Part shown: positions 1 to 64,000 of the stretch, piece by piece
Numbering within the stretch: position 1 is the first letter of the stretch
Layout: every line of letters begins with the position of its first letter
Translations under genes and position numbers: made by a program
From: Selaginella moellendorffii
Taxonomy: Eukaryota; Plantae; Lycopodiophyta
NCBI RefSeq assembly: GCF_000143415.4
Contig: NW_003314411.1
Location: 62,452-126,451 of the forward strand
DNA: 64,000 nt
Reading direction: 5' to 3'
Notes under the pieces: generated by a model
Seen by the model: the letters and a program-made list of their open reading frames with translations, nothing else
The model's database searches: none
What the model was told of the DNA's origin: nothing

Positions 1-740
1 TGCAACTGCTGTTGGATACTTCCTCCTCAATCGAGTGGTGTTCCAGCATTCTTGTCTAGAGCGGATTCTTTCGAATAATGGTCCTGCATTTATAGCTGAG
101 GCATTTCATGTTTTGACGTCTCAGTTGGGGATATGCCACACTTTCACGAGTGCTTATCATCCATAGTCAAACAATTTGGTGAAACAACTCATTTGGATAT
201 TCAAAAGAATGATTGCGAAGTATGTGAATTTTCAGCATTCGGATTAGGATGGTTATTTGCTATCTCTTCAATATGCATATATCATAGGGGTGCAGAGTTC
301 TGTTGATGCTTCACTATATAAACTCCTATATGGTCATGATCCAATATTACCAACAGAGCTAAATTTACCTTCGCAATTGCCATAAGCTGCCAATGCTAGG
401 CCGTGGGATCAGCATTTGATGAGCATTCTTCCATTTGTCTAAACAGAGTCTACTGAACACTTAAGTTGTGTACAAGTGGGACAACAACGGTGCTACAACT
501 CCCATCATCATCCACCTGCAGAGTACAAAGTGGACGACTTGGTGCTAGTCTATTTTCCCCATCTTACGGTACATGGTTTATCTAAGAGGCTCTTTGCTAA
601 GTGGAAAGGACCGTATCATGTGTTGTAGCAAGTTGGACCACAAGTATATAAGGTTCAGCATGACGTCCAACAAGCTGATCCTCTAAAAATTATGCACATG
701 CAACTGTTGAAACACTTTATACAAAGGGAATGGGAATAAT
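1..740 (+). mobile_element. Degenerate Ty3/gypsy retrotransposon integrase remnant
   Basis: Translation with stops gives SNNGPAFIAEAF...TSAYHP*SN...YKLLYGHDP (rve core, SDNGxxF/YHPQxNG-like), then EYKVDDLVLV...KRLFAKWKGPYHV (GPY/F module typical of gypsy integrases). Confidence 0.85.
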
Positions 741-850
741 TAATACCACTTATAAATCCGCCGATGCCTCGTCTTGATGTTCCTTTAGATCCCGGCCCAT
801 CCATAAGATAACCCTAATGGTTTTCCATTATTCCGAGAGCAGGGGATGAT

Positions 851-1025
851 ATAAGGTCTAAATGTATAGCTACGATGCCATATACTAATATTAGCGTAAT
901 GGAATTTTGGTAGCTGTCAAATTAGTTTCAATTTGAACCACTCACTTCTGTATATAAGCTAGGGTTTTTGCGCTATTTGATATGCACAATTTTTATATTC
1001 CTTTTTCATATTCCATGCACTCACA
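851..1025 (+). repeat. Probable 3' LTR of the gypsy remnant
   Basis: Follows a purine-rich tract (gagagcaggggatga, about 835-849), contains TATATAAG, ends ...CTCACA, and has a diverged second copy at 1341-1522. Confidence 0.55.
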
Positions 1026-1302
1026 AATGGTATTAAATCTAAAGGTTAAGCATGTTCAATATAAGTAAAATATAGAAAACTCAAGTTAATAAGCTGTATG
1101 TTATAATAATAAATACTAACAAGAAAACAAAGCAACAAATTATTTATATATTATAATAATAATTTGTTAAATCTCAATTATTATAGACTAGAAAAGAATC
1201 TAGCTACACTAGACTAAATGAAAATAAATATTTTAAACTTTTTAATTTGATAGAAATGATAATATTTATTACCTCATCTTGATGATCAATTTAAACCCAT
1301 AA

Positions 1303-1321
1303 ATATATATATATATATATA
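1303..1321. repeat. (AT)n microsatellite
   Basis: Direct reading. Confidence 0.9.
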
Positions 1322-1340
1322 ATAAAATAATTTTTTAGTG

Positions 1341-1522
1341 TGTACAACTATGATGTTGTATACTAATATTAACGGCCATACACTAAAATTAGCATAATGA
1401 GATTTTGATAACCATTAAATTGGTTTCAATCTGGATTACTTGCTCATGTATATAAGCTAGGGTTTTTGGGTTAATGGATCTTCACATTTTTGTATTCTTT
1501 TTCTATATTCCATGCACTTATA
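1341..1522 (+). repeat. Second diverged LTR-like copy
   Basis: Colinear with 863-1025; shared blocks include tatactaatatta, tgtatataagctagggtttttg and atattccatgcact. Confidence 0.6.
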
Positions 1523-2649
1523 TTAGTGGAGATGAGGTGCAGCTTTGATTATCTCTAAACAAAACAAACTCCCATATTGTAAAATTGGTCTCCCATTCAT
1601 GGAAAAGCCACCAAAGAATAAAATCTTTACCATGATCCTCACTTATAAGTCTACATGCTATTAATGCCAATCAAGAGTGGCACTCACACAATCTAAACAC
1701 ATTGAAAATAAGACCCCACTTAGTGCCACCTAACCCCATTGTTATGTTGATGTGTAAAATGGCCCATGATGACATGATGCATTGCATTTCCCACATAACA
1801 TTGTCTTTTTCATATGTGGCATAAAAGAATAGTTTCAACAAGTTTAAAAACTTCCAATTTTTATAAGAAAAATTATAGTATTTTCAAAATATGACTAGTG
1901 CCCACATGTGTGTGCCAAGGCTTCTTCCTCCCTGATTTGGGCTAGGTCTGCCTTTGAAAAGTTTAAGTTTAGCATGTCTAATATGGCAAGAAATATGTGA
2001 TTATATATGGGAGTATTATATATTTACATCTATGCATTTTTTTAAAATTTTGAGTTGCATGTGAAAATATTACATACCATCACTTTTTTGATTGCTGTAT
2101 AACCAATTGAAATGTCATTGTATGTATAATATTTTTGTCATGGGATATGACATGCATGTATGGGGCATGACAACTCATACTGCCACACAAGATTGATGCC
2201 ACATTATATTAATAACATGATGTCACTATAAATTTAGCAAAGGTTTTTGTTCTTCTCATTTTTGGTTTGCTTAAGCAAATCTGGATGGTAGTGAATATAC
2301 ATAGAATATGCTTGGAATTCTAGGATATTCTACCATCTAACAGTTGTTATTCATTTAGATTAATCTTGTATTTATAATTTATAAATATGTTTATAATTTA
2401 TAAACTTTCTTAAACCCTTTCTATTATATTCTTTTTTATTCTATCATTTAATGGTTGATATGAAATAAGATTAATCTTGTGTTTATAAATTACAAACATG
2501 CTTATAATTATAAACTTTATTTGATAAATAGGATTAATAAGTAATAATAAAACTACTATTAAGCAAACCAAACGTCGCTACATGCAACATGTAGCAATTT
2601 ATTATGTCATTAACTGCAAATTTGTTATTTTTTAATTGTAATCATCTCT

Positions 2650-4100
2650 TTCTTCCTTTATACATGTTTTATTTACCTCTTATTCCACATGACTATGCCT
2701 CATTTCTCATGGCTTGAAGGCATATTTCAATTGCAGCACATACTAATTTTAGCATAATGCTTCAATCACTCTTGCAAGTGCTATTGCAACTTGTTTGCAA
2801 TGCAACACTTTAATCTAAATAATGATTGACTAGTGTAAAGGCAAGTGTGATTGATAGAAGTGTGAAGATTAATATAAAGTGTTTTTTGGATGTTTGGGGC
2901 ATTGAGTGCAATGGTTTTTTGCAAGCAAGTGGATCTTGCTATAGCCACAATAAAGCATTAGTTCCATTGATTTTTCATATTTTTAATCACATGCAAATAT
3001 TTTTAGCATTATAGGGATTTATTGTGCTTGGGCTTAATATAAAAAGTGTTTTCCATTGAGAGTGCTTTAAGCATGCAATAATAATAAGCTCAACCTGTGG
3101 CATTAAAAAAATGTTCAAAATCCAACTTATGCAATAAAAACATCAGATCTAGAAGCCTTAACCCAAAGTCAATCTGGTGCAGAGTCATGTATATATGGTA
3201 AATACCAATGCATGCCCAAGCGTAAAAAAAAGTTATGTTCAAAATACTATTTTGTGAATCATATATATATTATAACAATGTGCTTTCTTAAATATATTTT
3301 ACACACTTGCACAATTTTTTACTAAGCCACCTATCTCATCCCCTCTTAAGAAGTGTACCTCCCCCCAAAATTGCTATCACAAATTATTTGCTGTACACCA
3401 TATTGCAATAATTTAAGTTGGAAGCTTGAATTCACTTTTTAATGTGAAAATGAAAAACCTAAAACTTCATGTGTCTATATAATCACTAGGTATTACTCAA
3501 CATAAATTGTTTTGTTGGTAAAGTTTTTTCTGATCCACATATTATCAATAATCTCTTGCTAGATCTCTAAGACAACATCCAAATCCATGCAATTATTCTT
3601 GTGCATGGCAAAGTATTAAACCTGGAGGAAATACTTTTTAAACTACAAATCACTTCATGATATCCTCACAACCCAGATCTTCACCATTCCCACCAACTTA
3701 CCATTGTCCATACCAAGTAGCTTGCACAAGAAGAGGTGAATTTGCCCTATTATTCCTATATTTGATAGACTATTATATTCAATTGTATGTTTATATCTTG
3801 AAATTGCAAATGGGATGCTAAGTTTGAGTTGGGGCAAGTAAAGCATAGGTATACACACATTGTATATGCACGCATGAAACGCATAGGTATACACACATTG
3901 CTTGGGCTCATGATTCTCTCTCCCTCCTTGAAATGTTGATATGAAGCTTATAGCAGCTCCTCTTGAGTAGAAAATACTATTCACATCAACCCTAGCTCAC
4001 TTAAGACTGAACATTGTTTTGGAATTGGCAATCTTCTATACTATCCCACTACCAAGAAATGTCATTCGCTCTTTTGCCTGGCTTGTAACTTGTCCATTGT
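2650..4100 (-). mobile_element. Possible highly decayed non-LTR (LINE-like) reverse transcriptase remnant
   Basis: Only weak, broken motifs on the minus strand (GMR* resembling RGLRQG near 3340; ILNIF/FNATG resembling F..ASGL near 3100). AT-rich with no intact ORF. Confidence 0.25.
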
Positions 4101-4685
4101 CCTGTGACAACTCTAGCAAACTTGAGTGTTTGATTTTCTTTTTGTGATATTCTAGAGATTTTTAATGATAATTTAAAAAGGTTAAAAGTTGTAGTTTTGG
4201 ATGTGAGAATTTTAGAGAAAATGCTTATGATCACAGTTGAAAATGTTAATTAAACTCTTGAAATCATCTGTAGCTACTTGGAATTGTAGTATTAAAATTG
4301 AAATTGATAAGAAATGAGGCAAAACAAATTTTTGAACATCAAATAAAAAGAAACAAAAGAAAATATCACCATTTTTTAGTTGTAATGCCACAGGCTACCT
4401 AGGCCATGCGAGGCAAAATTTATGATCATGATGAATCTGAATGATTTTATTTTAGATTCAAATAAACATGTTTAAATGAAATTCATGTTCACTTGGGTCA
4501 TGCAAAATGAAATTCTTTACACTTTTGGCCAGTATGTGTGAGCTCTCACATATAAGGTTGGCCCCCAACCATACTGTCGTGCCCCGACCTGCCACTTTTT
4601 CTTATCTCCTTTGCTACATAAGTTTCGACTAACAACCAGCCAATGGACATCCAAGTTGTGCAAGACAAAACCTTATTAAACTATT

Positions 4686-5763
4686 CTAGCAATTCCCCTC
4701 CATACCGGTGGGATCTAGGGTTAGGTTATGCTCTTCCTCCTCCACGGCCCGGAGAGCTCGCTGGAGCAGGGCCACGGCGTGATCGATCTCCCCTAACGAT
4801 TCGTAGATGCCAGCAGCCTCGACGAGGCCGCTAACAAGCGCGTCTGCCGGCTCGCTCGTCCTGTCGTAAATTCGCGACGCTCTCTCGCAGAAGATCCGCG
4901 CGGCGCCCACATTCCCTAGCTTCAAGCGGAGATCCGCGAGACTGAGGTAGACGGATCCCACCGCAGCGTGGCCCTCGCCCTCGATCCTCGTGAAGATTTC
5001 CAGCGCCGTGTGGTAAGCGATGTCCGCGTCCTTGAACCGGCCCAGCGACGCGAGTGTGTCGCCAATGCAGGCCTGGATTGATGCCCAGTCCAGGCGCGAC
5101 TGGGAAGGGTCAATGATCGACGCTGCCCTTTGGAGATCCCTTAGCGCGGATTTGTGGTCGCCCCTTGCGCTAGCGATGAGCGCCATGAGATTCCTATCGC
5201 TAAATTCCTCTTCTCTGAGGAACAAATCGCTGCTCCTCTCGTGGATTTTGAGGAGCTCCTTGGACACCTCCTCGGCTCTCTCAAGCTCCATTGCCTGTGA
5301 TCAGCAGAATTGTCACAAAACAAGAGTCTTTCTTTTAGCATACCTGGAGGTGTGATCTCGCCAAGAACCGGCAAGTTTCGGCGACGACCCGATCGAGATG
5401 GGCCTGCTTAGCAAAGTGGTAGCCTGTGATTGACCCTTGCTCGCTGCCCATGAGCGAGAAACCATCGCCCAAGATCGAGGATCCAGGAGCTACTTGATCT
5501 TGGCAATCGCCCACATCCAGTGCCAGGCAACGATTGAGAGCTTTGATGGCCTCCGCGAACTCCCCCGGCTTGCAATGAGCGTCGGCCAGTGCTTGGTGGC
5601 TCAAGACGAGCTCCACACCATAGCTTTTGTCCGATATCTTCGCATCCTCGCTCTGGGGCCTCTGGAAAAAAATCACCGCTTGCGACGATTTAGCGAGCTT
5701 GAGGCTGTTGGTTTTCCCCAGGTTCAAGCCTCGCCTCCTCACACTCTTGGATGCTGCGCTCAT
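4686..5763 (-). CDS. Kinesin light chain-related (KLCR/CMU-like) TPR protein, apparently C-terminally truncated; 2 exons seen
   Basis: VAETCRFLARSHLQ|AMELERAEE...DRNLMALI...IGDTLASLGRFKDA...GEGHAAVGSVYLSLADL matches the plant KLCR TPR pattern. A 49-nt GT-AG intron at 5343-5295 joins the two ORFs. Start uncertain. Confidence 0.75.
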
Positions 5764-6518
5764 AGCTTCGATCGTATCCAAAAGAAAAGATCCAAAACAA
5801 AATCTGTTCTACGGACTTCTCGCTTGCTGGATCGACTTAATCGCTTGGAGATCAAGAAAACTCCACGAAGATCATCCAGGAAACTGGCAGCACCAAACTT
5901 ACACCCGAATCAAGCACCAGACATACCACTACATAATCGCATCCAACCAGCAATTTGACTTGGCTTCCAAGGATCTGGCACTGGCACACCAAAGTCGAGA
6001 GCTATCTCAGCAGATAAAAGATTTCTAGATGGTAGCTTAGACCGCTGTTGTTCTAAAAAGCCAGGCCAGCCAAAGCGTGTTCTTCGTTGACAACGGCACT
6101 CAAACTTTAAATATACTTGGCAACAACGATGGAATCGTTCTAACTGACCTTGTCACTTGTTGGGGAGCTTTGCAGGGGACCGTTTCTATTGTGCCGACGA
6201 GACGAGTGCTCAATCAAGGTGTCCCTTTCAATGTCTTGATTCCAACGATTCCCTGTTGATCATATATCTTTGGAGAAACGATCAAAATGGATCTTTGATC
6301 TGTAACCTCTAGATAAATGCTGTTAAGTTTGAAGATCCACACGTCTACTAAGAACTTAGACGTGGCTTGATCATCTTTTTGTTTCTTCTCGTCGTTAGTT
6401 TCATGTCTTGGTAAAGATACCATTGTGCAATCATGTATATTCGAATCTAAGTGAATATTCTCATTATTGCTAACCAACGGTCAGTTCAGCTGATACAAAA
6501 GGTAAATTAATGTAGGGA

Positions 6519-9146
6519 ATGGCCTCGGCAGGGGAGAGATCCAGTCCAGCACAGGCCATCGCGCCACGGCACAAGAATCACTCTGCGGTCCAGTTCGTCG
6601 CGGCAATCAAGCGCTGCGGCAAGTCGCAAGACCTGGAAGCTGGGCAATCGCTGCATCGGCAAGCGCTCTTGGCTGGATTCCACTCCAACAGGTTCGTGGC
6701 CGCGGCCCTGATCACAATGTATGGCAAATGCCAGTCCATGGCGCTCGCCAAGGAGATCTTCGATGGGATGATCCACGGCGAGCGGGATGTCGTGGCTTGG
6801 AATTCTTTGATCTTGGGGTTTGTGGAGAATGGCGAGAGCTCAGTGGCGATGGAGCTCTTTGGCGAGATGGATTGCGAGCCCAGTTCTCACGCGTATGTCG
6901 CGGCGATCAAGGCGTGTTCTTGCCTGGCGGCTCAGCATTTGCGTCTCTCCCTCGAGACAGGGATTGGTATCCACGATCGAGTGAAAGCGCGGGGATTGGA
7001 CTGTGATTTGGTGGTGGCGACGAGCTTGGTGGGTTTGTATGGGAAGTGTGGGAGAATGGATCTGGCGAGAGGAGTTTTTGGTGGGATGATCCAGAGGGAC
7101 GTGGTGGCCTGGAACTCTATGATCTTAGGATATGCCGAGAATGGAGAGGGCTCGAGGGCGTTGGAAGTTTTTGCCGCCATGGATTGTGAGCCGAGCGCTG
7201 TGACATTCATGGCTGCAATCAAGGCTTGCTTGAGCATTCTTTTTTCTTGCAGCGAGGAGGGATCAAAGAGAGGGATTTGTCTCGAGAGAGGGATTGCGAT
7301 TCACAAGATGGCCAGTGAGAAGTTTGGATCGGAGAATTTGGATGTGGCCTTGGCAACTTCGCTGATAGATTTTTACAGCAAGTGTGGAAGCTTGGAACGT
7401 GCGAGGGATGTGTTTCATGGGATGATTTGGAAGAATGTTGTGACTTGGAACTCCATGATCTTTGGATGTATAGAAAATGGAAAAAGTTTGCTGGCTATGG
7501 AGTTATTTGATAGCATGGATTGTGCACCAACTTTTGTCACGTATATTGCAGCTCTTAAGGCGTGCAGCTGTTTGGGCAGTGGTGAAACTCGCTCAAACAA
7601 GCAACTCTGGCTTAGAAGAGGGATTTTGATCCATCAAAGAGTGAGAGAGTGTGGAATGGATTCTTCTATGGCTGTGGCAAACACTTTGGTGGACATGTAT
7701 TGCAAGTGTGGGAGCTTGGAATTTGCTACCAAGATTTTTTACGGAATGACTCAAAGGGATGTTGTTACTTGGAATTGCCTGATTCTGGGATGTGTGGAGA
7801 ATGGGAGTTACTCCAAAGCTATGGATCTGTTCACCAAAATGGACTGTGAAAGAGATTCTTTCACTTATGTTGCTGCTTTCAAAGCCTGTGGAGGTTTAGC
7901 TTCAGAGGAATTCAATAGAGACTTTTATCTCAGAGAAGGGATTTCTCTACACAAGAAAGTGAGCGAACTTGGATTTGATTCTAACTTGGTTGTCCTCACC
8001 ACCTTGCTGGACATGTATAAAAGCTGTGGGAACATGCTACTTGCGAGGGAGGTCTTTGATGGTTTGAGGAAGAGAGATGTGGTAACTTGGACCACCATGA
8101 TCTTGGGATATGTAGAAAGTGGAGGAAATTTGGAAGCTCTGGAGCTCTTTTCCAGAATGGACTGTGAGCCAGATCCCTATGCTTTTGCTGCTGCTCTCAA
8201 GGCTTGTGAAGGCTTTTCTCGCAGAGAAGAATGCCTTGACAAAGTGGTGACTATTCACAAACAAGCTGAGCGCTGTGGACTAGAATCCAACACTGTTGTG
8301 GCAACTTCACTTGTGAGTGTGTATTCCAAGTGTGGAAAGATGGAAATTGCCAGGCTTGTTTTTGATGAAATGATCCAGAGGGATGTCCTGGCTTGGACCT
8401 CTCTTATACTTGGATATGCAAAGAATGGCCAGAGTCTGATAGCTCTAGAACTGTTTGCTACCATGAACTGTGAACCAGACCCTCTAACTTATGCTGCCTC
8501 ACTGGAAGCTTGTGGGAATCTAGCCATGGCTGGATTGGCAGCTGGGAAATATATCCATGCTAGAACTTGCAAGCTTGGACTAGAAGAAGATAATGTAATT
8601 GCTGCTAGCTTGATGAACTTCTATGCAAAGTGTGGCAGCATCTCTAAAGCTCAAGAACTGTTTGACAGTGTAAAGTCTCCAAATGTAGTGCTTTGGAACA
8701 CTTTGATAGCAGGATATAGCTCGGCTGGAGACCCTTTCCGGGTCCTTCATCTGGCAAGAGAAATGAAAGACGCTGGCATTGGAATGGATGGAATCACATT
8801 GGTTTCTATCCTCACAACTTGTAGCCATGCCGGTTTGCTCGAGCAAGGAGCTCTGTGCTTCGAATCAATGGTGAAGTGTGGGGTTAAAACGAGCGTGGAG
8901 CACTATAGTTGCTTGGTTGATATGTTTGGAAGAGCAAACCGGCTGGAAGAAGCGCTAACTCTAATCCAAACCATGCCAATGGAAGCGAGTGGTAGTATGT
9001 GGAGAAGTTTGCTAGGGGCATGTAGAAACTGGAAGAACGTAAAGGTTGGCGAGGTTGCATTTCAAGCGCTGGTCAGTGCCAGAGAAACTAAATCGGCCGA
9101 CTACGTTTTGATGAGTGATCTCTATGCAAGCTCGAGCATTAAGTAG
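6519..9146 (+). CDS. PLS-class pentatricopeptide repeat protein with E domain, no DYW
   Basis: Intronless 875-aa ORF with repeated MYxKCG...AxxxFDxM..RDVVxWN triplets and a C-terminal HYSCLVDMFGRA...WRSLLGAC...YVLMSDLY. Confidence 0.95.
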   Translation: MASAGERSSPAQAIAPRHKNHSAVQFVAAIKRCGKSQDLEAGQSLHRQALLAGFHSNRFVAAALITMYGKCQSMALAKEIFDGMIHGERDVVAWNSLILGFVENGESSVAMELFGEMDCEPSSHAYVAAIKACSCLAAQHLRLSLETGIGIHDRVKARGLDCDLVVATSLVGLYGKCGRMDLARGVFGGMIQRDVVAWNSMILGYAENGEGSRALEVFAAMDCEPSAVTFMAAIKACLSILFSCSEEGSKRGICLERGIAIHKMASEKFGSENLDVALATSLIDFYSKCGSLERARDVFHGMIWKNVVTWNSMIFGCIENGKSLLAMELFDSMDCAPTFVTYIAALKACSCLGSGETRSNKQLWLRRGILIHQRVRECGMDSSMAVANTLVDMYCKCGSLEFATKIFYGMTQRDVVTWNCLILGCVENGSYSKAMDLFTKMDCERDSFTYVAAFKACGGLASEEFNRDFYLREGISLHKKVSELGFDSNLVVLTTLLDMYKSCGNMLLAREVFDGLRKRDVVTWTTMILGYVESGGNLEALELFSRMDCEPDPYAFAAALKACEGFSRREECLDKVVTIHKQAERCGLESNTVVATSLVSVYSKCGKMEIARLVFDEMIQRDVLAWTSLILGYAKNGQSLIALELFATMNCEPDPLTYAASLEACGNLAMAGLAAGKYIHARTCKLGLEEDNVIAASLMNFYAKCGSISKAQELFDSVKSPNVVLWNTLIAGYSSAGDPFRVLHLAREMKDAGIGMDGITLVSILTTCSHAGLLEQGALCFESMVKCGVKTSVEHYSCLVDMFGRANRLEEALTLIQTMPMEASGSMWRSLLGACRNWKNVKVGEVAFQALVSARETKSADYVLMSDLYASSSIK

Positions 9147-9242
9147 CTATGGCTACCATGAAAGAAGAAATATCTTTGCTGGAAAGATAACAATTAAAGT
9201 TAAGGTCTGACGAGGGGTTTGATATCTTCCTTCTAGTGGGCG

Positions 9243-11437
9243 ATGGAGCTCCTTGCGCCTCCAAGCCTCGTGGGTTTTCGTGGAGTGGCTTGGAAATGTG
9301 GAGCGAAGCCGAGAAGATTGCTACCAAGGACGGTATGGCTATGCAGGGCGTCTATCGTGGACGAGGAACGCCTGGATGCCGCGAGAGACATGACAAAGTG
9401 GCTACAAGAACAAGGATTTCCACAACAGGTTCTCCAATTTACTCTTTGGTTTCTTTGGAACGAATCGAGATTTGCAGCCACTTCTCGTTTCGTCTTTCGA
9501 AGACAAGGGACTTGGGTGTTGCGCTACTCGTGATCTACAGGTAAATACGGATAGAATTGCGTAGAAAATCTCATTTTTCTTGGTTTTTTTGCTGTAGGCT
9601 GGTGATGCTGCATTGTCTATCCCCGAGAACTTTACCGTCACGGCTGTAGATGTTGCGAACCATCCCGTTATCTCGAGTGCGGCCGAAGGTTAGTTTTTTC
9701 TCTTTCTTCTTTCTTAAACTTAAGATCTGACTCCTCACAGTGTGTTTGCAATGTTAGGAAGAGACGAACTCGTCGGGCTTGCACTATGGCTTATGTATGA
9801 GCAGGAAAGATCCCAAGACTCGCCATGGTATCCATACGTGAAAGTTTTTCCAGCCTCGACTTTGAGTCTTTTGTTATGGGAACAAGAGGAACAAGAGGAG
9901 CTCTTACGTGGTTCTTCCGCTCTAGGTACGTCTTACAGCCTTTTTCTTCTATCCAGTGTTTTCAACCGTGTTTTTCTCAGCAAAAGTCAAGGACCAGCTC
10001 ACATCTTTGCGGCAAACCTTTGATGCGTTGAAGGATACTCTCAAAGACAACAAAGTATGTCTTTTTCTGTGCTTCTCTTTTGGTGAAACTTTGCTTGTTC
10101 TTTTGCTCTACAGGATTTTCCCATGGAGAAATTTACCTTTAGTGCGTTCAAGACAGCATTCTCGGTTGTTTTATCACGAGCAGTGTACTTGCCTTCGGCA
10201 GAGCTATTTGCTCTGGTAAGTGAATTCTTCTTGTCTTTCGTTTTTACGATCCAGACTTTGCAGGTTCCGTTTGGAGATTTGATCAATCACGAGTCGTCAC
10301 GATCTTTGCTAGACTACGACATCGAGGAGCAAAAGGTTAAAGCTCTCGGTACGCTCTTTTGGCTTGAATAGTTTTTCTGTTTAACAGGTGAAGCTGGCCG
10401 TGGACAAAAGGTACAAGAAAGGAGATCAAGTTTTTGCCTCGTATGCACAAAACTTGACCAGCGCAGATTTTCTCATAAGGTGTTCGATCTTGTTTCTCTG
10501 TTTTTTACCATGCTTGAAACTAAAGTTTTCGTCAGGTATGGTTTTCTTGACGAGAGTGACGAGAACGATTGCATCGAGATAGAGGTACTTTCGACCATTC
10601 TATGCGAACTTGCGCAAAGTTTTTCTCATCTTCCAGGTTGGTTTAGTAAGTGGCGATTCTCTAGCCCCACTCAAGCGCGAAATCTTGCAAGAAGTTGGCC
10701 TCACTGTTCCTCAAAAATTTCCCTTGTACCTTAATCGGTTTCCAACACAGGTAGCACCACTGTTGTTTGCTTTTAATGTATTCACGGTCATGGACTTTGT
10801 AGCTCTTGACATATACAAGGTTAGCAAGGATACAAGACTCGGGGCTCTTCGCCAAAATCACCTTTGAGAAAGATCTAATCGTTAGTCAGGTAACAAACGA
10901 TTCGTCTTTTTATTTCTTTCGTTGGCGCTGGAAGCTTTTGATAAAACTTTGGCAGACAAACGAGTACGAGACGCTGATGCTGCTAATGGCCGACTGCCGT
11001 ACAAAGCTTTTGAGCTCCAGCGATACCATGGAGGACGAAATGCAGACGCTCAGGCGAAAGGTAAGAATCTTACTTCTTTTTCTAGTGCTCCATGTCTTGC
11101 GTTGCTTTGGAACGATATCTGACTTTTGATGTTATAGAACCTCTCGTACAAGCAAAGAGTGGCAGCGCAGCTTCGATTGAAAGAGAAAAGGATCCTGACC
11201 GACACAATGTCCGCGCTGAGGAACAGATTGGCTCCGATCAGAGGAATTCCCACAAAGTCTGGAAACCTCAAGGTACAAAAGTTTTTCTTTTTTTCCCCCA
11301 GATCCTGTTCTTAGCGATGGTTTTTTCTCCAGGATCCAAACTCCGACATTCGAGAGATGTTTGATATGGTAGAGCAGGTTGCTTCGGCTCCGCGAAAGTT
11401 TCTCGCAAGCATTCTCGAGCACAAAGATAGCAACTAA
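9243..11437 (+). CDS. SET-domain Rubisco LSMT-family methyltransferase, probably plastid-targeted, multi-exon
   Basis: Transit-peptide-like N-terminus; GLGCCATRDL, LALWLMYE...SPWYPY, SRAVYL..FALVPFGDLINH, QVFASY..RYGF motifs across many short introns; last exon ends ...LEHKDSN*. Confidence 0.85.
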
Positions 11438-11925
11438 TAGAGAGAAGGAACAAAAAAGGAAGTGCTACGTCATTTTCCTGAATGGGCTTTTGTTCTATTC
11501 CTGTACTTATTTTAAAGTATCAAAGAAAAAAAGAATTCTTGGGTTGGATCCGAGTTTCTAGAGCTATTTTCTGAATTATAATTCACGAGATTTCGAAACC
11601 AAAAAGCACAAATGAATAATCTTAATTACTTATTTTGATTCTGTTTACTAATTAATTCCAAATTTAGTAGAGGGAAGTTGTGAATGAGACCGTCTCCAAA
11701 GGGCTTCTGCAATGGTATTGCTGGATGATATTGGACAGAGAAAGAACAATGCGGTTGTCCATGGGCTTAGATTGCAAACATACCAGCAGGCAGCTCGGGT
11801 TAAGTATATTTTATATGATCTTAAATTGTGAAGCTCATCTCGGCTGGATTCCATTGCAGGACCTGTGAACGGAAGCATTCTAAAGAGCCTTATGTGGCTC
11901 CTTCCAACACTAGCAACAACATCCA

Positions 11926-12258
11926 CTACCCAAATCCATTCAGTGCAACGTATGATTTCGTGCTTGTTCCATAGAGGAATCCTTTGGTGAAGAAGTTGAT
12001 GTAGGGATAAGTGGCAAATGGGCTTGGCAGTGCTTTTTGATCCGCCATCACCACGGAAAAGAGACGAACGCTACCATTTCCACGAAATCCTTCAATGTCA
12101 ACCGTGGGAGCCAAGTCAGTGTCACTAACAGGGATGAAATTGCCATTGACTGTGGTGGAACCGTAGTGCACGAGATGAGCACGAAACCGAAGGCCCAGTG
12201 TAACTTGAGCCAGCAAGCAGCAGCAGAGAACAAAAGAAAAGACAATGGACGTTGCCAT
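11926..12258 (-). CDS. Signal-peptide-bearing divergent PEBP-like ORF (truncated or pseudogenised)
   Basis: Hydrophobic N-terminus, then HYGSTTVNGNFIP...APTVDIEG...LFSVVMADQKALPSP, resembling the PEBP N-terminal half (YG..V.NG..L.P...P.V.I.G...YTLVMVDPDAPSP). In-frame stops follow. Confidence 0.5.
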   Translation of the reverse strand: MATSIVFSFVLCCCLLAQVTLGLRFRAHLVHYGSTTVNGNFIPVSDTDLAPTVDIEGFRGNGSVRLFSVVMADQKALPSPFATYPYINFFTKGFLYGTSTKSYVALNGFG

Positions 12259-12571
12259 TAGAAAATGTATGGATTGATTTGATATTTTCTTTGGTGCATT
12301 CTTCTTGGGGTTTTATACAAGGCCAGATGGCTAAAATCGTGCCATGCCTTCATCCAAAATATAGCTTTCTAGAATAACTGGAATTATGTGGCAGAAAAAT
12401 GGATAAGTTCTAAAAAGAACTCAACCAGAAAAAAAGGAGGAAAATTTGCTGGAAATAAAGAACTTAAAACAAACAGGAACTTTGGAGATAACTTGCATTT
12501 CGAAAGTACGTGAAGGATTATATATGTGGAAGCTTAGTGTATGAAATTTACGAGATTTAGGGTTCATCGCA

Positions 12572-13387
12572 ATGGAGGTGCCGCTAGGCGGCGGTCGGGC
12601 GCTGCGCTTCTTTCTCTTCGATGGCGTGAGCAACAGCGGGTAAGGCGCTCTGGCTAGATTCGCTCTTTATTTCCATTGGAATCTTTCCAGTGAGCTGCTG
12701 GCTTCGCTTCAAGCCGGGACACTCTCTCCCGAGGTTGCGCTCTTCAATGCATCGCTGGTATTATTTCTCTCTGTTTTCCAAGAGAACTTCCATTGCGTTT
12801 TCGCTGCTCTTGTAGGTGCCGGATTTGTTTCCAGTGCTTGCGTCGGCACACCGGACGCTCTTGTCGCAGTCGCGAGGTAATCTCGTCACGCGAACTCTAC
12901 ACTCGGAGCTCGTTTACAACTTTTCTGGATCGAAACACGTAAGTTCTGGTGTTCTTTCAAGAGTTTCTTAGTTTATAGTTCTTCTCCTTTTCTTTCTTCT
13001 TTGTTTCTAGATCACGGAATCACTGCGAAGGTGTGGAATTTCAAGCGGTACCAGCTACGTTCTAGTTGTTCAGTTCGACTGTCCTGCTGAAAAGGTGACT
13101 CTCTCTCTCTCTCTCTCTCTCTTTTATGATTTATACAACGATCGTTATCTCACGCAGGAGAATGAAGTGAGGAAGCTCATCCAAGGACGAGAAATAAGCT
13201 TGGAGGAACTGGCAAAGCGAGCAGACACGGCTCTCATCCAAAAGGTAGAAACAGCTCTAGCATTTTCCTTTCTGACTTGTTCTTTGTTATATGCATGCAG
13301 CATTTCAAGGTTCCACCGCTGGAGTTGGAAATCTCCTCCTTGACCGACGCCGTGACATCCCGCATTGCAGCTCGGGATGCACTCTAA
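12572..13387 (+). CDS. CGI121: EKC/KEOPS complex subunit CGI121/TPRKB, 6 exons
   Basis: Spliced product includes LVTRTLHSELVYNFSGSKHITESLRRCGI and ends LTDAVTSRIAARDAL*. Confidence 0.92.
13099..13122. repeat. (CT)n microsatellite in a CGI121 intron
   Basis: Direct reading. Confidence 0.9.
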
Positions 13388-13983
13388 TCTAGGTGTAAGA
13401 TTTTCCTAAGTAAAGGAAGCATTTTGCGTGTTTGGTCCGCTGATGAAATGGTTTTAAGCTCGTGATCCTGGCCAGTTCTTTGCAGCAATTTTCCACAGGT
13501 ACAATCTGACACAAAGCACCAGGTTTGCCTGAAAATTCTTTCCAGATGCGTTAACAAAGCAACAGGTTATAGAAGGTTTTTCATCCAAGGTAAGCAAGCA
13601 TTCCCTCACTCTCCTAGCTAGTTATGCCTTTTCGAGATAACAGCATCCAAATTCCGACATGTTTGACATGGTTGAACTAGAAAATAGAAAGTTACGTCAT
13701 AAGCATTTTGATCAAGTCGGTTTTCTATTTTCTTTTTTATTTTGCGTATCTCATATTTTTTATCCCAGGAAGTCAGAAGTTTGGGAGAAGTTTCCAAAAC
13801 AGGCGCCCCCTAAATCCGTGCAACTGTACAAAATCTCTCGTGCACGCTCGACCGAAGATCCCGAAAGAGTTGAAACGAGTTGACGTATAAAGCGCAGTGC
13901 TCGAAAGCTCGTCGCTCTTCTCCCGCGGAGCAGCAAAAGATAAGCGCAGAAAAACTCTTTTTTCTTCTTGTTCCATCGTCTCA

Positions 13984-14746
13984 ATGGGTGTTGCGAGCCA
14001 AAGCAGTGTCGCAAATGAAGCCGGGGCAGCTCCAGAGGCTTCGATCCAGCAAACTCTGCGAGGCTTTTCGAGCCCCACCAGCTTGCTGCTCCGTATCGCA
14101 ACTGCAGTCCTGTGCACTCTAACTCTTGCGTTTCTCGTCACTTCCAAGGAGAGGAAGGAGATCGCCTCTATTGATATCGTTGCCATATGGTCCAACTCGA
14201 AAGCTTTGATGTAAGTTGGCTTTCTCTTGTTTCTTCATTTTCGAAGTAAATGGTGGTTGTTTTTTCACAGATTTCTAGCAGTCGTGAGTGGAATTTGTCT
14301 CGGCTATTCGCTTCTACACGCAGCAGTGTTCCTCGTCATGCTGTCTGGAAATCGAAATCCTCTGGCACGGAAGAAAGCTCTCGATTGGATGGTGTTCTTA
14401 GCTGACCAGGTACTCTAGCTTAAGAGTTTATCTTCTAAAGTTCTTAGATCTTTTGGAAGTTTTTCTTGAAGATCTTTTGTTGGTTCTCTATTAGAGTTTC
14501 TAACGCTGGTTTTGTTTAATGTTTTGGCAGCTCTTGGCTTATGCCATGCTCTCGGCCGCCGCGGCATCGGCAGAGGTGGCTTATCTTGCAAAGAATGGAC
14601 AAGTGAGCTCGGGATGGTTTGCAGTTTGCAATGCTTTCAGTGGATTTTGCAACAAAGTTGGAGTAGCACTCGTGCTCTCCTTCTTTTCTGTGATTCCCCT
14701 AGCTATCAACGCATTCATCTCGGCCTATCACCTAAGACCAAGTTAG
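13984..14746 (+). CDS. CASP-like (DUF588/MARVEL) membrane protein, 3 exons
   Basis: LLLRIAT..., GYSLL, W..FLADQ|[22 protein letters not shown] motifs; four hydrophobic helices. Confidence 0.9.
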
Positions 14747-14954
14747 AAGACAAAAAGCCTTCCCACACACCAAGAACAGGATGATAGAATGGAACACTGT
14801 ATCTTCTTTCATTTCTTTAGCTAGTTCGTCAAAGGGACAAGAGAAAAGAAAGAGAGAAAAAATCTACACTGCTGCTGCTTCCATAGTCTGCTGTAAACTG
14901 TGAAATGCAAACAAAGGATTTAGCAGAAGCTTCCAAAGGGATGTTGTTCTTACT

Positions 14955-15735
14955 TTACTTGAAGCCTTTGCTCCTCCTGAAGAGATAGTAGGCCGAGATA
15001 GCAGCCGACACGGCGAAGGCAATGACGGCAATGAAGGAGAGGAACACGGTGGCGGCGAAGTGGTCGCAAAATCTCTTGAAAGGCCCACACACCGCCTTCC
15101 ACTGGACTTTGTCCTCGCCTCTCTTGGCGATGTACGCAGCCTCTGCCGTGGCCGCGGCAGACCCCAGTAGCAAATATGTTAAAACCTGTTCACGAAGAAT
15201 CAGTGCCGCCTGGTCTTGGATAGAAGACAAAGAAGCAAGAAAACAGGCAACAGGAAAAACTGAAAAACTATACAGGAAAGAAGCGAGCAAAACGAAGCTC
15301 ACCTGGTCCAGAAGAAAGGTGAGCCAAGCGAGCACCGTGTTGTTAAGCACCCTCTTGTCTCTTATAAACGATAGCAACGATACGACTGCCTGGAGGAAAG
15401 CATAGCCACAGCAAATGGATGCTAAGACGAGCAGTGAGCTGCAAAGCGAAAAGGCCATAAGCTACAAAGAGAAAACAAAGAACTTACACTGGGGCTTTGG
15501 TGTTGTTGTATTTCGCTTGCAAAACTATCCCAGGAGCGATGACGGTAGTCTGGACGTTGTTCTTGAGCAGCACGATCACAGCAAGGCAGAAGGCAAAGGC
15601 CTTGATCCGGACCAGGAAATCCACCCCTTTGAGCAGCTTCCTGTGTCCAAAGCTCTCGTTGTTCGTCACCACTACACTCCCGGGACTAACTTGGCTCCCG
15701 ATTGGAACATGAGCATCGCCTCCCAGTACTCCCAT
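14955..15735 (-). CDS. CASP-like (DUF588/MARVEL) membrane protein, 3 exons
   Basis: DFLVRI, AKY, CGYAFLQ, AWLTFLLDQ|VLTYLLLGSAAATAE, W.AVC..F.RFC. Confidence 0.92.
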
Positions 15736-16064
15736 CCTTGAAGAACTAGACGAAAGCTGGCGTCGCGCACCAGGCCCTTTCTATGAACGCTTTGAAAATG
15801 TAGACTGCTACTGGTAACCACCAGAGGGAAGTAGCGACGGCCCCGCAGAAATATAGCTACTCAAACGGCCTTAAACGCCAGTAAAATCCGGATTTTCAAA
15901 CGGGAGAGTTGATCGCGCAACGTGAATTGGGCCGCTGTGCGCTGCCTGTTGATTTCGCTGCAATGAATACCCGGACAGGCGGCGAGCAGTAAATGCTGGC
16001 AAATGTGCTGCTGCGTAAAGTACCACCTCTACTTTATCACCACCTTCCGTTGTTCTAACCTGTG

Positions 16065-17838
16065 TCATTGAAATCCCTGAACAAAAAGGTAGCCAGTGAT
16101 TAGAAAAAGAAAGCCGTCTTTATCCAAATCCACCAACACTAGCTCACCTTGTTTAGGCTCATAAGCGCGTGTTGCTGCTGCTGCTGCTGCGGGTTAGCAT
16201 CCAAAGCGAGAGTTTGCTCGTTTTGTGGCAAACTTGACCGTCCTGAGATGGACTCTCGGTACAGACTGGTAATCACTGCACGCATCCGTTGGCTGTGACC
16301 CGAACAGTAAACTTTGGTCGCCAACGGTCTTGGAATGTCTGCTAGAGCCAAGGAGGAAGCAACATATATGAGCAGTTTGGAAAACAGACAGAGAAGGACG
16401 GACCTTGCTGTGACTTTCGCGAGTTATTGTCCTTAAAATCTTGAAGCAACGCATCAAAAGGTTTTCTCCGACCAGTAACAGCTCGTTTACTTGAAATTGA
16501 ATGTGATTTACCTATGCAGCAAAGCCAAGGCTTGTCATTCTTCAAGAGCGTCGAAGCACACACACTTACATGTCAATGGTTGCCTGCAAGGAGCTCCAGA
16601 TCGAGGTGACGGTACTCCACACATGATATCCAGGTCATCGACAGTGAACGGCAGATGCCTGAAAGTTAAGACCGAAACAGGATTAAATAAAACTAAGAAC
16701 GAACACAAATAGAAGTCTTACTGCTTTCGCCGTTTTCCGGATGAAGACAAACCTTCGGAATGTGAAACAGCACTTGGGCCCGCTACCAAGCAATCTTCTC
16801 CAGGATTACCGTCGCTCATCTCTACAAAGAACCTCGGCATTAAGTTTCAGCAGCTCAATTATGCAGCTTAGACCTCTTGGATTGTACACCGATAGTTTTC
16901 GTGGCCTCCCAACCTTTGGACCCGTCCCTCCCACTTCAGCTCCTGGATATAAAAAATCACAGATATGGTTTTCTCAGGATGCACAAAACCTCTTACGTTT
17001 TACTGCTTTTAATGTAGAAAAGCTTCCCATTTGCATATCGGACATGGATACCCCCGAGTCGAGCGGAGCTGCATCGTCCATGTCTTCGCCTAGCATTCCG
17101 TTTCCTAAACACCAGCAAGTATGACGTGAAAGAACGCAGCTAAAACTGTTACTTGATCTTGGAATAGTTCTCTTGCCACCATTCTCTACATCTACTCCGC
17201 TGTCCTCCGGCACCAACAATGATCTACAGCGCTCTGCAACAACAGGACACAAGGAGCTGAGAAAAAACCACATGAAATGGTAAACTAACCTGCATGAGCT
17301 GCATACTGGCTAACCTTAACAGGCTATTTGCACGCATTGCACGAAACCTGTATCGCTTCACACTCAGAAAGCCACGCAAGAAAAAACAAGAAAGTTTTTC
17401 TACATACAAGGCACAAGTGACCAAAGACGTGCACGTCTACAAGGAGAAGTATGCATCGGCAAACCAAAAGGATTAGATGGACCTGCTTCTTCCAAAAAAT
17501 TATCAGCCTCACTCATCTCTTTGTAGATAGTAAGCATTGCCACTCTCTCTCGAGCAATCTCTTGTGCTGGAAAAGGCAGAGAAAGCGTATGTTCCTAGCT
17601 AAGATAATTTCTACGCTAGAAAAAACCAAGGAATGAAGAAAACTAGGAGAGAATAGAGCAATGGTAAAGATAATTCGTACCTGGTGAAGGATCCAAATTA
17701 CTTCCACTCTGCAGAAGCCTTCCCATGGCTGCCAAATGCCCCCCAGCCGCAAACCCTCTCCCCAAGAGCCTGCAAGAACACCAAATTCCTCAACCTGGAT
17801 CGCGAAAACAACTAGATCACTCACATTTCCCCGTGCAT
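16065..17838 (-). CDS. SCA7-domain protein, candidate SGF73/ataxin-7 homologue; multi-exon, one in-frame TAG
   Basis: Exons spliced by eye give [10 protein letters not shown]...[18 protein letters not shown]...[18 protein letters not shown], then [23 protein letters not shown]|[21 protein letters not shown] (SCA7 signature), then [11 protein letters not shown]...[10 protein letters not shown] and PQQQQQQ. Both ends uncertain. Confidence 0.75.
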
Positions 17839-17986
17839 TTCCACTGCTCATTCACAGAGACGACGATCTTGGAGGAATCCGCAACCGCCCCTGCCCTAGA
17901 ACAAAGGACTGGATTCCAACGCAATACCAGCGAGCACCAAACGATAATCCGCGATCTGAGCAGCTTCCATCACCGATCGAGGATCC

Positions 17987-18005
17987 GAGAGAGAGAGAGA
18001 GAGAG
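17987..18005. repeat. (GA)n microsatellite
   Basis: Direct reading. Confidence 0.85.
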
Positions 18006-18059
18006 CGCCATCGCGAAGAGAGCGCAAATAAAAAAAAGGGGAAGTGATAACAAAGAAAT

Positions 18060-18131
18060 AGGTCCTACCGAGACTTGAACTCGGGCTACTGGATTCAGAG
18101 TCCAGTGTCCTAACCACTAGACCATAGGACC
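18060..18131 (-). tRNA. tRNA-Gln (anticodon CTG)
   Basis: Reverse complement GGTCCTATGGTCTAGTGGTTAGGACACTGGACTCTGAATCCAGTAGCCCGAGTTCAAGTCTCGGTAGGACCT folds as a cloverleaf with A and B boxes. A T-run terminator lies at 18037-18030. Confidence 0.97.
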
Positions 18132-18221
18132 AATTGCTGTGATGACGAGGCTACTACGGCAAACATAATGAAAATAAAAATACTCATCTTCCTCCATTTT
18201 TTTTCCTCTCTCCGAAGGGGA

Positions 18222-18923
18222 ATGGCCGACGCCAAGCAACACACGGGCTCCGGCGACGATGGTGGCGCTCCGGAGCTCTCCGCGCACACTCCAGCCACGC
18301 CACCGCTACCTTCCTCAGCATCCTCGCCACACAAGGTCAAATCTTCGCGACCCAGCTCGCCAAAATTTCTTTTTTCCTTTGCTCGATCGATTTTGCTCCC
18401 AAGCAATTGGATTCTTTAGTTTGTGTTGATCGATCGATCCATTCCCAGGAGCTACAGCAGCTTCAGTTGGAGCTCAGGCTGCTCGAAGCGCTCGAGATTT
18501 ATCATCCATCCAAGCTCCAAGGTAATAGCGATTAGATCGAGGAGAGAATTCCTCCACCAACTTGAGAGCGCTGTTTTCTCTGTGTGTCTGTCCAGGCATT
18601 CACCGGCACTTCATTCTCTATGGGCTCATGGAATTTCTAGAAAAGAGGTATGAAATCTTCAAACGCTCCACTCTCGATGCTATGATCCAATTTTTTTTCT
18701 CTACTTCTTACCAGATTAAACAGGCATTTTAGTGCCGCAGAGATCCTCCAAACCTTGAATGGATTCTACAACCTGGAATTACTGGTAAAAATCGCATTTT
18801 TTTTCACTTCTATGATCCCTCCCTTTGTTTTAGAAACCCGATGACGAAGAAGTGGAGCTAGCAAGCCACCAGGAAGATTTCTCGTTGCCCTCGTCCGTCA
18901 GAGAAGATCCAAAAGACGGTTGA
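18222..18923 (+). CDS. EAF7: NuA4 subunit EAF7/MRG-binding protein family, 5 exons
   Basis: Spliced LELRLLEALEIYHPSKLQGIHRHFILYGLMEFL...FSAAEILQTLNGFYNLELLKPDDEE...EDFSLP matches the plant EAF7 (CT20) pattern. Confidence 0.85.
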
Positions 18924-19175
18924 CAAGGACACGGATGCGTGACACGTGTTGCGCATCCGCCGAGTAGGGAATTCTCATTAACTCTTGACGCTTTGCCTCA
19001 CATTAGAATCTTTGGCGAGCCCACATTGACAAAAAACAATCATTGAACAACGTTGCCTTGTCCTTTTACTTCATATAAATATCATCATCCATTTCCATAG
19101 CCAAGCAAGTAGCAAGCCATAGAGCTCTAGTCGAGAGAAAGATAGATAGAAGCATTAGTAACGAAAGAAAGAATC

Positions 19176-19547
19176 ATGACTGCCACTTACAAGCACTTGA
19201 TCATCCTCTTTGCTTTTGTGATTTTCACAGAGATGACTTTGGCGGCGATGAAAGGCTGTGGACAATCCTGCACAAAGGACGAAGAATGCAAGGGAAAGTT
19301 AGCCTGCGTTGGGCAAACGTGTGGAGATGACCCCGACATGGAAACGCAAATCTGCGGGCCTAGCCAGTTTCCGAAAGGCTGCTCCAAGCCTTGCAAGGTT
19401 CACGACGACTGCCCAGGCAAGCTCGCTTGCATGGACGGTGCTTGTGGCGACGATCCGGCTATGGAAACTCACATTTGCTCGAAGACTGGTGGTCGCCGTC
19501 CACATCCACCAAAGGCTGCGCCGGCTCCAGAATCCGCCTCCGACTGA
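19176..19547 (+). CDS. Secreted cysteine-rich protein made of two kissper (kiwellin N-terminal) modules
   Basis: Signal peptide, then two copies of C-x3-C-x5-C-x-GKLAC-x4-CGDDP-x-MET-x-IC, then a short Pro-rich tail. TATA box at about 19074. Confidence 0.8.
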   Translation: MTATYKHLIILFAFVIFTEMTLAAMKGCGQSCTKDEECKGKLACVGQTCGDDPDMETQICGPSQFPKGCSKPCKVHDDCPGKLACMDGACGDDPAMETHICSKTGGRRPHPPKAAPAPESASD

Positions 19548-19555
19548 AGGAATGG

Positions 19556-19670
19556 AGTGATAATCATTAGTGTGTCCATCCAAAATTAAAAGATGATGGA
19601 AATAAGTCACTAGTGATAATCATTAGTGTGTCCACCAAAAATTAAAAGATGATGAAAATAAGTCACTAGT
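19556..19670 (+). repeat. 56-bp tandem duplication in the 3' UTR of the kissper gene
   Basis: agtgataatcattagtgtgtcca...aataagtcact occurs twice (19556 and 19612) with few mismatches. Confidence 0.95.
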
Positions 19671-20116
19671 AGACCATGTAAGTTCAATACCTCATAAAAA
19701 AGATGCAAGATGCAACGATCTTTTTTTTCTTGTCCCGAAGTTCATATGGTCCCGCGAGTCGTGGTTTCTTCATGCAGTCTGCCAAAAAGGCCACTGAATC
19801 TCATCTCGAGAAGAAAGGAAGAAAAACTGGACATTGATCTCGCGTACCTCATTGATCCTGATCTTCGCGTTAGATCTTCTCTTTCCAGTGTGAGTGTGTC
19901 CCTGCAAAACAGTAGCTCGAGCTAGGAAAGAACTGTGGATGAAAATGTCAGCCGTTTGCAACACGAGCAGCAAAAGATGATCAACCTTCTTAAAAACAGA
20001 GTCCATCTGAATCAACCCTGATGCATAGACGGCGATTGTTTAAAAACTGCTTCCAAACCTGTTTCGTCGGGTTTGTGCACATCCTTCTTCTTGTTTTTAC
20101 GAGCATCTAAAACGTA

Positions 20117-21924
20117 TCAACTTATGCCCGCGGAGTGAGCCACCGTCGCAGCGTTTTCCTGGATTAGCTGCAGTTTCTGCAGCGTATCTCTGTGCTTCTC
20201 TACCACCTCCGGCTGTGCTTTCTGTTCTTCGAGATGCTTCACCACCTCAGTCTGGCATTTTATCGCCTTGTCCCACCTGATAATAAGCAAAGAGCAAGTT
20301 TCAAGCTAGAGAAAGACAAAAATAAGACAAAGTTTTACCTGTTGAGCGAGGAGTACGCAGTGACCATGTTAATGGTTGCGGCCACTGTGTTTGGATGGCC
20401 AGTGCCGAAATGCTTCACGGAAATCACCTTCGCTCGCTCAAACTGCCCCGAAGCCAATACCAAGTTCTTAAGACCCAAGTTGGCAACCCCCATTGTGTTC
20501 AGCATGTCGCCGAGATCAGGATGATCTATGCCAACTTTGTCTTCAATCAGCTTCACACCGCGCCCAAGAATCGACACGGCAGTCTCACTCTTCTCCATGA
20601 CCAAGTAGATGTGTCCAACCCGGGCATACGTTTCTGCCAAAGAAGTTACTGCTTCTGGGAAGTTCACGTAAATCCTTTGAGCTTCCTCAAAGTGATCGAT
20701 GGCACTGTCATAGTCCTTCACCGCCTCAAAAAACGTTGCGAGTTCAGCAAACGTCTCAGCATCTTTCAGAGTGACGCCCTTGTTCTTTCGCAAGATCATA
20801 GATGCCTCTTCGGTGTGTGCAATTGCCTCGTCCGCCTCGTTTTCCAGCACGCAGATTCTCGCGAAGCAGGCGTGAGCAAATCCCTTCAGGCGGCCACGAA
20901 CTTCCTCATCGTCCAGGACTGCATTAAGAACCTCTTTTGCTTCCTCGTACTTCTCCGAGTCCATGTAACACTGCGCAAGCTCCAGCTCAATCCACCTCGC
21001 ATCCTCGTTCCTCCCATGCTTCAGGGCAAGCTCTTTCACCACCTTGAGCTCCTCGATAGACTTTGGAAGCTGCTTCAAGCCTCTGTACACGACTCCGAGC
21101 AGCCTTCGAGACCTGGCCTCATCGAAAGTTCCGTCTTCAGCAGAATCCAGCGCTTTCCTGCACTGCTCGGCAGCCTCTGGATATCGACCGAGCTCTACCA
21201 GGGCCTCGGCAGTGTGGATGTAGTCGTCCACAAATGCCCGCTTATCATCGCAAAGCTTCTCCTTCTTCGCGATGCTTGAGAGAAACAGCGGCAGAGCCTC
21301 CTGGAACTTCCGAGTAGCAACCAGAACTTCGGCCACCCGAATCTCCGTCTCTGCCCGTATAAGTTCAGTAGTCTCGTCCTCGTCCTTGTCAAGGAGCTCC
21401 AGCACCAGCTTGAGCTTTTGCATACACTTTGCGTAGTCCTTGTTAAGAAAAAATCCGTCCGCCTCTAGGTGTAAGCATAAAGCATGGAAGACCGAGCCTT
21501 GCGGCACGAGCTTTGCGGCCTTTTCAGCGCAAAGCAAGACCTTGTCCGCAGATCCTTGAATGGTGTAGAGCTTCCCCAAACAAAAGAAGTCCTGGAAGCT
21601 CTTCTCTTCGTCCTTGGCCGAGTCCACCATCTCCAGGCACTCGTTCAAATCCACGAACCTGATCTTCGACAAAGTTTCACCTTTACGGACATTGAGGATC
21701 TTCCTCTTTGCAAGTGTCTCGACATCTGTTTCCGGGCATTCCAGGAGATTTTTCATCCATTTCCACAATCGAGAGCTTCCAATGTTCTTGCTCGATCCAG
21801 TCCCTGGTGACGATTCCGGCTCCGATGGGGAAGATTGAGCGCTGGAAAATCCTCTCCCGCGCGCTATGGCTCGCATCATACCTCCCGATCGCCCGCGCCC
21901 CAGCGCCCGCGCCAATGCAGCCAT
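20117..21924 (-). CDS. Mitochondrial-type TPR protein (kinesin light chain-like repeats), 2 exons
   Basis: Arg-rich presequence (MAALARALGRGR...RGFSS) and TPRs including GIDHPDLGDMLNTMG and FGTGHPNT. An intron after ...SSLNR leads to a last exon WDKAIKCQ...AGIS*. Confidence 0.85.
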
Positions 21925-22288
21925 GGCGATGATAAACCCTAGCCCTAAACCCCATAAGATGCCTTGAAAATTCTAATGCATACGTGGCAGGCTCTTAGTG
22001 TGCCACGTGTCGTTTATGACCGTTCTGATAGTGACGTTGGGCCTTTCTAAAATGAGGAACAGCCTCGCGTATGAAAGCCATGCCCTAGAATTATGGCGGG
22101 CAGAGAAAGCTAGGGCGCGGTATTGTGATGGAGCGCTCTGCGAGCGTTTCTTGGCGCCTTGCTTGATCGATCGCCGGGTAAGCGAGATTCTTTCCGAGAA
22201 ACCAGGACTGGATTCGTGATTGCTTAGTGCCTCGCCGATTTCCCTTTCTACGCTTGGCCTCTCGAAATTCCGCGATAATCTTGCAAGC

Positions 22289-23788
22289 ATGGCGCCAGCT
22301 GCGGCCCAGAGTGCCAAGATCGCAAGGCCAGCGCCTTCCAATCCGAAATCCAACTCCATCGGCTCCTACAGCTTCACTCGAAGCGCCTCCAGCGGGCACG
22401 ATTCTTTGGGGGCTGCCAAGAGCGACGCGTCCTCCTGCACCAGCGTCTTCAAGAAACCCGAATCCACGGCTGACACCAAGACGCGCCGCGTTCTTTCGGA
22501 TATAAGCAACGTCCCTGGTGGTGTGGCTCTACCCGAGCAACATTCGCTTTCAACACCCAGGAAGCTGTCCGTGGACGTGGATTCGCATGGTTTTGGGACA
22601 GCCGCAACCCGATACGAGGACTCACAGCTCAAGAGGAATTCGTCGTTGCCAGGCAAAGCCATTGCGCCGATCACTACAGCACTTCGCTGCGGTGGGAAAT
22701 CCCTTTCGAAAGGCACCACTCCAGTGGCAGAATGCATTCTAAAGACGAAAGTCCAGGCTCACCCGAAGAAGAAACCGAGGGACGACGCGATCACTCCTTT
22801 GCAATGGAGCCGATCCCCTCCATCCAAGCTGTCGACGCTGAGAAAGAAAATTTTGGACAAGGTGGCGGGCAAGTCCATCGTGAAGCCGAAGAACCAGGTC
22901 CAAAGGCGCAGTATTTCCAAGGACAGGGAGTTCAGAAGGCTGTCCATGGTGATTCGAAGCGAGGAGGAGCTCCTGGAGAAAAGCAAAGCGTACGAGGAAA
23001 AACTCGAACTTCTCCAGCAGCAGTGTGTCAGCAAGGAATCTGAGGTACAGTCTCAAAATCCCGCGCCATCTCACTGCTGTGTTTTTTCACGAATCCAGAT
23101 TGAGAGCGTCCGCAACGTGGGAAAAATGCTCGGCAAGCTTTGCGTCAACCAGGCCGAAGAACTAAAGGCCCTCAAAGGGATGTTCCCGCCGACGCTGAGG
23201 GAAGTGGTCCAGCTTCGCGACGTGTGCCAGAAGCAGGAGAAAGAGCTGCGAGACGCCCGCACAGTGGTGCCATCGCTGCAAGAACAAGTGAAGCTACTCA
23301 CTGCCCAGCTCGATTCCCTGGCAGACGATATTGAAAAGGTGAGAACTCGAAAACTTCTCTACCATAGATTCAAACTGTGTGAATCCAGGTGAAAGCCGCT
23401 AGACTGGCAAGGAGAGCACTCACCTGTGACGTTTCTACAAAGGTAGTGCTTTCGAAGTTTTGGATTTTCTCGTGTGAGAGAGCGTGACTTGGTTTCTTTG
23501 ATCTCAGTCGACAGTGGAAAGCGCTAGCACTGAACCGATCCATCCCAAACAAGATCATGCAACACAGGTAGAGCTCTCTTCGCACTTTTCAAAATGTTGG
23601 AAGATCGATAGCGACGATTTCGTGACTTCTGGCAGCCAGGAAGTGTCACCACCTCGATGACCGAAGCAAACCTGGAAGCTTTGATGCAAAGGATGAATCT
23701 AACGTCGGCGGAAGAAAAGGATTTGTCCGCGCTGGAGGAGAAGTGTGCCTCGGCTTTCAGGGACCTGGAAAACTTCCGGCCATCTTAG
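22289..23788 (+). CDS. Uncharacterised plant protein with basic disordered N-terminus and coiled-coil C-terminus, multi-exon
   Basis: Long first exon; heptad region KLCVNQAEELKALK...VVPSLQEQVKLLTAQLDSLADDIEK|VKAA; RRVLSDISN (D-box-like) near the N-terminus. Confidence 0.7.
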
Positions 23789-24068
23789 CCGTTAGATGTT
23801 AGACCCCTTGACCGTTCGATGGAAGAGGCCTTCTGTATCGGAATCGACGGAATGTATCTATTCCAGACCACCCAAACCCCAAGCCCTATCTCCTGTGCCA
23901 GAGCTCTGGTTGGTATTTCTCTTCCTCCACCTAGGGGCGATCGATCGGTGAGTTTGCGGCGATTTCTTGCATTTCTCGAGCTGGATTGGATTATCGATTG
24001 GATTGGAGCAGCATTTTAGCAAGAAGCGTCGTTGCCTCGATTGAATTGGAGCACTGTGCTGTGCAGCG

Positions 24069-25052
24069 ATGGGTGTCCGTATTAGATTTGCGCGTTTTGG
24101 GAGGAAGAAGCTGCCGTTCTATCGAATCTACGTTGCCGATAGCCGCTCCAAGCGTGACGGGAGATTTCTGGAGAATGTGGGCTACTACAATCCCATTACT
24201 GGTAAAGTTCCATTCGGCGAGAAAGAAAATTTGGTCTCAAGTTCTTCTTTGTTGTCGCTTCGATGCTTGCAGGAAAGGATGGTGAGAAGCAATTTGCGCT
24301 CAAAGCGGACCGAGTCCAGTAAGTCTTCGCGTTTTCTTCTTTGATAGTATCGGTCCCTTTCTCCTTGGATCATCTTTGAGTGTTTTAGTGACATCCTTTT
24401 TCAATTCTCTTTGGTTCTTGTTTGAACTTGGTTTCCTCTTGGTCATCGTTTCATCATTTTGAACTATGCCTTTCATATTCGTCATAGCTTCTGTCGCTCT
24501 TTAGCATTGTCTGCCAGAATTCTAGCCCGAATTCTTCCTGTGAATGGAGCGTTTCCATGACTGTTTCATTCTTTTGATCTCGTTCTTTAAGTTTTAGTTT
24601 TTGTTATTATGTTTGTCAGTCCCCCTGAGAGAACTTCCCGCTCCGACAAAGTTTCCAGCCCTGGAATCGGTCCACAAACTTGCTTGTTTGCTGTCATTCC
24701 TTGTTTAGTATTGTTCGATCCTGTTGTTTAGCTATGTCTGTCAATTTCCCCGAAAAGCTAGCGTTCTAAGTTACAGCTTCGCATTTGAATCAGTCCATCT
24801 TCCACTTGACATTCTTTTTTCTTCAGGTACTGGCTCTCGGTTGGAGCTCAGCCTTCCAATGCCGTGGCAAGGCTTCTGGCACGAACAGGCAATCTTCCAA
24901 GCGCTTATCCTCGGGGGCCGCCCGAGTCATCGTCGCCATCGCCACTGGCAACACTCTCGCCGGACGACAAGCCCGACGTGACCATCACTGCCAAGCTCTC
25001 CTCCGCCTCCTCGGCTCCAATGCTCGCTTCCAGGACTCTGTGCTTCTGCTGA
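24069..25052 (+). CDS. RPS16: Nuclear-encoded organellar ribosomal protein S16, 3 exons
   Basis: [42 protein letters not shown]...RVQ|[10 protein letters not shown]. Confidence 0.95.
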
Positions 25053-26096
25053 CGCCGACGAACACAAGAACTCCGCCGAGAGAGGTTTGACATTTTAATC
25101 TTATAAATCGCTCTTATCTATCTCAAAGTAAGCTCTGACTTTTGATAGCGATAGAATCGCTCTCGTTTCTTTGTTTTTTTTTTTTTTTCCTTTTCTTTTG
25201 TTTTGTTAGCTGCGTAGCACGGCCACTTTGGTTCGTCCCGGGCATTCATGCTTTGTGTAGCTTTTGACTTCCAGCGAAACGCAAGCAAAAATTTTCTAAG
25301 ATTTACAAAGTCACTCTCTCACACTTCGTACACGCAACGCATGTTTTGGCGAAATCTCTCCTTTAAGAAAGCCATTCCTTTCACTGTAGCGTATGTGATT
25401 CGTGGACACAAACACTAGAGCTAGTGGTGGAGTGGCGAGTGAATGGAATATAAGTGGTGATCCACTTTTAACTCCAAAAGCACAAATGCCCACACAAAGA
25501 ATACCAAGTGCCACGCCATCTTTTCGATCTAATCTTCTCTTTCATTACAAGCAATGGTAGGCTAGATCATCATCCCTTGTAGTCAACGATTAGAACGTGG
25601 AACAACACACTTTTTCCATAATCTTTGACCCGATCCCTCTTGTCAACACTGGGTGAAATCTCGGTTGGCTAAAGAAAAATTTCACCAAATTTTCTATCGC
25701 ATTCTTACCGGGGAGATGATGCGATTGGTTTTTGGACGGGACGGATTCGCGATTCCGTAACGCCCCTACGCGCTAACTAACCGTTTCTTGTCAGAAAAGA
25801 AAGGTGAAAAAGGTTCCCAACGGACGCAATCCAGCCACGTGGCAACGTCTACGCTGTGGGATTGGACGGCTGAGATAAAGTCCACCCCATGGGTTTTTTA
25901 GGCGGCCATAGCCAGAAGCACGGAAGAACAGACGCTCATATACCCACATTACGAAACGCACGCATTCGATCGGTAGCATTCAAGGCGGTGGTGGATGACG
26001 GCCGCCACAATCTTTGCTCTGGCGATCGGGAGAAATTTCTTGGGTAATCTATGAAAGCCGACGATCCAGGGGCAGCACAGCAGCGCCAGGGAATTA

Positions 26097-29000
26097 ATGG
26101 AGCCGCGGCGCCAGGCAAGAACGCTCCTGGTCTTCTTCTTCGCGATATTCCGGGCGCTAGATCCATCGGCAGGCCAGGATTCGTGCTCTGTGACAGAGAT
26201 TGAAGCGCTGGAAGCTTTCCAACGAGGGGCGAGCTCGCTGGAGCTGTCGTCATGGTCTAGGAATTCGAGCTGCTGCCAGTGGCGAGGTGTCAGATGCGCG
26301 GCGTCGATCGATCAAGCCTACCGGGAGGCCGGCATCGATTACCGCGTCCAGGAAATCCGCCTCTCCGGATTGAAGCTCCGGGGCGGAAATATTATCGACA
26401 GCCTAGCGAGATTGCGCGGCCTCAGCCATCTCGATCTCTCCAGCAATGCTCTCTCCGGCTCCTTCCCAGGCAACGTTTCATCGCTTCCCAGGCTCGAGCG
26501 GCTCGACTTGAGCGCCAACAATCTCTCGGGACCGATCCTCCTTCCTCCAGGTTCGTTCCAGGCGGCTAGCTATCTCAACCTCTCCTCGAATCGCTTCGAC
26601 GGCTCCTGGAATTTCTCCGGAGGGATCAAGCTCCAGGTGCTCGATCTCAGCAACAACGCTCTCTCTGGCCAAATCTTCGAGAGCTTGTGCGAGGATGACG
26701 GTAGCTCCCAGCTACGCGTGCTGAGTTTCTCGGGCAACGACATCTCGGGTAGAATTCCTGCCAGTATCACCAAATGCCGCGGCCTGGAAACTTTCGAAGG
26801 GGAAGATAATCGCCTCCAAGGGAGAATTCCATCGTCCCTGTCGCAGCTGCCACTGCTACGATCCATCAGGCTCTCGTTTAACTCGCTCAGCGGCAGCATT
26901 CCAAGCGAGCTGAGCTCTCTCGCCAACCTCGAGGAGCTATGGCTCAACAAAAACTCTATCAAAGGTGGAGTGTTCTTGACGACGGGGTTTACGTCGCTGC
27001 GAGTTTTCTCGGCTCGGGAGAACAGGCTTTCAGGGCAGATCGCGGTGAATTGCTCCAGCACGAATTCATCGCTCGCGTATCTGGACCTCTCCTACAACTT
27101 ACTGAATGGAACCATCCCGGCAGCGATCGGCGAGTGCCACCGTCTCGAGACGCTTGCATTGACTGGGAACTTCCTCGAGGGCCGGATACCATCTCAGCTG
27201 GGATCTCTCAGGAACCTCACGACACTGATGCTCTCCAAGAACAATTTGGTCGGGAGGATTCCTCTCGAGTCTCTGCGTGAGTGTTCGAGCTTGGTGGCTC
27301 TGGTCCTCTCGAAGAACTATTTCTCAGGAACTCTCAACATGGCGCCATCGCCAGTGGGGAGCTTCAGGAACCTCCAGCTGCTCGCGGTCGGGAACTCGAA
27401 CCTCTCCGGCACCATTCCTCTGTGGCTGACGAACTCGACCAAGCTCCAAGTCCTGGACCTGTCGTGGAACATTTTCACTGGAAAGGTTCCACTCTGGATC
27501 GGGGACTTCTACCATCTCTTTTACGTGGACTTGTCCAACAATTCCTTCTCGGGTGCGCTCCCGGAAGAGCTTGCCAACTTGAAATCGCTCCGAGGCGACG
27601 AGATCGACACCTCGGGCATCAAGGCCGTCGAGAGCATCCTCTTCGTCAAGCACAAGAACAACATGACTCGGCTGCAGTACAATCAAGTGTCTGCGCTGCC
27701 TCCCTCCATCATCCTCGCCAGCAACCGGTTCCACGGACGGATTCCCGACGGCTACGGCGCTCTGAGAAGATTGGTGTCGTTGGACCTGGGCATCAACTTA
27801 CTCTCGGGAGTGATCCCGGCAAGCCTGGGGAACTTGAGCAACTTGGAGTCGATGGATCTCTCGCAGAACTCGCTGGGTGGAGCAATTCCCACGACGCTGA
27901 CGAGACTCTTTTCGCTGGCCAGGCTCAACCTCTCGTTCAACAAGCTCGAAGGCCCGATCCCGCTGGGCAACCAGTTCTCGACTTTCACGGCCTCGGCCTA
28001 CGCTGGAAACCCAAGACTCTGCGGATATCCACTGCCGGATAGCTGCGGTGATGGAAGCTCTCCACAGTCACAACAACGTAGCACCACCAAGAACGAGAGA
28101 AGCAAGAACTCCTCGAGCTTGGCAATCGGGATCGGCGTCAGCGTGGCACTTGGGATCACCGGCATCGCCATCGGGATTTGGATCTGGATGGTGTCGCCCA
28201 AGCAGGCCGTCCACCACCGAGACGACGAGGAGGAAGGCTCCGCCGCGGAGCTCCAGGACCTGTCCGAGATGATGAAGCGCACGGTGGAGGTGTTCCACAA
28301 CCGGGAGCTCCTCCGGACCCTGGTCAAGCAGCAGCGCCCGCTCACCAACGCGGATCTCGTCAAGGCGACGGACAACTTCGATCAATCCAACATCGTGGGC
28401 TGCGGCGGATTCGGGCTGGTGTTCGTGGCCAGCCTCCCCGACGGCACCAAGGTGGCGATCAAGCGCCTCACGGGCGACTGCCTCCAAGTGGAGCGCGAGT
28501 TCGAGGCAGAGGTCCAAGCTCTGGCTATGGCGGACCACCCCAACCTGGTAACGCTCCAAGGCTACTCCAGCTATGGCGAGCACCGGCTACTCATCTACTC
28601 CTACATGGAGAATGGTAGCCTGGACAGCTGGCTACACGAGAGCGCGAAGCGCCTGGATTGGTCCACGCGACTGGACATTGCCAGGGGGGCCGCGCGGGGA
28701 TTGGCGTACCTCCACCTGGGCTGCCAGCCACACATAGTCCACCGCGACATCAAGTCCAGCAACATCCTCCTGGACGGCCGATTCGTTGCCCACGTGGCGG
28801 ACTTTGGTTTGGCCAGGCTGATGCTGCCGACGGCCACCCACGTCAGCACGGAGATGGTCGGGACGCTGGGGTATATCCCGCCGGAATATGCGCAGAGCTG
28901 GATGGCGTCCCCGAAGGGCGACGTGTATAGCTTTGGCGTGGTGCTGCTCGAGCTACTGTCGCGGCGGAGGCCTGTGGATGTGTGTAGGGCGAATGGAGTG

Positions 29001-29207
29001 TATGATCTTGTGGCGTGGGTGAGGGAGATGAAAGGGGCGGGGCGTGGAGTGGAGGTTTTGGATCCGGCGCTAAGAGAGCGGGGGAACGAGGAGGAGATGG
29101 AGAGAATGCTAGAGGTGGCGTGCCAGTGTCTAAACCCTAATCCGGCGAGGCGGCCCGGGATCGAGGAGGTGGTGACGTGGCTCGAGGAGATTGGTCGCGG
29201 AGCGTAG
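26097..29207 (+). CDS. PSKR: Phytosulfokine receptor/PSY1R-type LRR receptor kinase (LRR-Xb)
   Basis: Intronless 1036-aa ORF with signal peptide, CCQWRGVRC cap, LRRs, island domain LFVK...LQYNQVSALPP, TM helix and RD kinase (ATDNFDQSNIVGCGGFGLV, HRDIKSSN, GTLGYIPPEY). Confidence 0.92.
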   Translation: MEPRRQARTLLVFFFAIFRALDPSAGQDSCSVTEIEALEAFQRGASSLELSSWSRNSSCCQWRGVRCAASIDQAYREAGIDYRVQEIRLSGLKLRGGNIIDSLARLRGLSHLDLSSNALSGSFPGNVSSLPRLERLDLSANNLSGPILLPPGSFQAASYLNLSSNRFDGSWNFSGGIKLQVLDLSNNALSGQIFESLCEDDGSSQLRVLSFSGNDISGRIPASITKCRGLETFEGEDNRLQGRIPSSLSQLPLLRSIRLSFNSLSGSIPSELSSLANLEELWLNKNSIKGGVFLTTGFTSLRVFSARENRLSGQIAVNCSSTNSSLAYLDLSYNLLNGTIPAAIGECHRLETLALTGNFLEGRIPSQLGSLRNLTTLMLSKNNLVGRIPLESLRECSSLVALVLSKNYFSGTLNMAPSPVGSFRNLQLLAVGNSNLSGTIPLWLTNSTKLQVLDLSWNIFTGKVPLWIGDFYHLFYVDLSNNSFSGALPEELANLKSLRGDEIDTSGIKAVESILFVKHKNNMTRLQYNQVSALPPSIILASNRFHGRIPDGYGALRRLVSLDLGINLLSGVIPASLGNLSNLESMDLSQNSLGGAIPTTLTRLFSLARLNLSFNKLEGPIPLGNQFSTFTASAYAGNPRLCGYPLPDSCGDGSSPQSQQRSTTKNERSKNSSSLAIGIGVSVALGITGIAIGIWIWMVSPKQAVHHRDDEEEGSAAELQDLSEMMKRTVEVFHNRELLRTLVKQQRPLTNADLVKATDNFDQSNIVGCGGFGLVFVASLPDGTKVAIKRLTGDCLQVEREFEAEVQALAMADHPNLVTLQGYSSYGEHRLLIYSYMENGSLDSWLHESAKRLDWSTRLDIARGAARGLAYLHLGCQPHIVHRDIKSSNILLDGRFVAHVADFGLARLMLPTATHVSTEMVGTLGYIPPEYAQSWMASPKGDVYSFGVVLLELLSRRRPVDVCRANGVYDLVAWVREMKGAGRGVEVLDPALRERGNEEEMERMLEVACQCLNPNPARRPGIEEVVTWLEEIGRGA

Positions 29208-29349
29208 TAGGAAGCAGTAGAGACGTTTTTTACCTATTTGTCGCTGTTGCCCCTTTGTAGATATTTATTTTTGGGGGAAAGCTCACGCAAACACGCAAGC
29301 ACGGTGTTGCTTTGATTGAGGAGTTTGTTTCTAGGTTTTCTATTGCGCC

Positions 29350-30916
29350 ATGGAATCGTCCCTCGTGCTAGCGGCGGCCGCGATCGCTCTCCTGTTCTCG
29401 GCGGTGGCGCAGGTGATTGATTGGCAGGGTTTTTCCATTGCGCATTTGAGAATGCGGTGTGGTTTTTGCGATGGCAGGGCGTCAGGGTCGCGGAATCTGG
29501 GAAGCTCGATCTAGGGAGGCCGCTCTTGCAGGTATTGAGCTAGATTTTGCTTCTTTGCTAAGCTCTTCTGAAATTTTAGAAATCTATCGTTGATATCGTG
29601 AACAATGACCCCAATGCCGGGTGGAAAGCGGGATTCAACGAGCGGTTCATCAATCACACGGTGAGTTTCGCTATAAATTCCAGGCAAGAGAAGTGACTGA
29701 CAAGAGTTGCGTTGTTCTTTCTTTTCAGGTGCGAGATTTCAAGAGGCTTTGCGGTGTTCTTCCAAAGTCATCAGAGGAAGTCCAGCCGTTGAGACCCTTG
29801 CGAAGCCACCCGAGAACTTTGGATCTTCCTAAGCATTTCGATGCCCGTGAAGCTTGGCCACAGTGTTCTTCCATCAAAAATATTCTTGACCAGGTGTGCT
29901 CTACTTGTACTGCTGTGTGGCTGCTTATGATCGCTCAATCTTTCTCCAGGGTCACTGTGGGTCATGCTGGGCTTTTGGAGCTGTCGAGGCACTGACAGAT
30001 CGATTTTGCATCCTCAACAATGAAGTGAGTGGAGAATCTTTTCTTTCTCGTTCGTGTGCATTGTGACACAGATGCTTCGCTTTTCTCAGAATGTCTCGCT
30101 CTCCGAGAACGACCTTGTGGCCTGCTGCAGCTCCTGTGGATTTGGCTGTGACGGTGGATATCCATATGCGGCTTGGGAATACTTTGCACAAACAGGGGTG
30201 GTGACGTCTCAAGTAAGGAGCTCCCAAGTTTCATAAACTCTAGTTTTACAGCTTGATACTTTCAGTGCGATCCATACTTTGATGGAAAAGGATGCAAGCA
30301 TCCTGGTTGCGAACCTGAGTATGACACGCCGGTTTGCGTGAAGCAATGCGTGGACAATGAGCAGTGGAGGGACTCTAAACACTTCACGGTGCAAACTTAC
30401 GCTGTCAACTCCGATATTTACGACATCCAAGCCGAGATTTACAAGAATGGGCCCGTGGAAGTTTCCTATACCGTATATGAGGTAAAAGTTTATGAGCGCT
30501 AGAGCCTTTTTTTCGACTTATCGGTGTTAATTGTCGATGCAGGACTTTGCTCACTACAAGTCTGGAGTTTATAAGCACGTTTTCGGTGAAGTCCTGGGTG
30601 GGCATGCAGTGAAATTTATTGGCTGGGGCACCACCGATGATGGAAAGGATTACTGGGTAAGCAGTATGTGGCTTTTGATGCATTCTTGAACTAGCGTATT
30701 GTGTTTTCTGATCTAGATTGTGGCAAACTCGTGGAACCGGTCATGGGGAGAGGTTAGTCATTGATCATAGCACCGAAGCTTCAAGTTTCTAACCAAGAGC
30801 GTGTGTGTTCGCAGGACGGATTTTTCCAAATCTCTCGTGGTTCCAATGAATGTGGTATTGAGTCCGAGCCTGTGGCTGGAATCCCGCTCAAGAAAACTGG
30901 ATTCTCTGACATATAA
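29350..30916 (+). CDS. Cathepsin B-like cysteine protease, multi-exon
   Basis: [62 protein letters not shown]. Confidence 0.95.
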
Positions 30917-31051
30917 TTTGTAAATATGCTGTACACAGACTATTAACTCTATTTCTATTTCTATTTGTTAAATCCTATTGTCTACTGGAAACGACACGGT
31001 GATAGAAACGTTTTTTGCGAGCGTGAAGGACAAAGACACAAGAGGGAACGA

Positions 31052-31760
31052 GTGAACTACAATGTAGTGAGACTTATTTTTCATCATTTTTTAATATTTG
31101 ATTGACACACTAACGATATATCACTCCAGTCCTTCAGAGCTGCCGAGCAAATGGGAGTTTCCATATTGTCACCGTAAGCATTGGCCATGCAAGCGAGCTT
31201 GTTTGGTCAGTCGTCGTGAACTTTGCAAGGCTTCTAGCCTTTTGATCACGGTCTCCATGTTCCAACGCAAGCTATGCATTCTTCGTCCTTCATTCATCCA
31301 ACAGGCTTTCATCGCCGCCAAAGACAATCTCTGTGACGAAAGCAAATCAAGTGGTATAATCCTTCCTCTTGAGCTGCGTGTCCTCTTACCTGAAATGTTG
31401 CTCGCGTAGAGGGTATATCCGTGTTTAAGTGTCAGGCGTGGATTCGGGTCTCTTTCAAAAGACGCTGGTGCAAGAGGACGCATCGCTCTTAGCAGGCCCC
31501 AAAGAATCGTGCCTGAGGCTGTAGGAACCGATGGACTTGGATTTCGGATTGGAAGGCGCTGGCTTGGCACTCTCGGCCGCACCTGGCGTTATCAGTCCTC
31601 GGAAAGAATCGAAGCCTACCGGATCAAGAAAGCGCCAAGAAACGCTCGCAGAGCGCTCAGGATCGATGTGCTTGGCTTTCAAACAATAACGGTTACATGA
31701 CAACGAACGTCTGCCAGCGGGGCGTGGGCAGCGCGCGGCAGGGGATTTTCCACGCTTTCC
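31052..31760 (-). pseudogene. Inverted degenerate duplicate of 21830-22640 fused to 19170-19690
   Basis: The reverse complement matches, in order, the TPR 5' end, the shared promoter and the 5' part of the coiled-coil gene (to gcagctcaagagga). At about 31362 it jumps to the kissper gene and its 3' UTR (ggcggcgatgaaag, gttcacgacgactg, caagctcgcttgcatgg, atggaaactc). Many short deletions. Confidence 0.9.
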
Positions 31761-32308
31761 TTTCTTAGAAGTGTTTGGACGTAAGAATTTGGTCATTCCG
31801 GGCATGTTTCTCAAAATTTCAGTATCACAAACATCTCATCAATTCAATAGAACGATTCAGTTTCTTCTTAGTTGATTATGGTTTGCTCTACAATCAACCA
31901 AGACACTTCTACATCCACCAGATTCATTGTTTTGTCATTGTGTTTACTTCTTCTTTATTTTGTTTTTCCATAGCTTCTTCTTCTTTATTAATTTGCCATT
32001 TTCTTGGATATAACTTGTTTTTTAGCTTCTTTTTCTTCTTTGTTTTGCTATGGTGTTCTTGGATATCTTCTTTTGATTTGTACATGATTCTTCTTTAGTG
32101 CTGGTTTCTTGTAAGATAGCCAATTTAAGTGCTTTTGTTTGTCCTTTTTACAATCCATATGAATTTTTGGATTGCATGGCTTGGTCTTTTGTTTCATTTT
32201 CTATTTTCTTGCAGACTAGCAAACTCGGACTAACTCATGACTTAGATTCCAAACTCTCACAAATAGATCCAAAAAAACTAAGAAAACTGGTGGTTAATAT
32301 GATGACTC

Positions 32309-32330
32309 TGTGTGTGTGTGTGTGTGTGTG
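32309..32330. repeat. (TG)n microsatellite
   Basis: Direct reading. Confidence 0.9.
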
Positions 32331-35299
32331 TTTCTGCTGCAACGAGCTATCAGTCATTCGTTAGATCAGCAAACGAGCATGATCCAGCAGCCTGCAGCAG
32401 CCATAGCACTAACAACATTGGGGCGACCACGAAGTAATTTATAGAAAATTAGGGTATCATCTTTATACCCCTTTTGTGGAAGAAAAAAGGGGCATCTTCC
32501 ACGTTCAAGACAAGATCATAGTAGATCTTCCATTTGACAATCCAACTTTTCTACTACATTCGGGACCACACTCTGAGGGAAGGAAAATTCGGAATCCTAG
32601 AGGCTAGATCCATTGCTTGTGATGGTTTCTTGGCTAGACTCCAGATTGATTCAACATCAAATCAGCACTAGTTAGTTTTGCATGCATCTGGGATTTCCAT
32701 GAGCTGCCTGGATGTTGAGGGGGATGGTGTGATCTTAGATTGGCATCCAGAACTTGGTTTAAGGTCCAAACTTTGAAGGAACAGTTTCAAAAGTTTTGTG
32801 CTTTTTCATCCAGCCAACAGAAACCAAAAGCAATGGTAGCTCTAGTGGGAAGAGTGTCCTTGATGCTCACACAGTGGCAATTTTGCATAAATTCTCCCAA
32901 GATCCTAACAAAGACCTGTGGAAAGCATCAAATTATTCTTGTCATTGCTCGGTATGACACAACAACAAGTAGTAGATCTTGCTTCTCTAATGAAGCTCTT
33001 TCTAATGCAATTCAAAGTGCTAGAAAGAAAACACAATGTCATGGCCAAACTTGATTTCTTGAGACAACAGCTGAATGAATCACTTCATGAGTTCAATTAG
33101 TGTTTCCAAACATAAATTTGCAAATGCAATGACTGGAATAGATTCCATGAGCCTTTAAGTTGTCTGTGCATATGTCGATGCACTTCACCTCGACTTTGCT
33201 TGTAAAATTCATTGAAAGGAGCTGGTCATTGTAGAACTTGCAATTAGTGAGGCCGAAGAATAAGGGCATAAATGTCTGACTGAAAAATTGATATTTGCTA
33301 CTCTCAAGCACGATCCCATACCAATTCATTCCTTGCTGGCAACTTCAATAGATATTCCACTTGTCCTGCCAAGTTGTACAATAGGAGTTCTATCTCCTCC
33401 TATGCTCCCAACATATAAAATGGGAAGTTACTTTTGACCACGGGGGCAAGAAAGAGGAAACAATACAGCCTATTGTATAGTCTTTCCTTCTATATACACT
33501 CCTCAAGCACCATGGCAATCTGCTTGTTTGCTCCTTCTATGCCACCTTGGCAACCATTGGGAGCTCAACCTTTTCACCAGCAGCTATCAATGTCTTATTT
33601 CTACTCTCGCACACTTGAACACATGGAAGAGTGGTGCTTTATGAAACAACTTGTTGCTCAAACTTGTAGATTTGTTTAGTGACAATGAACCTAAGGACTT
33701 GCTTTCATCAGGGGTTCTCATTGCCATATGTACTCAATGCACCAATGCAAATGAAACTTTTCAACAACTATAACCAGATTGCAACTCTAAATGTTCAATC
33801 CAACCACTTTAACATCTGATGGTGTTGTGCTGTATTCTCTCTTCAATAACTTCAAGTCCCTGAAATCAATGATTTTCATAGCTCAAATTATTTAAATAAC
33901 TCCCTGACTGCTTGATGAACTTTCAACAGCTATTCCTTGGATTATGACAAGATCTACAATAAACTATAAAACATGTGATGGATCCTAGAATACATGTGGT
34001 GGTTAATGGCAAAGTCATTCCCAATACTAACACCAATCCGGCCATCACATATCTGCTAAAAATTGAAATTTGCTATTTCTACAAAAACCTACTTAATCCT
34101 AAAAACCTTTGCTCAATCTCAAATTTTAAGTCAGTAGGGACTTAATCATAGATATCTATAATGTTCTAGTGGTTGAGCTTCCATAAGAAGGCTGAAACAA
34201 AACTCAGTCATACTCCCTACTCTTAGGATGCAAGGAGTGAAGTTTGTGGCACTTATAAAATGATCAACCACTAACTTCAATTTCTTCTTTGATGTTGCTT
34301 TAACAATTTAATCTCTAGGATATTATCCTATATGAATTTCATGCAGTCATGGATGCTTTAGCAAAGTAGGGTTTTAAATGCTAGTTACTTTAGACACTAT
34401 CAAAGAAATAATGTTGTCCTCATCTAATAAAGTATCATTTGTCAATATTCTTCAGATTTATGTGGATGTCCTTTAAAAATACAAAAGAAAAAATAATGAA
34501 GCACAAAAAATTTATGGAGTGAGTTTAAAGCTCTCGCTAGCTTGACTTAAATCATATTTTGCAGAAAGGTCCAACCTACTTAGACTTGAGATGTTATATG
34601 AAAGGGACTCAGGTGTCAAATAGCGGCAAATTGACCTCAATCATTTTGATGTTAAGGGGTGAATTTTTTATTCCATTTGCGCTCCTTTTGAGTTTGCTAT
34701 TATTTAGATCAATGCGCATGACTTGAGCATTCCAGGATGATATCATGATAATAACATATGGAAAATGCAGGCTCCACAATGATGACTTGCTAGACTTGAT
34801 CTTTCAGGTATTCTAAAGTATATGCCTTCCGGAACATGACCAAGGGATGTATACTCTGATCCACCTTTATGGCTTGGCAAAAGAGCATTGGACTTAATGA
34901 TTAGTGTAATATAAACAATTAATTGTTAATAGTCTATATAAAGTGTTAGATTGTAAATTTATCAATTATATATAATTTTTAATGATAATTTATTTGGTTA
35001 TAAGAATGACATACATATAAAGGTTAGTAATTTTATAAAGTATTTTGATTTTAATATACATCATAACAATACAAATGTTACTAGCAAAACCAAATGCTTT
35101 TAATCTCAACTCCCTAGATTTATTTATTTATTGTATAACCCTAGAAAAATAAGTTATCTTCAACTTTTTAGTGGTTCTAGAAGCTTTTTTGTTGCAACTA
35201 CCAATAATGATCGTTATGTGCTATCACTATAACAAGATAAAATATGATAAATTTCATAATATAAAGATTAACAGCAAAAGTAAAAGGTAAGAAACTGAT

Positions 35300-38200
35300 G
35301 AAGACAATAATAAGTTTTCAAGCTTTAAACAATATAGTGTGCAGGGGCATGAACCAACAAGGGTTGTTGTCCACCGGGGCACTTTTTTCTATCTAAATGT
35401 AAAGTTACAAAAAAACTATAAAGATTAAGCTTTATATAGGCTTAGAGTGTGTAATTATTTTTAGCTGTAGTGCTTTATATAGTAAACAATAAGAAAATAT
35501 TATTATTTTTGCATTCACTAAAATCCCATCCCTATGAATATTCTATTTAAGTTTCATTTCTTAGGTTTATATTTTATTCATCTTGGTTTCTTAGCATGTG
35601 AGTAAAAAGAAACAAGTGGTCTATAAAGAATTTCAATAAAATTCTTATAAAAATCATAGAATCACAATAGATATAAGATTAAAGTATAAAGATGGGAAAA
35701 AAAGAATCCTCAAACTTCCTCCTTAACAAAAATGTTTTGCAATGATTTTTTCTAAATAAGAAGTTACTTGGAGTTATTACAAGTTGTGAGTATGTTCCAA
35801 CCATCATTTCACTAGAGAATGTAGCACAAATAATATTGGAACAACAGTAAACATGTCAACAAAGGCATAAAGAGGTCAAGAATTCCCCCACTACTTTTAG
35901 AGCATAACACATAATATCATGAGTAATAGAGATGAACATCACCAAATGGTCAATTGTTGATAAGGAACAAAGGGGAAAGGATAAGACTACATCAACAAAA
36001 TAATGACATTAGGAGATAAGTTGTCAAAACACAAAATCATTCTTTTAAAATGTTACAAGAGTATTAATAATTTTTAGGTTGAATGAATGATTGCAAATTA
36101 ATTGTGTAGGTCTTAGTTTGGATTAAGTGATTGCAAATATACATCACTACTCAAGTATAAATGATATCTTTGGCGATTCTGGAAATTAAAAGGATGAAAA
36201 TGCAATTGCAATGGTCATTTAGATGGTAGGACAATTATTATACAAGCATCCAAAAATGATAGTTGAGTAGAATTTAATAGAACAAGTTTGTAACAAGTAT
36301 GGGATTAAAAGATGTAACACTTACTATGGTTTTGGCTATATTACTTCCAATTGTCCAAATTCAAAAGGTGAAAAGAATTGATTTTAAATATGATGATCAT
36401 TGATATTAATAACAATGATGAAGAATTAAATAGTAATTTTGTATTATTGAACTCATCCTTGATATTTGTAAATTATATTCAGTTTGGAAAATGCAAATAC
36501 TTGAATTAGCTTCTTGATAGTGATGCCACTTATCACATGACATCAGATCATTTATTTTTCCAACATATAGATTATAGGTAAGTACAACTAGTGGTGAAAC
36601 ATTGAGAATAACAACTTCTGGAATGATTTTTCTTCTTGGTCTACAATGTTAGATAATTAATGTTTTTTTTTGTCCCAAAGTTTTCTAGACACCTTTTTTC
36701 CATTTCTAAACTTGTAAAGGATGGGGTTTATGCATACGTAGGTAATAATTAGATGATTAAACAACAATAAATTTTATTTATAGACACATATATATTGTTC
36801 AAGATATTCCAAAAATGGACTTTTTTTTCTTCCTCTAATCTTATAAATTTGACAAATTGAATTTATAACTTTAGCATCAAGCTATCAATGGGTCAAAGGC
36901 ACTTTCACATGGCATAACATCTTTGAAAGGATCAAATACAAACATATGAGGATTATCCAAGATGAAGATAAAGCCACTTCTAAAATAGTCATAATAAGAG
37001 GGATTTCAATTTTAAATTTCATTTATATTGATATTTAGGGAACTTCTTTGCATAAATCTTTGAATGAAGTTTGTTACTTCTTACTAATAGTGGATGACTT
37101 TAGTCACATCATTATGGTTTCTTTCCTTAAACAGAAATCAGATGCACCGAAAACATTCCACAATTGGATCTAGACAATAGAAAAAAAACTTGATTGATTA
37201 ATATATATGCTTAGAGTAGATGATGGTTGGGAACTTCTCTTAGCAAAATTCTAAATTATCCTAGCTTCACGAAGAATTTCACTCTACCAAACATGGCTAA
37301 AACAGAATTGTGGAGAGGAAAATGCTCATAGTTCTTGATGCATCCCATGTGATGTTAAAGCCATACACATTCGCACATTTTTCTAGGCCAAAGCTGTGAA
37401 CACAACTGTTCATATCCACATTCTTCCCACCAAGGCAACTTTGAATAAGACACCAAAGGAACTCTAGATTGGTAATAAGCCTACACTTTCACTTTTATGG
37501 GTGTTTGGTTATATTGGATACTTATATGTCTCAAGTGAAGAATATAGAACAAAGTGGCAAGATTGCTCCATGAGATGTATTATGCTCTATTACAGTGATA
37601 CTATCAAAGGCATGTGGATTTCAAATAGAAAAAGGTTTTAATATGCTCTTCAAAGAAATGATTCCAGCATATTCAGTTTCCTCAACAAAGCAAAATCACC
37701 AACTCTAATTATATTTCACCTTAAATCTAACCACATAGCTTTATGGATGCAATGAATTTCCTAGTACAAAAACATCACTATCACCTTATACACTGCCACT
37801 TCCTTTAGAACCTTCACTAAAAATCCCACCACTACTGCTGGAGGATACACACTTGGACAACTCTATTATTGAAGGTAATTTACAAATTGGTTTTGAGATC
37901 GTGAATGCAGAAAGTACACCAGTTTCTAAAGATACTCCCGAGTGACAAAATGAACTTGACAGTGATAGCACAACTCTAGATCCCACACCTCGACATTCAA
38001 CATGAGCATAGAAGCCTATACAAGCAATTCTATATTCTCATGCATATGCAGCATAGGTACAACGTTTTCATTAGTAGGCCACAATAAGAGTCAAATACAC
38101 TACTCAGTTAAAGAACAATTCTGGGATAGTTCTTCCCAAACAAATAGTTGTGCCATGCAAATAGGTACATAAATTAGAGACAGACGAGATAGAAAGGTAT

Positions 38201-39110
38201 AAAACACATCTGGTAGCTAAAGGATACAAACAATATGTAGAGATTGACTACAATGAGATTTTCTCACCTGTAGTCAAGATGTTTTCTATATGCAATTGCT
38301 AATCACTTGAATCTGGGCTTAGAGCAGATGGTTGTGAAGAATGCCTTTTTAAATGGAGAGCTTGAACAACTGGTGTACATGCATACCACCGGGTTTTGAA
38401 GTACGAGGAAAAAAACACTATATGTGCGAACTTAAGAGATCCATCTACAGACTTAAGCAATCTCCCAAGATATGGTACAATACATTGAATAAATTCTTTT
38501 CGATGCTTGGTTTTTCCAGCACAGAAGTAGATTAAAACCTCTACCATTACATTCATGATTCTTTTCTAATTCTGGTCTGTGTCTATGTTAGTGGCAGGGA
38601 AGACAGAAAATTTAGCATGGCTTAAGGCACAATTATCTCAGAAATTAAGGATGAAACTTGGGTAAGCTTTCATTCTGCCTTGCCACAAAATAACTACGTG
38701 TTCGTCAACATATATATATTGTAAACTTTATGAAAAAGTATCAATGGTTTTTTACATAGCACAATGCTCCTACAGTTGCACTATAATGCTACAAACTATC
38801 AAGAGCAGATGCTTCATATTCTGAATTGGAAAAGCAGGAGATGGCAATGCTATCATACCAGAAAGTAATTGGAGCACTCAAATATTTAGCCACAGCAAGC
38901 TGTCGTGACATAGCAGCGGTAGTCTATCAAGTATGCCAATTCATGCAAGATCCAGGGAAGCATCATTGGGATGCGGTGGAGTGTATCTTCAACGATGTGA
39001 AGAAAACAGCAACACTCTAAATTGGGTACAAGAGAAAACATCTGAAGAAATTGGATCAGGAGGTGTGATACCTCATGGGATGGTGGATGCAGATCTGGCA
39101 TCAGATCTTT
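35300..39110 (+). mobile_element. Degenerate Ty1/copia retrotransposon internal region (gag-PR-IN-RT-start of RNase H)
   Basis: Motifs in copia order: zinc-knuckle relic (about 36310), LLDSDATYHMT (about 36510), YFLLIVDDFS and LRVDDGWE (integrase), RYKTHLVAKGYKQ...DYNEIFSPV, LKRSIYRLKQSPKIWY, YQKVIGALKYL...PGKHHWDAV, GMVDADLASD. Many stops and frameshifts; no LTRs recognised. Confidence 0.92.
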
Positions 39111-39115
39111 TGTAT

Positions 39116-39480
39116 GGTGTGCAACTTATAGAAGATAAATTTGGCATGGATCATCCTAATCTCGGAGACATGCTGAACACAATGGGGATTGCCAACTTGC
39201 TTCCGAGCAATTTGAGTGAGCAGAGGCGGTGCTGGACATCCAAGCACAGAAAAGGCAACTCGGAACATGATCACTGCATACTACTTGCTCAACTGGTAAA
39301 ACTTTGTCTTGGTTTTGTCTTTCTGTAGCTTGAAACTCGCTCTTTGCAGGGACGAATGCGAGATGGAGATTCTGGAAGGACAGCCGGACACAGGACCCAA
39401 CGAAAGTGGTTTTACGGCGTTGTATGATTTAATGTTTCCCTGGCTGATCCTTGCCGTTGTCCTCCTGAGATGAAACCACG
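39116..39480 (+). pseudogene. Inverted degenerate duplicate of the TPR gene 3' end and downstream DNA (about 20560 to 19760)
   Basis: GVQLIEDKFGMDHPNLGDMLNTMG matches the TPR gene. The intron (gtaaaactttgtctt...gcttgaaact) is retained, and colinear fragments continue to gaaaccacg. Confidence 0.88.
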
Positions 39481-39531
39481 GATTTCCAAGGAGATTATCA
39501 AAAGTTTATGAATTTAAATTCACTTAGTAAC

Positions 39532-39760
39532 ATTCTTGTCAAGAACTACTAGTAACTATAGGCAAGTTTCTTGCTGTTTATGGATTCTTGGCGGCATAGT
39601 TTGCTCGCTTTGATGCCCAACACCAGATTCATTTGACGGCCAGTTTTGAGCCTCTGGTGTGTTTTCTACCCAGCACACCCAAGCAAATCAATCAAGCAAC
39701 TGCCCTATTCCTCGTTGACTGCATTGCTAGGAGAAGGGGATAACGTACTTTCTCTAGACA
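39532..39760 (-). pseudogene. Degenerate tandem copy of the 3' end of the adjacent PPR gene
   Basis: Shares ttgtcaagaactact, actataggc.agtttcttgctgttt and cccaagcaaatcaatcaagcaact with 39880-40125, with deletions. Confidence 0.8.
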
Positions 39761-39889
39761 TTATGAAGTTAGGCAATGATCGATTTGTTTCCTATTTGGG
39801 CCTTATGATATTTGGATTACAATTTATTCCTCATGTCCAGAACTCATGGGAAAGAGGATTGAGAGAAGCACACAAGATTTTGTCAAGAA

Positions 39890-42142
39890 CTACTTAATAA
39901 CACTATAGGCGAGTTTCTTGCTGTTTGAGAGAAGCACATATGGCGCAGAGGTCTCGGGCTCCAGTTTCACCACATGCTTGGCAGCATCGTTTGCTCCCTT
40001 TGCATCGCAATGCCCCAACACCGACGTCCAGTCTTGAGCCTCCGGAACATATGGCATGTTTTGTATAAGATCACGGGCATCCCCCAAATGCCCGGCACGC
40101 CCAAGCAAATCAATCAAGCAACTATACTGCTGCTTGGAGGCCTTCCGTCCTTGATCGATCTCCAAAAAGTTGAAGTACTTGCATCCTTCCTGGAGGCTCC
40201 CAACGTGACTCCGGCCTAGCAACAGGCAAGTGAAGGATACCTCATCGGGCTTCACTCCCTCGAGCTGCATTGCCTGGAACAGGTCCAAGGACGTTCCACG
40301 CTGTGCCTGCATTGTCAGCATGGTGTTCCACGTAATCACGTCACGGCGTGGCATCTCACGAAACGTTTTCCAGGCTAGCTGCGGATGCCCGTATTGGGCA
40401 TATGCCACCAGCATGGCGTTCCATGCCGATGTGTTAACTCTTGGCATGCTCAAGAACAACTGCAATGCTTCCTCTAGCTGGCCAGATTGGGCATAAGCTC
40501 CTAGCATTGCTGTCGTTGCGATTTCGTCTTTGTTTGGGGTGTCCTGATACAGACTTCTTGCTATTTCAAAATGACCTTTAGCGGCATAAGCTGCAAACAA
40601 AACTGTCCAGGAGATTGTGTCTCGGTTAGGCATAAGGTGAAACACAAAGTTTGTAGTTTCTAAATCAGAGATCTGGGCGTAAGAGTACAAAAGTACGTTC
40701 CAGGCGATTTGATCGTGCTCTGGCATTGAATCAAACACAGCTTTAGCTCGTAAGAGATCCCCGACGATAGCAAATCCCGTTAGCATTTCGGTACCAGATA
40801 CCACGTCTTTGGATGGCATTGAGCTGAACAGATGCATAACCTCGTCGAGGTTCCTTCCAGTGGAAGAATAGACAGCCAACATAGAATTCAGCGAGAAGAG
40901 ATTCACATCCTGCATTTTCTTGAAGAAAGCCTCGGCCATTTCCGGATCGCCACTCTTTGCCAAGCCGTTGAGCATCAGATTCCAGGAAACCATGTCCAAC
41001 ACGGGCATTTGCTCGAAGAATCCCACCGCTTGATCCAAATTCCCAGACTTTGCGAGCGCCGACAAGAGAGTGTTGTACGAAACAAGGTCTCTCTCCGCCA
41101 TGGCATCAAACAAGCTCCTCGCCTTGTGGATGTAGTTATTCCTGGCATATGCCGACAGCAGAGTATTCCAGGACACAAGGTCTCGCCTTGGAATCCCATC
41201 GAAGATCCTCTTGGCATCTTCCACGAACCCATTGTCCGTGCACGCGGCAAGGATGGCGTTCCACGATAGCGTGTCCCATTCGGGCATATTCCCGAACACG
41301 AGTCTTGCCTGGTCTAGATTCCCAGAGTTCCCGTACGCCGCGAGGATGCCGTCCCACGAGAGAAGGTCCACGTACGACATCGTGTCGTACAGGGTCTTTG
41401 CTTTGGCAGCATCGCCGTGCCGGCCGTACACCGACAGCATTGTGTTGCAGGTGACAAGATCTTTGTCGGGGATCTTGTCGAAGAGGACGGTCGCCTCGTG
41501 TACGTGCCCCCTCTGGGCATATGCTGTTAGCATCGAGTTCCATGATACGAGGCTCCAGTAGGGCATCGAATGGAACAAATCTCTAGCTTTTTCAAGATGT
41601 CCGTTTTGCGCATACGCAGCTAACAGGGCATTCCATGACACGAGATCCTTTTGGGGCATTTGATCAAACACAAGCTTTGTTGTGTGAATATCCCCAGATT
41701 GGGCATATGCCGTGAATAAGGCTGTCCACGAGATGATATCCCGTTGCGGCATTTTGTCAAATAAGACCTTTGCTTCTTGGGCCAAGCCGTCTCTGGAATA
41801 TGCCGAGAGCATTGCGTTCCATGAGACGTAGTCTTTAGTCGGCATCTGGTCGAAGATTCGCCTGGCCTGTGTGATATGCCCGCGTTGGGCATACGCTCCA
41901 AGCATGAGATTCCAGGAGAAGCTGTCCTTGGTGGGCATGGTGTTAAAGATGTGACTTGCGCTGTCGAGGCAGCCGAGCCTTCCAAACATCTGGACGAGCA
42001 TGTTTGAGACGAGGAGCCATTCCTTGGGGGAGAGCCTGCGCTGGTAAGCACGGGAGACAATGTGGGCGTGAGCATTGTGAGCATCTGGCAATGTCTTGGA
42101 GGACTTGATTCTATGTATACAATCCGAAAGCTCCAATGGCAT
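39890..42142 (-). CDS. PLS-class PPR protein dominated by a long array of 31-aa S/SS motifs, E domain
   Basis: About 18 consecutive DxxSWNxxLxAYAxxG...AxxxFxxMP units; C-terminal YSCLIDLLGRAG...EPETSAPYVLLSN. First ATG at 42142. Confidence 0.93.
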   Translation of the reverse strand: MPLELSDCIHRIKSSKTLPDAHNAHAHIVSRAYQRRLSPKEWLLVSNMLVQMFGRLGCLDSASHIFNTMPTKDSFSWNLMLGAYAQRGHITQARRIFDQMPTKDYVSWNAMLSAYSRDGLAQEAKVLFDKMPQRDIISWTALFTAYAQSGDIHTTKLVFDQMPQKDLVSWNALLAAYAQNGHLEKARDLFHSMPYWSLVSWNSMLTAYAQRGHVHEATVLFDKIPDKDLVTCNTMLSVYGRHGDAAKAKTLYDTMSYVDLLSWDGILAAYGNSGNLDQARLVFGNMPEWDTLSWNAILAACTDNGFVEDAKRIFDGIPRRDLVSWNTLLSAYARNNYIHKARSLFDAMAERDLVSYNTLLSALAKSGNLDQAVGFFEQMPVLDMVSWNLMLNGLAKSGDPEMAEAFFKKMQDVNLFSLNSMLAVYSSTGRNLDEVMHLFSSMPSKDVVSGTEMLTGFAIVGDLLRAKAVFDSMPEHDQIAWNVLLYSYAQISDLETTNFVFHLMPNRDTISWTVLFAAYAAKGHFEIARSLYQDTPNKDEIATTAMLGAYAQSGQLEEALQLFLSMPRVNTSAWNAMLVAYAQYGHPQLAWKTFREMPRRDVITWNTMLTMQAQRGTSLDLFQAMQLEGVKPDEVSFTCLLLGRSHVGSLQEGCKYFNFLEIDQGRKASKQQYSCLIDLLGRAGHLGDARDLIQNMPYVPEAQDWTSVLGHCDAKGANDAAKHVVKLEPETSAPYVLLSNSKKLAYSVIK

Positions 42143-42306
42143 TTGTATGCATTTGAAACTCCCGAGCCCTGACCACGTTTGAGCTCTCGAGCTGAAAAAG
42201 TCAATCCATGTCAACTCCGTCAATGGAATGTGTCAATGTAATGTGTCAAAATGAGAGTCAATAAAAGTCTTTAAAGACTGTGTTGGACTTTCGTCATCGC
42301 TCTCTC

Positions 42307-43923
42307 ATGAGCGAAATTAATCACTTTCTGACGCTTTCTTCTCCCCATTCGATTTCTTCCGCCAGACTAGACCAAGATCACCATCCGTTGTGTGACCGCG
42401 ATTGCGATCCTCCTCCACAAGACAAGTTCTCGCGTGAGGATCTCCAGGAACTTCTAAGTAGAAAGGATCCAGCCATCTACACTCACCTCCTCCAACAATG
42501 TGGCAGCGCGAAGGCTCTCAGCGCAGGGAGATTGATCCACTCCCACATCGCCAGCAGCGGCAAGCTCGCCCTCACGCGCCTCGCAAACCACGTCATGATC
42601 ATGTATAGACAGTGCGGGGAACTGGAAGAAACTCTCACCATCTTCAACGATCTGAAAACAAAGAACGTTTACTCATGGAACATCATGCTGGGCGCCTTCG
42701 CCGACAAGCTCCAGATCCATCACGCAAAGAAAATCTTCGACCAAATGCCCGAGCGGAGCATCGTGTCGTGGAACTCTATGCTCGCGGCATATGCCCAGGC
42801 GGGGCATCTGTCCGCGGCGCGCGGTATCTTCCGTGCCATGCCGCGGCACGACGTGGTGACGTGGAATGCGCTGGCCTCGGGCTACCGCGACGCCGGCGAG
42901 CCGCGCGGCGCTGTCGAGGTCTACTTGACCATGCTGCTCGACGGGGCGTGCCGCCCGGACCGCGTGAGCTTCATTGGCGCGCTGGACGCGTGCGGGAGAG
43001 CGGGGAATATCCTCTGCGGCGAGAGCATCCACGCCAACGCCGTGGAGGCGGGCTTCGCATTGGCGGTCAGCGTGTGTACCGCGGCGGTGGACATGTACGG
43101 CAAATGCCGCCGCGCGGACCGTGCCACAGCGGTGTTTGACGCGGCTCCGTACAAGAGCCCCATCTTGTGGACGGCCATGCTGGCGGCACACGCCGCCGCC
43201 GGTGACGTGGATGCCGCGCGGTATCTCTTCGACGGCATGCCGTACGAGAGGAGCGTGGTGCCATGGACCGCCATGATGGCCGGCTACTCGCAAAACGGCC
43301 ATGGCCTCGACGCACTGCGGCTCTTCCGTACGATGGACCTGGAGGGCGTGGCGCCCAACCGGGTAACATTCATCACTGTGCTAGATGCTTGTTCGTTGGT
43401 CCCGGCATTTACCCCGGGTAGAATCGTCCATGGTGAAATCCTCAACCGGGGCATCCCACTTGACGTGGTGCTGGGGACGTCGCTAGTGGGGATGTATGCC
43501 CAGTGTGGGCATCTGGAGTACGCGAGGGATCTCTTCGATTCGCTTCCCGTCAGGAGCTTGATCTCGTGGAACTGTATGATCTCGGGCTATGCGCGGGGCG
43601 GCCACGCCGATCAATGCCTCGATCTCCTCCAATCGATGCAAATCGAGAGCGCTGCGTCGCCCTGCCGATCGACCATCATCAGCATTCTGTTCGCTTGCAG
43701 CCACGGCGGGGCGCTGGATCGAGGGCTGGAGCTGTGGCGATCGATGGAGATGGACCTGGCGATCGATCGAGAGTTTGATCACTACGTGAGCCTGCTAGAT
43801 CTGCTCTGCCGGTCGGGGAAGATGGAGTTTGCCCGAGACGTGTTGGAAGGGATGCCCTACGAGCCCGACTCCATCGCATGGACCACATTCCTCGGCTCTT
43901 CTAGCATCAACAGTGGCGATTGA
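42307..43923 (+). CDS. PLS-class PPR protein ending within the E domain
   Basis: Intronless ORF with P/L/S motifs; ends HYVSLLDLLCRSG...PYEPDSIAWTTFLG. First ATG at 42307. Confidence 0.9.
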   Translation: MSEINHFLTLSSPHSISSARLDQDHHPLCDRDCDPPPQDKFSREDLQELLSRKDPAIYTHLLQQCGSAKALSAGRLIHSHIASSGKLALTRLANHVMIMYRQCGELEETLTIFNDLKTKNVYSWNIMLGAFADKLQIHHAKKIFDQMPERSIVSWNSMLAAYAQAGHLSAARGIFRAMPRHDVVTWNALASGYRDAGEPRGAVEVYLTMLLDGACRPDRVSFIGALDACGRAGNILCGESIHANAVEAGFALAVSVCTAAVDMYGKCRRADRATAVFDAAPYKSPILWTAMLAAHAAAGDVDAARYLFDGMPYERSVVPWTAMMAGYSQNGHGLDALRLFRTMDLEGVAPNRVTFITVLDACSLVPAFTPGRIVHGEILNRGIPLDVVLGTSLVGMYAQCGHLEYARDLFDSLPVRSLISWNCMISGYARGGHADQCLDLLQSMQIESAASPCRSTIISILFACSHGGALDRGLELWRSMEMDLAIDREFDHYVSLLDLLCRSGKMEFARDVLEGMPYEPDSIAWTTFLGSSSINSGD

Positions 43924-44216
43924 CGGAATTTGGCGGCTGGGAAGTTGGCGGCCAGTCCTCCACGTGGCACTATCTTGTGCGTTGGAGATGTCTTGGGATT
44001 CCCGTGGTAGAATGGCGAGCGAGTTAAACGAGCAATGGCCGCAGGGTTTAATCAATTTGTCCGTCCGTGGAGTAGCAGCTCGATGCTACAGCCGATTTTG
44101 GTTTGATTTGTGGAATCGAAGAAACAGGCGCTGGGATCGCTCGATCTGTAAGTTCATCAATCTTTTCATCGTTTGATCACGGAATCTTTCTCCGTGTAGA
44201 AAGAGGCCGCGATTAA

Positions 44217-45612
44217 ATGGTCGAAATGCAGTCGCTTAAGGGCAATGCGATGAAGCCCAAGGGAAGGACGAAGTTTTTCTCGGTTTTGCTGGGCATCTTG
44301 TTTGTGGCGATGGGGCTTGGTAAGAATCATACAGGCTTTCTCTCTGCAAAAACAAAACCTTTTGCTGTTGCAGCCGCGTTTTCCCAGCTCCTCTTTCTCG
44401 GGAGAATTGATGATCCTGGCAGTACGTACTCTCATCCGTGGTTCTCTCCGTGTGATCAGTTTTCTCTACTTGTGCTTAGGTGATTCGCGCTGGAAGGATG
44501 ACAAAGAAGCTAGATTGCTTCGCATAGGTCTCGTGAGTTTCTTTATCCAAGATCAGAGTTCTATGGTTTCTAACTTTGTTTCCTCCATAGGTGAAACCCG
44601 AAGTCCTAAACTGGTCTCCCAGAATCATTTTGCTACACAAGTTTTTGAGCGCAGAGGAATGCGATTACTTGATAGCCATTGCCGGGCCGAGGTTGGCGAA
44701 GTCCACAGTCGTAGACACAAGCACAGGCAAGGCAAGGCATGTCTAAACTCGAAAAGTAAAACACTCCCTTTTGCATGAAAGCTTATACTAGTTTTATGGA
44801 GCAGGGAATCGAGAGCAAGGTCCGGACGAGTACAGGAATGTTTCTAAGCAACTATGACAGACGTTATCCCATGATTCAGGTCTGCTCTTTGAGATCACAA
44901 AGACGCTGTCATGGTCTTCTCGTTCTGGTTCTTTGTGTTTCCAGGCAATAGAGCGTCGTATTGCTGTTTACTCCATGATCCCTGTGGAGAATGGTGAACT
45001 CCTCCAAGTTTTGCGGTAATTTCAATCTTTCGAGTGTTTGAAAGTCATTTTTCTTTCTGAGTCGATTTTTGTCCTCGCAGGTATGAGCCGAATCAATACT
45101 ACAAGCCTCATCACGACTATTTCTCAGATCAGGTTGCTTTTAGCTTAGATTTTATTTTATTTTATTTTATTTTATTTCTCATACTTCTTCGTGCCAGTTT
45201 AATCTAAAACGAGGAGGCCAGCGCGTGGCAACGGTTCTCATGTATCTCAGCGACGTCGAGGAGGGAGGAGAGACCATATTTCCATCGGTACAGTGTCTAC
45301 TTCTCAAAATGCTCTACATGTATTCATTCCTATCAATCTTTTTGTTTCCAAAGGTTGGGGATGGCGAGTGCGAATGCGGCGGCGAGCTTAGAAAAGGATT
45401 GTGCGTGAAGCCAAGGAAAGGCGATGCCATCCTATTCTGGAGCGCTGTAAGTAGTGTTGCTTGTCAAAGGATTTTCTTGAAAGGCTTTTGATTGGTTTTT
45501 CCAGGCTCTTGATGGAAATGTCGATAGCAACAGTCTCCATGGAGGCTGTAGTGTTTTGCGAGGAGAGAAATGGTCCGCCACAAAGTGGCTGAGACAATCA
45601 AGATTCAGCTAA
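44217..45612 (+). CDS. P4H: Prolyl 4-hydroxylase (P4H1-like), multi-exon, one GC-AG intron
   Basis: FLSAEECDYLI, STVVD, VRTSTGMF, QVLRYE..Q.YKPHHDYF, GQRVATVLMYLSDVEEGGET.FP, SLHGGC.V..GEKWSATKW. Confidence 0.95.
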
Positions 45613-45699
45613 AACCTCTAGCACAAGTTTTGTTGTGAACACTGTAAATACATATTCATACATACATAAAAATCTTAATTACTCTTGATATTAAAAGTT

Positions 45700-47600
45700 T
45701 AGCGGACGAGCATGGCAGTGACATTAATAGATAATAAGCACAGCTAAACCCTAAAAAACATGTATGTACGTATGAAATATCACAATCCAAGCCAATGCAA
45801 TATATAATAGGCACTCCAAAAAACATGAATGTATGAAAGGTATGGACTATAGGAAGATTATGTTATGGCCATTATTATTATTATCCAAGTCAGAGAACTG
45901 GCCATTATCTAAACTTTAGGTTGTCCCACCACTAAAGATGCCTAATAAAGAGTGATTAAGTATTCATTGAGTTTAAGAAAAATTGAAAATTCTTCCTCAT
46001 CCTGTTAAGCATATATGTAAGACATTTATTCCAATTAAGTTTAGGCTTTTATTTATAACAATCATAATTCATATACAAAATCTATGACGAAATTTTATAA
46101 TTAATGCTATATAAAGTGGAGTGTAACATTTTCATACTTACTTAAGGAAAAATTTTACAATGCTAAATTCAAAATAATTTACTTTAGTTTTAATTACTAT
46201 ATATAGAATTAATTTATAAAATTTATTTAGAATATTTAAATAATTCTTTTTAAAACTCTAAATTTGTAAATAATTATTTTTTAACTATTTATTAAAACCT
46301 TCTATGAAGTTTATATTTTCAAAATAAATTTATTTATTATTAAAGACTTTTTATTTTTATTTTTAAAATTTAAAGTGTCACAAATATTAACTATAAATAA
46401 ATAAGTAATATTTTAAAAGTAATAGTCACATGACAAGACCACAACCAAAAGCTATAACAATTAGTTAATATGATAATGCTTAATTGGGCAATAATTGAAC
46501 CTCAAACAACATAAGTAAACCCTAATTTAATAAACACAAAAATTTTCTAAATGTTAGACTTTTATGTCAAAATATTTTAGATTTTTTTTATATCTTTTAT
46601 TTGTATATAGAGAATTATCTTAAGTTGCTAAAATATTTTAGCACATAGTTACATAGTCACATAATTACACATAATTACATAGTCACATAACAAATAATCA
46701 CATAGTTACTATATCCATTTAATAGCAAAGTGATATTTTAAAATTTATTTGTAAAATATGATTTTACAGTATAAAATGAAATATTTTAACCACTAAGTAT
46801 AGAAATAAAATGAGTTAATATGTGTGACTAATACAATTAAAGTTTTTATTATTTGGGCAAAATTATTCTTATTATTAAAAAATAATAGTTAAAATTATTA
46901 AAATGAAAACAATCCTTTATTTCTTGGACTTTAAAATGCCTTTTATATTTATATTTTTCCAATTCTCATATCATTTATTTATAATTATTTATGAAACCAT
47001 TTATTTAAATATTTAAGATCGAGATTATAAAGTTAATAGAATAACTAGAATTAGTTGATGATCTTCATGTAAAATAATGAAATGACTTTATAAGGAGAGA
47101 ATAAATAAAAAATAAAAAACACTTTTATATTTTAATAATGAATTTATTATTTGAGAAGAGTACAAGATCACACATGCTAAACGAAGAAGTAAGGTGAGCT
47201 GTTGAAAATGTCCCCAGGCTTAGCTATAATGTTTATGCATATGCCAATTTATAATACAAATTTTTAAATTAATCATGAATATTTGAAAAATATATAATAA
47301 ACAAAGAAATTTAAATTTAAAAAATAATGTTTAAAATTAATGATAGGTTTTTAAGAAATGATGACAGAAAAAGAAAACTAACACTCTTAAATAGTTTTTT
47401 TTCATTGTCAACAAAATTGATAAATGATGACTTTGTAAATGGTATCAAGAAAGGAGATATTTTATAATCTTCAAACAATATCCATTGCAATTAAAACTTG
47501 TTACATTTTTTGTCCATAATCTCATATGCCATATCCAATACCTTTACTTGACTAACTTAGATGATGGATAGCCTCAAATTGCTTGAACAAGTCATGAACA
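45700..47600. other. Very AT-rich non-coding block, possibly a decayed non-autonomous element
   Basis: No ORFs; abrupt composition shift relative to the flanking genes; short catag(t/c)cac/cataattac repeats at about 46640-46710. Confidence 0.5.
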
Positions 47601-47735
47601 TGAGAAGGAAAAGAACAATCCGCAGCTTTTATATCACTTCACTATACATCACTATATCGTACGTACTATGGAAGTACGATCAAGGAGTAGTACAAGGTGT
47701 GAGCATATATTCCCCTTCTCTTCTAGGGATTTGTT

Positions 47736-50700
47736 ATGATGGCGGAGAGCGAGGCCCAGCGGTCGGCATGGGAGAGCGCTCAGCGCTTGAAAATCAGCGT
47801 GGATCTCGTCGACGCTGCCAAGGAGGAGCTGGAGTTCCTGGCGCTCGTCGATCGGATCCCGCGGCTCTACGAGGGAGAAGCCCTGAACCAAGCGATCCAC
47901 AGGTAAAATCTCTTCGATGATTGCGGTAGGTATCGACGATCGCTGGCCAGGTACACGAGCTTTTGGCTTCCCTTTGCTGCCGCCTATGATCAGAACGATG
48001 GCGCAAAGCTTCCGCTGGTGCCGCCCTTGGATTGTGCATGGGTTTGGCATTGCCACAGGCTCAGCCCGGTAAGATGTTTACTTTGTTTCCCGTTTCTTAG
48101 TCTCTTTCCAATTTTCGTCAATGCGACGAGCCTTTCTAGGTGCGATATGCGCAAGATTGCAAGGCTTTGTTTGGGAAGATCGTGGATGCTCCTTTGGCTT
48201 CACCGCAGAGCAAGGATGCGGCAACCATTGAGACACAGAAACTCTGGAGTGCCAGATTTCCGGACGAGCCTTTCAACTTGGACGTGAACTATAAGAGTAG
48301 TCATTCTTCATCAATTCCGGAGGAAGAAGGCCGCAAAAAGCTTGCTCAGTACCTCGAAGGCGCTGTCTCTAGGCAAAAATCTTTCTATTATCAGGTGAGA
48401 GTTATAAGTTTTCTCCACTTTCGGTGCTTACATATTTATTTTATTTTTTTGGACGCAGGTCTCTCAGGCCCACTATTTGGAAGAGAGCTTCCTGAAAGCG
48501 GCAGAACAAAGATACAAAGGGTTTTTGTATCTGATGACGCTGGGTTCGACCTTCTTCGTCCCCACTTACGACGTCGACGTAATGTGGCACGCTCACCAGC
48601 GAAGCCCGGCTGCTTATCATCAGGACTTGATCAGGATTTTGGGTACAGTGCTGGATCACGATGATACCGACAGTGACAGAACAAAAGGGAGGAAGCTAGA
48701 CAACGGGTTTACAAAGACTCGAGATATCTGGGAGAAGACTTACGGCTTTCCTTACGAAAAAGCCGGTTGCATGTACCGAGGGGATCAACCATCCGTGCTG
48801 CCGAAACCGACTGGATCAGTGAACAGGCCTTTACCATCACTCGATCAAGCGTTCCTGACGGCAAGAAAAACTTTGCAGGTCAGTAGTAGCCTCTTTTTCG
48901 TGAGCAATTTTGGTATTAACAGCAAGAAATAAGCAGGTTCGTCTGGCTGTTCTTTCTGCTCGGAACGTTCCTGCGGAGAAGTCTTCATCGACGTTTGTGA
49001 GCTTGTCAACCTTCGCGAACTTCTTAACTCAGACACCGGAAGTAGCAACAGCATCTCCAAATCCTCAATGGGATAAGCTCTGGCAGCTCGAGTGCGATGC
49101 TGCCGCTGGTGGTCTTGTTCTGGAGCTCCGGCAACGCAGGAAGGGTTTCCTGGGGTTGTCCAAGGGATCAAAGCTTCTTGGCGCGCTGACAATCACTTGG
49201 AAGATGATCCTCGAGACGTCAACTCTCTCGCTCCACGGCTGGTTCCCGCTGTTTACTCCCGATGGCGTGACTACGGATAAGGTGCCGTCTCTTCGCGTGG
49301 AAGTATCAGTGACGCCTCCTGTTCGCGCTCCGTATGTCATGAAAGTTACCAAGCCTGAACTGCGTGGCGAAAAACACCTGGCTAAAGTCCTCGACCATAC
49401 AAACAAGGATGTCTTCCATGCGCACACAAGGTACGCGTTTGATATTAAAACTTGAACGTGTGCTAAGTATCTTATGTTACAGTTTCTCTTCCGGTGTGAG
49501 ATCAATTACGGTGGCTGCCACACACAATGCAGGCCATAAACTAGGTAGATTCTTAAGTGACGAGGCTTCAAACAGTGCTAATACTTTTGGACAGTGTTGT
49601 TGGCGGTCGCTGAAACTCCAAACTTGTGGCAATGGTCTTTGGACGGTGATTGCACCATTGTCATAGGAAGGAATGCGGAATATGAAGTACATTTTGGAGC
49701 TTGTGGTGACGGCTGTCCGGTACTTTATATCGACATCTTTATCTCTTTTCCATAAACTAATCTTTGGATTGATCCAGGTGACGCTTTTAGCTGGAAGAAA
49801 ACTTCAGTTCGCATTGGCAGGAACTAAAGACGTCAACGAAGGCTTTGTGACATTAACTCGCTATCTTCCCGAAGCTCCAAATGGAAAGGCGACTGCGCTC
49901 TTCAACTGGAAGACTGGCTACATGGAGGTAATTGATAATTCATTCCTTGCTCACATTCAGAAACCTCATGCAGGTCACGGTCGAAGAAAACACGATGTTG
50001 GTAGCGGCATTGCTGTGTGCCACAGCCACTTCAATGGCTTGTTTGTCCCTAGGCAATCAGAAGCCAGTAACGAAATCTCTAACTAGCAGAAGCTATCGAG
50101 GTAAAACGCGAAAGTTGTCTAGCTTCCCAGTTTCACATTGTTTTCATCAGAGTCCCGCGGGTTTGGCCTTTTCGGCCGGCACCAGCGTTCCAAACTATCC
50201 GCCTGTGACATCTTTCTTCCCGAGGCCGTCATCTTAGCCAGTGCCGGATGTGGGGGTGGCTGCAATGGGAACTGCGGAGGTAAAACAGGATCAGGATCAC
50301 CACACCATCCTAAAGGAGGAGCTTGTGGATCCGGGTGTGGAGGTGCCGGTGGCTGTGGATCATCGCTTCCAAAAGCCGGTGCTCATGACTCCAAAGGAGG
50401 AGCTTGTGGATCTGGCTGTGGAGGTGGCGGTGGCTGCGGTGGTGGCTGTGGATCATCACTTCCAAAGGATGACTCCAAGGGAGGAGCTTGTGGATCCGGG
50501 TGTGGAGGCGGCGGTGGCTGCGGTGGTGGCTGTGGATCATCACTTCCAAAGGATGACTCCAAGGGAGGAGCTTGTGGATCCGGATGTGGAGGTGGCGGTG
50601 GCTGCGGTGGTGGCTGTGGATCATCACTTTCAAACGCCGGAGCTCATGACTCCAAAGGAGGAGCTTGTGGATCCGGCTGCGGTGGTGGCTGTGGATCCTC

Positions 50701-50758
50701 AGTTTTCAAAGCCCAGGATCACAACATCGTTGGATCTTCGATTCCGAATGGATCATGA
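47736..50758 (+). CDS. GRDP: Glycine-rich domain protein (GRDP, DUF1399), multi-exon
   Basis: ISVDLVDAAKEELEFLALVD, LVPPLDCAWVWHCHRLSPVRY, AVSRQKSFYYQV, FFVPTYDVDVMWHAHQ, HDDTDSDRTKGRKLD, P.GKATAL.NWK, and a Gly/Cys-rich tail. Confidence 0.93.
50312..50698 (+). repeat. Coding tandem repeat, 5 units of about 81-93 bp (KGGACGSGCGG...CGSS)
   Basis: Units start at about 50312, 50393, 50477, 50561 and 50654. Confidence 0.92.
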
Positions 50759-51265
50759 TCAACACATTCAAATGCAAACTGGCTCTAGTGGACGAAGCTG
50801 TAAATTTCTCGCTACCGTACGAGGATGTTCTTACTTTAGCGTTGCTACCGTACATGGGTTGCTTTTGTGAATAGAATCCTTTCCGATGATTTCTAACATA
50901 TATAAAATATCAGCCAGTCGTTTTGTCCTGGCGCGCTGCGATCACGTCTATCTGGCCGTCTATTCAAATTTCTGAGATCTCTTAAGTGGCACGATCCGGG
51001 CCGTCGGAATGGACGGTCTGGGTTTGCTCTTATTCTAGCCCGTGAAGCGCTTGCGTTTTGGCGCAGCTGGAGGTGGGAGACGACGTAGCCGAGCACGCTA
51101 GGTTTGGATCGATTCGATCGCGCTCTCAGGTTCCCGGAGGCGCTGGGGCTCGGGGATTCGCGATCGCGATCGCGATCCGGATGCGGAGGTTTATGCTAGG
51201 GCTTGAAGAATCGCGCAGGCGCATCGCAATCCAGGCGCTGGATCCATAGAATTGTGGCAATTCCC

Positions 51266-53560
51266 ATGGCGGATTACGTCGGCCCTTTGCACTCGTGGCT
51301 GATTAAGAATGGGCTCGGGGAGTCGGTGAACCACACCTTGGTGGTGTCCATCTCGCTCTTCGTGACGCTGATCTGCGCGTGTATTGTCCTTGGGCATCTG
51401 TTGGAGGAGGTGAAATGGGCGAGCGAGTCTATCGTTTCCCTTATCCTGGTACACGAAACGATTGCTTTTAGCTACCGAATTGCTCTAACTTTGTTCTTTC
51501 CAGGGTGTGGGGACTGGATTTATCGTCCTCATTATCAGTGGTGGGAAAAATTCTCACATACTCCAGTTCAACGAAGAGCTCTTTTTTATTTACTTGCTGC
51601 CACCAATCATCTTCAATGCAGGGTAACTACTCGGTAACTTTTTTTCCATTCTTACAGCTTGTTCGTTGTGAATTCTAGATTCCAAGTCAAGAAGAAACAC
51701 TTTTTCCGTAACTTTGCTTCGATCATGTTGTACGGTGCCGCCGGAGTGTTCATCTCTTTTGTCATAATCTCGTTTGGTGAGTCGTCTAATGTCCAAAACG
51801 AATTGCCCTGTTGATATTTTGTTTTCCAGGTTGTAGATATATCTTTCCACATTTGGGACTTCATTTAGCTCCAAGGAGCTATCTTGGTAAAGTCTTTGAT
51901 TCGGACCTTCAGCCTGGCTTAACTTTGCTTTTGGGTTTAGCACTTGGAACAATCTTTTCCGCCACAGATACCGTCTGTACACTGCAGGTTTTGAGTCAAG
52001 ATGAAACTCCTTTGTTGTATAGTCTGGTCTTCGGGGAAGGAGTTGTGAATGACGCTACCTCAGTTGTTCTCTTTAGAACGATTCAAAAGCTTGGCACGGC
52101 AAGCATCAACGGGCTCACAGCGCTTGGGATGTTTGCTGATTTTATCTACCTTTTCTTGAGCAGCACAGTGCTGGGAGTTGCTGTAAGTGACTGTGACCCC
52201 GTAACTATGTGACTTTGACAGTCATTTCTTATTTCCAGGCAGGACTGCTAAGCGCGTATATTATCAAAACGCTATACTTCGGCAGGTATGCTTTCCAGTT
52301 CAAGTTTTTTAAGCTTTGTGATGAACTCTTTCGCAGGCACTCGACCGACAGAGAAATTGCAATCATGACTTTGATGGCATATCTTTCCTACATGATTGCC
52401 GAGGTGATAGTTTTTTTCTGTATAGAGAGGTAGCATTTCTTCTTGTTCTCATGCGTATGCCATTCCAGCTGTTCTACCTGAGTGGGATCCTCACAGTCTT
52501 CTTTTGTGGCATTGTTATGTCACATTATACATGGCACAACGTCACGGAGAGCTCAAGAATCACAACCAAGTACAGTGACAAATCTGTATCTTATGTTTTA
52601 ACTTATTCCTGCAGGCACACCTTTGCAACTATGTCCTTCATCGCTGAGACATTTATCTTTTTATACGTTGGAATGGACGCACTGGACCTGGAGAAATGGA
52701 GGCTGGCAGATAAGAGGTGGGGGAAAAAAATGGTTTTTTGTTTTCTTTCGTCTTTTCTAAACTACTGCTGACCAAATAGACAATCATTTTCGATATTCGG
52801 CGTTGTCATAGCCTTGGTTTTGGTTAGCCGAGCCGCATTTGTGTTTCCTTTGTCTGCTGTGGCCAACTTTTTCACCCGATCTGAGGCTGGGAAGATTACA
52901 ATCAGACAGCAGGTAGTATCACGTTGGGTCGGTTTTGACAAATTCATGCGTTGTGTCTTGTAGGTGATCATTTGGTGGGCGGGTTTGATACGGGGAGCGG
53001 TCTCAATAGCATTGGCTTTCAACGAGGCAAGTCTCACGATTGTTTCACAAATCTCTCGTTTAATCGTGGTGCCTCCTCACAGTTTACAAGAGCCGGAAGC
53101 ACTATTTTCCCCGACAATGCCACCCTTATCACTAGCACGATTATTGCTGTCCTCTTCAGCACAGTGGTAAGCACACACTTATTTTTCTTCTTTTTTTATG
53201 CTTTCTCTGAGCTTGCGAGTGGAACCTTGCCAGGTGTTTGGAATGATAACGAAGCCATTGATCGGGTGGCTGCTGCCTCCACACATGAGACGTCCGGCAG
53301 TGGATTCAGAGCCGTCGTCCCCGAAAGAAGCAAACATCGATCACACTGTGGATGCGAACTTGGAGCTTCCCCTCCTGACCGAGAGGCTCCAGAATCTAAG
53401 GAATGGAGTTGCGCGGAGGAGCAGCTTGCGAATGCTGCTCGAGGCTCCAACCTCGACAATCCATCGCATGTGGAGATCATTCGACGATGCTTACATGCGT
53501 CCGATGTTTGGAGGCCGTGGCTTCGTCCCAATCCTTCCGGGCTCACCAGGTTCTTCTTGA
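51266..53560 (+). CDS. NHX: Vacuolar-type Na+(K+)/H+ antiporter, multi-exon, one GC-AG intron
   Basis: LFFIYLLPPIIFNAG amiloride-binding motif, ATDTVCTLQVL, FGEGVVNDATS, RHSTDRE, and W..FDD.YMRP.FGGRGFVP at the C-terminus. Confidence 0.96.
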
Positions 53561-53773
53561 AACTTCTTCTTCAACAGGTTTATTCTCGAAAGCTTTTCAG
53601 GTCCCTCTAAAACGCTGACGTTGGCAGGTTCTTCTTAAACTTCTTTCTTTCTCCGAGGATCGAGAAATCCATCGCTTTACTTGATTCTTTTCTAGGAGCA
53701 CGCCGCACAGAGAGATTAAAGTTTTGTATGTAATTTTGTACTGCGAGAATGTAAAGATGCGTTTTGGAAAGGT

Positions 53774-53819
53774 GGATATTCGCCCAAAGTGCATTCGCAT
53801 TTTCGAATGTTGGATATTC
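53774..53819. promoter_or_regulatory. Two P1BS (PHR1-binding, GNATATNC) sites upstream of SPX
   Basis: GGATATTC at 53774-53781 and 53812-53819, about 140-180 bp before the SPX ATG. Confidence 0.75.
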
Positions 53820-53956
53820 CAAAAGCGGAGATGCGAGGGAAAGTAATTGGAAAGACCGCCCGCGGCCGTGGCGAGGCCATGGCCGCTGGATGCAAGCAAT
53901 CGGACGGTGAGAGAGAGCTTAATAGGCTCTGGAAGAACATTAGGAGCCCACCCACC

Positions 53957-54797
53957 ATGAAATTTGGAAAGGCCCTTCGGCGCGTGATCGATCAGACGTT
54001 TCCGGCATGGCAGGAATTTTTCATTGCGTACAAGGATCTCAAGCAGCAGCTCAATCGCATCGCAGCAATCCGGCAGCAAATGCCCAATCCAGCAGAAATG
54101 CCGGCGAGATCGATCATCGCCCCCGCCGAGACCGCGGAAGAGATGCGCTTCGTCACGCTCCTATATCGCGAAATCTCCAAGCTCAATGCCTTCTTCAGCG
54201 AGGAGGAGGAGGAATTCGTGATCCGGTTCCAGGTAGTAGGTCTTGCGCGGTTTCTTTAGATCGAAATCTTTTCTCGCTGCGCAGGATCTGCGAGAGAGGG
54301 CAGTGGAGAATCACGCTAGCCGCGGCGGCTTGCTCCGGATCTGGCGAGATCTCGTGTGCCTCCATGGCGAGATGATCTTGCTCGAGAACTACAGCTCCAT
54401 CAATTGCCTGGGTATGGATGAGCTTTCGCTTGGCAGTGGATGATTTTGACGGAATTCCTGGCCAGGGCTGGTGAAGATCGTGAAGAAGCACGACAAGCTG
54501 AGCAGCAGCGTGGCGCTCCTCCGCCTCCCATTCGTGCGGAGGCTATTGCGGCAGCCATTCTTCCAGACGGAGCAGCTGTTCGTGCTCATCGCCGAGTGCG
54601 AGCGGATCTTGCGCGCGCTGGAGAGATCGCTGCGATCCGTGGCGGCTGATGGACACGACGAGGAGGGATTCGACGGGGACGATGGAGACGACCAAAGCGG
54701 CAGGATTGTGAGGAGCACCGTGGCGGCACTGGGGACGATCCAGCATTTGCGCAACGGGAGCTCCACGTATGGTCCTTCTTCCCTACGTTACGACTGA
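53957..54797 (+). CDS. SPX: Stand-alone SPX-domain protein, 3 exons
   Basis: MKFGK...FIAYKDLKQQL, KLNAFFSEEEEEFVIR, HGEMILLENYSSINCL|GLVKIVKKHDK, QPFFQTE, GSSTY. Confidence 0.95.
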
Positions 54798-54912
54798 AGA
54801 ACCCTAAAAACAGAGCAAATGTAAAAAAAGAAGTAAGCCTTTAAAACAGGAATATCTTACGAATATAGGGCTAGTTCTCTACCATTTTTTTGAAGATTTA
54901 GGGTTGTTCACG

Positions 54913-55690
54913 ATGCTACGCCTTGTTCGTGGCGTGGCGCCGCTGCGGCCGCCGCCCCCTTTGATTCTCTCACGGAGGCTTCTGTTCGATGATCTTCCGG
55001 AGCGCGACAAGAACGAGTACGAGCTGCGGAGCCTTGCATTTGTGCGGCAGGAGCGGCAAATGTGAGTGATTTTGCTGCGAATATCTTCGAAATTTCTATC
55101 TCTGCTTGTTTGTTGCGTAGGCAGATTCCGGGAGGAGATGTTTGAGAGGGCGTGTCAGCGATTCGAGATGAACCGGTTCCGCCTCGCGGATTCGACGCTG
55201 AGATCTGTGGTATGCGAAACAAGTTTTTGGTCGTTCTCTCAGAGTTTTTCGAGTTTCTCTAGAACTGGGGGAACGATAACGCAATGAGAATAGCTTTCTC
55301 GCAGATCGACAGCAATAACGATGGCTATATCACTCCATCGGAGGTCTGGTTTTCAAAGTGTTTTGGTTTCGCAAAGTCGATCGAGCTCTCTATGCACAGC
55401 TTGCGAGATATCTATCAAAATGGGGAGCCAATCTTGACAAACAAGACATGGAGAAGATGGTCAAATTCGCGGACAGAGACAAAGACGGCAAAGTTTCGTT
55501 CCGAGAGTTCTCCAAGATGATCCGCGGAGAATTTGATTCACCCCTCGGTAAGCCATTGTCTCATTTCCTCTCGGAAGCGATAAAAAATCTTCGATCCAAT
55601 TCCTCCATTTTGTTTTTGCAGGAAGAATTCCTCGCGCGAGAAGCAAAAGCAAAGATGGAAGCTGAGAAACAACATAATCCAAAGCTCTAG
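54913..55690 (+). CDS. Two-EF-hand calcium-binding protein with predicted mitochondrial presequence, 5 exons
   Basis: N-terminus MLRLVRGVAPLRPPPPLILSRRLL; EF loops DSNNDGYITPSE and DRDKDGKVSFRE. Confidence 0.8.
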
Positions 55691-56085
55691 AAAGCGATTA
55701 GATTATATCGGTGATTATTATAAGACATAAGCCTAACGAATTTACCCGGAACTACCGCACCATGGTCAAGACCGACGGCCGGGATGCAATCCCAGTCCGC
55801 TAAAAGAGGTGGCTATCCTATCAACGGTGGGACGGCCCGGTAAGCCATCTGACGGTCACGATTGCGCCACCGCGGGGTTAAGATGGTCCTTTTTTCCTCC
55901 TTTCATACTTCCATTTAGCCCGAGTGAACCCTTTGCTCGGCAAGGGTTTTGCAGATCTCCGCTGTTCTTCCTAGGATTGGCGTCTAGGCGCCACGAATCG
56001 GCGCGAGGTAAGCTCATTGGCGCCGAGATAGATGATATTTCGACTAGATCTGGATCGCATCGACTCACAATCCCCGCTCTTGCAG

Positions 56086-57574
56086 ATGGAAGATCGTCGA
56101 GTTCTACCGACAGTGTCACAAAAGCTGATTGGCGGCCCCTCGCCATTCGGCTATGGCAGGACTGCCGATAGGATCTATGGATCTTACGCCACGTCCTCGT
56201 ATCTGGGAGCCGCCAGGTCGAGGTACGTCTCGGAGCTCACGGGGGGCCTGAGGGGATTCTCGGCGGCGGGGGCGGCGACGAACATCGCTGCTCCATCGCC
56301 GGTTTTCGTTCCAGCGCCTGCCGAGAGGGGGAAGAGCGCATTCCTGATAGATTTCATGATGGGTGGAGTGTCAGCCGCGGTGTCCAAGACCGCCGCCGCT
56401 CCAATCGAGCGCGTGAAGCTTCTGATCCAGAACCAGGACGAGATGCTCAAGCAGGGACGTCTCCAGGAGCCTTACAAGGGTATTGGCGACTGTTTCAAGC
56501 GGACGATTAGCCAAGAAGGGTTTGGGTCTCTGTGGAGAGGAAACATGGCAAACGTGATCCGATATTTCCCGACCCAGGTTAGTCTCTTCTTTCCTTTGTG
56601 GCTTGCCTTTGTGTTGTGATTGGGTTTTCCATGTCTCTACGTCGTTTGTTCTGTAGCTAATCAAGGCCTGCTGTCAAAGTTATGTTTTTCCTGGAGCTTT
56701 TCTGGCATTGGATGATTTCTTTACTTGTGTTTACTTGTTTTTATTGCTGACAGAAGTGTGAGTTTTGGTTTTCAAATCATCGCGGTGTTCTGGATGGATT
56801 TGTGTTCTAAAACGTGTTCTTTTTTCGCAGGCCTTGAACTTCGCCTTCAAGGACTACTTCAAGAGAGTGTTCAACTTCAAGAAGGACAAGGATGGCTACT
56901 GGGTGTGGTTCGCCGGGAACCTGGCGTCCGGGGGTGCCGCCGGTGCAACCTCGCTGCTGTTCGTCTACTCGCTGGACTACGCGCGAACTCGGCTGGCCAA
57001 CGACGCCAAGGCCGCAAAGAAGGCCGGCGTGGCTGGAGAGCGCCAGTTCAATGGCCTGCTCGATGTCTACAAGAAGACCATGGCCACGGACGGCATCGGC
57101 GGACTCTACCGTGGTTTCACCATCTCGTGCGTGGGTATCATTGTCTACAGGGGCCTCTACTTTGGAATGTACGACTCGCTCAAGCCGGTGCTTCTCACTG
57201 GATCTCTGGAGGTAAACTCTTCTTGGCGCTTTGGTTTTGACCGAGGCTAACTGGTGTGTGATCTCCTGTTCCAGGGCAACTTCCTTGCGAGCTTTTTTCT
57301 AGGTTGGGGGATCACGACTGGAGCTGGACTGGCTTCATACCCCATTGACACAGTGCGGCGTAGGATGATGATGACTTCGGGCCAGGCAGTGAAGTACAAC
57401 GGATCGATGGATTGCTTCAAGCAGATTATCAAGAACGAGGGAACCAAGTCGCTGTTCAAGGGCGCGGGGGCCAACATCTTGCGAGCGGTGGCGGGTGCCG
57501 GAGTGTTGTCGGGCTACGACCAGATGCAACTCATCTTCTTTGGCAAGACTTACGGATCCGGGGGTGGAGGCTAA
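56086..57574 (+). CDS. AAC: Mitochondrial ADP/ATP carrier, 3 coding exons
   Basis: [28 protein letters not shown]|ALNFAFKD and the RRRMMM signature. Confidence 0.98.
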
Positions 57575-58034
57575 GAAGGAAAAGGAGCGGAGAGCGCGCC
57601 GATGATGACGATGAAGAAAGCTCATTCCGTTCTTTTTCTCCTTTTTTATTTTTTTGCGCCTTTTGGAAGAGACTCTCTAAAAAAACTTTGTTGTAGCTTA
57701 TATTTTTTCAGGCTGTTTTGAATAACTGTTGGGCACTGAAAGGTCCTGGAATGAGTTTACAAAGTTTTTGGGGGTGAGAATTGGATTTTACAAGTTCCAA
57801 GATTGTGGCATGCTTTACAAGATCAATTCACTACCTGATTTTTCATCTCTAATCTTTGTTGTTTGTTCGCCACAACATAGTACACCTGTTCGCTCGTTAG
57901 CACACGGAAGTTGAAAGGCCAGGGGCCCCTCCGCAAGGATCAGATATACTAAGAACGACAACAAGCTCAATGATCCTCGATAAGCCAACCTACTCAGACA
58001 AGTTCTTCTTTAAAATAATTAATTTTTTATTTAA

Positions 58035-58624
58035 TTATAATCCGGGACAAAACGTTACTAATTCTCGTAGTGGTGGTGGAGATTGGTACCAGTAGATTGG
58101 TGGCGGTGGCAGAGGTGGGGAGTTGTGTGGCGGTGGTGGAGACTCGTATTTATACCGAAACGGAGGCGGAGACTCATATTTATACGGTGGTAACGGAGGC
58201 GGAGATGGAAATTTGTACTCGTACGGTGGTGGAGATTTCTCACATTTTGGTGGTGGTGGTGGAGATTTGCACTCGTATGGAGGTGGTGGTGGTGGAGATT
58301 TCTCAAATTTTGGTGGTGGTCGTGGAGATTTGTACTCGTATGGAGGTGGAGACTTCTCGCATTTTGGTGGTGGTGGTGGTGGTGGTGGGGATTTGTAGCA
58401 GTAAGGAGGTGCATTAGGAGGGCATAAACGATTTGGAAACCACCAGGGCCTTCTCAGCCATGGCCTCCAACAGAAGAAATCGATCGTGCTCTTGGGAATT
58501 CCAAAGCCAAAGTTCTTGGCATCCCCCCTGCATTTCGATCCAAAACCTCCTGAAATCCATCAGACCTGACAGCAGAAACCAGGAGAAGCAGCAAAAGCAT
58601 GCTGCATGACTTGAAGAAATTCAT
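58035..58624 (-). CDS. Short extensin (SPPPP/YxY) with signal peptide; frame broken at the G6 run 58528-58523
   Basis: Minus strand reads MNFFKSCSMLLLLLLVSAVR..., and in another frame ...YCYKSPPPPPPPKCEKSPPPYEYKSP...YKYESPPP...YWYQSPPP. Confidence 0.7.
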
Positions 58625-59813
58625 CTCACTCTCAAGAGCAAGCCCATGATCACTGGAAAGAGAGACCTTTTCTTGTGATACTACAAAAATTTCCAGGTTC
58701 TAGTATTAACCCACTGCTTTCAAATAGTAATGCTTTAGAAATTGATGGCTCTAAAATCTTGTTTTTGATTTTATTATATTTCAATTAGCGATGTTAGTAT
58801 TTATAACAATAATAATCATAAAAGAAACAAGGATGAAAATGAAATTCAAGAAAGAAAAACTGCAGGAATATTCTTATATGAGACTTTGATAAACATTGAT
58901 AATCATTAGGAAGCTCAATTTTACATAACTCGAAGTATCTCTTCATCGTTTCTTTGGCAAGAATCCCAGTAGAAGAAACAATGAGAGAGCACAAGCAATT
59001 GTTGCCTAGAACATTTATCGCTTTGCACTTCACAATATTAAGTACCATTTTATTATCGTTGGTCTGCCATCTCTTTTGTAGTGAATTTTGGAGTGGTATT
59101 TTAGCTTTATAAAAAGCTCAAGAGATTGGATTTTGGCAACAGTGGCTAGGGTGTGCTGCTGTGAGAGAGTGAAGAGATTCAGCATTCCAAGCATTGTCTC
59201 CCAACTCTTGCGGCAGTGCTGATATGCAAATCTCTGGCCAGCATTGCCAGGGATGAGGGTTTATTCCAGGTGTGACTCCAAAAATTTGTTATGCGTTGCA
59301 TATAGCAATGTTTGGTTTTTTATAATATTAATAATTTATCTAATTGATCAACATGTAATTCAAGCTAGAACAAAAGTAAGTTTGAATGAGTTTTTGTGGG
59401 CATGAAGATAAGCCACATTTTTCTTCAGCCATCATATGTGAATGAAATTTAGTGATGTAGAAAGTTCCAAGTTTGCATTTGACTCGTTACTTCGTAATAA
59501 ACTCTTGGAATAATTATGTATCTAAATACTTTTCTTGTATTAACCATATTGTCTAAGTTTGTGTTTAAGAAAGTTTATAAATTATAAATATAAATTAATC
59601 TAACTGTTCTTTTACAAGGTTTGAAGAAAAAGTAGCAGCTCCATTAAACCCAGCAAAATGAATACAATTTTCATCTGTAATGCTTTTTAGTTTGATTTTT
59701 CCCCTCTTTTCCAAATTACATCCCGGTGAAAGTGCGTAAGTAATTACAAGGTGACCAAAATTTCTTGACTAACCTGTCTCCCCCCACGACTTGTATAATG
59801 GAATCAATCAAAT

Positions 59814-60416
59814 TCAATCAATCTCGCCTTCTTCCACCTCGCCGTTTTCGTCCGCGTACGCGACCTCGCCATCCCCCTGCTTGTCATCCTCCTCCTCGTC
59901 CAGCTTCATGAACAGGCCCAGTTGCTCCAGCGCGTTCCCGGCGCCTTGTGGAAGAGTGAAGCCCGGCAATCCATCCGGAGAATTCGGGGGGCTCACTTCC
60001 CCCGCCGAGCTCTGGAAGTGCTCCTTGGAGCTCGTCCTCATCAGGTCGAAATCCTTGAGGATCTCACAGTGCGCGTCGAGATCCACTGTTCTTTCCATCT
60101 ACATCACGAATAACGCGAGTAAAAAGAGGCTTTTAACGCGAGAAAAGAGCTTGCTTACCTGTTGCAGAGCCTTCCGAGCGGCCTCTCGTTCCACTTCTCG
60201 TTTCTTCCTGGCCTCCGTCGCAGCTTCCGCTTCGGCTTTTTTGCGAGCGACCTCTGCAGCCTTGGCATCTGCCTGTAACCGTGCTTTATCTGTACACAAA
60301 GAACGTTGCTTACAAAAACAATATAGGAAAGACAAGAATAAAAGCTTACCTTCTCTTAACTTCCTTTCGAGTTCCTCCCGCTCCTTGCGAAGCTTTTCCG
60401 GATCGACGTTGTCCCC

Positions 60417-60450
<34 letters not shown>

Positions 60451-62650
60451 AGAAAGAAGACTATCAGCTCTGTGACAAGGCTGCTACGCTAGTGTACCTT
60501 GAGCGGGAAAGTCTTCTCCCGAGCTTTCAAAATGGTATCGGCAAAGCGACCTTTCAGCAGAGCTGCACGAACGCTCTTTTCGGGAGAGACTGGCCTCTCA
60601 GATTGGAGTTCTCTGCTGCTGCAAAGCTCATGAGAAGCCAGAAAATCGTCACGCTTCACGCTTACATTTTTCGGCTTGAGATTCAGGTAAGTCCCCAGCC
60701 TCCCCAGGTCTGACTGTTACGGGCTCTGGAACATATCACACAAAAAAGATTAGTATCCCGCTGAGAAAAATGAATCCTCCATGGACAAGCAGCAGCAGGC
60801 AGTGCATGAACGGAGACCCACAAATGAAAAGAATGCAAAGTGTGCACAAGACGGCACCCACGTTTTGCACCGTCAATCTTGTCAGACGGGCTGGATAATT
60901 GCTCGCGAACAGCACCAAAACCCATAGGCTCCTGGCAAGAATACCGCACGGAAGGGCAGTTCAGCCACCTCCAAAAAAAAATCCCCCCCACTTCCACGAG
61001 AAAAGAAAAGAATCGCTCTCACTCACTCCTCTCTTTTTTTCTGCCTAACTAGTCACCGTTCCCGTTCCCCAAGCAAATACCTTCTGAGAGGTAGGCTTCT
61101 CTATACCAGCAGTTCGAGGACCTTCGGCGTCGGAATCGCTGTGAGAAGAGCTCCCGGAATCCGATTCTGAAAAAAAAAACCGGTTGTCAAGCATGCCTGG
61201 GCACACAAAAAACATACCACTGGAATCTGAACCAGAGCTGCTGGAAGAACTTCCTCCAGACGACTCTCTTCCATCATTAGGTGTATCTTTGTCAACTACA
61301 ACAGGTGAATAATTGGCTGTAGGCATGTCGTCCTCTCCATCGATATCAACGTCCTCATCTAGCCCTTCACCACCTAGACGATCATTAACATATATCAGAC
61401 ACTTACGACGACGAGAACTCAAGAACATACTCTTTCGACTCTTCTTCGGTGAATCTCCCGGAGCCGTTCCCCCAGTCTGCTGGGAAAGACAAAGACAAAG
61501 AACACAGGTCAAAGTAAGAACTACCAACGACAAGAAATACCTTGATGCCTTCTGCTGGCTGCGGCCGGGGCCTCTTCTTGTTTTTCGGCTTCATACAGCT
61601 CGCAACCATCTTGTGAAGCTCCCATAGTGTGTCGTTGTCGATCCCATCAATGTCGACTTCGATCGTATCTTCGCTCTGGCTAAGGTTTGGGTTGTGCTTC
61701 TTGAGTAGCAAAACGATCTCGTCGGCTTTGTCACCTGGGTTCTGCTCCAACACCTTCTCCAGATTCTTACCCAGCTCCGTCTTCTCCTCGTAAGTCATCT
61801 GTCTCTTGCCCGACTTCTTGCTTCCCCTGGGAGCCCCGGCGGGTTTCTTGAGCGACGACAATTGATCCTCGATGCTGAGGAGGCTCTGCTTGAGGTTCTG
61901 CAAGGCCGGGTTTGGGTTCCCCTGAGCAATCTCCGCAAACACCTCGTCCTCCACCCGGCACTTGGTCTGCTCCTCCTCCAGCTTCTCCTTGATGCACCTC
62001 CACCTCTCATCGAAAATCTGGCGAAGTATGTCCGCCATGATGAACACGTCGTGCCCGGGCGGGTTGTAAGTCATGGCATTCGAAAAGGTGAGCTTGACAT
62101 CGTCCGCAAACTCGACTGGCGTGCGGTAGTGGCCGCCCTCGAGCTTCTTCTTGATGGTGCCCAGGTCCATGGGCCGCCGGATCACCTTGTGGTAGTCGTG
62201 GAGCCCGAGTTTGACAGCGTCCACGGGCTCGTTGAAAACCCAAGCGTGCTTGTGGGTGATGAGCTTCTTGAGCAGCGTCCCACACTGTTTCATTATGTCG
62301 CCCATCCTCTTCATCCGCGCTAGCTCCACCCTTTGCCGCTTGTTGTCAATGTCGCCCTTAGTCCCTTTCTTGGGCGGGACGAGCGCCTTGGGCTTGACCT
62401 TCTCCGGCGGCGGCATCTTGTCCTTGGCCGAGAAATACTCCGAGGTGCTGTACATCTGATTCGCCTTGGGCGTCCGCTTCTCCTTGCTGCTGCCGCCCGT
62501 GCCCGGCGTGCCGAGAGTGCCCGACGATCTGGACTGCTGCTCTAGCGCCTCAATCTTGGTGCTAATCCCGATAACCTGTTCCAGGTCGAGCTTCAAGCGC
62601 TTGCGGACCTCGCGCTTGGATTCTTTCGGCATTGCCGACACAGATTCCAT
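59814..62650 (-). CDS. GTE: GTE/BET bromodomain and extra-terminal protein, multi-exon
   Basis: WVFNEPVD...[14 protein letters not shown]...F.NAMTYNP bromodomain; ET domain (MTYEEK...IEVDID...LWEL); C-terminal [17 protein letters not shown] region and [15 protein letters not shown]...[11 protein letters not shown]. Confidence 0.93.
60422..60450. repeat. (AC)n microsatellite in a GTE intron
   Basis: Direct reading. Confidence 0.9.
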
Positions 62651-63793
62651 CGATCACACGCACCTGGAGGCCGATCCCCACACCCTAATCACTAGGCCAG
62701 GGCTCGGCGGCAGATCCCTACCGAAACCCTAGAACACATGACGGAAGAGAGGAACCGAGGGCTCCTTTAAAAGCGGTGTCCACGCTGTCCTGGCCGTTAG
62801 ATCCCCATCGGGCGGTCCACATTCCTCGGGGCCCCCGGCCGTTGGATCCCGGATCGGACGTCGATTTTGATCTCTAGCCGTCGGATGTGCATCGCACGGC
62901 TGGCGCCCCGGGCAGCCGGTCCGCCGTCGGATGCGTGTAAACGGTTTCGATGGGGCTGCCCGTGGTACACGTGGCGGGACTGCAACCGCAGGCGCCCTAT
63001 CCGTAAAATGGAAAAGAAAGTTTTTTCACACGGTTTCCCCAGACGCGGGGGAATCTTCACTGATACCGTGGCGATATTTTTTTTCTCTCTCTCGCTGGCA
63101 CTTTATAAGTATCTAGAGTCGGGTTCGCGATCTCGACACGTGTTGCCGCTCAACACCGTTGATTTGCGTCTTCTTGTGTTCGTCACTCAGGCCTGTACTG
63201 TCGTCACTAGAGCTCGATCGGGAGCTTCTCGGAGGATTGACAGATTTTCACAGAATTTCTCATCCCTGTGACTCAAATAAAAATGATCGATCGCTCAGAA
63301 CCTGCTGGAACAAAGTCCCAATCCTATCAAAAGATCTTCTTGTTCGAGTTCATCACTGCGAGCCCCAAATCACTCAGCGCTTCTTAGAGGGTATTTCCCC
63401 ACATCAGGCACAAAGAATGGCCTCTAGGGTGGAAATATGAGCTTCATCACGGTGAAAAACCCCGATAATCCCACGCACACAACGCCTAGAAAACACTCCT
63501 CATAGCAGACAGATCTCAGCACTAGATCAGCAATTGAAACGACGATTCGCGAGAAATCACAGGAGCCAGAGATTTTCCAGTCCAAGTGGCCGCTTGGATC
63601 ACCCGGAGATCGCAAGCGGATGGAAGAGCGACTGGAGAGACACTATGTCTTGCCGCCGCCAGGGCGAGATCGCAGCAGCGCCCAAACGGGGCGCTGCCGC
63701 CACACAACGCAAGAACCCTAGAAATTGACCTAGAACCACATTTTTTATGATCGAGAGCTAGGGTTTTCTGATCGCGGTGATCTGGTGGAAGCG

Positions 63794-64000
63794 ATGTCGG
63801 TAAGGTTTTTGCTAGCGCCGATCGATTCCTGGAGCTGAGAGCTTCCGCCTTGGCAGATTTTCACCTACAATGGCAGCGCCTTGGTTGCGATGGTCGGAAA
63901 GGATTGCTTTGCCATAGCCAGTGATCGCCGGCTTGGTGTGAATTTCCAGACGATAGCTACGGATTTTCAGCGCATTTTCAAGATCCATGACAAGCTCTAT
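63794..64000 (+). CDS. PBC: 20S proteasome beta-3 subunit, 5' part (runs off the window)
   Basis: MS|IFTYNGSALVAMVGKDCFAIASDRRLGVNFQTIATDFQRIFKIHDKLY. Confidence 0.95.

What the first reader, a model, noticed from the sequence alone, without database searches (positions are those of the whole stretch)
16065..17838. Candidate plant SGF73/ataxin-7: SCA7 domain joined to a plant-family N-terminal zinc-finger block
Seen: the ORF track hides this gene because it is split into small exons. Spliced by eye it gives [40 protein letters not shown], plus an N-terminal AAMGRLL...DVHVFG...[17 protein letters not shown]2-H zinc finger and a C-terminal PLATKVY...R.R..I..LY block. Established: CGV..P.xxxC.R.LTCK.HS...RRAV.GR..PFD.LL is the SCA7 signature of yeast Sgf73 and human ATXN7, which anchor the deubiquitination module to SAGA, and Arabidopsis is generally described as lacking a recognisable SGF73. 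Inference from memory, unverified: the N- and C-terminal blocks match an angiosperm family that lacks SCA7. If so, this gene links that family to SGF73 and implies later loss of the SCA7 domain.
Basis: partly seen in the sequence, partly recalled or inferred. Interest (0 to 1): 0.85.

Follow-up and report, generated by a model that had tools for sequence, protein, structure and literature searches.

The report
Selaginella SGF73/ataxin-7 gene, zinc finger disabled
This is the already annotated Selaginella moellendorffii member of a land-plant family related to yeast Sgf73 and human ataxin-7; its SCA7 domain is intact, but its N-terminal zinc finger is cut by a stop codon and is skipped in the only open-frame mRNA, whereas flowering plants keep the finger and have lost SCA7.

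Summary
The gene is real. It lies on the minus strand with CDS 17838..16065, and RNA contigs confirm its introns. It is S. moellendorffii SELMODRAFT_431321, named 'SCA7 domain-containing protein' in Swiss-Prot and RefSeq. A 2021 review already counts an SGF73 in lycophytes.

SCA7 is confirmed (Pfam 69.9 bits). Its best matches among solved structures are yeast Sgf73 and human ATXN7.

The TAG is also in independent DNA and RNA contigs. The reference allele further lacks 18 nt of the finger spacer. The only open-frame transcript joins exon 1 to exon 5 and skips the three finger exons. It gives a 286-aa protein identical to RefSeq XP_024522666.

Orthologues with finger + SCA7 + PLATKVY block occur in liverworts, Sphagnum, gymnosperms and Amborella. 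More than 300 protein clusters in magnoliids, monocots and eudicots keep the finger and PLATKVY block, but SCA7 has eroded.

So the gene is known. What I did not find described is the complementary domain loss and the many angiosperm orthologues, which reviews report as absent. No Brassicales member was seen; that search was not exhaustive.

The parts
17825..17838 (-). RefSeq start codon (ATG 17838-17836) and first 14 coding bases. They are followed by a 55-nt GT-AG intron (17824-17770).
   Evidence: The spliced product equals P0129 / XP_024522666.1 exactly. The joint 17769/17825 is present in X4 and X19 contigs.
17681..17769 (-). Exon 1. It encodes the conserved N-terminal block (GRG..AAMGRLL..), which aligns with GRGxMAAMERLL of the orthologues.
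   Evidence: Alignment. Its donor at 17681 is used in all observed joints.
17483..17566 (-). Ancestral exon 2, the acidic helix before the finger. It was not seen correctly spliced; contigs run through both flanking introns.
   Evidence: X19 record 10, X5 records 20 and 21. The same exon boundaries are implied by Diphasiastrum isoform P0136, which skips the equivalent segment.
17408..17436 (-). Ancestral exon 3 (DVHVFGH..). Compared with DNA run X1, the window allele lacks 18 nt after 17413. That shortens the spacer before the finger from 11 residues, as in the orthologues, to 5.
   Evidence: table 4; alignment.
17290..17347 (-). Ancestral exon 4, the Sgf73/ATXN7-type C-x2-C-x11-H-x3-C finger. 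It carries an in-frame TAG at 17326-17324 in place of the second Lys of CKKP, which is invariant in the five-orthologue alignment.
   Evidence: No difference is listed at this place in X1, X5 or X19, all of which cover it.
17153..17233 (-). Exon 5. It starts with the end of the finger (E-R-C) and continues into a degenerate basic stretch. In the open-frame mRNA it is joined directly to exon 1, skipping 447 nt.
   Evidence: The joint 17233->17681 is in X4 and X19.
16722..17104 (-). Exons 6-8 (17104-16997, 16942-16874, 16821-16722). They encode an acidic, low-complexity linker.
   Evidence: All joints were observed.
16404..16658 (-). Exons 9 and 10 (16658-16570, 16511-16404). Together they encode the SCA7 zinc-binding domain.
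   Evidence: Pfam PF08313 halves hit adjoining profile positions. The whole protein scores 69.9 bits. Best matches among solved structures are Sgf73 and ATXN7.
16148..16338 (-). Exon 11. It encodes the plant-family PLATKVY..R.R...LY block, a predicted helix, followed by a short poly-Gln run. The acceptor is a NAGNAG site (16341 or 16338).
   Evidence: Joint; alignment A3; AF2 helix 233-251 with pLDDT 73-86.
16065..16076 (-). Last coding exon (GFQ, then stop TGA at 16067-16065).
   Evidence: The joint 16076/16148 is present in three runs.

Best explanation
The locus is the S. moellendorffii orthologue (SELMODRAFT_431321) of a land-plant ATXN7/SGF73-like family.

Ancestral layout, in order:
- an N-terminal MAAMERLL block
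- an acidic helix
- an Sgf73/ATXN7-type zinc finger
- a basic KKPPRKARKK stretch
- the SCA7 domain
- a PLATKVY helix block
- a C-terminal tail

In this species the finger part has decayed. A TAG replaces a conserved lysine, the reference allele has an 18-nt deletion, and the two introns around the helix exon are not seen removed. The only open-frame mRNA joins exon 1 to exon 5. It yields a 286-aa protein with SCA7 and the PLATKVY block but no finger. Transcripts that include the finger exon all end in premature stops.

Inferred, not shown:
- In yeast and human the finger part of Sgf73/ATXN7 sits inside the deubiquitinase module, and the more C-terminal part ties it to SAGA (established knowledge; PMC6128693, PMC8194025).
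- The Selaginella protein can then at most keep the SCA7/chromatin or SAGA-side role, and no longer holds UBP22-SGF11-ENY2.
- Mesangiosperms took the opposite path: finger kept, SCA7 eroded.
For: - Gene model and exact identity of the exon-skipping product to RefSeq P0129.
- Spliced joints in RNA contigs of three studies, including 17233->17681 in two of them.
- The TAG is present in the window and not listed as different in DNA run X1 or RNA runs X5 and X19, which cover it.
- The 18-nt indel.
- SCA7 is significant.
- The ATXN7/Sgf73 type of both domains in the orthologues.
- Orthologue alignment showing the TAG at the conserved Lys and the spacer deletion.
- All RefSeq isoforms at both haplotype loci lack the finger. 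One starts at a Met downstream of it.
- SCA7 erosion series in seed plants and absence in Diphasiastrum.
Against: - Contigs show presence, not absence. A rare fully spliced exon 1-2-3-4-5 mRNA could exist.
- One RNA run (X5) showed only the finger-exon form.
- All four zinc ligands and most conserved residues of the finger are still intact, so the decay is recent, or read-through of the TAG is conceivable.
- No protein-level data are available.
- The role of the finger-less protein is inferred from yeast and human only.
- The PLATKVY block has no detectable match to Sgf73/ATXN7.
Confidence: 0.75

Rival explanations
1. The whole locus is a decaying pseudogene. Its transcripts make no useful protein.
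For: - The finger is broken.
- The basic KKPPRKARKK block is degenerate.
- The roughly 150-aa C-terminal tail found in the orthologues is missing.
- There are upstream ORFs in the leader.
- Several mis-spliced forms were seen.
Against: - SCA7 scores as high as in any plant orthologue (69.9 bits Pfam; 93 bits with the plant model).
- The PLATKVY block is intact.
- The 286-aa frame is open at both haplotype loci.
- The gene is transcribed and spliced in runs from several studies.
Confidence: 0.15
2. A full-length finger + SCA7 protein is still made, either by read-through of the TAG or from an allele without it.
For: The zinc ligands and most conserved residues are retained. Finger-exon transcripts exist.
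Against: - The TAG is present in all data sets laid.
- The transcripts seen with the finger exon also retain introns 1-2 or are frameshifted, so they stop before or at the finger regardless of the TAG.
- The context AAA-TAG-CCT is not the known plant read-through context (my own knowledge).
Confidence: 0.05
3. The family is an ATXN7L3/SGF11-type protein (Sgf11 finger + SCA7), not SGF73/ATXN7.
For: Pfam Sgf11 (PF08209) hits the finger of the orthologues near its cut-off, 22-29 bits. Many UniRef entries are auto-named 'SAGA-associated factor 11'.
Against: - The finger-block profile hits ATXN7 at E=7.6e-6, against Sgf11 at 0.36-0.87.
- Ginkgo is colinear with yeast Sgf73 across finger and SCA7.
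- The SCA7 half matches Sgf73 and ATXN7, with no ATXN7L3 match.
- A review reports a separate SGF11 in plants, lycophytes included (PMC7915528).
Confidence: 0.05

Closest known systems
Yeast Sgf73 / human ATXN7 (SAGA deubiquitinase-module anchor)
   Same: The SCA7 domain matches best to these. The orthologues have the same order, finger then SCA7, and the finger block aligns with ATXN7 117-174.
   Different: - The plant proteins are much shorter.
- They have plant-only blocks ([16 protein letters not shown]-terminal NGxVPV), with no detectable match after SCA7.
- In this Selaginella gene the finger is disabled.
Swiss-Prot P0DH68 / RefSeq XP_024522666 'SCA7 domain-containing protein SELMODRAFT_431321'
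   Same: It is this very gene. The 286-aa product is identical.
   Different: The records show only the finger-less models. They do not mention the decayed finger exons or the SGF73 relationship.
Angiosperm proteins auto-named 'SAGA-associated factor 11', 'SCA7 domain-containing protein' or, once, 'SAGA-ASSOCIATED FACTOR 73' (Salix)
   Same: They are orthologous over about 96% of their length. They share the N-terminal block, the finger, the basic stretch, the PLATKVY block and the C-terminal tail.
   Different: They keep the finger but have lost the SCA7 zinc ligands. This is the reverse of Selaginella.
Sgf11 / ATXN7L3
   Same: A related small C2HC finger, with weak Pfam Sgf11 hits.
   Different: The match is weaker than to ATXN7. 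A review lists a separate plant SGF11 (PMC7915528).

Membership tests
SGF73/ATXN7 | SCA7 zinc-binding domain (Pfam PF08313) | tested here: met
   The two exon halves score 18.4 + 37.1 bits at adjoining profile positions. The spliced protein scores 69.9 bits against a cut-off of 23.
SGF73/ATXN7 | N-terminal Sgf73/ATXN7-type zinc finger in the encoded protein, upstream of SCA7 | tested here: not met
   The finger exon carries an in-frame TAG, and the only open-frame mRNA skips it. The feature is met in the orthologues.
SGF73/ATXN7 | Domains closer to Sgf73/ATXN7 than to Sgf11/ATXN7L3 | tested here: met
   ATXN7 at 7.6e-6 against Sgf11 at 0.36 or worse.
SGF73/ATXN7 | Segment after SCA7 that anchors the protein in the SAGA core | tested here: inconclusive
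   Neither the PLATKVY exon nor its profile matched any Sgf73/ATXN7 chain. AF2 gives only a helix of moderate confidence.
SGF73/ATXN7 | Physical association with UBP22/Ubp8-SGF11-ENY2 and with SAGA | not testable with these tools
   Needs co-purification or complex modelling.
ATXN7L3/SGF11 | Sgf11-type finger as the best match | tested here: not met
   Pfam Sgf11 scores sit only near the cut-off. PDB Sgf11 chains match at E=0.36-0.87, below ATXN7.
Land-plant SELMODRAFT_431321-like family | MAAMERLL block, SCA7 and/or finger, PLATKVY block, colinear | tested here: met
   E=2e-22 to Ginkgo and liverwort members; alignment. The C-terminal tail and the basic block are missing or degenerate in Selaginella.

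The most novel reading that the evidence does not exclude
Land plants never lost SGF73 as a gene. Lineages instead shed one of its two zinc modules. SCA7 was lost in mesangiosperms, in Diphasiastrum and apparently in some gymnosperm transcripts. The DUB-binding finger was lost in Selaginella. Most flowering plants would then carry an overlooked SGF73 orthologue with an intact finger that could still bind or activate the UBP22 module. Brassicales, and so Arabidopsis, may be a true loss. That would explain why the field concluded that plants lack SGF73.
Probability: 0.45. Interest if true: 0.7.

Novelty: new variant of a known kind. Interest (0 to 1): 0.5.

Why it matters
Plant SAGA reviews state that plants, or at least monocots and eudicots, lack Sgf73/ATXN7, and that the H2B deubiquitinase module therefore acts apart from SAGA (PMC8194025, PMC6128693, PMC7915528).

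The data here show that the gene family persists across land plants, with lineage-specific loss of either the finger or SCA7. This gives concrete proteins with which to test how, or whether, the module is tethered outside Arabidopsis.

It also offers a natural separation-of-function pair: Selaginella has SCA7 only, and eudicots have the finger only.

For the window itself the result is more modest. It is a known gene whose finger exons are dead.

Tried and rejected
- PLATKVY exon against PDB sequences, against its own profile search and against the ESM Atlas: nothing useful.
- The 45-aa block against 1.84 billion representatives: only the gene's own protein and a spurious repeat protein. The query was too short, and the family was found only once a full-length protein id was available.
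- My recollection that the C-terminal block equals 'block III' of ATXN7: no support.
- My guess that Arabidopsis AT1G32730 is a member: wrong. Papers place it in SWI/SNF or SRS lists.
- A possible link to the Arabidopsis plant-specific SAGA subunits SCS1/2A/2B: not testable, because no sequences or gene codes are in the held papers.
- AF2 model of the 286-aa protein: mean pLDDT 53.5, too poor for fold searches, so none were run.
- Polymorphisms between haplotypes are too few for a selection test.
- Full-length spliced sequences were never typed into search tools. The exons were searched by reference, and then the database's own protein ids were used.

Full report
**What is there**

The organism is Selaginella moellendorffii. 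The best database match is 'SCA7 domain-containing protein SELMODRAFT_431321'. Swiss-Prot entries P0DH68 and P0DH66 and RefSeq isoforms exist at two haplotype loci. An older gene model fused this gene to the CASP-like gene just downstream (P0004).

**Check of the observation**

The two SCA7 exons hit Pfam SCA7 at adjoining profile positions, 16-36 with 18.4 bits and 38-67 with 37.1 bits. The spliced protein scores 69.9 bits, E=1.7e-19. Among solved structures, the C-terminal SCA7 half matches yeast Sgf73 (1.3e-5) and human ATXN7 (3.9e-5) best.

The finger as encoded in this window is therefore interrupted.

**RNA evidence**

One DNA run and three RNA-like runs from different studies were laid on 15900-18000. 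The RNA-like runs contain spliced contigs, so they are RNA-derived.

- Nine of my eleven coding introns were confirmed at the exact base.
- The acceptor of exon 11 lies 3 nt further on, at a NAGNAG site that gives the isoforms with and without one Ala.
- A 55-nt intron (17824-17770) lies just after an upstream start codon at 17838.
- Introns 1 (17680-17567) and 2 (17482-17437) were never seen removed. Contigs run straight through them.
- Two alternative joints use the exon 1 donor. The joint 17681->17233 skips exons 2-4. It is in frame and was seen in X4 and X19. The joint 17681->17347 skips exons 2-3 and shifts the frame. It was seen in X19.
- Run X5 showed only the form that includes the finger exon and retains the introns.

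Translation of each form shows that only the exon 2-4-skipping form is open. From the ATG at 17838 it gives 286 aa, identical to RefSeq XP_024522666.1 (P0129). Every form containing the finger exon stops early, before or at the TAG.

No difference at the TAG is listed for X1 (DNA), X5 or X19, and all three cover it. X1 carries 18 extra nt after 17413 that the window and the X5/X19 allele lack. The tool warns that contigs show presence rather than absence, so a rare full-length mRNA is not excluded.

**Relatives**

The finger-less protein was used as the query, followed by a profile of the first hits. These searches found full-length orthologues in:

- liverworts (Riccia, Calypogeia, Marchantia)
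- Sphagnum
- gymnosperms (Ginkgo, Cryptomeria, Taxus)
- Amborella and Victoria

The orthologues share an N-terminal MAAMERLL block, an acidic helix, the finger C-N-x-C-K-K-P-x-K-x-S-Q-Y-A-A-H-A-E-R-C, a basic KKPPRKARKK stretch, SCA7, a PLATKVY..R.R..G.LY block and a C-terminal tail ending in NGxVPV.

Aligned with them, the Selaginella TAG sits on the second Lys of CKKP, which is invariant in the five-sequence alignment A1. The 18 nt present in X1 restore the 11-residue spacer that all orthologues have. The four zinc ligands are still present, so the damage looks recent. Selaginella has also lost the C-terminal tail, and its basic stretch is degenerate.

**Which known family**

- The Ginkgo orthologue matches human ATXN7 in two colinear stretches, the finger block 64-122 against 117-175 and then SCA7 (E=7e-11). 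It matches yeast Sgf73 colinearly across both domains (E=3e-10). Sgf11 reaches only 0.84.
- A 29-sequence profile of the finger block gives ATXN7 at 7.6e-6, a fungal SAGA SCA7 protein at 0.016, Sgf73 at 0.12 and Sgf11 at 0.36-0.87.
- Pfam's Sgf11 model hits the finger near its cut-off. This explains the frequent automatic name 'SAGA-associated factor 11'.
- I conclude that the family is of the SGF73/ATXN7 type.
- The PLATKVY block has no detectable counterpart in Sgf73 or ATXN7 chains. AF2 predicts it as a helix with pLDDT 73-86, in an otherwise poor model with mean pLDDT 53.5.

**The angiosperm family**

More than 300 clusters from magnoliids, monocots and eudicots match at E of about 1e-60 to 1e-140, over about 96% of the query. 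They carry the finger and the PLATKVY block but have no Pfam SCA7.

| Species | Pfam SCA7 score |
|---|---|
| Amborella | 47.5 bits |
| Victoria | 30 bits |
| Magnolia | 13.7 bits (below cut-off) |
| Persea, Elaeis, Nelumbo, Vitis, Prunus, Theobroma | none |
| Diphasiastrum (lycophyte) | none |

A plant-specific SCA7 model shows the same graded erosion. Remnants are still detectable in magnoliids, Proteales and Ranunculales, and SCA7 is eroded in some gymnosperm-like transcripts. The alignment shows residual similarity with the ligands mutated, rather than a clean deletion, in eudicots.

No Brassicales protein was among the best 120 hits of a Theobroma query, although Malvales, Sapindales, fabids and even asterids were. 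That hints at loss in the Arabidopsis lineage, but the search was not exhaustive.

**Literature**

- Reviews state that Arabidopsis, or plants in general, lack Sgf73/ATXN7 (PMC8194025; PMC4532415).
- Nassrallah et al. searched green plants without success (PMC6128693).
- Moraga and Aquea found a homologue only in Physcomitrella (PMC4604261).
- Vlachonasios et al. 2021 score SGF73 as present in liverworts, mosses, lycophytes, gymnosperms and the ANA grade, and as not detected in ferns, monocots and eudicots (PMC7915528).
- I found no paper in the held library that names this locus.
- Database names already hint at the link: 'SELMODRAFT_431321-like' for Magnolia and Cryptomeria, and 'SAGA-ASSOCIATED FACTOR 73' for one Salix protein.

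**Mechanism**

Shown: the gene is transcribed and spliced, the finger exons are disabled, and the open frame encodes SCA7 plus the PLATKVY helix.

Inferred from yeast and human knowledge: the finger part of Sgf73/ATXN7 is the piece that sits in the deubiquitinase module, and the rest ties that module to SAGA. A finger-less Selaginella protein would then no longer hold UBP22-SGF11-ENY2, and could keep only a chromatin- or SAGA-side role. The angiosperm proteins may do the reverse.

**Verdict**

The gene is known. The disabled finger in Selaginella, and the breadth of finger-only orthologues in flowering plants, appear not to be described.

Noticed in passing
window 18060-18131 (-): A tRNA-Gln (anticodon CTG) gene lies directly upstream of the gene's 5' leader. 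A (GA)n run sits at about 17986-18003 between them.
   Followed up: no
window 14955-15735 (-): A CASP-like membrane protein gene (CASPL 2U1, Swiss-Prot P0DH67) lies just downstream on the same strand. Old gene models fused it to the SCA7 gene (P0004, P0131). RNA contigs of 1.8-2.7 kb that cover the last SCA7-gene exons run on below 15900, so read-through or overlapping transcripts are possible.
   Followed up: partly
window 17968-17970 and 17849-17851 (-): There are two upstream ATGs in the 5' leader. The second, once spliced, opens a 32-codon ORF that overlaps the RefSeq start at 17838 out of frame. It could damp translation.
   Followed up: partly
window 16338-16341 (-): A NAGNAG acceptor at exon 11 gives isoforms with and without one Ala (RefSeq 287 and 286 aa). 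The RNA contigs used the distal site.
   Followed up: yes
window 16768: In the other haplotype, a 3-nt insertion (AGT on the + strand) adds one Thr to the linker. It is seen in RNA contigs and in P0001.
   Followed up: partly
P0023 (Cryptomeria isoform X9); P0013-P0015 and P0018 (Logan transcripts about 75% identical to Ginkgo): One Cryptomeria isoform drops the second half of SCA7. A set of gymnosperm-like transcripts has SCA7 with mutated ligands (LTC to LTY, KRAV to KCTV). Erosion or optional use of SCA7 may therefore predate the angiosperms.
   Followed up: partly
P0043, P0135-P0140 (Diphasiastrum complanatum): The other lycophyte sampled keeps the finger and the PLATKVY block but has no SCA7 in any of its seven isoforms. 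This is the opposite of Selaginella.
   Followed up: partly
window 18220-18900 (+): A small multi-exon gene is transcribed divergently from the SCA7 gene. From memory, one exon resembles the EAF7/MRGBP motif, but Pfam gave no hit on that 26-aa exon alone.
   Followed up: partly
window 6519-9146 (+), 39890-42223 (-), 42280-43923 (+), 26097-29207 (+), 61403-62650 (-): The window also holds three intron-less PPR genes, an LRR receptor kinase and a BET bromodomain gene. This is ordinary for Selaginella.
   Followed up: no
window 19176-19547 (+): An ORF for a small secreted cysteine-rich protein with two repeats of a C-x-C-rich module. It has only weak Pfam hints.
   Followed up: no
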